In this document: piece by piece, positions 1 through 32,000 of the stretch
Layout: each line of letters starts with the position of its first letter
Position numbering within the stretch: position 1 is the stretch's first letter
Assembly: GCA_030167145.1 (NCBI GenBank)
Contig: CP126532.1
Location: 4,530,001 to 4,562,000, forward strand
DNA length: 32,000 nucleotides
Source of the DNA: Ktedonobacterales bacterium
GTDB taxonomy: Bacteria; Chloroflexota; Ktedonobacteria; Ktedonobacterales; JADMIN01
Direction: 5' to 3'
Program-made: the position numbers and the translations under genes
The notes under the pieces: generated by a model
Database searches by the model: none
What the model was told of the DNA's origin: nothing
Seen by the model: the letters and a program-made list of their open reading frames with translations, nothing else

Positions 1-58
1 GGTCATACGCCTTGGGAATCTGGTCGAGGCGGCGTTCGGTCGCCGGTTCAGTTGTCAT
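1..58 (-). CDS. valS: valyl-tRNA synthetase, first 19 codons only (gene continues left of the window)
   Basis: The reverse complement of 1..58 reads ATG... = MTTEPATERRLDQIPKAYD(P). [L/I]PKAYDP is the typical ValRS N-terminal motif. A T-box leader with a candidate GUG specifier lies directly upstream. Confidence 0.5.
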   Translation of the reverse strand, partial: MTTEPATERRLDQIPKAYD

Positions 59-134
59 GCTCTCATCACCTCTCACACCAATATCGTCATCAAGAGCACA
101 CGCCGTGCGCCCATTCGACGCTACACGAAACACG

Positions 135-168
135 AAAAAAGCCTTCCCCGCCAAGGACGAGGGAAGGC
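135..168 (-). terminator. intrinsic terminator of the T-box expression platform
   Basis: The minus strand reads GCCUUCCC-loop-GGGAAGGC followed by UUUUUU (plus strand aaaaaagccttccc...gggaaggc). It lies about 75 nt upstream of the valS ATG. Confidence 0.8.
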
Positions 169-422
169 TCGTGGTGCCACCTTGATTCGTGGCGCGCGCA
201 CATCCGCATGTGGACGGCGCGGCCACCTCTTGGGCGCGATAACGGGCGCTCCCCGCGCGGCGCTACATTCCCATCCACGGATGGGGGTTCACGTCGCGGG
301 CGGCCAGGGCACTTCGGCTTCGCGGACCAAGGGGCGCTCGCAGCCAGTGGCGCTCCATCTCTTGCGGTCCGCCCTAACGCCTACTCCTCCTAGTCATTGC
401 CAGTACGTCTAATAGACTCGTA
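135..422 (-). promoter_or_regulatory. T-box riboswitch leader (tRNA-sensing transcription attenuator), probably Val-specific
   Basis: On the minus strand, AAUCAAGGUGGCACCACG (187..170) matches the conserved T-box sequence (..GGUGGNACCRCG). It overlaps the 5' arm of a terminator hairpin followed by a U-run. Stem I elements are present: AGAGA (362..358), a 7-bp helix GCGGACC/GGUCCGC, and an AGUA...GAA loop-E/S-turn pair followed by GUG (312..310). The first downstream gene is an aaRS. Confidence 0.8.
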
Positions 423-428
423 TCTCCC

Positions 429-458
429 AGTCTACCCTATGCTCGCGCGCTATGTCAA
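429..458 (-). promoter_or_regulatory. sigma70-type promoter for the T-box/valS transcript
   Basis: The minus strand reads TTGACA (458..453), an 18-nt spacer, then TAGACT (434..429). This sits just upstream of the predicted start of the leader. Confidence 0.5.
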
Positions 459-730
459 CCGAACGGCATATGCCCTTTCACTTTGATACAGTGCTTGGAC
501 TGCCGCATCCGCGAGAAGAGGGCTGCGGCGCATGGGCCTGACACATTGGCAAGGACCAGTTCAAGAGCCGTTCACAGGTGACCTGCACTAACGTGCGGGC
601 TACGCACGATGTGCCATGCGTGCGACGGCGTCTGCGTCGTATCATCGTCTCGTGCAAGCCATGCCGTCGCGACAGATCTCGTGGGGGCACCGCCCGCGAC
701 GCATACGACACGCTCGCGAGGAGAAACGCA

Positions 731-1330
731 ATGAGTGACTACTCGATTGTGAAGTTCCTGCATGTCAGTGGGGCCATTGGCTACTTCGTCGCTCTTGGCA
801 TCTTGCTCTTCGGGCTGGCGGCGCTCCGGCGCGCGCGGTCTGTCGAGCAGGTACGGATGCTCACCGAGCTTGTCGGGCGGGTGATACCTCTCTTCAACTT
901 CAGCATCCTGCTCCTGCTGGCCGCCGGACTCTACATGACCTTCACTTTCTGGAGTCTTCAGACGGGCTGGATCGCTGTCGCCCTCGTGAGCCTGGTGGTC
1001 CTCGTGCCCGTCGCCGCGATGACCGTCCAATCTCGCATGCGTATCATCGCCCGGCTTGCGCACGAGGCGCCCGATGGGCCGCTGCCCCCAGAGGTCCTCG
1101 CGCGCACCCACGATCCGGTCTTACTGACCACACCGCAGACAGCGATGGCGCTGCTGCTGGGCATCGTCTTCCTGATGACCAACAAACCGTCGCTCCCTGT
1201 GGCGCTCCTCGTGATGGCGCTCGCGCTGCTCCTCGGGTTGGCTTCAAGCGTACTCGTGGTTCGTACAATGGGCGCCTTCAGCCAGGAGGTGGCCGCTGAC
1301 GCAGCCCGCACCAGTGAGCCAGCGGGGTAG
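731..1330 (+). CDS. small integral membrane protein (about 4 TM, DUF2269-like)
   Basis: This is the in-frame ATG at codon 52 of ORF 578..1330, preceded by AGGAG. The product MSDYSIVKFLHVSGAIGYFVALGILLFGL... is dominated by hydrophobic helices. The upstream 51 codons are Arg/Cys-rich and not protein-like. Confidence 0.7.
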   Translation: MSDYSIVKFLHVSGAIGYFVALGILLFGLAALRRARSVEQVRMLTELVGRVIPLFNFSILLLLAAGLYMTFTFWSLQTGWIAVALVSLVVLVPVAAMTVQSRMRIIARLAHEAPDGPLPPEVLARTHDPVLLTTPQTAMALLLGIVFLMTNKPSLPVALLVMALALLLGLASSVLVVRTMGAFSQEVAADAARTSEPAG

Positions 1331-1350
1331 CTGACCAACCTGGCACTTCG

Positions 1351-2118
1351 TCAACGCGGCTGCATGCGAATCGCGCCATCCAAGCGGATCACCTCGCCGT
1401 TGAGCATCTCGTTCTCGATGATGTGGCGGGCGAGCGCGGCGTATTCGTCCGGGCGGCCCAGCCGCGAGGGGAAGGGCACCTGCTGCGCGAGGGATTGGCG
1501 CGCGGGTTCGGGCAGACCGGCCATCATGGGGGTGTCGAAGATGCCCGGCGCGATGGTCATCACCCGGATGCCGTTACGGGCGAACTCACGCGCGACGGGC
1601 AGCGTCATCGCGGCGACGCCGCCCTTGGATGCGCTGTAGGCGGCCTGGCCGATCTGGCCGTCAAAGGCGGCGACCGAAGCGGTGTTGACGATGACACCGC
1701 GCTCGCCAGCGGCATTCGGCTCGTTCTCGGCCATCGCTGCGCCCGCCAGCCGGATGACGTTGAAGGTGCCAATCAGGTTGACCTGGATCACTTTGGCGAA
1801 GGCGTCGAGCGGATGCGGGCCGTTCTTGCCGACGACGCGCTCGGCGATGGCGATGCCCGCGCAGTTGATCGCGCAGTTCAGCGCGCCGAATGTATCACGG
1901 GCGGTGTTGATGGCCTGGCGCACGCTGTCCTCGCTGGTCACGTCGGTCTGAGCGAAGCGCACGTTGCCGCCAAGCTCACTTGCGAGCGCTTCGCCGGTGG
2001 CCGCGTTCACGTCGGCGATGACCGCGCGGGCGCCCGCGCCCGCTAGCATGCGCACGCACGCCGCGCCCAGGCCGGAGCCTCCGCCGGTGACAAGAAACGC
2101 GCTGCCTTGAAGTTGCAT
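1351..2118 (-). CDS. short-chain dehydrogenase/reductase (3-hydroxyacyl-CoA dehydrogenase type-2-like)
   Basis: [20 protein letters not shown] carries the TGxxxGxG Rossmann motif. YSASKGG gives the catalytic YxxxK. The start is chosen at M20 of the ORF, with AGGAG 7 nt upstream. Confidence 0.9.
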
Positions 2119-2206
2119 AGTGGTATGTCTCCTTTGGCGATGAGATAAGGGCATCCGGCCTATGTTATACACCATGTCGCGAGGTGAATGGTATCAGAGA
2201 GGGGTA

Positions 2207-2809
2207 TCAGAGGAAGGCGGGCAGCGGCATGAGCAGGGCAAAGGCCATGGTGGCGACGCCAACGGTCCAGCCCAGCAGCACCTGGCCGGGCGTGTGGCGC
2301 TTCAAGACGACGCGCGACCAGCCGACCAGCAGCGCCGCGATGGTGGCGATGACGGCGAGGCTGATATAGGGCACGGCGAGCCAGAGCAGTGTGGCGCTGG
2401 CAGCGGCGCCGGTGGCGTGCGCGCTGACCTTGTAGGTGAAGTTGATGAGACCGTTGACGACGTTGGCGAGCACCAGCGCGATGGCGGAGCGGGTGGCGAC
2501 CGGCGGCGCGTTGATGTGCGTGTAGACGAAGGCGAGCAGCGCCATGCACGCGATGCCGAAGGGGTAGAGCAGATAGCGCTGGCGGCGGACGCTGACGTCC
2601 AGATCCGTCCACTTGTGGCGTAGCACTTGAATGCCCACGAGCAGGGCGATGGGCAGCGTGGTGAGCACTATGGCCAGCGCGAGGTCATCCAGTGTGGTGC
2701 TGAGGGACGATGAGGCCGTGTAGATGGCGATGCCGAGAACAACAAGGGGGAAGGCGATGGGGTGAATGATAGCTGACACCCAGCGGGCGACCTCATAGCG
2801 GGTCGTCAT
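2207..2809 (-). CDS. PAP2-superfamily-like membrane protein (putative lipid phosphatase)
   Basis: The protein is multi-TM and carries KVSAHATG and SRVVLKRHTPGQV motifs resembling PAP2 C2/C3 boxes. The start is at M33 of the ORF (MTTRYEV), with GGAG upstream. Confidence 0.6.
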   Translation of the reverse strand: MTTRYEVARWVSAIIHPIAFPLVVLGIAIYTASSSLSTTLDDLALAIVLTTLPIALLVGIQVLRHKWTDLDVSVRRQRYLLYPFGIACMALLAFVYTHINAPPVATRSAIALVLANVVNGLINFTYKVSAHATGAAASATLLWLAVPYISLAVIATIAALLVGWSRVVLKRHTPGQVLLGWTVGVATMAFALLMPLPAFL

Positions 2810-3024
2810 TTTTAGCTCCGAATTCTCCAGATGCATCGCTGCACTTTTCCTCCATGCCACGCATGCGCGGGGACGGCAAGTCGTCTCGGCCATTGTATGG
2901 GCCACAGAAAGGGCATGTCAATGTACCGACGACTATATCCAACGGATCATTGATGGATGATAAGTGCCGATCGCGCTAATTCGAGGTAGCCATATGTCGC
3001 GAAAGACGATGCGATGGCAGATAG

Positions 3025-3255
3025 CTATCCTATCGGCTCCATGCGTTTCACCTGGCTGAGCCGCGCGGCAAAGGCGAACACCGCCAGCAGGTCATCGCGT
3101 TCGAGGTCTTCGTAGTCGGCAAGAATCTCTTCTATCGTCATGCCCGAACTCAAGAGTTCTAAAAGCATCTCCACTGGATAGCGCAAGCCACGGACAACTG
3201 GCTTGCCATGGTCAATCGCCGGGTCCATGGTGATACGGTCGAGTAGCTCAGACAT
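3025..3255 (-). CDS. DUF433 domain protein (antitoxin-like HTH)
   Basis: The 76-aa product has HGKPVVRGLRYPVEMLLELLSSGMTIEEILADYEDLERDDLLAVFAFAA, the characteristic DUF433 pattern. Confidence 0.8.
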   Translation of the reverse strand: MSELLDRITMDPAIDHGKPVVRGLRYPVEMLLELLSSGMTIEEILADYEDLERDDLLAVFAFAARLSQVKRMEPIG

Positions 3256-3324
3256 TGTCAGACCTTCACTCCAACGCCAGACACATTGGTCTGCCCTGGC
3301 GACATCATAGCCCGCTATATAGCT

Positions 3325-4416
3325 TCACATCCCCACGTACTTCGCATACACACTGCGGGCGACGGCGGGATCGTCGGTGCCCTTAATGATCGCGCGGGCA
3401 TCGGGGAAGAGCGTCACATCGTAGTTATCCACACGCAGGCGCAGCAGGAAGCCGTTGCTGGCGACCTCGCCGATGGCGCGCAGCCGCTCCGCCAGGGCAT
3501 CCAGGTCGAGCGTGCCCACGGTCCCGCGCGGCGGGCGCACCTGCACGGCGTTGCGGCCACAGAGCGAGACGCCGCTCTCGTCTATGGTGGCGTCGAGGTA
3601 GTCGTATTCGCCGCGACCACAGGCCGGGCAATCCTCCTGGCGCGGCAACTCGATGCGCTCGAAGGTGTTTTCCCACAGGTCCACCCAGGTCATGCCGCGC
3701 GCGAGCTTGTCGCTGCCCACCAGGAGCTTGAGCGCCTCGGTGGAGGCGATGCCGGCGATAGCGCCGACGATGCCATTGAGCACGCCCGCCGTGTCGCAGG
3801 TGGGCGTCGTGCCGGGGAGTGGGCGTTCGGGGAAGACGCAGCGCAAGCAGGCCGTATCGCGCGGCAGCACGTTCATCGTCACGCCGTAGCCCGCGATCAC
3901 GCCACTATAGATCCATGGGACGCTTGCGCGCAGGCAGGCGTCGTTGAGCAGGTAGCGTGTTTCGAAGTTGTCGGTGCCATCCAGCACGAGGTCCATGCCG
4001 TCCAGCAGCGCCTCGATGTTGTCGGCGGTGACATCGGTCATCAGCGGCTCGACGGTGATCAGGCTGTTCACGCGGCTCAGCGTCTGGGCGGCGGCGATGG
4101 CTTTGGGCATGCCGCGGCGCACATCCTCTTCATCGAAGAGCACCTGTCGCTGAAGATTGTTGCCCTCGACGTAATCGCGGTCGGCGATGCGCAGATGGCC
4201 CACGCCCGCGCGGGCGAGATTGTTGGCGAGCACCGTGCCCAGCGCGCCGCAGCCGACAATCAGCACACGCCCGCGCGTGATGCGCTCCTGGCCATCGCGG
4301 CGAATGCCCGCGAAGAGCGTCTGGCGGGCGTAGCGTTCGCTCGCGCTGAGGCTGCGCTCAGCGTGTGGATCGGCGTGCAGGTTGGTTTGGAGGGGAAGAA
4401 CGCGAGAATCGGCCAT
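3325..4416 (-). CDS. ThiF/MoeB-family E1-like adenylyltransferase with C-terminal extension
   Basis: RYARQTLF...VLIVGCGALGTVLANNLARAGVG is the Rossmann/ATP motif, and NLQRQVLF is also present. Cys pairs occur at TPTCDTAG and CPACG. The tail FPDARAIIKGTDDPAVARSVYAKYVG is typical of the Bacillus ThiF type. The start is at M45, with AGGAG upstream. Confidence 0.85.
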   Translation of the reverse strand: MADSRVLPLQTNLHADPHAERSLSASERYARQTLFAGIRRDGQERITRGRVLIVGCGALGTVLANNLARAGVGHLRIADRDYVEGNNLQRQVLFDEEDVRRGMPKAIAAAQTLSRVNSLITVEPLMTDVTADNIEALLDGMDLVLDGTDNFETRYLLNDACLRASVPWIYSGVIAGYGVTMNVLPRDTACLRCVFPERPLPGTTPTCDTAGVLNGIVGAIAGIASTEALKLLVGSDKLARGMTWVDLWENTFERIELPRQEDCPACGRGEYDYLDATIDESGVSLCGRNAVQVRPPRGTVGTLDLDALAERLRAIGEVASNGFLLRLRVDNYDVTLFPDARAIIKGTDDPAVARSVYAKYVGM

Positions 4417-4561
4417 GGCGATAGCTCCTGTATCCACCCAACGGTACGGCCTGAGTATAGGATTTTTGGGTGTACAGGCCGGGACGCTGTTGATATGTTG
4501 TACTGTATCACAACAGACTCCATGACCCAAATGAACTGCTGAGAGCATCCGAAATAGCTGC

Positions 4562-4590
4562 TTGGCGCGTGGCGCGGGCTATGGTACAAT
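4562..4590 (+). promoter_or_regulatory. candidate sigma70 promoter upstream of the receiver genes
   Basis: TTGGCG (4562..4567), a 17-nt spacer, then TACAAT (4585..4590), preceded by TGg (extended -10-like). It lies about 130 nt upstream of the 4721 ATG. Confidence 0.45.
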
Positions 4591-4720
4591 AGTATCCATA
4601 TCAACCACGCGGCGCGAGTATGAGGAACGCCATTCGGGCAGGCTGAAGGAACTGCAACGCCGGGGATAGCGTCTTAGAATATGCGGGCGGGGGCGGAACG
4701 GGTATCCTGGGGGGTGGCAC

Positions 4721-5230
4721 ATGTCTGGTTCGGCAGTGGAAAATCCGGAGAGCGGCGTGCGCTCTGCCTCCGGTGCGGTGGGTTCAGCGCAGAACAAAAA
4801 GGTGTTGGTGATTGACGATAATCCGACAATTGTTGAATTGATCCGGCATGCGGTGGGGCTACAGGGCAAGTATGACGTGGTGGTGGCCTATGACGGCGTG
4901 CAAGGGCTGGAGCGGTTCTATCACGAGCGGCCCGATTGCGTGATCGTAGACGTGAAGATGCCGCGCATGGACGGGTATCAGGTGGTGCGGTGCCTTCGCG
5001 GTGATAGCACTTCGGCGCATACGCCGCTCATTATTCTGAGCGCGATGTACGAGGAAGATGACCGGTTGACAGGTCTGCTTTCGGGTGTGGATGAGTATTT
5101 GCCCAAACCGTTCAAGCCCAGTGTGCTCTACGCCACACTGGAGCGCGTGATGCGGATCACGCCCGAAGAGCGCGAGCAGCGGATTCAGCAATTGGCCATT
5201 GCGGATAGCCCAAATAGTGGGGAGTCGTAA
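4721..5230 (+). CDS. single-domain response regulator (receiver only)
   Basis: Canonical CheY-like signature residues are present: KKVLVIDDNP..., VIVDVKMPRMDG (phospho-Asp), LIILSA and LPKPF (Lys). There is no output domain. Confidence 0.9.
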   Translation: MSGSAVENPESGVRSASGAVGSAQNKKVLVIDDNPTIVELIRHAVGLQGKYDVVVAYDGVQGLERFYHERPDCVIVDVKMPRMDGYQVVRCLRGDSTSAHTPLIILSAMYEEDDRLTGLLSGVDEYLPKPFKPSVLYATLERVMRITPEEREQRIQQLAIADSPNSGES

Positions 5231-5325
5231 CCTGGTTAGCTACTGCTCGTTACAGTAGACAAGGACGAGCGACTCAGAACAGATGTTCAGTGGGCCACTG
5301 GGGGTGCGGCGTGGCGGCGGAGAAG

Positions 5326-5751
5326 ATGGTTGAGGGGCGTATGCGAACTCAGCAACTGCGGGTGCTGGTCGTCGAGAGCAACGCCACAGCGCGCGAGCGG
5401 TTACATTCGGCGCTGGGCGATGGCTATTCGCTGCGCTTCGTCAGCGGGTCGAGCGAGGCGCTGACGGAGTTGCGCGATAATCCACCAGACCTCCTGGTAA
5501 GTGAAGTTGATCTGCCGGATGGCGACGGCCTGCGCCTCTGCGAACAGGTGCGCTCGCTGCCCAAGGCGGAACACTTGCCGATTATGCTGGTGACGGAGCG
5601 GGGCAGCATTCAAGATAAGGTGGCGGGCTTCCAGGCGGGCGCCGATGATTACGTGGTGAAGCCGGTAGATGTGCGCTTATTCCATGCGCGCGTGCGCCTG
5701 CTCTATCGCATCAAGGGTCTGGAATCACCAGAGCGTGACCGCGCATCGTAA
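5326..5751 (+). CDS. single-domain response regulator (receiver only), divergent acidic pocket
   Basis: LRVLVVESNA (ES where DD is usual), LLVSEVDLPDGDG, IMLVTE and VVKPV identify a receiver domain. The start is ambiguous between ATG 5326 and ATG 5341, and both have short GGAG-like motifs upstream. Confidence 0.8.
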   Translation: MVEGRMRTQQLRVLVVESNATARERLHSALGDGYSLRFVSGSSEALTELRDNPPDLLVSEVDLPDGDGLRLCEQVRSLPKAEHLPIMLVTERGSIQDKVAGFQAGADDYVVKPVDVRLFHARVRLLYRIKGLESPERDRAS

Positions 5752-5963
5752 GCGCGCGTATCTAGCCGCGCGGGTGATGCAACGGAATACGCGGCCTGAG
5801 CTTCGTTTCGCCTCTCATCAGAACACTTTTCGCATAGCGCGACTCATAAGTTCCATTGCCTCTCGCACACCGCGCATACCGTACATCCACTATTCTGGAC
5901 TTCACTTGCGCATATCCGCCAGAACTCGCGCCGAAATCCACACCGTGAATTTTCGCTCAGCTA

Positions 5964-5992
5964 TTTACGCCTGCGAGCAGACATGCTACACT
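5964..5992 (+). promoter_or_regulatory. candidate sigma70 promoter for the Nudix-4TM gene
   Basis: TTTACG (5964..5969), a 17-nt spacer, then TACACT (5987..5992). It lies about 60 nt upstream of the 6051 ATG, which has a GAGGAGG RBS. Confidence 0.4.
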
Positions 5993-6050
5993 CCACATGC
6001 ACCGCCTGCTATGGCTCTCGCGATTTGGCGCATTGTGAGGAGGATGGGTA

Positions 6051-7442
6051 ATGGAGGAGCGGACACGGAGCGAAGAAGTCTTCCACGGCAAGCTGATTCG
6101 GGTGCGCGTGGATACGCTGCCAGAACCAATTGGCGGTACACAGCGGTACGAGATCGTCGAACATCCCGATGCGGTGGCGATTGTCGCCGCTCAGCCAACG
6201 GCGGTCAATGGCGGGCCTGATAACTTTCAGGTGCTGATGGTGCGCCAGCAACGGCCAGCCGTCGGCAAAGACCTGTGGGAGATTCCCGCCGGGCTGGTGA
6301 ATCCCACTGATGGCGACCCCATGGTTACGGCTGCGCGCGAACTGCGCGAAGAGACCGGCTACGACGCCGACGTGTTGCAGATGCTGGCACGCGAGCTATC
6401 CTCACCGGGGTTTACTACCGAGGCCATCACCATCTTTCTGGCGACGGGCGTGCGCCCCGCGCCAGGGGCCATCGCCGGCCGCCCCACCGACACGACTGAG
6501 ATCGAACATGTGCAGTGGGTGCCGCTGGACGATGCGCTGCGCGCCTGCCAGAGCGGCGAGATTGTGGATGGCAAAACGCTGCTTGGCCTCGCGCTCGCCG
6601 CAAACGCACTGAAGAAATCATCCGGTTCCGCAAAGGGAGATAGTGCCGTGGACCCAACCAACGCGCCCAATGGCGCACCGATACTCGCCGATGACGATAG
6701 TACGGTCGCTGCCGCAGCCGGGGGTGGCATCAAAGCTGATACGACGCTGAAGCTCGAAACGATGCTGATGAACGAATTCAACTACGTGAGCGTCACGGCC
6801 TACCAGGCGCAGGAAGATCGCACGCGCATGTTCAATCTCTATCTGCTGCTGATTGGCGTGGTCGCGTCTGCACTTGGCGCGATCTACCAGTTCGGCCAGC
6901 AGCACGGCAATGAGACGACTTCGTTGCGCGGACTGGTGGTGTTACTTTTGGCTCTCGGTGGTGTGCTTGGCTTTATCTTTCTCGTCAACCTGGTCAGGTT
7001 CCGTCAGGCGTGGCGCCAGAGCGCGATTGCGATGAACACCATCAAGGAGTTCTATATTGAGCAGTTCAGAGCGCCGTTCCCCGACGTGGAAAAAGCCTTC
7101 GGTTGGCGTTTGAACACTATTCCCGCTGGTGAAAAGCTCGGCAACCCGACTACCGTTGTCTGCACCACCGTTGTCGTTCTGGGAAGCATCTGCCTTGCTG
7201 GCGCCACCTATGAAGCCTATGATCCGTGGCTGCAACCACTCATCGGCTCATTCGCTGGAGCATGGGAAGCCATCTTGTTCGTTTTTTTCATCGCTGTTTT
7301 CCTTCAGATGCTCTTCTTTTTCGTCGAGTTGCGTCATGGTAAAGATCGGAAGGCGAAGGCCGAAGTTTCTGCTCGATTTGGCTCAAGCGTAGAGGTATCT
7401 AGGTGGGAGAACGGGCAGCGGCTCCCTCCGAAATCCAAATAG
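6051..7442 (+). CDS. Nudix hydrolase (ADP-ribose pyrophosphatase-like) fused to a C-terminal 4-TM domain of unknown family
   Basis: The N-terminal part EEVFHGKLIRVRVDTL...EIVEHPDAVAIVA and the Nudix box GLVNPTDGDPMVTAARELREETGY (REx2EExGY intact) identify the Nudix domain. A low-complexity linker spans residues about 190-235. Four hydrophobic helices and the motif FGWRLNTIPAG follow. Confidence 0.85.
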   Translation: MEERTRSEEVFHGKLIRVRVDTLPEPIGGTQRYEIVEHPDAVAIVAAQPTAVNGGPDNFQVLMVRQQRPAVGKDLWEIPAGLVNPTDGDPMVTAARELREETGYDADVLQMLARELSSPGFTTEAITIFLATGVRPAPGAIAGRPTDTTEIEHVQWVPLDDALRACQSGEIVDGKTLLGLALAANALKKSSGSAKGDSAVDPTNAPNGAPILADDDSTVAAAAGGGIKADTTLKLETMLMNEFNYVSVTAYQAQEDRTRMFNLYLLLIGVVASALGAIYQFGQQHGNETTSLRGLVVLLLALGGVLGFIFLVNLVRFRQAWRQSAIAMNTIKEFYIEQFRAPFPDVEKAFGWRLNTIPAGEKLGNPTTVVCTTVVVLGSICLAGATYEAYDPWLQPLIGSFAGAWEAILFVFFIAVFLQMLFFFVELRHGKDRKAKAEVSARFGSSVEVSRWENGQRLPPKSK

Positions 7443-7614
7443 CGTCACTCCCGCTAATCCCAGGTGCGGGGCACAAAAAACGGCGAAGCGGGCCTATTCT
7501 TCCGGTTGATAGACAAACATGCAGTTCACGTGATCCATGCCGCATCATGGTAGCGCGGCAACGCTGATAAACTGACATACTGCGGGTACTTGACACCGAA
7601 AAGGAACGCCCACG

Positions 7615-8352
7615 ATGTCTGTAGACTCCGGAAATCCTTCCAACAATCCTCTCGTGCCCCTTGAAAGCACTGTTGCTACCGAACTTCTCGATGCTCATCA
7701 TGCCAAAGAGGGCGATCATCTCAACATTGAGGCGATGCTCGTAGAAGAATTCAAATATGCGCGTGAAACGGCGATGCAATCTAGCCAGGATCTGATGCGT
7801 ATTTTTGACCGGTATCTCGTCCTGGTTGGTGGCGCGGCGGTGACATTTGTTGGAGCGACCTACCAATTAAATCAGATCGGAGCGAAGACTGATTTTCTGC
7901 CTCTTATCGCCGCATCAATGATGACAATTCTCGGATTTTTGGGCATTGTCTTCTTTATCGTCTTGATTCGGATTCGCCAATCTACACGCGAAAGTATGAT
8001 TACCATGAGTGTGCTCAAGGAGCGCTACCTCCAGGAGTTTCCAGAGTACGCTCGATCTTTTCGTTGGCGTTTGACTACGGTTCCCGCTGGTGCGCGCGTG
8101 GGGGGTGTCGTATATCTGGTCTGCACAACCGTCGCGTTTGTTGATAGTTTGTGTTTCGGTGGTGGCGCATACCTACTGTATCAAGACAAACTCGGCGCCA
8201 CTCTTCCCACCTTCATATCCTGGCAAGCGGAGTTATTCGCTGCAATTATTTGCGTTATCGCCCTTTCACTCCAACTCGTGTATTTCACATATGCGCTTAG
8301 CCGACGGCGTGGCAGCAAGATGATCTTGAAGGCCAACCAATTGAACTGGTAA
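7615..8352 (+). CDS. 4-TM membrane protein, paralog of the C-terminal module of the preceding Nudix fusion
   Basis: It aligns by eye with residues about 235-450 of the upstream protein. Shared motifs are MLVEEFKY/MLMNEFNY, GATYQ/GAIYQ, IRIRQ/VRFRQ, FRWRLTTVPAG/FGWRLNTIPAG and LVCTTVAF/VVCTTVVV. An AAAGGAA RBS precedes the start. The sequence is visibly more A/T-rich than its surroundings. Confidence 0.8.
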   Translation: MSVDSGNPSNNPLVPLESTVATELLDAHHAKEGDHLNIEAMLVEEFKYARETAMQSSQDLMRIFDRYLVLVGGAAVTFVGATYQLNQIGAKTDFLPLIAASMMTILGFLGIVFFIVLIRIRQSTRESMITMSVLKERYLQEFPEYARSFRWRLTTVPAGARVGGVVYLVCTTVAFVDSLCFGGGAYLLYQDKLGATLPTFISWQAELFAAIICVIALSLQLVYFTYALSRRRGSKMILKANQLNW

Positions 8353-8373
8353 TGACCTGAGGCGTGGAAGGTG

Positions 8374-8547
8374 CTAGGCCATTATATCTTCCGCGCTTGC
8401 CTCTTCCGCACTCGCCTCTGCCATATTCGCGCCTTCCTCGCGCACGCGCGCCAGGATGCCTGTGCGGTCGCGCAGCGGCGCGCCGGAGCCACCGCGCCGC
8501 CACAGGGTCAATTCGGCGGCGATGGCCAGCGCGATCTCGTCGGGGGT
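8374..8547 (-). pseudogene. detached duplicate of the 3' end (last about 57 codons) of the xdhC-family gene
   Basis: In the xdhC reading frame it would read TPDEIALAIAAELTLWRRGGSGAPLRDRTGILARVREEGANMAEASAEEASAEDIMA*. It has no start codon or 5' part, and its upstream end abuts the vapC stop codon. Confidence 0.75.
8387..8547. repeat. direct repeat, copy A (161 bp, of which the 132-bp core 8416..8547 is identical to 9437..9568)
   Basis: Base-by-base comparison shows the 132-bp core is identical. The distal 20-29 bp differ by one substitution and a 9-bp indel (gcactcgcc). The plus-frame track translations 8371.. and 9371.. share CHIRAFLAHARQDACAVAQRRAGATAPPQGQFGGDGQRDLVGG. Confidence 0.95.
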
Positions 8548-8550
8548 GTG

Positions 8551-9021
8551 CTAGGGTGCATTTTGCGCAGGCGCCCAATGGACACGCGACTCGTGTTTCC
8601 CCACGCTATTGATAAATCGCTCATCCCCAGTCCAAAGCTCAATATCTTCCAGTTCGGCGAGTGCGAGATACATCATGTCATAGGCGCGCTGGGTTTTATG
8701 CGTCTTTGCTAGTTCCCATGCGCGCAGGTGCAGATCATCGCGATCAATCCGCGTAATTCTCAAATCATTGAAAGACGAAAACGCACGTTCTCCTTCTTCA
8801 GGCGTAAGCTTGCCTGTAGCAACACGCAAGCGAATGACCGAGGTGACTTCGGCATACAAAAGGGCAGGACCTACAACGTGTACACCCGTACTGGCCCAAC
8901 TCGTCCATAGGCTTTCGGTATTGGGATCGCGCTCGTAGGGCAAGAGCAGATGCAACACAAGCGAGGCGTCCACGCAGAGTCGTATTTGGTTTGGCGCATT
9001 GTTCTGGAGTGCGGTAGGCAT
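8551..9021 (-). CDS. vapC: PIN-domain toxin VapC
   Basis: The 156-aa product has PIN acidic residues in context: CVDASLV, LYAEVTSV, AYDMMYLALA and LWTGDERF. Its ATG overlaps the upstream antitoxin stop (ATGA at 9021). Confidence 0.85.
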   Translation of the reverse strand: MPTALQNNAPNQIRLCVDASLVLHLLLPYERDPNTESLWTSWASTGVHVVGPALLYAEVTSVIRLRVATGKLTPEEGERAFSSFNDLRITRIDRDDLHLRAWELAKTHKTQRAYDMMYLALAELEDIELWTGDERFINSVGKHESRVHWAPAQNAP

Positions 9022-9308
9022 CAGGCGTGATTTCCCTGATGTGCAGACTGGTCGAGTTCGTTGAGCCGCCCGTCACGAACCATGTCCAGGTCGTCCTCCA
9101 CCGAGCCAAAAGATAGGCCATCGGTGAGCAGCCGAGCGCGAATGCGTTCCCGCGCTTCTATCGTTCGGCGAACCGTCTCGACACTCAGTCCCTCCGTATG
9201 TGTCTTGCGCAAGACAGTGGGGAGCGCATCCAGAAGCTCAGTGCGCTCGTCATCAGTAAGCTGCGCGATTTCTTCTAGCATGCGATGTACACGTATACTT
9301 GCCATCAT
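9021..9308 (-). CDS. vapB: VapB-type antitoxin (addiction-module component)
   Basis: The product is 95 aa starting MMASIRVHRMLEEIAQLTDDERTELLDALPTVL. GGGAG lies upstream. It overlaps vapC by 4 bp. The longer 167-aa track ORF extends into the repeat and is Arg-rich nonsense. Confidence 0.7.
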   Translation of the reverse strand: MMASIRVHRMLEEIAQLTDDERTELLDALPTVLRKTHTEGLSVETVRRTIEARERIRARLLTDGLSFGSVEDDLDMVRDGRLNELDQSAHQGNHA

Positions 9309-9403
9309 CAGTCTCCCTTGCCTGGTAGGTAATACCACCATTCGCTTGTGCCATACGGGTCTATCAGGCAGTGTCTCCGCACATGCTACCACAGATACCG
9401 CGC

Positions 9404-10267
9404 TCAGATAGCCGCCTCTTCCGCGCTCGCCTCTTCCTCTGCCATATTCGCGCCTTCCTCGCGCACGCGCGCCAGGATGCCTGTGCGGTCGCGCAGCGGC
9501 GCGCCGGAGCCACCGCGCCGCCACAGGGTCAATTCGGCGGCGATGGCCAGCGCGATCTCGTCGGGGGTTTCCGCGCCGAGGTCCAGCCCAATCGGCGCGG
9601 CCACTCGCGCCAGGTCGTCCGGGGCAACGCCTTCGCGCAGCAGTGTGCGGAAGATGACGCGCACTTTGCTCTGGCTGCCGATCATGCCGATATAGCCCGC
9701 AGTGGTTTCAAGCGCGGCGCGCAGCGCATCTTTATCAGTGCGGTGGCCACGCGTGACGATGACGATGGCCGATACGCTATCGGGGCGCTGCTCGCGCAGC
9801 AATTCGGCAATCTCGCCGGTCTTGGTGATGACGCTGCCAGGGGTGTGAGCCGCGCGCACAACCTCGGTGCGGTCGTCCAGCAAGGTGACACGCCAGCCGA
9901 GCGGAACCGCGAGCCGGGCCAAAGCCTGCGCGACATAGCCCGACCCAGCGACCAGCAAGCGTGGCTCAGGGCGTAGCGGCTCGGCGAAGATTTCCAGCGT
10001 CGCGCCGCAGCTTCCCACGCTCTCGCCGGTGTCGGGATCGAGGTGATAGGTGAGCAGTTCCGGCTCGCCCGCCGCCAGGATTCGCAATCCGTCTTCACGG
10101 GCGCGCGCATCTGTGGATGCGCCCTGGAGCGTGCCGGTGAGGCTGCCATTGCCGCGCACCAGCAGGCGTGTGCCTGGCGCACAAGGCGCGGCGCCATGGA
10201 CGCGGACGACGGTTAGCAGCGCGACTGGCTCGCCGTGGGCGAGGGCGGCGGCAATCTCAGAGAACAT
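9404..10267 (-). CDS. XdhC/CoxI-family accessory protein (molybdo-enzyme maturation factor family)
   Basis: MFSEIAAALAHGEPVALLTVVRVHGAAPCAPGTRLLV is the N-terminal XdhC domain. LLVAGSGYVAQALARLAVPLGWRVTLLDDR is the Rossmann domain. An AGGAGG RBS precedes the start. Confidence 0.85.
   Translation of the reverse strand: MFSEIAAALAHGEPVALLTVVRVHGAAPCAPGTRLLVRGNGSLTGTLQGASTDARAREDGLRILAAGEPELLTYHLDPDTGESVGSCGATLEIFAEPLRPEPRLLVAGSGYVAQALARLAVPLGWRVTLLDDRTEVVRAAHTPGSVITKTGEIAELLREQRPDSVSAIVIVTRGHRTDKDALRAALETTAGYIGMIGSQSKVRVIFRTLLREGVAPDDLARVAAPIGLDLGAETPDEIALAIAAELTLWRRGGSGAPLRDRTGILARVREEGANMAEEEASAEEAAI
9417..9568. repeat. direct repeat, copy B (inside the intact xdhC-family gene 3' end)
   Basis: See copy A. 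The two copies are offset by 1021 bp. Confidence 0.95.
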
Positions 10268-10521
10268 GGCTAGCCTCCTACTTATCGCGATTCCGCACGC
10301 ATCCGCACTCCATAACTTCCCTTTCTATAGTCTACCACCAGCGGCAATGCGTGTGGGTGGCCCGGATCACGCAAAGTGTGAGGTACGACCAGCACAGGAG
10401 ACTACTGCGCGCATGGCTCATGCGTTATACTGAGTAGGCATGCGCTATCGAGAAGCGTGCGCTGTGATATGAAGCATGATAGCAGGCCGGGAAGCTGGCT
10501 GGCGGGAGAGAGAGACGGGGA

Positions 10522-11148
10522 ATGCGGGAAGCGCTCAACTATCAAGCACGGAGGCGTGCGGTCCGGCTGGCGACGCTGGTGATCTGCGCGGCGGCGCTGG
10601 CGGTGACGTTCGCGGGCTGCAATCTCTTCGGCGGGTCTTCCAGCAGCTCGAACGACACCTCATCGGCGCTCACGAAAATACCGTGGTGCGATAAGCCATT
10701 CATTCAATTTGTAGATAGCACCTCTGCCTCGCAGACGCCGATCACCAATTGGGATGCGGTTAAAGGGGAGCTGGGCTTCACGCTGTACCTGCCGCCCTCG
10801 CTGCCCAAGGGCACGTGCCTGGTGCTGGCGGGTGGCAGCATCCACGATGCGATCTACGGCGCGCACGTGAGCATCACCTGGGATGTGCCCAACACCGGGC
10901 CGATCAGCCTTTCGGAGGCGCCGGTGCGCGGCCAGGGTAGTGTGGCGCTGCAATGCACGGCAAGCGCGCAGAACACGCAGACCAACGTTTGCCTGGGCAC
11001 ACACGACGGCACGAGCGTCACCATTGCCTCGCGTCAATCCACTGCTGACCTGCAAACGCTCTTCAAGTCGCTCCAGCCAAATCTGGATTGGGTACCGAGC
11101 GACACGAATCAACTGCTGGCGACGCCGTCCGCCACGGCGGGCAGCTAG
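10522..11148 (+). CDS. putative secreted lipoprotein (DUF4367-like)
   Basis: The signal peptide has a lipobox: LVICAAALAVTFAGC. It is followed by a Ser-rich linker. Confidence 0.65.
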   Translation: MREALNYQARRRAVRLATLVICAAALAVTFAGCNLFGGSSSSSNDTSSALTKIPWCDKPFIQFVDSTSASQTPITNWDAVKGELGFTLYLPPSLPKGTCLVLAGGSIHDAIYGAHVSITWDVPNTGPISLSEAPVRGQGSVALQCTASAQNTQTNVCLGTHDGTSVTIASRQSTADLQTLFKSLQPNLDWVPSDTNQLLATPSATAGS

Positions 11149-11201
11149 CCCGCCCCTCGCATTACGCCTCGCCGAGCCAGGATTACCCGCAACAGATTGT
11201 C

Positions 11202-11849
11202 CTAGATCGTCAGCTTGCCGAAGACGATCAGCGCGACCACCACCAGTACGATGCCGCCGACGACGAACGGCTCGACGCGACTGCCGGAGTGGAAGCGCCA
11301 GTTGCGGTTGGGCGGGAAGCCGAAGCGCGTATGGTTGGGCCAGAGCCACGGCACGCCGCCATACGTGAGGCTGTCGGCAAGGATGTGCAGGAAATAGCCG
11401 AGCAGGAAGGCGATGAACACGACGCCCACACCCGACGCGAGCACCACGCCCGGAGCCACGCCGACGCCGAGCTTTTCGGCTACTGGCACATAACCCAGCC
11501 GGTAGAACACGAGGCCGAGCGCGTATTGCGCGGCCCAGACGATTGCGCCGACCATCGCCAGCCCAAGCAGACTGTGAAACAGAGTGCGATGTCCGGCGAG
11601 CTTCTGGATGCCCTTGCTGACGAATCCCGCGCGCTGGCCGATGGTGCTGCGCGCGTTATCTATGTCGGGCGTGAGCGCGCCCAGGGCTACCGCGCCATAG
11701 AAGACGGCCTTCAGCAGCACCACATCCGTAAACTGACGCGGGTCGCTGGTAAGGCTACCGCCAAGCAGCGATGCGCCGGTAATATGAAAGAGGCTGTCGG
11801 CGACAACGGCGCCCGCCAGCCCAAAGACTACGTGAGATGGAGCCTCCAC
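11202..11849 (-). CDS. membrane-bound metal-dependent hydrolase, YdjM/DUF457 family
   Basis: The protein is multi-TM with His-containing motifs (SHVVFG, HRTLFHSLLG, FLHILADSLTYGGVPWLWP). It uses a GTG start with AAGGGGG upstream. Confidence 0.75.
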   Translation of the reverse strand: MEAPSHVVFGLAGAVVADSLFHITGASLLGGSLTSDPRQFTDVVLLKAVFYGAVALGALTPDIDNARSTIGQRAGFVSKGIQKLAGHRTLFHSLLGLAMVGAIVWAAQYALGLVFYRLGYVPVAEKLGVGVAPGVVLASGVGVVFIAFLLGYFLHILADSLTYGGVPWLWPNHTRFGFPPNRNWRFHSGSRVEPFVVGGIVLVVVALIVFGKLTI

Positions 11850-11879
11850 CCCTACCCCCTTTATCCGAACGATTTGGCT

Positions 11880-12206
11880 CTATTCAGGAACAGCGACGTA
11901 GATATCGTCGCCCTCTACCCGCACGGCGTAGGATGGCACGTCGTCGCGCGCCGGGCCACGCAACACTTTGCCGGTACGCGCATCGAAGCGCGCCAGATGC
12001 ACCGGACAGGTGAGCACGCAGCCCGCCAGTTCGCCATCCGAGAGCGCGCCGCCGATATGCGGACAATCGTCGCTGACGGCGTAGATCGCGCCATCCACGT
12101 TGGCCAGGCACACGAGCTGACCCGCAACCTCGACACGCGCCAGCGCGCCGGGTGGGATGTCGCGCACCCGCGCTACTTTGACGAACGCGCCAACGATTTC
12201 GCCCAT
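11880..12206 (-). CDS. Rieske [2Fe-2S] ferredoxin-type protein
   Basis: The Rieske motifs CPHIGG (CxH) and CPVHLARF (CxxH) are present. The start is at M13 of the ORF. The gene ends 30 nt upstream of the ydjM-like start, so the two are probably co-transcribed. Confidence 0.85.
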   Translation of the reverse strand: MGEIVGAFVKVARVRDIPPGALARVEVAGQLVCLANVDGAIYAVSDDCPHIGGALSDGELAGCVLTCPVHLARFDARTGKVLRGPARDDVPSYAVRVEGDDIYVAVPE

Positions 12207-12477
12207 ATGCCTCTCTGCCCTCCTCACCGGCTGTGCTCGCATTCTACGCTACCCAGCGCGTGCGCTCAAGCGGCGGGAAGGAAGGGATAGTACCTTGGGC
12301 GCATGGGGATCGGACTGAGTATGTCTGCCCTTTAGCATAGCAATTTCGCGGCGACATCCGCGGGAGGTAAAATAAGGCGACCGTCGCGCGTCACGAGAAT
12401 AGCGTACAGTGATGATGGCTAGCCTCCAGGTAGCGGCATATGTTGCCTGCGGGGTAAGCTCGAAGGAGCGTAGTTCC

Positions 12478-14316
12478 ATGTCTGCCCAGCCACCCGCGCC
12501 ACCCAGAACACACACATCAACGCGCCGGAAGAAATCCAGTAATCGTGAGGTTGTGCGGGCGCTTGTGGCCGTGGTCATCGTACTGATCTCCTCGGCCTCG
12601 TGCTGGGAGATCAGCAGGCTCATGGGCGCGCTCGACAGCAACGTTTATGACCCTTGCGCGTGCCCACAGGTGCTGCACGTCGCGCTGAATGGACATGGGG
12701 CCAGCGACATCACCACGCTCGACCCCAGCGCCGTCGGCGTCGCCGACGCGAACTCGCTTACCGCCGTCAATCTGGTCTTCGACAGCCTGGTGACGCTGGA
12801 CGCCCATATGCAGGTTGTGCCGTGGGGCGCGAACAAGATCACCATCAGCCCCGATGGCCTGACCTATACGTTTCGCCTGCGTCCGGGGCAACATTTCTCA
12901 GATGGCGCGCCGATGCACACCGCCGACTATGCCTACACCTTGAACCGGACGCTGGATCCCTGCTATGCCGCGCCGTCCGCCGTGAGCATGCGGCTCTGGG
13001 CCATCAAAGACGCGCAGACCTACAACCAGCAGCGCTGTGTGAATGGGGTAATTTCGCCAGGGCCTCATCAGCGTGGCGCACCGATTTCGACACTGCTCGG
13101 CGATTCTATCGTGGCGGATGAAAAGGCCGCGACGCTGACGATCACGCTGGCGCGGCCCGCTGGAAACTTCCTTACGGTGCTGGCGACAGGCGCGGGATAT
13201 GCGCTGGAACAGAGCGCCGTCACAGGGTCGGATCTGGGTCGTGACCAGGAATGGACCAACCAACTCGCCGCCAAGACCTCTCGCAAGCCGTTGGGACAGG
13301 GCGGCAGCGGTATGTTCTACATAGACCGCTGGGACCACCAGGGCAACCTGATCCTGAAGGCCAACCCACGCTGGTGGGGCGTGCGTGTGGGCAAAAAACC
13401 GATTCTGAGCGAAATAGATTTCAAGATCTATGCTGACCCAGCGGACGCCTACGCCGCCTACACCACCGGCGAGACTTACGGCTACCTCAGCGACGTTCCC
13501 GCGGACTATCTCGCCGATGCGCGGAAACTGGCGGATTTCCAGACTATGCCGTTGCTACAGGTGCAGGCGATCACGATGAACTGGCAGATCGCGCCCTTCG
13601 ATAATCTCGACGCGCGGCAGGCGTTCTGCCTGGCGCTGAATCGCGACGCGCTCAACACCGCCGTCTTTGGCGGCGCGATGTTGCCAACCTGGCATCTCGT
13701 GCTGCAGGGGATGCCCGGCTACAATCCCGCGCTCACCGGCGTTGACGGCGTAACTGCGACGAGCGGCGATCTGGCGCGGGCGAGGGCGCACTGGGCGGCG
13801 TACAAGTGGTCGCTGCACGGCAAACCTATGCCCGCCCTGACGTTCACCTACGCGGCGCAAGAGCAGACCACCGATGCCACCGCCCAGGCATTCGCCAGCG
13901 CGGTCGTCGCGCAATGGAACGCGGCATTCCCCGACGCGCATCTGCGGGTGAAGATCATTCAGCAGCCGCCTGGAAGCACCGTTCAGACGGCGCAACTGGC
14001 CTACTCCACGCTCCTGGCGGACTATGCCGACCCCGATACGTTCCTGAGCCGGTTTGCCCAGGGCAATGACCCGCTGCTGAAGCAGGCCGAGGCGAGCGAC
14101 GATCCCGCGACACGGCTGGCGCTCTTCCAGCCGGTGGAGCAGCGCATAGTACAGCAGGTGTCGGCCTGCGCGGTGGCGCAGGGGCAACGGTTCTTTCTGG
14201 TGCGTGGCTGGGCACGTGTTGATGGCGGCTCAGGCGGGTCCACATTACTGACGGAGAACGGCTTCGGCATCATCTCGAACGATGTCTGGTATCGCGTCTA
14301 TCTTCAAGCGCATTGA
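12478..14316 (+). CDS. ABC-transporter substrate-binding protein, family 5 (peptide/nickel type), with N-terminal membrane anchor
   Basis: NLVFDSLVTLD...ISPDGLTYTFRLRPGQHFSDGAPMHTADYAYTLNR is typical of SBP_bac_5. The start is chosen at ATG 12478, with AAGGAG upstream. A TM segment VVRALVAVVIVLISSASC is present. Confidence 0.8.
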   Translation: MSAQPPAPPRTHTSTRRKKSSNREVVRALVAVVIVLISSASCWEISRLMGALDSNVYDPCACPQVLHVALNGHGASDITTLDPSAVGVADANSLTAVNLVFDSLVTLDAHMQVVPWGANKITISPDGLTYTFRLRPGQHFSDGAPMHTADYAYTLNRTLDPCYAAPSAVSMRLWAIKDAQTYNQQRCVNGVISPGPHQRGAPISTLLGDSIVADEKAATLTITLARPAGNFLTVLATGAGYALEQSAVTGSDLGRDQEWTNQLAAKTSRKPLGQGGSGMFYIDRWDHQGNLILKANPRWWGVRVGKKPILSEIDFKIYADPADAYAAYTTGETYGYLSDVPADYLADARKLADFQTMPLLQVQAITMNWQIAPFDNLDARQAFCLALNRDALNTAVFGGAMLPTWHLVLQGMPGYNPALTGVDGVTATSGDLARARAHWAAYKWSLHGKPMPALTFTYAAQEQTTDATAQAFASAVVAQWNAAFPDAHLRVKIIQQPPGSTVQTAQLAYSTLLADYADPDTFLSRFAQGNDPLLKQAEASDDPATRLALFQPVEQRIVQQVSACAVAQGQRFFLVRGWARVDGGSGGSTLLTENGFGIISNDVWYRVYLQAH

Positions 14317-14442
14317 TCCGCGCGCATCTGCAACCGGTGTGGCGCATCAGGTGTTTCACCAGGGTAGAGCAGAGTAGAGCCATTGTGTGCTGGTTTGCCT
14401 CCCCTGCTGTAGTCGCAGAGCCAAGAGAAAGCGCGTTGCCTG

Positions 14443-15333
14443 ATGCCCACAACGTTGATTCGCCTGCCCGGCCCGCTGGATATTCCCGCTTCGCTGGAGA
14501 TGTTTCGTCGCGCGGGCGACGACGGCATTGACCGCTGGGACGGCGAACAGCTCGTGCGAACGCTCCAGGTATCGGGGCGGACGGTAGCCTATGCCTGCGC
14601 TGTCGCGGGGACGCTGATTGAGCCAGCGCTGACGCTGCGCGTCGAGGATGAACGGCATCTGCCGCACATCGAGCGCGCCGTGCGCGCCATGTTCTTCGCT
14701 GCGCCGCCAGCATTCGCCGCGCTGCTGACCGCCGATCCAGTGCTTGCGCGGCTGGACGCGCAGTATCCGGGGCTGCGGACGGTGCGCCAGTATGATCTCT
14801 GTGCCGCGCTGGTGCGTTGCATTAGCGCGCAGCAGGTGAATTTGCGCTGGGCGGCGACGACGCGCCGCCGTCTGGCCGAGACATTCGGCGAGCAGCATGT
14901 GGTAGATGGGCACACGGTCTATAGTCTCAATCCGGCGCGGCTGGCGAGCGCATCAGTGGAGGCGATTCGCGCGCTGCAATTTACGGTGCGCAAGGCGGAA
15001 TATGTGATTGGCGCGGCGCGGGCGGTTACGGATGGCACGCTCGATATCGCCACGCTCGACACGCTGCCCGATGATGACGTGATCGCACGGCTCACAGACC
15101 TGCGCGGCATCGGACGCTGGAGCGCGGAGTGGATTCTCGCCCGCACCCTCGGACGTCCTCGCGTGGTGGCGGGTGATCTGGCGGTACGCAAAGCGGTGGG
15201 AGCGGCCTATCTGGGGCATTCGCTGCCACCCGAAGACGAGGTGCGCCGCGCGACAGCACATTGGGGCGCGTCGGCGGGCGTCGCGCAGACGCTGGTATTG
15301 CAAGGCTACAGTGGTGGTGCGCTGGCAACCTGA
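14443..15333 (+). CDS. alkA: DNA-3-methyladenine glycosylase II-like HhH-GPD base-excision enzyme
   Basis: The helix-hairpin-helix LTDLRGIGRWSAEWILARTLGRPRVVAGDLAVRK includes the catalytic Asp context. An AlkA-like N-terminal domain is present. Confidence 0.8.
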   Translation: MPTTLIRLPGPLDIPASLEMFRRAGDDGIDRWDGEQLVRTLQVSGRTVAYACAVAGTLIEPALTLRVEDERHLPHIERAVRAMFFAAPPAFAALLTADPVLARLDAQYPGLRTVRQYDLCAALVRCISAQQVNLRWAATTRRRLAETFGEQHVVDGHTVYSLNPARLASASVEAIRALQFTVRKAEYVIGAARAVTDGTLDIATLDTLPDDDVIARLTDLRGIGRWSAEWILARTLGRPRVVAGDLAVRKAVGAAYLGHSLPPEDEVRRATAHWGASAGVAQTLVLQGYSGGALAT

Positions 15334-15354
15334 CCAGCACATCCTGGCAGGCCC

Positions 15355-15750
15355 TCAACGTGCAATTTCGACGTAGTAGCTGGCTGGATTGACTGGATCA
15401 ATCAATACTGTAATCGGCGAGCCAGCGGTATAACGGCGGGCGTCGTCCTCATCCTGGGGAACACTGCGAAAGGTGTGCAGCACACCTGTTTTTGGGTCCA
15501 ACCACTCCGCTTCTATATACCAGTGATCCACATAGGTAGCGGGTTGCATGACGCCGGGCGTCGCCGGATTCATGGGCACGCCACCGCCCGTCTGATGCCG
15601 TTCATGCGTGACATTCGTTACCGTCGCCACCACGCGCGTTCCCGAATGTCGCAGCGTGCTGATTTCCTGACGCTGGAGTAGTGCCTGGGCAACGACTAAG
15701 CAGATGATGACAGCGATGAAAAGGAAGAAGAGGTCGAAGGGTTGTCCCAC
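15355..15750 (-). CDS. DUF3592-like single-pass membrane protein
   Basis: The N-terminal TM segment LFFLFIAVIICLVVAQALL is followed by a beta-rich domain (GTRVVATVTNV...WYIEAEW...ITVLIDPVNP). It uses a GTG start. Confidence 0.6.
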   Translation of the reverse strand: MGQPFDLFFLFIAVIICLVVAQALLQRQEISTLRHSGTRVVATVTNVTHERHQTGGGVPMNPATPGVMQPATYVDHWYIEAEWLDPKTGVLHTFRSVPQDEDDARRYTAGSPITVLIDPVNPASYYVEIAR

Positions 15751-15917
15751 CCTTGTGCCGCCTTTCGTCGCGCTCCATGATGTAGATGATGATCAGCCTA
15801 TCATTCTTTTGAGAATTTGCAATGCGTAGTGTGGGGTAGAGTACATCCCAGAAAATCTACTGAATGACCAAACGCATGCCGTCATGGGTAATGACGAGGG
15901 TTCGCGTCTATGTTCTC

Positions 15918-15946
15918 TTGTGTTGCGCGCAGTGATACGCTACAAT
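15918..15946 (+). promoter_or_regulatory. candidate sigma70 promoter for the zinc-ribbon/PKD gene
   Basis: TTGTGT (15918..15923), a 17-nt spacer, then TACAAT (15941..15946). It sits in an A/T-rich 290-bp divergent intergenic region. Confidence 0.4.
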
Positions 15947-16037
15947 GCGTACTGCTGATACGAAAGCTATAATCGCAACACGAGTGCAGTGACAGCGACC
16001 ATCTGGAATCGCGCGGGATTCCCGTCAGGAGCGCTAC

Positions 16038-17060
16038 GTGATTTGCCCACGCTGCGAGACGCACAACGTTCCTGGCGCTGACTATTGCGCACGCTGCGGC
16101 TGGCCGCTAGCGTCGCCCACGCCACCTGTTGATGCGAGTACGACACTGCCTGGCAGAGTGCCAGATTACTCGTCTCCTATCCCGCAATATCCACCAACTG
16201 TCGAAGAATCACGGCGTCTGCCTCGCGGCATGCCCTATCACGGCACAGGCGAAGCGGCGCGGGCGCAAGCTCGTTCCTCGACGGGCAGGATTGTCTTGGG
16301 CATCCTGATCGTTGTGGCGCTGCTGGTCGTGCTGGCCGCAAGCACTGGGCGACTGAATGGACTGTGGCAGTCCGCGACGTCAGCGATTGCCCCAGGTGGT
16401 GGCGCGGGAGGTCCGGCAGCCGCCTTCACTTACACGCTAGACCAGGGTGATCCCAGCATCGTCCACTTTGACGCGAGCAGCTCTCGCGGTACGAATCTCG
16501 CCTATGCCTGGGATTTTGGCGACCAGAGCACACAATCCTCAGGTGATACGCTCACTCCGACACATCACTACGCTACGTCTGGCGCATATCGTGTCGCGCT
16601 GACCGTCACCGATGGCTCGCAGCGGCGCGCTACGACTGCGCACGAGATCACCATCACCACACCAGCAACAACGAATCCCTGCGACCAACTGGCTGAGTTT
16701 CGCAACGCGGGGACTGCTGACGCGGGGAGCGATTTCAGTGATGTCACATTCCCAGCCGATTCGGTGGGCTATGAGGCGAAAAACTACGTAGACGGCAGCT
16801 ATACCTTTATCCTCTTACCCATCTGCTCTGGCGCCACGACCGTGCAAGACGTGCAATCGTATTTCGCGCAATCGTTGCCTGGGGTGGGCTGGTCTTCGTC
16901 AGATACCTATCCCTATCATGGAGACCCGACAGCGGCATGTGGAGATCCTTACTGCTGGGTTTCGCAAGCGGCGCAGGTACGCTATGCCTCGCTAGAAGAT
17001 GTGCGCCAAAATGGTTCTGCTGTAACGTACTCGCTGCGACTTGGCGCTTTATCCAGCTAG
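16038..17060 (+). CDS. zinc-ribbon / single-TM / PKD-domain protein with Cys-containing C-terminal domain
   Basis: The gene has a GTG start with AGGAG 7 nt upstream. The zinc ribbon is CPRCETHNVPGADYCARCG. The TM segment is IVLGILIVVALLVVLAA. The PKD signature is FDASSSRG...YAWDFGDQS...GAYRVALTVTDG. Confidence 0.8.
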   Translation: MICPRCETHNVPGADYCARCGWPLASPTPPVDASTTLPGRVPDYSSPIPQYPPTVEESRRLPRGMPYHGTGEAARAQARSSTGRIVLGILIVVALLVVLAASTGRLNGLWQSATSAIAPGGGAGGPAAAFTYTLDQGDPSIVHFDASSSRGTNLAYAWDFGDQSTQSSGDTLTPTHHYATSGAYRVALTVTDGSQRRATTAHEITITTPATTNPCDQLAEFRNAGTADAGSDFSDVTFPADSVGYEAKNYVDGSYTFILLPICSGATTVQDVQSYFAQSLPGVGWSSSDTYPYHGDPTAACGDPYCWVSQAAQVRYASLEDVRQNGSAVTYSLRLGALSS

Positions 17061-17261
17061 CGCATTCTCGGTTTCTAGCGAGCGACTTGGACTCTCGGTG
17101 CGCATAGGATGCCCCTTGTAGAATATCGTATCGTCATGTATACTTGCTGCGTAATTGTCATCTGGTACTGTAAGCCCTGGCGGACAGTGTACCTTTGCAT
17201 CACAAGAACACCTCGCTAACACTGCCGTCGCGACGACCAGTAGCACCCAGGAGGTACCGGC

Positions 17262-19649
17262 ATGAACTGTCCTAATTGTCAGGCCCCGCTCGTCCCTGGC
17301 GCCACATTCTGCGTGCAATGCGGTACGCGCCTCGCGCCCGATGCGCCAGAGGCGGCGCCACCCACTCCCACCCCAGAGGTGGCGCCCACATACCCAGCTG
17401 CGCCTCCTCCGCCTCCGATGTCGGCGCCACCACCTCCGATGTCCGTGCCATTGTCCTATCAGCCGCAAACGTCTCCACCTGCACAACCAGCATACACTAC
17501 TCCGCCGTCGCAGCCCTTCTACGGTCAGCCACCCGCGCCACCTGCACAACCAGCGTACACTACTCCACCATCGCAGCCGCTCTACGGCCAGCCGCCATCG
17601 CAGCCGCTCTACGGCCAGCCGCCATCGCAGCCGCCCTATGGCCAACCTGCGTACAGCGCGCCGCCATCGCAGCCGCTCTACACAACACCACCTTCACAAC
17701 CAGTGTATGCGCCTCCGCCGTCGCAGCCGCTCTACAGCCAGCCAGCCGCGCCCTCACAACCTCTATTCAGCACGGTGTTCGGACCAGACGCCGACCCCAT
17801 GGGCGCGCCAGCGGCCCCCTCCACGCCCTTGCAAGAGTACATGACGCGGAATCTGCCGCGCCAGTATGCCCTGAACAAGTGGTTTACCGCGCTACTCGGC
17901 GCTATCGCGGCGGTTATCAGCGGACTCATCCTCACCGCTCTGGCGCAATCACTGTGGGGCAATGCCATAAAGGGGCTGCTCGGGCTGGCTCCTACACCGG
18001 CGAGCATCAGTTCAACCCTGGATAGCTATGGGCAGGCGCTGCTTACCCCTGACCTGCTGAAGCTCTTCGCGATCGAGCATCACGTCCCATTGGTAATCAG
18101 CGCGAGCGTATCCGCAGGCGGCGGCCCGGTGAACGCTTCACTCGGCGGCGACGTAACCCTCAATCTGCCGCTGACTGGCCTGATCATCATACCCGCGCTG
18201 GCGCTGACCCTCGGTGGCTATGTTTCTGCCACCAGCGGATATACCCATCAGGCGCGCTATGCCATTGCGCGCGGCGCGCTCATTGCGCCCTTCTATGCTG
18301 TGGCGACGGCGATCCTCGCCGCAATGGGATCGAGCAGCATCAGCGGTGGCCTGCTGAGTGAATCAGGCTCGGTGACGATTGCGCCAGCAGTATTTCCCGC
18401 TATCATCTATGGATTGCTCTGGGGCGCCATCTTTGGCGCATTGGGTGGCTGGATTCACCATTCAGGCAGGACGTGGCTTTCATCGGCGGTTCAATCGCTT
18501 CAATCGGTCCAAACGCTCCAGCGCAAGCGCGCCGCGGGCGCCCTCGCAGGCGCGGTGGCGGCATATCTCTGTGGCGTGCTGCTGTTCATTGCGGCTGGTA
18601 TTGGCGGCATCGCCTTTCTGCTCATCCACACCGCCGCCACGACCACAGTCAATGTCACACAGTTGCAGTCGGGCACGCAGGGCAATCCGGCGCTGATCGC
18701 ATTCCTCGCCATTACGATGGCGCCGGTGCTGGCGGTGTGGGCGCTGGCGGTCGCCTCTGGCGCGCCGCTACAGACCTTCACCTCGATCCCCGGAGGCTCG
18801 GGCTCTTCCGGCACGACTTCGATTGGCCTCATTGGCACGCACCAGGCCATACCGGGTCTCCTCTGGCTCATCGTGCTGATTCCGGCCATCGCCTACATCG
18901 CTGGTGGGCGCATCGCGGCGCGGGTCGCGCAGGCTGATCGCCCGGATAGCGCATTCATCGCTGGCGCATTGATGGCGGTCCCATTGAGCATCATCACCGC
19001 CGCTGCCGCCTGGCTCACCTCGGTCAGCTTCGACATCAGCTTCCTCGGCCAGAGCGGCAGCGTGGGCTTCTCGCCGTCCATCGGCGGAACCTTCCTCGCG
19101 GTGCTCATTTTTGGGGCAGTCGTGGGCGGCATCGGCGGGGTCAGCTACCTGCGCGCGCCGGGTCTCGGAGAACTGCCGCGCATCGTACTGATACCCTTCC
19201 GGCCCATCGGCGCGGCACTCAACCCGCTGCTCGACCGGCTCACCGGCGCGCCCGCGGGCCAGCCACGCAGCGCGGCGCGGCGGTGGGTCTATGATGCCGT
19301 GCTGGCGGCAGTGATCCTGGGTGTCGCTACCATCGTGCTCAACATCATCAACACGCCGTTAGCGCCTAGCGCGCCCTTCTCGCTGCTCAGCGGGCTGGAC
19401 CAGTGGGTCGGCGCGTTGCTCGGCGCACTGCCGATCTGCTACTTGATTGGCGCGCTCATAGTGCTATTCACTGGCTCCGCACAGTCTCCGGCGACTGTGG
19501 CAAGTGCGTCTGGGGGCATACCAGTGGCCGTGCCCGTGACCGCGCCCGGCAGCATCGCCTTCACCTACCCGCCAGCGCCTTTGGGGCAGATGCCCGGATA
19601 TCCACCGCAAGGCGTGGGCGGCGACACTCCACAGCTACCAACATCCTGA
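17262..19649 (+). CDS. zinc-ribbon protein with P/Q/Y-rich repeat region and about 11 TM helices (unknown family)
   Basis: The zinc ribbon is CPNCQAPLVPGATFCVQCG. About 150 aa of PSQPLYGQP-type repeats follow. The long Gly/Ala-rich polytopic region matches no family motif I recognise. A CAGGAGG RBS precedes the start. Confidence 0.8.
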   Translation: MNCPNCQAPLVPGATFCVQCGTRLAPDAPEAAPPTPTPEVAPTYPAAPPPPPMSAPPPPMSVPLSYQPQTSPPAQPAYTTPPSQPFYGQPPAPPAQPAYTTPPSQPLYGQPPSQPLYGQPPSQPPYGQPAYSAPPSQPLYTTPPSQPVYAPPPSQPLYSQPAAPSQPLFSTVFGPDADPMGAPAAPSTPLQEYMTRNLPRQYALNKWFTALLGAIAAVISGLILTALAQSLWGNAIKGLLGLAPTPASISSTLDSYGQALLTPDLLKLFAIEHHVPLVISASVSAGGGPVNASLGGDVTLNLPLTGLIIIPALALTLGGYVSATSGYTHQARYAIARGALIAPFYAVATAILAAMGSSSISGGLLSESGSVTIAPAVFPAIIYGLLWGAIFGALGGWIHHSGRTWLSSAVQSLQSVQTLQRKRAAGALAGAVAAYLCGVLLFIAAGIGGIAFLLIHTAATTTVNVTQLQSGTQGNPALIAFLAITMAPVLAVWALAVASGAPLQTFTSIPGGSGSSGTTSIGLIGTHQAIPGLLWLIVLIPAIAYIAGGRIAARVAQADRPDSAFIAGALMAVPLSIITAAAAWLTSVSFDISFLGQSGSVGFSPSIGGTFLAVLIFGAVVGGIGGVSYLRAPGLGELPRIVLIPFRPIGAALNPLLDRLTGAPAGQPRSAARRWVYDAVLAAVILGVATIVLNIINTPLAPSAPFSLLSGLDQWVGALLGALPICYLIGALIVLFTGSAQSPATVASASGGIPVAVPVTAPGSIAFTYPPAPLGQMPGYPPQGVGGDTPQLPTS
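17565..17645 (+). repeat. 27-bp coding tandem repeat x3 (PPSQPLYGQ), the core of a longer degenerate repeat tract (about 17455..17775)
   Basis: cc(a/g)ccatcgcagccgctctacggccag is repeated head to tail at 17565, 17592 and 17619. The third copy is imperfect. Confidence 0.9.
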
Positions 19650-19760
19650 CGGTATCCGCGCGACGATCCACCTGGCCGCGCTGCTATTCCGCATGTGCCA
19701 CGCATGAGCATCTATGGGATAGCAGGCGCGCCACCAGTGGCATAGAGGAGCTTTCATCAG

Positions 19761-20456
19761 ATGTATTCGCCAGAACAACCAACCTATCCATCAGCGCCGC
19801 CCACGCTGCCCGCTCCGCCCGCACCCGCCAGTCCACCGCGCACTTACGGCTGGCTGCGGATGCTGGTGCTGATCGCGGCGATACTCGCGGTCGCCACCTT
19901 CTTGCCGACCACGCTGCCCTCCACGGCGGCGCGTGCCCGTGTCATTGCCTATCCCAAGCCGAAGATCAGCATCAACGCTCCGCAGGGCACCGTCCGTATG
20001 GGCGATCCCGTGCAGTTGAGCGTGACGACGCAATCCGGGCGCGATTTGACCTTCGTCTGGCAGTCCGATTCCGGGCAGCAAAAAGGCGCGTCGGTTACCT
20101 ATACCTTCAGCAATTATGGACAGGAGGACATAACCGTTACGGCAACCGATCCCATCGGACAAACCGCCGAGGCGGACGCGACCATCTCCGTCATGCCGCC
20201 ACCGCCGGTAGCCGCGTTCACCTATACCTTGAACTCCAGCTTCTACTACTATGACATGTCCTTCGACGCGAGTGGCTCGACCGGGGCAGACATCCGCCAG
20301 TATGCCTGGGATTTCGGCGACGGGTATCAAGACACGAGCTACGGGCCATCTGAGGACCATTACTACTACAGCACCGGCACCTACACCGTCACATTGACGG
20401 TGACGGACGGCGCGGGGCAGACCGCGACTACAACGCAGCAAGTCACGGTCGGCTAA
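19761..20456 (+). CDS. proline-rich N-terminus / single-TM / tandem PKD-domain protein
   Basis: The TM segment is LRMLVLIAAILAVATFL. There are two PKD-like domains. The second carries FDASGSTGADIRQYAWDFGDG...GTYTVTLTVTDG. A GAGGAG RBS precedes the start. Confidence 0.8.
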   Translation: MYSPEQPTYPSAPPTLPAPPAPASPPRTYGWLRMLVLIAAILAVATFLPTTLPSTAARARVIAYPKPKISINAPQGTVRMGDPVQLSVTTQSGRDLTFVWQSDSGQQKGASVTYTFSNYGQEDITVTATDPIGQTAEADATISVMPPPPVAAFTYTLNSSFYYYDMSFDASGSTGADIRQYAWDFGDGYQDTSYGPSEDHYYYSTGTYTVTLTVTDGAGQTATTTQQVTVG

Positions 20457-20484
20457 TCCGGCGCCTTCCGGCCATCTGATTTGT

Positions 20485-20530
20485 GCGGATCGTCTACTGG
20501 CGCACAGTAGGCGATCCGCGGCTCTTTTTT
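20485..20530 (+). terminator. rho-independent terminator after the PKD gene cluster
   Basis: A 15-bp stem gcggatcgtctactg / cagtaggcgatccgc (one G-U pair) encloses the loop gcgca. It is followed by ggctc and TTTTTT (20525..20530). Confidence 0.85.
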
Positions 20531-20644
20531 GACGACGTCAATCACCGGTGCGGGGTATGGATAAGTTGTCCGCTTGTCAGCATTCATTCCGCATTGTCCT
20601 GCTGCGGTGTGGCCTGAAGTCCCAGCGACAAAAATGAGGCTTCT

Positions 20645-20833
20645 GTGGCATCGCGCAGGATACGGACGAGCAGATGCAGTTCATCATTTGCCGCTGAGGG
20701 GACGGCGCAGGTCTGGGAATGGATCAGAGCGGGCAGGCTCCGAGTGGACATTGAACTCGTGCCGCTTCGAGACGTGGCAAGCGCCTGGACGCGCGCAGAT
20801 GCCCATGGCAAGCGTATCGTCATCGTTCCCTGA
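20645..20833 (+). pseudogene. possible relic of the C-terminus of an MDR-family quinone oxidoreductase / alcohol dehydrogenase
   Basis: The frame reads ...AQVWEWIRAGRLRVDIELVPLRDVASAWTRADAHGKRIVIVP*. This resembles the usual C-terminal pattern of zinc-type/quinone oxidoreductases (G-L-hydrophobic..PL.d...A......GK.V.). The upstream part is not protein-like, and no intact N-terminal part is present. Confidence 0.3.
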
Positions 20834-21002
20834 TGGCGGCGCAAAGAAACTGGAAAAGAAAGAGGACCGATGGCAAGCCTTGATGCTTGCCTCTGAGCGA
20901 CGAGAGGCGTGGGGAGTATGGAGTATACTGATAGGCAAGATGCCTGGCAAGCTGCCGGGCAGTACATCCGCGCGACATCAACGACGATGGAGGCGAAAGA
21001 AC

Positions 21003-21752
21003 ATGAGCGTAAATACTCCACCTGCCACTCCGGCAAAGCGACGGCCCACCATCTACGAGGCCTACCTACGCACCGATGAACTCTTGGCATTGCAGACACC
21101 GCCCGAAGACCGCCTGCACCCCGACCAATTGACGTTTCAGGTGGTGCATCAGACCTTCGAGCTATGGTGGAAGATGACGGTTGAGATGTTCCAGCAGGCC
21201 GTTGCGCGGCTAGAGACTGGGCGCGCGGATGAGGCGGCGCAGGTGTTGCGGCGCGCGGTGTCGGCGCAGGGCGTGGTGATGCTGGCGTTGCGCCAGCTTG
21301 AATTCGTCGCTCCCGCCGACTTCCTGGTACTCCGCGCGGGACTTGGCAACGGCAGTGGCGCGGATTCGCCGGGCTTCAAAGCGATTCTGCGCACCGCGCC
21401 GGACCTCTGGGACGCCTTCGCCGCCGCTCTGGAAGACGCGCATATCTCGCTGGTGGACCTCTACGCCGACCCGCACGCCCACACGGCACTCTACGAATGC
21501 GCGGAGGCGTTGACCGACTTCGATGAGCAGTTCCATATCTTCCGCGCGGCGCATCTGAAGCTGGCGCAACGCAATCTGGGGCTGCGCGCCATCGGCACCG
21601 GCGGTACGCCGATGCCTGCGCTTGAGCGCACGCTGAGCGATCTGCTCTGGCTGCCACTCTGGGAGGCCCGCGACGCCCTGCTGGAGAAGGTGCAGCGCGA
21701 GACGGGCGTGGTCTATGGCGACGCGCCCATTTCGGGGCATGGGCACCCGTAA
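21003..21752 (+). CDS. kynA: tryptophan 2,3-dioxygenase family protein
   Basis: YEAYLRTDELLALQ, VVHQTFELWWK, LRAGLGNGSGADSPGF and FRAAHLKLAQRNLG..AIGTGGT match bacterial TDO signatures. The start is at ATG 21003, with GGAGG 9 nt upstream. The 143 upstream codons of the track ORF are rejected. Confidence 0.8.
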   Translation: MSVNTPPATPAKRRPTIYEAYLRTDELLALQTPPEDRLHPDQLTFQVVHQTFELWWKMTVEMFQQAVARLETGRADEAAQVLRRAVSAQGVVMLALRQLEFVAPADFLVLRAGLGNGSGADSPGFKAILRTAPDLWDAFAAALEDAHISLVDLYADPHAHTALYECAEALTDFDEQFHIFRAAHLKLAQRNLGLRAIGTGGTPMPALERTLSDLLWLPLWEARDALLEKVQRETGVVYGDAPISGHGHP

Positions 21753-21760
21753 GGGCAGCA

Positions 21761-22981
21761 TCATGGGCGGCGGCGCGCTCCCGAAGCTGACGGCGAGAGC
21801 CGGGGCGGTGTGGGCATCTTGCCAGCCGAGGAGGCTCCCGGTGGGAGGCCGCGCCGCCGGCGACGATAGGCCACGACACGCCAGATGACGATGCTGACGC
21901 CGACCACCAGCGCCAGACCGAGCAGTGTGGGCAATTCAGTGGCGGCAATCTCGATCTGTGGCAGCAGGCGCGTGCGCAGGCTCCAGCCGGAGGCATGCCG
22001 CTGCAAGTTGGCGGCAATGATGGTGACGAGGCCGAAGGCCGCCGTAAGGCTATAGTAGAGCAGAGCTATCTGGCGCTGGCTGAGGCCCAGCTTGGCGAGG
22101 CGCTGGTGCAGGTGCGAGCTATCATGCCGCAGCGGCGAGCGGCCACGGCGCAGCCGGTACATGATCACCCGGCCCATATCCAGAATCGGGATGCCCAGCA
22201 GCAGCATCATCATCGCTAGCTTCGCGCCGCCGACATTGGCCAGCATCGCCAGCGCCAGCCCCAGGAACATCGCGCCGCAATCGCCCATGAAGAGCCGCGC
22301 CGGATGCCAGTTCAGCGGTAGGAACCCCAGGGTGGCGCCTGCCAGCGCAGCGCAGAGAAACGCGGCAGTGTGCTGGCCGAGCATCCAGCTAATCGCCGCC
22401 ATCACCAGCGCGGTGATCGCCACTACGCCGCCAGCCAGCCCGTCAGCGCCATCCACCCAGTTGATGGTGTTCATCATCCCCACGATCCAGAACCAGGTGA
22501 ATGGGATAGCAATCCACAGCGGCAAGAAGATCTGGCCTTGACCGGAGCTGGCCAGCGGATTATGGATGACCTCTATCAGCGTGCCATGGGCCAGCGGGAA
22601 CATGGCGATCAGCGCGGCAAGGGTCTGCACAGCGAGACGCAGCCAGGGCGATAAACCGCGCACATCGTCAATCGCCGTCACGCCAATAATCAACACCGCC
22701 GCCACCAGAAATCCGGCATAGACGTGCAATTCATAGGGGTTGGCTGGGCGCACGAACAGTGCTGAGACCACCAGGAATGACGCGAAGATGGCGAGACCGC
22801 CGAGCCGAGGCACCGATGGGGGGGCTGCGCGGCCCGCTTCCGCTCTGCCGAGCAGACCCCAGCGACGGCAGAGGCGCACGACGACCAGACTGAGCGCGAA
22901 GGTCAGCCCAGCCGCGCAGACGGCGCCCAGGATCAGCAGCGCGAGCGACGGTTTGGCCGAAGCGAGTTCGAGTGCACCCAT
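21761..22981 (-). CDS. polyprenyl-phosphate N-acetylhexosamine-1-phosphate transferase (glycosyltransferase family 4, MraY/WecA family)
   Basis: VPRLGGLAIF, AIDDVRGLSPWLRL and NWVDGADGLAGG are present in a polytopic membrane protein with an Arg/Pro-rich C-terminal tail. The start is ATG 22981 or GTG 22990. Confidence 0.85.
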   Translation of the reverse strand: MGALELASAKPSLALLILGAVCAAGLTFALSLVVVRLCRRWGLLGRAEAGRAAPPSVPRLGGLAIFASFLVVSALFVRPANPYELHVYAGFLVAAVLIIGVTAIDDVRGLSPWLRLAVQTLAALIAMFPLAHGTLIEVIHNPLASSGQGQIFLPLWIAIPFTWFWIVGMMNTINWVDGADGLAGGVVAITALVMAAISWMLGQHTAAFLCAALAGATLGFLPLNWHPARLFMGDCGAMFLGLALAMLANVGGAKLAMMMLLLGIPILDMGRVIMYRLRRGRSPLRHDSSHLHQRLAKLGLSQRQIALLYYSLTAAFGLVTIIAANLQRHASGWSLRTRLLPQIEIAATELPTLLGLALVVGVSIVIWRVVAYRRRRRGLPPGASSAGKMPTPPRLSPSASGARRRP

Positions 22982-23042
22982 CCGTGCCACATCTCCTTTG
23001 CATCAGTCTACGCACGGAACCGCCGCCATGTTGCCACAAGTC

Positions 23043-24233
23043 CTATTCGGTGGCTCTATCCGCCGTAGCGAGCATTTCCAGCGCATAGCGTGCCTCGGCG
23101 CGGACTGTCTCATCGGGGTCAGTGGCCGCAGCAGTGCTGAGAGCAGTGTGCGCCTCGGTGCCGCCGATACGCCCCAGCCCCCAGGCAGCATGGCCGCGCA
23201 CCAGCGGCTCATCATGGCTGGCGAGCGCATGCGCCAGGGCGGGAATGGCGATGGGGTCGCCGATATTGCCGAGCGCGACACAGACGTTACGCAGCAGGCC
23301 ACGCCGCTTGGCGCGCTTGATGGGGCTGCGGCGAAAGCGCTCACGGAACTCCTCCTCGGTGAGTGCGAGCAGCGGGATGAGCGCCGGGCTGGAGCCAACC
23401 GTGGCGCGCGGCTGAAACTCCAGGCGTGGGCGCGCGCCAAAACGCCCTGAGGCGTGGAGCCGCGTTTCCGCGACATGATTGACAGGGCAGACCTCCTGGC
23501 AAATGTCACAGCCAAAGATATGGCTGCCGACCAGCGGACGCAACTCATGTGGAATGCTACCGCGCAGTTCAATGGTGAGATACGAGATACAACGGCGATT
23601 ATCGAGCACATAGGGCGCGATGATCGCGCCGGTGGGGCAGGCTTGCAGGCATAGCTCGCACTGGCCGCAGTTCGTTTGCAAGGGCTGATCTGGCTCCAGT
23701 TCGAGGCTTGTCACGATCTCCGAGAGAAACACCCACGATCCCCACTCCTTGGTCAGCAGCAGCGTATTCTTGCCATACCAGCCCAGGCCGGCGCGCTGGG
23801 CGACGGCGCGGTCCACCATGCGCCCGGTATCTACGAAGAGGATCGTTTTCTCGTCGCCGGGTGGGGCGAGCGTGCGGATCGCTGCGGCAAGGTGTTCCAG
23901 CCGGGCGCGAATGCTGTCGTGATAGTCGTCGCCCCAGGCGTAGCTGGAAACGCGACCATGTGGGTCACCACTGGTGGTCAGATCGCGCGGGGAATCGGTG
24001 AGATAAAAGGTGGCGAGCGAGATGACCGAACGCGCGGGTGGCAGCAGCGCACGTGGGTTGCACGAGACTTCGGCGCGAGCGGCGGTGAACCAATCCAATC
24101 CGCTCATCAATCCGGCGGCGATGCGTTCTTTAAGGGCGGCCTCCGCTTCGGGGAATGGTTCGGCGCTGGTAATACGCACCAGATCGAAACCAAGATCGTA
24201 GGCACGGTCCTTGATGTATTCAGTGGTAGACAT
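23043..24233 (-). CDS. queG: epoxyqueuosine reductase (tRNA queuosine biosynthesis)
   Basis: The two 4Fe-4S motifs are CGQCELCLQACP and CDICQEVCP. CISYLTIE is present. The C-terminal HEAT-like repeats include ALGNIGDP...AAWGLGRIGG. The start is at M32 (MSTTEYIKDRAYDLGFDLV). Confidence 0.85.
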   Translation of the reverse strand: MSTTEYIKDRAYDLGFDLVRITSAEPFPEAEAALKERIAAGLMSGLDWFTAARAEVSCNPRALLPPARSVISLATFYLTDSPRDLTTSGDPHGRVSSYAWGDDYHDSIRARLEHLAAAIRTLAPPGDEKTILFVDTGRMVDRAVAQRAGLGWYGKNTLLLTKEWGSWVFLSEIVTSLELEPDQPLQTNCGQCELCLQACPTGAIIAPYVLDNRRCISYLTIELRGSIPHELRPLVGSHIFGCDICQEVCPVNHVAETRLHASGRFGARPRLEFQPRATVGSSPALIPLLALTEEEFRERFRRSPIKRAKRRGLLRNVCVALGNIGDPIAIPALAHALASHDEPLVRGHAAWGLGRIGGTEAHTALSTAAATDPDETVRAEARYALEMLATADRATE

Positions 24234-24444
24234 ACATACGCTGATTTCTGCCCTCCCATGCCATACGCCCCAGAGCGCGGATACCATAGTATACGCCGCG
24301 AGACTTCTGCGCGGCTGAGTAGGCATTTTTCCGGCACACAGCGCCTATTCGTACCAGGCGTGTTGCACTTTGAACCGCTGTGCTTCTATACTGCGACCAC
24401 ATCAGCGACGATTCAGATGGCATCGGCGAGGGGAGCATGGCGCG

Positions 24445-25077
24445 ATGATTAACCCGAAAGACCGCGCAACCTTGAATCCGAAGCAGCGGGCAGAGCTAGC
24501 GGAGCGTGTGGAGAAGAAGCGCCGCGAACTGGGAGACCGCCCCGACATCAGCCAGGCGATGCGTAAACTTTCCGCGTCGAGTGGCCGTAACCCCATTGGC
24601 CCGCTGCCGAAGAAGCGTTCGACATTACTGACACTCATTCTGGGCGCGGTTGCGGCCGTGGTGATGCTGACGCTGCTGGTGACGGCCATCGCGGTGACGG
24701 CGGGTGGGTTCTGGTTGCAAAAGCAACTGAACGATCCTACGGCGACGGTGGACCAGTTCTACAGTGCGCTGCACCTGAAGGACTATCACTCGGCGTATTC
24801 GTACCTGTCACAGACAGCACAGCATCAACTCAGTGAATCGCAGTTCACGACCCTCTATTCCGGCTACGATCAATTGGGCGGCATCGTCCAGACCTACACG
24901 GTGAAGAACAGCGCGGTTAACGGCTCGACGGCCACGGTGAATATGGCGATTGTGCGGCGCGGCGACAGCAGCACCCAACAGGTTCAGACGCTGACGCTGA
25001 CACAAGAGAATAGCAATTGGCGCATCTCCGCGATTGTCCTGGGCAATTCGGAGCCAGCGGCAACGCCAAGCTCGTGA
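24445..25077 (+). CDS. membrane-anchored NTF2-like protein (DUF4878-like)
   Basis: A charged N-terminus is followed by the TM segment LLTLILGAVAAVVMLTLLVTAIAV. Then comes VDQFYSALHLKDYHSAYSYLS...NWRISAIVLG, which is typical of small NTF2-fold lipoprotein-like domains. Confidence 0.6.
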   Translation: MINPKDRATLNPKQRAELAERVEKKRRELGDRPDISQAMRKLSASSGRNPIGPLPKKRSTLLTLILGAVAAVVMLTLLVTAIAVTAGGFWLQKQLNDPTATVDQFYSALHLKDYHSAYSYLSQTAQHQLSESQFTTLYSGYDQLGGIVQTYTVKNSAVNGSTATVNMAIVRRGDSSTQQVQTLTLTQENSNWRISAIVLGNSEPAATPSS

Positions 25078-25186
25078 TGGCTCCGCTGTGAGCGGTTGTA
25101 TTGAGCGAAGCGCCGGTTTGCGGACTGTGAACTGGCGCTTCGTCGCGTACCGTCTCATGTAACCATCACGATAGCCGGTGGAACAG

Positions 25187-26689
25187 CTACGCGGGCATCA
25201 GCGCCGACGCAGTGCGCGCGGCATGGACGAAGGCACGCATCTTCTCTGGGTCTTTGGCGTGGTGCGTTTCGATGCCGCTGCTCACATCCACGCCACGCGG
25301 CTGGGCAGCAGCCAGCGCGCCAGCCACATTCTCTGGCGCAAGGCCACCGGAGAGGATCACTGGCCAGCGTTCCGCCGCCCGGCGCGCTAGCTCCCAGTCG
25401 CCGGTCTCGCCGGTGCCGCCATATGCCCCGCTAGAAGAAGGGGTATCGAGCAGCAGAGCCGCCCCAGCCATCGCATAGGCGTCCAGCCGTTCCAGGTCGG
25501 CTTCCGCACGCAAGCGTATGGCTTTGATGATCTGGAAGCGTGTGCGTCGCTGCACCTCGGCACAATATTCGGGCGTCTCATCGCCGCTAAGTTGCACAGC
25601 CAGCAGCCCAGCGCGATAAGCAGTGGTGAGCAGTGATTCCAGTGGTTCGTTTACGAAGACGCCTACCGGCCAGACTATCCTCTCCATATCCATCGCTTCG
25701 TTGCGAATGGTGTCGCTGATTTCGCGCGCCTGTACGGCCGTGACACGCCGGTGCGGCGGAGCCTGGGGCGCGAAGACCAGCCCCATCGCGTTCGCGCCCA
25801 GTTCAGCGGCCAGCGCGCCCTGTTCTGGGGTCGCCAGTCCGCAGAGCTTAATGAACGGCCATTCAGCGCCACGGAAGAGGGCAGTCATCGCGCCGCTCGG
25901 AGCCGTCGCCAGTTCGCGCGCCATGGCCTGGGGGGCAGCCGCGCGCATCAGAGCCTCACCGACGAGAATGGCGTCCGCGCCCCACGCCCGCGCCCGCGCC
26001 GCGCCAAGCGCATCAGCGATGCCGCTCTCGGCGACGAATGTGCGGTCCGCTGGCACGAGTGGCCGCAGACGGCGCACGATGGCGGTATCTACAGCGAAGG
26101 TGCGCAGGTCGCGGCTGTTCACGCCGATGACCCGCGCGTCCGCCGCCAGCGCCCGCTGGACCTCTTCAGCGTTATGCGCCTCCACCAGCGCCTCCATGCC
26201 AAGGGAGCGAGTGAGCGCGAGCAGTTCGCGTAATGCCGCATCGTCGAGCAGCGCACAGATGAGCAGCAGCGCATCTGCCCCAGCGGCGCGCGACTCGTAG
26301 ACTTGATACGGATCGAGGATGAAGTCTTTGCGCAGCACGGGCACGTCCACCGCCGCGCGCACGGCTCTGAGATGTTCGAGCGCGCCAAGGAAGAAGTGCG
26401 GTTCCGTCAGCACGCTGATCGCCGCCGCGCCGCCCGCCGCATACGCCCTCGCCTGCGCCACCGGGTCGAACGTCTCGACGAGCAACCCCTTCGAGGGCGA
26501 TGCGCGCTTGACCTCGGCGATCAGCGCCGCCGCACGTTTGGGTGTCGGATGGATTGCTTCGCGAAACGGGCGTGGCGCGGGCGCGGCTGCGGCACGGGCA
26601 CGCAACTCGTCCAGTGGCACGCGCGCCTGGCGTTCGGCAAGGTCGCGCTGGGTCGCCGCGACGATGCGTTCGAGAAATGTCTCAGCCAT
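25187..26689 (-). CDS. trpCF: bifunctional indole-3-glycerol-phosphate synthase / phosphoribosylanthranilate isomerase
   Basis: The N-terminal half is TrpC (LIAEVKRASPSKG, LRKDFILDPYQVYESR, IGVNSRDL). The C-terminal half is TrpF (IKLCGLATPEQ...GLVFAPQ, LLDT...GGTGETGDW, ILSGGLAPENV). The ATG is at 26689, with GGTGGGG upstream. Confidence 0.9.
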   Translation of the reverse strand: MAETFLERIVAATQRDLAERQARVPLDELRARAAAAPAPRPFREAIHPTPKRAAALIAEVKRASPSKGLLVETFDPVAQARAYAAGGAAAISVLTEPHFFLGALEHLRAVRAAVDVPVLRKDFILDPYQVYESRAAGADALLLICALLDDAALRELLALTRSLGMEALVEAHNAEEVQRALAADARVIGVNSRDLRTFAVDTAIVRRLRPLVPADRTFVAESGIADALGAARARAWGADAILVGEALMRAAAPQAMARELATAPSGAMTALFRGAEWPFIKLCGLATPEQGALAAELGANAMGLVFAPQAPPHRRVTAVQAREISDTIRNEAMDMERIVWPVGVFVNEPLESLLTTAYRAGLLAVQLSGDETPEYCAEVQRRTRFQIIKAIRLRAEADLERLDAYAMAGAALLLDTPSSSGAYGGTGETGDWELARRAAERWPVILSGGLAPENVAGALAAAQPRGVDVSSGIETHHAKDPEKMRAFVHAARTASALMPA

Positions 26690-26698
26690 GATCCCCAC

Positions 26699-27688
26699 CT
26701 AATCCTCGCCCGCTTCACTCTCGCCCGTTGAGGAGAGATATCCATGCAAGAAGCGCATATTCCACCTATATGTCTCAGAACCATCCCACGCCGCATAAGC
26801 CGTCGGAACCGGCTGCCGAATCAGCTCGTCCGCCGATGTGCCAGCCCGCATCGCATCTCGTACCGCCGCGAGGGAATCCCTGATATACTGGCGCACCCGC
26901 GCGCAATCTTCCAATGTGCCCACCGGCCCATGCCCCGGCACGAGCGTCCGCAGGTCCAGCGTTTCGACGTGATCCAGAATCCGTATCCATTCTTCGGGAT
27001 CGCCGTCGCCCATCCACGGGTGCGACTTCACGAACAGCAGGTCGCCCATCACGGCTACATGGTCATCAGGCAGATACAAGAAGGCGTCGCTATGGGTATG
27101 CCCGCCGCCGATAGTGAGAAACTCCACGCGCCGCTGTGCTCCCTGAAGCACGATACTGGTGTCGAAGGTCAGCGTGGGCAGGGGCAGGCGCAGCGCGGGC
27201 AGCGCGGCATCGAACAGTCGCCAGGTCGCCAGATCGGCGGCGAGGGCGCGTTTGCGCGCCTCATCCTGTTCGCCCGCTAACTCCTCTTCTTGCTTGCGCA
27301 GTTGCTCAGCGCCTTTCTCTGGGTGCGCCTGGCCGCGTTCGATGTCATGCAGTGTGCGCTCAGCCATCAATTCGCGTGTGCGGCGGGTGGCGACGATCAC
27401 CGCGTCCGCGAAGACCTGATTGCCCTGCACGTGGTCGCCGTGAAAGTGGGTATTGAGTACATAGCGCACCAGACGCCCAGTAAGCTGCTCCGCCGCCGCG
27501 CGCAGGTCGTCCGCTGCCTGGGGGGTGAGCATCGTATCGAGGACCAGAGTGCTATCGCCCAGGTCTACGATAGCGGCATTGCCCATTGCGCCAGCGCCCT
27601 CGATGGCGATGGCTGCGTAAACGCCCTCGGCCACGCGCTCCAGGCGAAAATGCCGCAACACGGGCATATCCTTCGGCTCTGCATACAT
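26699..27688 (-). CDS. MBL-fold metallo-hydrolase embedded in the trp operon
   Basis: The HxHxDH motif is LNTHFHGDHVQGN, and downstream His/Asp ligands are present (GGGHTHSD, PGHGPV). The gene starts 31 nt after the trpD stop and ends 9 nt before the trpCF start. The start at M18 was computed from the ORF frame. Confidence 0.8.
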   Translation of the reverse strand: MYAEPKDMPVLRHFRLERVAEGVYAAIAIEGAGAMGNAAIVDLGDSTLVLDTMLTPQAADDLRAAAEQLTGRLVRYVLNTHFHGDHVQGNQVFADAVIVATRRTRELMAERTLHDIERGQAHPEKGAEQLRKQEEELAGEQDEARKRALAADLATWRLFDAALPALRLPLPTLTFDTSIVLQGAQRRVEFLTIGGGHTHSDAFLYLPDDHVAVMGDLLFVKSHPWMGDGDPEEWIRILDHVETLDLRTLVPGHGPVGTLEDCARVRQYIRDSLAAVRDAMRAGTSADELIRQPVPTAYAAWDGSETYRWNMRFLHGYLSSTGESEAGED

Positions 27689-27719
27689 CTCGCACACCAT
27701 CCCTTTCTTGCTCTCGCAC

Positions 27720-28760
27720 TTATGCCGTAACCGGCGCAAGGGCGCGCGTCATGGCGATCAATGCGTCCAGTGTGGTGATGCACTTGCCCGCGCTGAGCAC
27801 ATCCCGCGCCTGACGCACACCGTCGCGGATCGTGTCCGCGCGGCCCGTCACATAGAGCGCCGCCCCCGCGTTGAGCGCCACCATCTCGCCGATAGCGCCA
27901 TTCTGTTCGCCCTTGAGCACGCTGCGCATCACGGCGGCATTGTGCTGGGCGTCTCCGCCGCGCACCTGCTCGCGCTCGCGCAGTGGCAGGCCCATCTCGT
28001 CCGGCGTCACAATATATTCACGAATGTCGCCCGCATCGCCGCGCACCTCGCACACATGCGTGGGCGCGCTCAGCGATAGCTCATCCACGCCGTCATCGCC
28101 ATGCACGATCAGCGCGCGGGCGCAGCCCAGTCGCAGCAGCGCCTCGCCCATCAGCGGCAGCAGCGCGCCATCGGCGACGCCCAGCACCTGATAGCGCGCG
28201 CCCGCCGGATTGGTGAGCGGACCTAGGATATTGAAGACAGTGCGAATACCGATCTCGCGGCGTGTCGGGCCGACGTGGCGCATCGCGGGGTGGTAGGCGG
28301 GCGCGAACATGAAGCCGAAGCCGACCTGCTCGACACACGCCGCTACCTGCTCTGGGCCAAGCTCCAGTTTGACGCCCAAGGATTCCAGCACGTCGGCGCT
28401 GCCGCAATGGCTGGTGGCGGCGCGGTTGCCGTGCTTCGCCACTGGCTGGCCGAGCGCGGCGACGACCACTCCCGCCGCCGTGGAGACGTTGAAGGTGCCG
28501 GAGGCGTCGCCGCCGGTGCCGCAGGTATCTACCGCCTGGATATGCGAAGGAAGAGGCACGCGCAGCGCTTTCTCGCGCATCACCCGTGCGAGCCCCGTCA
28601 CCTCGTCCACCGTCTCGCCCTTCAGGCGCAGCGCGGTCAGAAATGCGCCAAGCTGGGATGGCGTGGCCGTGCCACTCATCATTTCGTCCATTGCAGCAGC
28701 GGCTTCGCTCTCGCTTAAAGAGCCGCCCGCCACTAGTTGCGTAATCGCTTCGCGGATCAT
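27720..28760 (-). CDS. trpD: anthranilate phosphoribosyltransferase
   Basis: AFLTALRLKGETVDEVTG, DTCGTGGDASGTFNVST and NRAATSHCGSADVLE are present. A GGAGGA RBS precedes the start. Confidence 0.95.
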   Translation of the reverse strand: MIREAITQLVAGGSLSESEAAAAMDEMMSGTATPSQLGAFLTALRLKGETVDEVTGLARVMREKALRVPLPSHIQAVDTCGTGGDASGTFNVSTAAGVVVAALGQPVAKHGNRAATSHCGSADVLESLGVKLELGPEQVAACVEQVGFGFMFAPAYHPAMRHVGPTRREIGIRTVFNILGPLTNPAGARYQVLGVADGALLPLMGEALLRLGCARALIVHGDDGVDELSLSAPTHVCEVRGDAGDIREYIVTPDEMGLPLREREQVRGGDAQHNAAVMRSVLKGEQNGAIGEMVALNAGAALYVTGRADTIRDGVRQARDVLSAGKCITTLDALIAMTRALAPVTA

Positions 28761-28776
28761 CGAATATCCTCCAGTG

Positions 28777-29394
28777 TCATGAGGCCGGCGCGGCGGCGAT
28801 TGGGCGTCCGCCGGACGCCCCTACGGATGCCCGCATAGTCAGGAAGTTGCGCAGCAAATCTTTGCCGTGGTGGGTCAGGATGGATTCCGGATGGAATTGC
28901 ACGCCGGTGATGGGATAGTCGCGATGGCGCAAGCCCATGATGAGACCATCCACCGTCTCCGCCGTGATTTCAAGCGTAGGCGGCAGCGTCTCGCGCTCGA
29001 CGATCAGACTGTGATAGCGCGTCGCCTCGAAGGGGCTGGGCAACCCCGCCAGCACGCCTGCGCCGTCGTGAAATACATGCGCCGTCTTGCCGTGAACTGG
29101 CTCCGGCGCGCGCACAACGCGCCCGCAGTAGACCGCGGCGATGCACTGGTGGCCCAGGCAGACGCCCAGCAACGGCACAGACGGCCCCAGCCGTTCGATG
29201 AGCGCGCACGAGATGCCCGCTTCGCGCGGCGTACAAGGGCCGGGGGAGATGACGATATGCGACGGGGCGAGCGCCTCAGCCTCGGCCACGGTCAGCGCAT
29301 CGTTGCGGCGAACCAGCACATCAGCGCCCAATTCGGCGAGATACTGGTACAGGTTGTAGGTAAAGCTATCGTAGTTATCTAAAAGCAGCAACAT
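28777..29394 (-). CDS. trpG: anthranilate synthase component II (glutamine amidotransferase)
   Basis: [19 protein letters not shown], the catalytic Cys in LGVCLGHQ, and HPES are present. The ATG overlaps the trpE stop (ATGA at 29394). Confidence 0.95.
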
Positions 29395-30983
29395 CAGGCT
29401 TCACCTCCTCCTTGCGCCCTTCCGCCGGACGAGGCGGGCCGCGCCCCTACAGTTCGCGCTTCGGCGGCATCCAGCGCGCGCAGCACCGCACTCAGCTTGT
29501 TCTCGGTCTCCTGATATTCGGCGTCCGGTTGTGAGTCGGCAACGATGCCGCCGCCCGCCTGGGCATAGGCGATGCCGTCTTTGACAACCAGCGTGCGGAT
29601 AGCGATGCAGGTATCGAGCGCGCCATCGTAGCCAAAGTGGCCGACCGCCCCGGCGTAAATCCCGCGCCGCTGCCCCTCTAGCTCGGCGATAATCTGCATC
29701 GCGCGCACCTTCGGCGCGCCGGAGACGGTGCCCGCCGGGAAGCCCGCCCGCAGCGCGTCATAGGCCGTCAGCCCCGCGCGGAGCCGCCCCGTGACGTGCG
29801 AGACCAGGTGCATCACATGCGAGTAGCGCTCCACGTCCAGAAACTGCGTCACCCGCACACTGCCTGGCTCACTGACCCTCCCCACATCGTTACGCCCCAG
29901 ATCCACCAGCATCACGTGCTCGGCGCGCTCCTTCTCGTCGGCGCGCAATTCCGCTTCCAGCGCGGCATCGCGCGCCGGGTCGGCATCGCGGCGTCGGGTA
30001 CCCGCGATAGGGTGTACGGCGACCTCGCCATCTTCAACGCGAACCAGCAATTCAGGCGATGCGCCCACCACGGCAAAGTCATCAAGCGCAAGATAGAACA
30101 TGTACGGCGACGGATTGATCGAACGCAGCGCGCGATAGATCGCGAAGGGATGCGCACTGGTAGGCCGCGCGACCCGCCGCGACGGCACCACCTGGAAGCA
30201 GTCGCCCGCGCTGATGTAGTCCTTGATGCGCGCAACGGCGGAAGTGTACCAGCCCGCGTCATCGGCGGCAGGCGCATCAGCGCCACTGGCGACGGCAACC
30301 CCGCGCCGATGTTTGGCCGTCCCGACCGGGAAGGGACGGCGTGGCACCGGCCCGGCGAGCCGCCGCGCCATCGCATCGAGCCGCGCGTGCGCCGCATCAC
30401 GAGCGCGCTGCTCATCGCCATCCGTTGCGGTCAGATCGGCATAGGTGAGCAATTGCGCGGTATGACGCACATGATCGAAAATCAGCAGGGTGTCGCTGAA
30501 GCAGAAAACGGCCTCCGGCAGCCCCAGCGGGTCGCTAGCGGGAATCGGCGCGGACGGTTCGAAGCGTGCGGCAGCCTCATAGGCGAGGTAGCCCACCGCG
30601 CCGCCAGAGAAGCGCGGCAGCCCCGGCACACGCGCGACGGGACGGCGCTCCAACTCGGCGCGCACGGCTTCGAGCGGATCGGCGCAGGGGACGCGCTCAA
30701 CTGTGTCCGCACGTTCACCCGCCAGCCAATGATACTCTGCTATGCCGTCGCGCACGCGCAGCACCAGGTAGGGGTCCGTGCCAGCGAATGAGTAGCGCGC
30801 CAGCCGTTCGCCACCCTCCACACTTTCAAGCAAATAGCTATAGCGACCACGTGCAAGCTTGAGAAAGGCTGACACGGGCGTTTCCAGGTCGGCGGGAATC
30901 TCGCGCCACACCGGCACGAGCGCCCCACGGCGCTCATCTGCGGTGAGCGGAACCGTTTCGTTGCCTCGTGCTGGTGCGGTCAT
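29394..30983 (-). CDS. trpE: anthranilate synthase component I
   Basis: [43 protein letters not shown] and [20 protein letters not shown] are present. The start is at M23, with AGGAG 8 nt upstream. Confidence 0.95.
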
Positions 30984-31035
30984 GTAGATACTCCTAACTT
31001 GGCTCTCGGTAGCGGAAGGTACGGATGGCAAGCCG

Positions 31036-32000
31036 TTACAGCAAGCCAACCCGTTCTTTGGCGAGCTTCAGCATTGCCTCCGCGCGCGGACGCACCTGCT
31101 CCGCGCCCTGCGCCAGCAGGCGGTCGAGTTCGGCGGGATCGGCGGTGATCTCCGTATAGCGCTGCTGTACCGGCTCCAGCGTGGCGACGACAAGGTCGGC
31201 CAGAGCGGCCTTGAACTCTTTGTAGCCCTTGCCCGCAAACTCCGCCTCGATCTGCTCGCGCGTCTCGCCGCCGAGCGCCTGATAGATCGTCAGCAGGTTG
31301 AAGATACCTGGACGATTCTCGTCGAAGACGATGGTGCGCTCAGAATCGGTGGTGGCGCGGGCGATCTTCTTGCGAATCGCCGTGGGCGGATCAACTAAGC
31401 TGATATACGACGCTTCGGCGCCGCTCTTGCTCATCTTCTTCGCTGGATCGTCGAGCGCCATGATCCGTGCGCCGACCTCGCGGATGCGCGCCTTCGGCTC
31501 TACGAACGTCTCGCCGAAACGGAAGTTGAACGTATTGGCGATATCGCGCGTCAGCTCGACATGCTGCACCTGATCGTCGCCGACCGGGACCACATCGGTC
31601 TGATAGAGCAGAATGTCCGCGGCCATTAGCACGGGATAGACGTAGAGACCGGCGCTGACGGACTCACGATCTTCGCCCGCTTTGACCTTGAACTGGGTCA
31701 TGCGGTTCAGCCAACCGGTTGGCGTCACGCAGTTGAGAATCCACGCCAGTTCCGCGTGCGCGGAGACGTGCGACTGCACGAAGAGCACGCTGCGCTTGGG
31801 GTCAATGCCGCTGGCGAAGAGCAGCGCGGCGAGTTGGCGGGTATTGGCGCGCAGTTCCGCTGGATCCTGCGGCACGGTGATGGCGTGCAGGTCTACGACG
31901 CAGAAGATGTTGTCATAGATGTCCTGCTCGGCGACCCAGTTGCGAATTGCCCCAATATAGTTGCCCAGCGTCGGCGTGCCCGATGGCGCAATGCCGGAAA
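31036..32000 (-). CDS. trpS: tryptophanyl-tRNA synthetase (5' end outside the window)
   Basis: Reverse translation through the window edge reads FSGIAPSGTPTLGNYIGAIRNWV...CVVDLHAITVPQDP. The KMSKS loop is present (KKMSKSG). The reading frame is open to position 32000. Confidence 0.95.
   Translation of the reverse strand, partial: SGIAPSGTPTLGNYIGAIRNWVAEQDIYDNIFCVVDLHAITVPQDPAELRANTRQLAALLFASGIDPKRSVLFVQSHVSAHAELAWILNCVTPTGWLNRMTQFKVKAGEDRESVSAGLYVYPVLMAADILLYQTDVVPVGDDQVQHVELTRDIANTFNFRFGETFVEPKARIREVGARIMALDDPAKKMSKSGAEASYISLVDPPTAIRKKIARATTDSERTIVFDENRPGIFNLLTIYQALGGETREQIEAEFAGKGYKEFKAALADLVVATLEPVQQRYTEITADPAELDRLLAQGAEQVRPRAEAMLKLAKERVGLL

Follow-up and report, generated by a model that had tools for sequence, protein, structure and literature searches.

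The known bacterial ADP-ribose pyrophosphatases (ADPRases; NudF and YffH/AdpP, with Rv1700 in PDB entry 1mk1, entry 8wv3 and T. thermophilus Ndx4 in 1v8i) are soluble proteins of about 170-210 residues. SIR2 and TIR enzymes that deplete NAD+ provide one of the commonest immune outputs of bacteria, and the fate of the ADP-ribose (ADPR) released is just beginning to be understood, as in the reconstitution of NAD+ from ADPR by phages. SLATT domains (Pfam SLATT_1-6 and DUF4231) are reportedly effector domains with two transmembrane (TM) helices, said to have been described by Burroughs and co-workers in 2015. Their genes have genomic links to conflict genes of the NAD+/ADPR type (PMC7159879, PMC9503650), and the SIR2-STAND (nSTAND1 or Avs-like) systems are NAD+-depleting conflict systems (Kaur et al. 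2020, PMC7159879). The eukaryotic protein TRPM2, a tetramer with six TM helices per subunit, is an ADPR-activated cation channel, and its Nudix domain is catalytically active in invertebrates (PMC6461439, PMC8145809). Csx28 of type VI-B CRISPR systems, an octameric membrane pore, is a small oligomeric membrane protein that serves as an accessory immune effector and combines one TM helix with a HEPN-like four-helix bundle.

The locus described here lies in a soil Chloroflexota genome, within a window of 32,000 nucleotides, the whole stretch of DNA that was analysed. A gene on the + strand (6051-7442) encodes a 463-residue fusion of a Nudix domain, a linker and a membrane module with four TM helices, and a second gene on the same strand (7615-8352), 172 bp downstream, encodes a free-standing paralog of the module; both open reading frames and their spacing are as given in a preliminary description of the sequence. 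The 190 N-terminal residues of the fusion align end to end with the bacterial ADPRases, to which the fusion adds the disordered linker and the module. As in TRPM2, an ADPRase-type Nudix domain (NUDT9-homology in the channel) is placed covalently on the cytoplasmic side of a membrane protein, but this is an analogy only: the module has no homology to the membrane part of TRPM2, and no ion-channel family was found for it in Pfam or PDB searches. With SLATT domains the module shares a 2-TM hairpin between cytoplasmic helices, a conserved cytoplasmic boundary and the type of conflict genes to which it is linked; the match in layout is a resemblance only, since the module has two further TM helices, and its partners are Nudix, SIR2 and Macro genes, not SMODS, SLOG or TIR. 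The single TM helix of Csx28 likewise differs from the four of the module, and Csx28 was not retrieved when the module was searched by sequence or fold against the PDB. At least 12 loci, spread over two Chloroflexota classes, place a relative of the module (alone or with a Nudix domain) directly beside SIR2_2 and nSTAND1-TPR/WD40 genes, whereas the 32-kb window holds no SIR2 or STAND gene. Neither the module nor the Nudix enzyme was found described as a component of SIR2-STAND systems in the literature searched.

The Nudix domain and the membrane module

The Nudix domain of the fusion (residues 1-190; 6051-6620, + strand) is complete and of the ADPRase type, as had been read from the sequence earlier. 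The Pfam NUDIX model matches residues 60-164 with 63.7 bits (gathering cut-off 21.1), and the nearest PDB structures are the ADPRases 8wv3, 9jax and 1mk1 (Rv1700), with E-values on the order of 1e-26 (2e-26 to 6e-26) over residues 3-186. Modeled with pLDDT above 90, residues 1-190 include the N-terminal β (dimerization) domain typical of dimeric ADPRases. The Nudix box, G81-Y104 (GLVNPTDGDPMVTAARELREETGY; 6291-6362, + strand; read off the sequence), conforms to the pattern GX5EX7REUXEEXGU (G81...R96-E97-L98-R99-E100-E101-T102-G103-Y104) and retains the REx2EE glutamates; G81, R96, E97, E100 and E101 do not vary among 87 orthologs. The curated NCBIfam cut-offs were not reached (TIGR00052, 38.6 bits vs. 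79.55; NudE, 40.4 vs. 169), and NCBI labels the fusion an ADP-ribose pyrophosphatase in a Ktedonobacterales MAG. Full-length orthologs of the fusion form more than 120 clusters, at 42-59% identity. On these sequence features, the domain is predicted to be a catalytically competent ADPRase.

In the AlphaFold2 model of the fusion (pLDDT 87, pTM 0.64), pLDDT exceeds 90 in two domains and falls below 50 in the linker that bridges them (residues 194-229; 6630-6737, + strand). The low-complexity linker of the preliminary description is thus present and disordered in the model, but about 36 residues long rather than 45. It is the least conserved part of the fusion (1.8 bits) and carries a semi-conserved D-P-T-N-x-P motif in the ortholog consensus. 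The model would have this flexible tether keep the ADPRase head close to the membrane on its cytoplasmic side.

The membrane module (residues 231-463; 6741-7442, + strand) was delimited from hydropathy and the AlphaFold2 model. Hydropathy gives four TM segments (260-278, 294-312, 367-385 and 407-425), in line with the four hydrophobic helices first noted, and the model places helices at 231-284, 290-338, 366-398, 404-426 and 429-453. The resulting order is a cytoplasmic helix, TM1, TM2, a second cytoplasmic helix, an FxWR loop, TM3, TM4 and a C-terminal helix, with basic residues after TM2 and after TM4. Four TM helices place both termini of the module on one side, and since Nudix domains are found fused at either end of the module, the enzyme is always cytoplasmic. 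Conservation is maximal in the cytoplasmic helices 231-259 and 313-338, which flank TM1-TM2; columns with at least 90% identity make up 41% of the pre-TM1 helix, 31% of the post-TM2 helix and 31% of the Nudix domain, vs. 0-3% in TM3/TM4. The conserved core of the module, a 2-TM hairpin clasped by two cytoplasmic helices together with the FxWR loop, suggests that the module presents a surface for binding or regulation in the cytoplasm. This peak of conservation in the helices around TM1-TM2 argues that the module is more than an anchor, and in the reading favoured below it would be a dedicated functional partner of ADPRases, not a generic anchor.

The module family and its genomic neighbours

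No family in Pfam, NCBIfam, PADLOC or PHROGs matched the module above threshold, no fold match was found in the PDB or BFVD, no transporter family resembled it in Pfam, NCBIfam and PDB searches, and no homolog of known function was retrieved. The module is a previously unnamed family, as had been suspected, and these searches gave no match to a well-characterized housekeeping family, such a match being what the preliminary description had named as contrary to its proposal. That proposal, an effector like those of CBASS/Thoeris-type systems or SLATT-like modules, was not supported in this respect: no CBASS, Thoeris, Pycsar or SLATT effector model matched, PADLOC returned nothing, and the window holds no cyclase or TIR gene. 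For SLATT, DUF4231 gave E=0.28 with the free paralog and values below 0.01 for 2 of 73 module members, and the PADLOC RTasSLATT models were matched by single members only (E 0.005-0.008). The sole repeated family match was to PF24838 (‘8xMP’, an octameric membrane protein family), over the helix-TM1-TM2 region; 25 of the 73 members reached E<0.01 (best 8.9e-6) and some fusion orthologs have precomputed matches, but all scores fall below the 30-bit gathering cut-off, with 10.5 bits (E=0.56) for the fusion and no match for the free paralog.

The family is readily recognized, comprises at least 500 clusters at 50% identity, predominantly from Chloroflexota, and was not found in phages, plasmids or viral contigs. 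Versions without a Nudix partner persist within it. A short-form branch is syntenic with core genes (ffh, rpsP, rimM, dprA, an M29 peptidase gene and a PNPOx-like gene), and the fold is therefore not intrinsically part of conflict systems.

Whether the module recurs with Nudix domains elsewhere had been posed as a question in the preliminary description, and it does so across several phyla. The association takes the form of Nudix-to-module fusions (Ktedonobacteria), module-to-Nudix fusions (L022, L024 and L028) and adjacent genes on the same strand, the last in Anaerolineae, KSB1, Zhuqueibacterota and Thermoanaerobaculia with gaps of about -3 to +140 bp; many of these enzyme/module pairs are spaced by only -3 to +20 bp. 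The Nudix partners encoded separately belong to an E. coli NudF/NudK-like sub-branch of ADPRases, whereas those fused to the module belong to a different, Rv1700-like one. A Nudix gene or domain is linked to the module in 26 of 33 long-form loci vs. none of 43 short-form loci (Fisher p=3e-14), and conflict genes are neighbours in 8 of 35 long-form vs. 1 of 45 short-form loci (p=0.009), these counts being not fully independent because many of the metagenomic loci behind them come from related samples. A link to ADPR across the module family is well supported.

The conflict genes in question are of several kinds. In L012, module, Nudix, SIR2 and nSTAND genes form one operon, and in four of the seven Nudix-less long-form loci (L009, L015, L016 and L017) SIR2 and nSTAND take the place of the Nudix gene. 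Additional Macro-CHAT, NACHT-HEAT, DUF4062 and caspase genes occur in L004, L006/L007, L014 and L020, with a single DUF4062 gene, in L006/L007. Adjacency to SIR2 or STAND genes was found in L004, L009, L012 and L014-L017, and in the Ktedonobacteria-type loci L132, L133, L134, L142, L143, L149 and L164, which have a convergent nSTAND1-TPR gene and, in L132, L142, L143 and L164, SIR2_2 as well. The nSTAND genes of these Ktedonobacteria-type loci are convergent neighbours and not members of an operon; Chloroflexota in general are rich in SIR2 and nSTAND genes. The suggestion that homologs might sit in defence islands is borne out for the subset of relatives in operon-like arrays with SIR2, nSTAND/NACHT, Macro-CHAT or caspase genes, but not for the present window, which is of housekeeping character. 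No cyclase, SMODS, SLOG or TIR gene was present among the recurrent neighbours of 166 module loci, and the enzymes linked to the module make or break ADPR (SIR2, Macro and Nudix), not cyclic oligonucleotides. The coupling to ADPRases, together with the SIR2-STAND, Macro-CHAT and caspase neighbours, makes the module a candidate for the membrane arm, or for a regulator, of immunity or stress signaling based on ADPR, and it may represent a new membrane component of ADPR signaling or defence.

Possible roles of the tethered ADPRase

The reading we favour, tentatively and at a little under even probability, is that the fusion is a membrane-tethered ADPRase with the module as its dedicated ADPR-handling partner. 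The module would sense ADPR or a closely related product of NAD+ breakdown, or be regulated by it, which we infer only from the genomic association and the pattern of conservation, and the tethered or co-encoded ADPRase would destroy this ligand and so set the threshold and duration of the response. Where SIR2 NADases are present, the ADPRase might also make NAD+ depletion irreversible. In some lineages of the Anaerolineae and Ktedonobacteria type the pair would be wired to SIR2-nSTAND, Macro-CHAT and caspase systems, and in the present genome it would stand alone in a housekeeping neighbourhood beside xdhC. We likewise only infer that the module oligomerizes or has any effect on the membrane, and a part of the present copy in defence, like pore activity of the module, is conjectural. 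A bolder version of this idea, unlikely in our estimate, would make the module a new class of membrane effector that responds to ADPR and has an ADPRase timer of its own, in parallel to the TRPM2 channel-enzyme design. ADPR from SIR2-type NADases or from NAD+ stress would bind the conserved cytoplasmic collar and open or remodel an oligomeric assembly; the Nudix domain would set the threshold and remove ADPR, such that phage NARP1-type pathways could not rebuild NAD+, Nudix-less paralogs would tune the gain, and the device would have been fixed in Ktedonobacteria as a stand-alone stress or immune module.

ADPRases are ordinary enzymes of NAD salvage and detoxification, and it is possible, if rather doubtful, that the module only localizes and perhaps oligomerizes such a detoxifying and recycling enzyme, with the free paralog as a spare scaffold and no part in signaling or immunity. 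The window is in keeping with this: a small toxin-antitoxin insertion aside, the remaining genes are housekeeping genes, with no SIR2, STAND, Macro, TIR or cyclase gene among them. The gene xdhC (XdhC_CoxI and XdhC_C by Pfam; 9404-10267, - strand) is a conserved convergent neighbour of the fusion in this lineage, found also in L001, L127, L135, L154, L159 and L160. The fusion, widespread in its lineage, appears to be vertically inherited with xdhC, and an ordinary metabolic role fits this equally well; the core-gene synteny of short-form relatives and the lack of family members in phages, plasmids and viral contigs point the same way. However, an anchor would not be expected to have cytoplasmic helices whose conservation equals that of the enzyme, the module is kept without Nudix beside SIR2-nSTAND in the four loci named above, and two ADPRase sub-branches have been joined to the same module, as fusions in both orders.

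An abortive-infection pore of the SLATT-like kind, triggered by a second messenger from a distant sensor, with the Nudix domain as receptor or off-switch and the free paralog as co-subunit or antagonist, would account for the helix-TM-TM-helix layout of the core, for the sporadic weak matches to 8xMP, DUF4231, RTasSLATT, 2TM-effector and CARF_TM models and for relatives amid SIR2, nSTAND, NACHT, Macro-CHAT and caspase genes. We consider it quite unlikely. No HMM reached any family threshold, the fold searches were empty, the recurrent neighbours include no gene of the cyclase, SMODS, SLOG or TIR type, and the window contains no sensor gene, as had been recognized at the outset for cyclase, TIR and sensor genes adjacent to the fusion. 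Moreover, a constitutively active ADPRase joined to a suicide pore and kept as an apparent core gene across a bacterial class would be unusual for defence genes, and the family shows no sign of mobility in phages or plasmids. Less probable still is a transport-coupled enzyme, in which an NAD-related metabolite such as ADPR, NMN, nicotinamide riboside or ribose-5-phosphate would cross the membrane through the module, a small oligomeric carrier or channel in this view, and the Nudix domain would process the substrate at the mouth of the module. The pair NadR-PnuC offers a precedent, the tether keeps the enzyme on the cytoplasmic side, and the short gaps in many loci indicate tight translational coupling; yet conservation is poor in TM3, TM4 and the outer loops and falls on cytoplasmic residues instead, which is atypical of a substrate pathway, and similarity to transporter families is lacking. 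Module and ADPRase make a testable Rosetta-stone pair, of which nature provides versions that have the enzyme head and versions that lack it. Should the module be only an anchor, the result would still be a new annotation for several hundred hypothetical proteins of Chloroflexota, KSB1 and other phyla.

The free-standing paralog and the PIN cassette

The spacer between fusion and free paralog (7443-7614) carries a ribosome-binding site of the AGGA type some 10 nt upstream of the start codon (ATG) of the paralog, and a promoter and terminator scan of it gave no excess over the shuffled background. The protein of 245 residues (7615-8352, + strand) is a module-only paralog, as proposed earlier, with 35% identity to residues 201-438 of the fusion (BLASTP E=5e-40) and a linker remnant at its N-terminus. 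The motifs MLxxEFxY, GAxYQ, (V/I)RxRQ, F(G/R)WRL(N/T)T(I/V)PAG and CTTV are indeed common to both copies. We conclude that the free paralog, divergent and low in GC, derives from a Nudix-module fusion but lacks the Nudix domain. It plausibly co-assembles with the fusion, as judged from recurring tandems of the same layout, and would then probably lower the ratio of enzyme to module in the membrane.

It could also be a drifting or horizontally acquired copy. Its GC3 is 0.52, vs. 0.66 for the module of the fusion and 0.74-0.81 for the genes on either side, a search of 15 billion proteins yielded no ortholog with more than about 41% identity, it forms an isolated long branch in the tree, and it is missing from the syntenic loci L001 and L127. 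That it is a non-functional, hitch-hiking remnant, acquired horizontally or decaying and without a role beside the fusion, is nonetheless improbable: the open reading frame is intact and holds every family-invariant residue, the AlphaFold2 fold is confident (pLDDT 85, pTM 0.77; helices 38-87 and 95-141), and the fusion-to-free order recurs in 10 other loci, among them the xdhC-syntenic L154, L159 and L160, with L159 reproducing the order fusion, free paralog, xdhC of the window.

The toxin-antitoxin cassette with an integration scar noted beside the two genes is likewise present. A perfect direct repeat of 133 bp has its left copy, which duplicates part of the xdhC 3' end, at 8415-8547 and its right copy at 9436-9568, inside the 3' end of xdhC. 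Between them lies a gene for a PIN-domain (VapC-like) toxin (8551-9021, - strand; Pfam PIN 41.3 bits vs. a cut-off of 23.6; GC3 0.54). The cassette is a later insertion flanked by the repeat and is separate from the Nudix/module unit. In VapBC-type fashion the toxin gene is preceded, with an overlap of 1 nt, by a small open reading frame for a putative antitoxin (9021-9524 at its maximal extent, - strand; no Pfam match), the true start of which is probably further downstream, since its 5' part overlaps xdhC and the repeat.

An ADP-ribose pyrophosphatase tethered to a membrane module

Two ORFs on the forward strand, 6051–7442 (463 aa) and 7615–8352 (245 aa), are separated by 172 bp. As in the preliminary description, the first encodes a Nudix domain fused through a linker to a module with four TM helices, and the second the module as a free paralog. 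The Pfam NUDIX domain of the fusion scored 63.7 bits (cut-off 21.1), with GLVNPTDGDPMVTAARELREETGY as its Nudix box, and the nearest solved structures to residues 3–186 were the ADP-ribose pyrophosphatases (ADPRases) 8wv3 and 1mk1, the latter from M. tuberculosis Rv1700 (E about 1e-26). R96, E97, E100 and E101 are invariant in 87 full-length orthologs, so catalysis is under selection. AlphaFold2 models based on 87–88 homologs were confident for both the fusion (pLDDT 87, pTM 0.64) and the free paralog (pLDDT 85, pTM 0.77). The fusion was modelled as two well-folded domains, Nudix (residues 1–190) and module (231 to about 440), joined by a disordered linker (194–229, pLDDT<50), and the predictions show an intact ADPRase held by a flexible tether on the cytoplasmic side of the membrane module. 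A D-P-T-N-(M/A)-P-(F) motif (window positions 6651–6700) is semi-conserved within this otherwise disordered linker and may be a docking motif.

Helix 1 of the module is long, its first half cytoplasmic and amphipathic and its second half forming TM1, which is connected to TM2 by a short outer loop. TM2 runs on into a basic cytoplasmic helix (RxRQ...MNxIKEFY), followed by a cytoplasmic loop carrying FxWR...P, then TM3, TM4 and a basic C-terminal helix. Four TM helices place both termini in the cytoplasm, consistent with the presence of Nudix at either end in different lineages. Among orthologs, columns at least 90% identical make up 41 and 31% of the cytoplasmic helices flanking TM1–TM2 and 31% of the enzyme domain, with a minimum of 0–3% in TM3, TM4 and the tail; the conserved surface of the module is thus shown to be cytoplasmic. 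An internal duplication of a 2-TM unit was ruled out (hhalign probability 0.4%).

An unnamed family in three forms

The module had not been recognized as a named family in the preliminary description, and the database searches agree. The modules of the window proteins matched no model significantly in Pfam, NCBIfam, PADLOC or PHROGs, and 73 family members scanned against the same collections gave sub-threshold matches only. PF24838 (‘8xMP’), whose defining paper was not found in the literature, was matched by 25 of the 73 (best E=9e-6, under the 30-bit cut-off), DUF4231 by two, and Tetraspanin likewise below threshold; the RTasSLATT, 2TM-effector and CARF_TM models were matched by single members (E=0.003–0.008). 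Sequence comparison with solved structures returned nothing below E=0.02. The octameric pore Csx28 was rejected as a relative, as its topology, one TM helix plus a HEPN-like bundle, is unlike that of the module; neither sequence nor fold search retrieved it. The module is therefore a previously unnamed family, of an already known kind in which a membrane module is coupled to nucleotide-processing domains. Searched exhaustively with HMMER using a two-copy profile, the family comprises at least 500 clusters (50% identity) at E≤1e-3, of which 363 reach E≤1e-10. Genomic context was surveyed in 166 loci carrying module relatives (L numbers), where ORFs are in-house longest-ORF calls annotated with in-house HMMs.

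In the Ktedonobacteria-type form, to which the window belongs, Nudix precedes the module, with more than 120 fusion clusters at 90% identity (42–59% identical to the window protein). Among 80 metagenomic loci of this type (many metagenomic loci in the survey derive from related samples), the fusion was directly followed by a free module in 10, and stood without one in 16 others that had at least 900 bp visible downstream; Nudix and module were split genes in 10, and Nudix-less modules occurred alone in at least 19. At their N-terminus, the free modules (e.g. L089 7914–7960) still carry D-P-T-N-x-P from the linker, and hence descend from fusions that lost the enzyme head. Another stoichiometry variant is seen in L155 (3095–4857), where two tandem free modules overlap by 4 bp without a Nudix. 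Candidate extra stand-alone Nudix ORFs, called with an in-house HMM, lie directly upstream of the fusion in L127 (4182–4928), L135 (6495–7268) and L159 (1022–1579). On the 1.6-Mb contig of L001, an IS605-family TnpB gene (OrfB_IS605/Cas12f-like, 6775–7938) is found immediately 5' of the fusion ortholog.

The long form (about 240–270 aa) has an additional N-terminal TM helix and is found in Anaerolineae, Caldilineaceae, KSB1, Zhuqueibacterota, one Thermoanaerobaculia MAG and one gammaproteobacterial MAG. A stand-alone, same-strand Nudix gene lies immediately downstream in 23 of the 33 loci with visible downstream sequence, and three more encode a module–Nudix fusion. The partner is an ADPRase of the E. 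coli NudF/NudK sub-branch (9dua, 4e-29; 1g0s, 6e-26), which the window Nudix domain matches at about 1e-8 only. One such fusion, in reversed order compared with the window, is encoded outside Chloroflexota on a gammaproteobacterial MAG chromosome (OZ245880.1; L028, 9779–11215) and suggests horizontal spread of the module–Nudix unit. The short form (about 190 aa; Anaerolineales and Chloroflexia) had an adjacent Nudix in none of 43 loci (Fisher p=3e-14 versus the long form). Its loci (L036–L086, e.g. L046 6615–10263 and L074 8601–10561) show conserved core-gene synteny, either ffh-rpsP-rimM...dprA-manC-module-DUF498 or M29 aminopeptidase-module-PNPOx-like-DUF4342, and the branch may represent a membrane protein with a housekeeping role.

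The survey thus shows that the linkage of module and ADPRase arose repeatedly, in both orders and with two ADPRase sub-branches. The recurrence of module homologs with Nudix, which the preliminary description had left to be checked, is borne out by 26 of the 33 long-form loci and by the Ktedonobacteria-type fusion clusters. A functional coupling of the module to ADP-ribose hydrolysis is strongly supported.

ADP-ribose-related neighbours and possible functions

Seven long-form loci lack Nudix. In four of them (L009, L015, L016 and L017), the position directly downstream is taken by SIR2_2 and an nSTAND NTPase-WD40/TPR gene, showing that a Nudix-less module can occupy SIR2-nSTAND operons. Gene orders in other loci are module-Nudix-SIR2-nSTAND (L012, with gaps of 5–9 bp or overlaps), caspase-SIR2-nSTAND/TPR-Macro/CHAT-module (L004) and Macro-AAA-CHAT, NACHT-HEAT, DUF4062, module, Nudix (L006 and L007); L014 and L020 have a caspase gene in addition. 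In the Ktedonobacteria-type loci L132, L133, L134, L142, L143, L149 and L164, the Nudix and module genes converge with nSTAND1-TPR, mostly at a spacing of 17–22 bp (177 bp in L164). SIR2_2 follows nSTAND in L132, L142, L143 and L164, and the contigs of L133, L134 and L149 stop inside nSTAND. This linkage was established independently of that in the long form. Conflict-type neighbours were found at 8/35 long-form genome loci compared with 1/45 short-form loci (p=0.009). The linked partners Nudix-ADPRase, SIR2 and Macro all make, bind or break ADP-ribose (ADPR), and no cyclase, SMODS, SLOG or TIR was present among the partners linked to module relatives. There is moderate support for recruitment of the module into NAD+/ADPR conflict systems. 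A mobile or phage origin of the module was rejected, with no relatives on IMG/VR contigs, INPHARED phages or PLSDB plasmids.

The module may recognize ADPR or a close derivative, or be under the control of such a ligand, and the ADPRase would set the ligand's level. ADPRases of the NudF, Rv1700 and Ndx4 type are obligate dimers, so the fusion should join at least two modules; a Nudix-less paralog could enter such dimer-based assemblies and shift the enzyme-to-module ratio. Control of the ligand by the ADPRase would follow the same design logic as the TRPM2 channel-enzymes, which in invertebrates have a NUDT9-homology domain with ADPRase activity (PMC6461439, PMC8145809). At SIR2-linked loci, the ADPRase could also clear the ADPR needed by phage NARP1 pathways, which rebuild NAD+ from it (10.1101/2024.02.11.579819).

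Alternatively, the module could serve purely as a housekeeping anchor of an enzyme that detoxifies ADPR. This fits the context of the window and the core-like distribution, but leaves both the conservation pattern and the Nudix-less, SIR2-linked versions unexplained. The preliminary description saw in the fusion the logic of effectors in nucleotide-signalling conflict systems, such as the TM effectors of CBASS/Thoeris-type systems and SLATT-like 2TM modules. The module layout and some of the neighbourhoods agree with a SLATT-like abortive-infection pore, but this reading failed each of the membership tests applied, and no signal generator is linked to the module; pore activity of the module is unproven. 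A transporter is a less likely possibility, since TM3, TM4 and the outer loops are weakly conserved.

The window locus

The remainder of the window is housekeeping in character (SDR, ThiF/MoeB-like, two CheY-type receivers, XdhC, peptide-binding protein, AlkA, QueG, GT4 and the trp operon), with no SIR2, STAND, Macro or caspase homologs and no tRNA or Rfam matches; promoter and terminator scans were at background level. A defence role of the window copy is unproven. Two tandem single-domain CheY-type response regulators (4721–5230 and 5290–5751, +) lie directly upstream of the fusion with no kinase nearby; neither they nor ThiF were seen again at related loci, and they were rejected as parts of the unit. 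ORFs without a Pfam match are found at 10522–11148 (+, 208 aa, lipoprotein-like) and 11088–12290 (+, 400 aa), and a 795-aa ORF (17262–19649, +) has an N-terminal zinc ribbon only. A metallo-beta-lactamase-fold gene (26699–27739, −) is located inside the tryptophan operon, between trpD (27720–28760) and trpC/F (25187–26698).

In L001 and L127, the gene after the fusion is a convergent xdhC; in L159, L154 and L160, xdhC comes after the fusion plus free module. Given this conserved neighbour, the fusion appears to be vertically inherited here, with the free module as an optional second gene. Paralogy of the two window modules is far beyond chance (35% identity over about 240 alignable residues, E=5e-40), and all the shared motifs noted in the preliminary description are present. 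The free paralog keeps every family-invariant residue. Its closest relatives are fusions of other genomes (35–41% identity), and orthologs exceeding about 41% were not found. In a crude, simple NJ tree it branches in isolation, and the tandem free modules of other loci fall into at least two separate clades. Its GC3 is 0.52, compared with 0.66 in the module part of the fusion and 0.74–0.81 in the flanking genes. The divergence, differing GC3 and isolated branch led us to reject a recent tandem duplication; low GC3, the lack of a close ortholog and the isolated branch mark it as a Nudix-less copy that is old or was exchanged horizontally.

Together with the adjacent PIN gene (GC3 0.54), the free paralog makes up a low-GC3 patch (7615–9021) amid genes at 0.66–0.81, which suggests horizontal acquisition of one or both. 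The PIN (VapC-like) toxin–antitoxin cassette (ORFs 8551–9524, −) is flanked by two copies of a 133-bp perfect direct repeat (8415–8547 and 9436–9568), with 8548–9435 as the segment enclosed, in keeping with the integration scar reported earlier. Allowing for mismatches and a 9-bp indel, the repeat extends to about 165 bp; the copy at 9436–9568 is the 3' end of xdhC, which that at 8415–8547 duplicates. The cassette is a later insertion with a clean footprint, unrelated to the Nudix/module unit, and is absent from L159, where the gene order is otherwise as in the window.

Follow-up and report, generated by a model that had tools for sequence, protein, structure and literature searches.

Insertion that duplicates a long stretch of the target is known for restriction-modification gene complexes (Nobusato et al. 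2000, Gene 259:99; Furuta, Abe & Kobayashi 2010, PMC2853133). These modules are flanked by direct repeats longer than 30 bp, carry no mobility genes and have an empty site in a relative, and their repeats span the start or the stop of a target gene that is left intact (PMC2853133). Such insertions, absent from the preliminary description of the locus treated here, appear to be its closest precedent. To our knowledge, no pathway yielding long target duplications has been established, restriction-modification systems included.

The 3' end of a protein gene can also be rebuilt by integrative elements, as is the case for e14 and phage 21 in the icd gene of E. coli; elements of this type encode an integrase and bring a new end for the gene, displacing the native one. 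In Campbell integration, a non-replicating circle enters by a single crossover, a process used in insertion-duplication mutagenesis. The way in which toxin-antitoxin (TA) pairs integrate into chromosomes is still unclear according to a 2026 comparative study, in which TA islets are proposed to be left by the streamlining of islands and to be passed on through homologous recombination at the core genes on either side (Belot et al. 2026, PMC13617665). The locus described here matters for the question of how TA pairs enter chromosomes without a mobility gene, and our literature search for TA cassettes with a flanking duplication of the target gene found nothing specific.

A vapBC cassette is bracketed by two copies of the xdhC 3' end

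We analysed a 32-kb stretch of DNA, referred to as the window, in which the locus consists of the following features.

6051-7442, plus strand: NUDIX-TM gene (Pfam NUDIX), the ancestral convergent neighbour of xdhC
7615-8352, plus strand: 4-TM gene, 245 aa, convergent on the xdhC fragment; GC 0.495, GC3 0.52
8371-8378, no strand: 8-mer GTGCTAGG, copy 2, which includes the stop codon of the xdhC fragment
8374-8547, minus strand: headless xdhC fragment of 57 codons with a variant tail (tail A) and its own TAG stop, in frame with vapC
8387-8414, minus strand: degenerate extension of repeat copy A, made of 15-nt GCGAGYGCGGAAGAG-type units, where homology to 9417-9435 stops
8415-8547, minus strand: repeat copy A, which makes up the main part of the headless xdhC pseudo-copy; its GC content of 0.695 resembles that of native xdhC and not that of the foreign neighbours
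8548-8555, no strand: 8-mer GTGCTAGG, copy 1, which includes the vapC stop codon and abuts the repeat boundary exactly
8551-9021, minus strand: vapC toxin gene, 156 aa, full length; Pfam PIN domain PF01850, E=2.9e-10
9021-9308, minus strand: vapB antitoxin gene, 95 aa; an open reading frame with a Shine-Dalgarno-like AAGGGAGA on its 5' side and an ATGA overlap with vapC
9309-9403, minus strand: vapBC operon leader; DNA specific to the window starts 1 nt past the xdhC stop in the alignment with L089
9404-10267, minus strand: intact xdhC-family gene, 287 aa, with the native tail (tail B); Pfam XdhC_CoxI and XdhC_C
9436-9568, minus strand: repeat copy B, spanning codons 234-278 within the intact xdhC, colinear with the L089 orthologue

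The two copies form a perfect direct repeat of 133 nt (8415-8547 and 9436-9568, 100% identity) with a start-to-start spacing of 1,021 nt; the repeat had been reported before as 132 bp starting at 8416, which is one nucleotide short. It is the sole long dispersed repeat of the window; the one further repeat family, at 17444-17770, is a tandem repeat in coding sequence. Homology does extend outward to about 8387/9417, as was also reported, with either a 9-nt or a 6-nt indel and one to two substitutions depending on the alignment, which is ambiguous in the 8387-8414 region because this region is built of the 15-nt units. When the degenerate extension is included, 151 of 161 positions are identical, and the copies differ only within a stretch of about 30 nt at one end, with 0/133 elsewhere.

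Within the intact gene, the repeat begins at codon 234, and the XdhC_C domain extends to residue 246 of the product. Copy A was confirmed as a headless fragment of 57 codons with a variant C-terminus, which ends in AEASAEEASAEDIMA before its stop and is unlike that of the intact xdhC; the source-genome annotation of this pseudo-copy is a 45-aa hypothetical protein. The pseudo-copy begins 3 nt past the vapC stop (8551-8553). Only one vapB-vapC operon lies between the copies. The ideas of a minimal TA module or of a remnant, both raised in the preliminary description, are reasonable frames for the locus.

Two common kinds of mobile unit were rejected. A transposon or insertion sequence would leave a target-site duplication of 2-15 bp versus the 133 bp seen here, for which the repeat had rightly been judged too long; moreover, there is no transposase, and the repeat search of the window found no inverted repeats at the cassette ends. 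An integron cassette does not fit either, as xdhC coding sequence follows vapC and the repeat search reported no inverted-repeat (attC-like) structure there.

The cassette encodes a predicted type II toxin-antitoxin pair

The vapB and vapC genes share an ATGA stop/start overlap, that is, translational coupling. In an alignment of 13 VapC homologues, residues D18, E58 and D115 are invariant and D133 is nearly so, and the C-terminus aligns as well. The pair is kept together in the homologous operons L085, L087, L092 and L093. VapB itself gave a weak NCBIfam match to VapB15 (E=0.003, below the cut-off), no Pfam or PADLOC match and nothing convincing in a PDB profile search. From the PIN domain and the gene arrangement, vapBC is predicted to be a type II TA pair in which VapC would act as an RNase.

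The leader contains a candidate extended -10 box, TGGTAGCAT, at 9373-9381, and a consensus promoter scan of the leader found nothing. A defined promoter or operator of the cassette was dropped from consideration, as the likeness among homologous leaders (TAGCAT/TACAAT followed by GTGCGG) is statistically non-significant. A second occurrence of the vapBC unit, for which a search had been suggested earlier, was not recovered: none of 5.8 billion proteins is another VapC of more than 72% identity. No VapC homologue was found in phages.

Both repeat contexts are present in short reads

The window comes from a metagenome-assembled contig of 5.07 Mb, and it could be argued that only one 133-nt copy is true, which a long-read assembly either duplicated or obtained by merging a separate molecule. 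We find this explanation barely credible. As independent evidence, Logan short-read contigs from another run, SRR22113990, are 100% identical to the window at 8518-9465 and 2615-8444. The unitigs of this run each terminate exactly 30 nt (k-1) into a repeat copy, with three of the four repeat ends covered, and they contain the tail A context, the tail B context and the vapC-repeat junction. Such breaks 30 nt inside the repeat mean that it occupies two contexts in the reads, and therefore speak against the misassembly that the preliminary description asked to exclude. The fourth junction must exist if xdhC is to be intact, and it is colinear with the L089 sequence; a 1-kb circle devoid of a replication gene would be implausible as a free replicon. 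An exact DNA scan of JGI metagenome contigs with a 26-nt piece of the repeat returned 0 matches, thus no intermediates were recovered.

The intact xdhC has the native tail, and the nearest relative lacks the cassette at this site

The nearest relative is L089, the JX_farmland orthologue, in which xdhC is 92.0% identical at the nucleotide level with 864/864 positions aligned without a gap; it is the single relative above 76% identity in the XdhC protein search, and the 90% cluster of XdhC holds the window protein and L089 only. The two genes are colinear through the stop codon, the tails agree at 30/32, and similarity ends 1 nt past the stop. This comparison shows the tail on the intact xdhC (the copy B side) to be the native one, and bears out the earlier assignment of copy B as the true 3' end of the 287-aa gene.

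In L089, the single xdhC end is followed, 14 nt on, by the end of a convergent NUDIX-TM open reading frame, which matches residues 443-459 of NUDIX-TM (E=0.001) and has no match to the 4-TM gene. The contig reaches only 96 nt past xdhC, and within these 96 nt neither vapBC, nor an xdhC fragment, nor the 4-TM gene is found. In L004 and L005, xdhC is directly convergent on NUDIX-TM, while a TM-only gene takes the position convergent on xdhC in L007. Judged from these alignments, vapBC is an insertion relative to the relatives; L089 is 8% diverged, so it only approximates the exact pre-insertion state of the lineage. An empty site with a single xdhC end beside the 4-TM gene had been predicted; since L089 lacks both the 4-TM gene and tail A, the nearest relative does not have that arrangement.

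Within the 133 nt, copies A and B depart from L089 at 17 positions, every one of them common to both. Therefore, copy A came from the gene of its own lineage, and recently. The sequence after copy A matches nothing native and leads into the 4-TM flank; the DNA that follows tail A is not significantly similar to the DNA that follows tail B, and a full-length xdhC with tail A is absent among 15 billion proteins.

These results bear on the possibility that the locus is what is left of a larger integrase island in the xdhC 3' end, with the repeats as attL and attR, the integrase and cargo deleted, and the addictive vapBC spared in the manner of TA islet streamlining, which was proposed in 2026 to leave TA-only islets (PMC13617665). 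Long direct repeats at a gene 3' end are a hallmark of such elements, and, as for e14 and phage 21 in icd, an intact target is followed by the element and then by a headless 3'-end copy on the far side, with repeats longer than 100 bp, one of them with a variant tail. The locus also resembles the islets of Belot et al. (PMC13617665) in being a compact, TA-only chromosomal locus at a variable position among core genes, free of mobile-element genes and apparently recently acquired; it differs in that their model predicts a clean two-flank replacement and describes no duplication of the target end. Nonetheless, we consider an island remnant very unlikely. In line with the preliminary description, no gene of the 32-kb window has a recombinase or transposase domain, in contrast to the integrase-bearing e14 and phage 21, nor does the window hold another island gene or a tRNA gene (searches of the region for Rfam families and tRNAs came back empty). 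The tail of the intact gene is native rather than supplied by an element, with foreign DNA from 1 nt past the stop, and a deletion on the distal side would have to end no more than 3 nt from both the vapC stop and the att boundary. An equally tight junction (-3 to 34 nt) occurs in four of six other loci with different target genes, and the supposed element is not seen elsewhere, no VapC above 72% identity being known from the searched proteins. The attL/attR arrangement with an element-supplied 3' end, suggested earlier, is disfavoured on account of this native tail. The tail of copy A, for its part, has no native counterpart.

vapBC and the 4-TM gene are compositionally foreign

The GC3 values of vapB (0.58), vapC (0.54) and the 4-TM gene (0.52) differ from those of xdhC (0.78) and its neighbours (0.79-0.81), the ranges being 0.52-0.58 for vapBC plus the 4-TM gene against 0.69-0.81. 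Both vapBC and the 4-TM gene are thus compositionally foreign, and the xdhC fragment between them is native-like. The 4-TM gene is distantly paralogous to the TM half of the NUDIX-TM gene (34% identity in tblastn), and a k-mer protein search with its product retrieved no homologue besides itself. Its origin by tandem duplication of the NUDIX-TM/xdhC junction was rejected, as the gene order does not fit.

The shared atypical GC3 on either side of a native-like fragment would be expected if vapBC and the 4-TM gene had arrived jointly, as a foreign segment of about 1.8 kb between convergent core genes, and a 169-nt piece templated by xdhC had been placed at the vapC/4-TM junction later, by break repair or template switching; alternatively, a 1,021-nt tandem duplication would have lost its second vapBC. 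Removal of the piece would indeed leave a clean convergent vapC/4-TM junction. Moreover, GTGCTAGG occurs just twice in the window, once at each end of the pseudo-copy plus 8 nt, and the occurrence that holds the vapC stop abuts the repeat boundary. However, this pairing has p ~0.05 in a generic shuffle test and is suggestive only, no established bacterial process produces templated patches this large with duplications at their flanks, and the same kind of duplicate right after vapC in six other loci would be left unexplained. We therefore regard a later ectopic patch as distinctly improbable.

Insertion with long target duplication is the tentative best match for the origin of the locus

The best match, which we put forward tentatively and at somewhat less than even chances, is an insertion with long target duplication followed by a second event at the 4-TM gene. 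The recombination or repair machinery of the host, with no dedicated site-specific recombinase, would have joined the vapBC cassette directly to the native xdhC behind its stop codon. In the same step, some 150-165 bp from the 3' region of the recipient's own xdhC would have been duplicated beyond the cassette, so that one xdhC stayed intact while the headless pseudo-copy came to start 3 nt past the vapC stop. A second event may then have brought in the foreign 4-TM gene, or rearranged the locus against it, replacing the last 13 nt of the pseudo-copy and leaving a cluster of small changes at the breakpoint.

The likeness to restriction-modification insertions is manifold. In both cases a small addiction-type module without mobility genes is flanked by direct repeats of target DNA longer than 30 bp and of variable length, which lie at the start or stop of a target gene that stays intact; a related genome has a single-copy empty site, and the composition of the insert differs from that of the host. 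Unlike those systems, the cargo here is a type II TA pair. As VapC is predicted to be an RNase, the DNA double-strand breakage proposed for restriction-modification systems cannot stem from the vapBC cargo, and since the toxin would be no DNase, we argue the duplication from host recombination or repair, or from selection for an intact target, rather than from restriction cuts. A further difference is that the distal copy precedes a second foreign gene and not native DNA. A strict target duplication would be expected to let copy A continue into the native tail and downstream DNA, which, as far as the alignments tell, it does not do; it runs into the 4-TM flank, hence the second event must be assumed.

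The variant tail can be accounted for in another way, by a Campbell-type single crossover, as the preliminary description had proposed. A donor of the same species would have provided small DNA, circular or concatemeric, with xdhC tail B and vapBC, and this DNA would have entered a recipient with a tail-A xdhC beside the 4-TM gene through the 133 bp of identity, with host RecA as the sole enzyme needed and the captured gene end serving as the homology handle. The geometry of L-T-tailB-vapBC-T-tailA fits exactly, and, like a Campbell product, the locus has a homology segment on both sides of the insert and would be revertible by recombination between the repeats. The abrupt change from 133/133 identity to a diverged tail resembles a recombining core beside two old alleles; copy A and tail A, convergent on a TM gene, mimic the ancestral xdhC/NUDIX-TM arrangement (compare the TM-only gene of L007). 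High-identity cores within weaker homology, as expected of a crossover between diverged copies, were also found in several other loci, such as L165 (74 nt at 93% inside 210 nt at 80%) and L170 (40 nt at 95% inside 211 nt at 72%). Indeed, two alleles explain the cluster of differences of about 30 nt as well as breakpoint errors or slippage of the 15-nt units do. Nevertheless, two structural alleles would be required in one species, and the recipient allele needed, a full-length tail-A xdhC, is absent from the databases searched (15 billion proteins); as tail B is the ancestral one, that allele must itself be derived. The junction between the end of vapC and the start of the repeat would still require an illegitimate circularisation, and the GTGCTAGG 8-mers flanking copy A would be left as a coincidence. 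Campbell integration is otherwise a laboratory construct or a plasmid or phage pathway, and a natural 1-kb circle of a TA pair and a host gene end is hypothetical. Thus, a Campbell-type origin, including the role of RecA and of the captured end, is possible, though we think it rather unlikely.

Returning to insertion with long target duplication, the present behaviour of the locus may be envisaged as follows. VapC would be a PIN RNase toxin restrained by VapB. The perfect 133-bp repeats would allow RecA-dependent deletion or the formation of a circle, and would likewise permit tandem amplification and homology-based re-integration. Loss of the cassette would be penalised by the longer-lived toxin, and this penalty would allow the islet to persist without a mobility gene. 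What the data show are the anatomy of the locus, its foreign composition, the empty site in a relative, the native tail on the intact gene and the repeated occurrence of the pattern in the VapC family; how the events were ordered, by which pathway the DNA recombined and whether addiction takes effect are what we infer. The locus itself is a fresh example, with 0 substitutions in 133 bp, a closed genome and an empty site in a relative.

Flanking repeats recur in the VapC family

We scanned metagenome contigs for the same pattern in one VapC family, with control pseudo-cassettes drawn from other loci. A direct repeat linking both cassette flanks was present in 6/63 usable loci with distant VapC relatives, and a comparable direct repeat in 1/237 of the controls; no inverted repeat of comparable strength was found among the loci. 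The pattern thus recurs within the VapC family. The repeats of the six loci are 49-211 nt long at 72-92% identity and link the flank upstream of vapB with the flank 0-85 nt downstream of vapC. In three loci the repeat copies the 5' end of an adjacent gene that could be identified (purD, lgt and a Bac_transf sugar transferase), and in L123 and L129 it copies a C-terminal coding segment just upstream of vapB. Small paralogous ORFs are involved in L142, which may be a different case. Repeats in L100, L126, L130, L148 and L158 were rejected, as they are tandem or REP-like, reflect paralogous genes, or do not bracket the cassette.

The locus in the window and the six loci of the scan, seven in all, suggest that a family of TA genes uses the long-target-duplication route as well. 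A wider generalisation, which we regard as unlikely on present grounds, is that cassettes of the VapC family are recombinase-free mobile units that enter at the ends of housekeeping genes, either by a host-driven target duplication of 50-200 bp or with a carried gene end as a homology handle, their repeats serving excision, amplification and re-entry while addiction blocks loss. If this were true, insertion with long target duplication would be a general feature of the life cycle of addiction modules, independent of DNA cleavage by the cargo, which would contradict the explanation proposed for restriction-modification systems.

Five loci with closer vapBC homologues (60-72% identity) lack flanking repeats. 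VapC homologues in this range of identity occupy unrelated genomic contexts, and the best plasmid-borne VapC shares 36% identity with that of the window.

The vapBC cassette lies between two copies of the xdhC 3′ end

The locus is made up of the following features.

10267->9404, minus: xdhC, 287 aa, with both XdhC Pfam domains
95 nt, minus: leader between xdhC and vapB
9308->9021, minus: vapB, 95 aa, ATGA overlap with vapC
9021->8551, minus: vapC, 156 aa, full-length PIN protein
8547->8374, minus: headless xdhC fragment, beginning after a 3-nt gap from vapC
7615-8352, plus: 4-TM gene, convergent on the xdhC fragment
6051-7442, plus: NUDIX-TM gene, convergent on the fragment as is the 4-TM gene

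The direct repeat of the preliminary description was borne out, except that its length is 133 nt and not 132: 8415-8547 (copy A, in the headless fragment) is identical to 9436-9568 (copy B, in intact xdhC), at a spacing of 1,021 nt. Within xdhC the repeat begins at codon 234, a position in the final helix of XdhC_C. Past its 3′ end the copies stay similar for approximately 20-30 nt more, in a stretch of 15-nt units with a 9-nt (or 6-nt) indel and one to two substitutions, and are then unrelated; we call these ends tail A (facing the 4-TM gene) and tail B (on intact xdhC). The only other repeat of at least 30 nt in the 32 kb scanned is a coding tandem repeat at 17444-17770.

In an alignment of homologues, three of the four VapC acidic residues never vary, the fourth is almost constant, and the C-terminus is alignable. 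In homologous operons vapB is kept beside related vapC genes, while VapB itself gave no family match in Pfam, PDB or PADLOC. VapB (9021-9308, minus), predicted to be an antitoxin from conservation only, has an N-terminal motif RVEhMLDEIarLS..E..EL..LP.VL and a C-terminal motif GS...DLD.VRD.RL, both common to homologues in Ktedonobacterales contigs. The xdhC fragment continues the reading frame of vapC (8374-8553, minus: TAG, one codon CAC, then TPDEIAL...), and read-through of the vapC stop would add 58 residues from it; the shared frame probably arose by chance where the two were joined. At the proximal cassette junction, right behind the xdhC stop (9373-9403, minus), GCGGCTATCTGAG is followed, tandem-like, by its near-duplicate CGCGGTATCTGTGG, a local repeat missing from the closest orthologue.

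The repeat is present in short-read contigs

The window derives from a 5.07-Mb contig of a Ktedonobacterales MAG (JGI metagenome 3300045419). Two contigs of the short-read run SRR22113990, from the same or another biological sample, are 100% identical to window positions 8518-9465 and 2615-8444, and both end exactly 30 nt within a repeat copy. A k=31 graph breaks in this way where a genuine repeat can be entered, and left, by two paths. The short reads thus document three of the four junctions independently. The fourth is needed for an intact xdhC and is colinear with the orthologue.

The closest relative has no vapBC and identifies the native xdhC tail

Downstream vapBC is absent from 12 Ktedonobacterales genomes whose xdhC shows 53-73% identity, and in two of them (L004, L005) xdhC and NUDIX-TM converge directly. 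The closest relative is L089, a 1,093-nt farmland contig whose xdhC aligns without gaps at 92.0% nucleotide identity; 17 of the 133 repeat positions mismatch, but only 2 of the 32 tail positions. This comparison indicates that tail B, on the intact window gene, is the native one; copy B was rightly described as the true xdhC 3′ end. Similarity to L089 ends 1 nt past the xdhC stop codon and, 14 nt on, the contig shows the end of a convergent ORF matching NUDIX-TM residues 443-459, not the 4-TM gene. L089 is thus without vapBC, the xdhC fragment and the 4-TM gene: the anticipated vapBC-free site exists, but the 4-TM gene, expected beside the xdhC end, is missing as well. All 17 lineage-specific bases are common to both repeat copies, which implies that copy A derives from its own lineage's xdhC, and that the split from L089 long predates the duplication, or else the most recent conversion between A and B.

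These data bear on the attL/attR-like arrangement put forward previously. Integrase-type insertion would let the element provide the gene's new end and push the native end distally, still on its native flank; here the reverse is seen, and no integrase is present, so this reading has a low probability. The statement that the window has no recombinase held in domain searches of the 32 kb, where no gene carries a recombinase or transposase domain. No tRNA gene was found in the window.

The 4-TM gene has a low GC content (0.495) and is orphan-like, with 34% identity to the membrane half of the adjoining NUDIX-TM fusion gene, a paralogue; a k-mer protein search gave no further homologue. TM-only relatives likewise adjoin xdhC at three loci (L007, L009, L013).

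Composition and spread of the cassette

The GC3 values of vapB (0.58), vapC (0.54) and the 4-TM gene (0.52) contrast with 0.78 for xdhC and 0.69-0.81 for neighbouring genes. The xdhC fragment has a native-like composition, though it lies between two foreign genes. Composition therefore agrees with the picture from relatives.

The preliminary description suggested a possible mobile module and a search for the vapBC unit elsewhere. In 5.8 billion clustered proteins no other VapC above 72% identity was found. The contexts of homologues at 60-72% identity are unrelated, with no flanking repeats at their loci; plasmid relatives are distant and no phage relatives were found. Nothing thus points to an element that is multiplying at present.

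Flanking duplications recur in the VapC family

The most useful product of this analysis is the recurrence of the arrangement across the VapC family. We scanned metagenome contigs with the VapC-family alignment and compared the upstream vapB flank with the flank just after vapC. Flanks were long enough at 63 loci, and 6 of these have a direct repeat bridging the two flanks; 49-211 nt align at 72-92% identity, and the repeat starts -3 to 85 nt from the vapC stop. Inverted repeats of comparable score were found at 0 of the 63 loci, and only one of 237 control pseudo-cassettes, set in 80 xdhC loci, reached the same score.

Loci of the VapC family with a direct repeat across the cassette
L132, 1-61/881-941: 5′ end of purD duplicated; vapC stop and purD start codon overlap
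L165, 338-544/1470-1676: 5′ end of lgt duplicated
L170, 2170-2377/3350-3550: 5′ end of a Bac_transf sugar transferase duplicated
L123, 1794-1905/2708-2820: C-terminal 35-50 codons of the coding segment just upstream of vapB duplicated
L129, 1189-1261/2115-2187: C-terminal 35-50 codons duplicated, same segment as in L123
L142, 1935-1983/2879-2927: small paralogous ORFs

At the first three loci one copy sits in a complete gene, and its counterpart across the cassette is a fragment; L142 may be a different case from the other five. All six encode distant members of the window's VapC family, and within this one toxin family the antitoxins vary (Phd/YefM-like, HTH, RHH-like). The window architecture is thus one case of a recurrent pattern.

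Origin of the duplication

Among phenomena already described, insertion with long target duplication (ILTD) comes nearest; comparing genomes revealed it for restriction-modification gene complexes (Nobusato et al. 2000; Furuta et al. 2010, PMC2853133). Its hallmarks are a small module of the addiction type that lacks mobility genes, direct repeats >30 bp and an empty site in a relative, and the repeats often span the target gene start or stop, keeping the gene intact (PMC2853133). The window shares the module without mobility genes, repeats >30 bp and the empty site; it differs in that its cargo is a TA pair and its distal copy is not followed by native DNA, as the strict form of ILTD would have it. 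We classify the locus as an insertion with long target duplication, here carrying TA cargo. DNA breakage by the restriction enzyme was suggested as a common cause of ILTD (PMC2853133); VapC, a predicted RNase by its PIN domain, would not supply such breakage. In the literature library searched, this mode is nowhere described for toxin-antitoxin systems. For TA acquisition, island streamlining and homologous replacement have been proposed, with no mention of flanking target duplications (Belot et al. 2026, PMC13617665).

An in-situ target duplication, in which insertion would have doubled the recipient's own xdhC end, fits the locus, but would need a second event, as copy A runs into the 4-TM gene flank. 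Campbell-type integration, also proposed earlier, is a live alternative: by single crossover, a conspecific donor carrying xdhC, tail B and vapBC would have entered a recipient allele with tail A beside the 4-TM gene. The geometry fits, but the required allele is missing from the databases, where the 90% XdhC cluster holds the window protein and L089 only. The xdhC fragment may instead be a later, separate patch. The 8-mer GTGCTAGG, with only two copies in the window (8371-8378 and 8548-8555), brackets the fragment plus 8 nt, which would suit such a patch, though the bracketing is marginal in a generic shuffle test (p ~0.05). Each copy holds a TAG stop on the minus strand, that of the fragment (8371-8378) and that of vapC (8548-8555).

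The earlier interpretation is partly supported. vapBC is a recently acquired, recombinase-free islet, bordered by a duplicate of the target gene end that presumably arose through recombination; the integrase-site reading is disfavoured.

Other features of the window

A lone 76-aa DUF433 gene, without an obvious toxin partner, lies between ThiF and PAP2 genes (~3025-3255, minus). DUF433 is often found in antitoxin-like partners of PIN-like toxins. The tandem array at 17444-17770 has a 27-nt period and lies inside a 795-aa ORF (17262-19649), where it encodes a proline/glutamine-rich repeat (..PPSQPLYGQP..).
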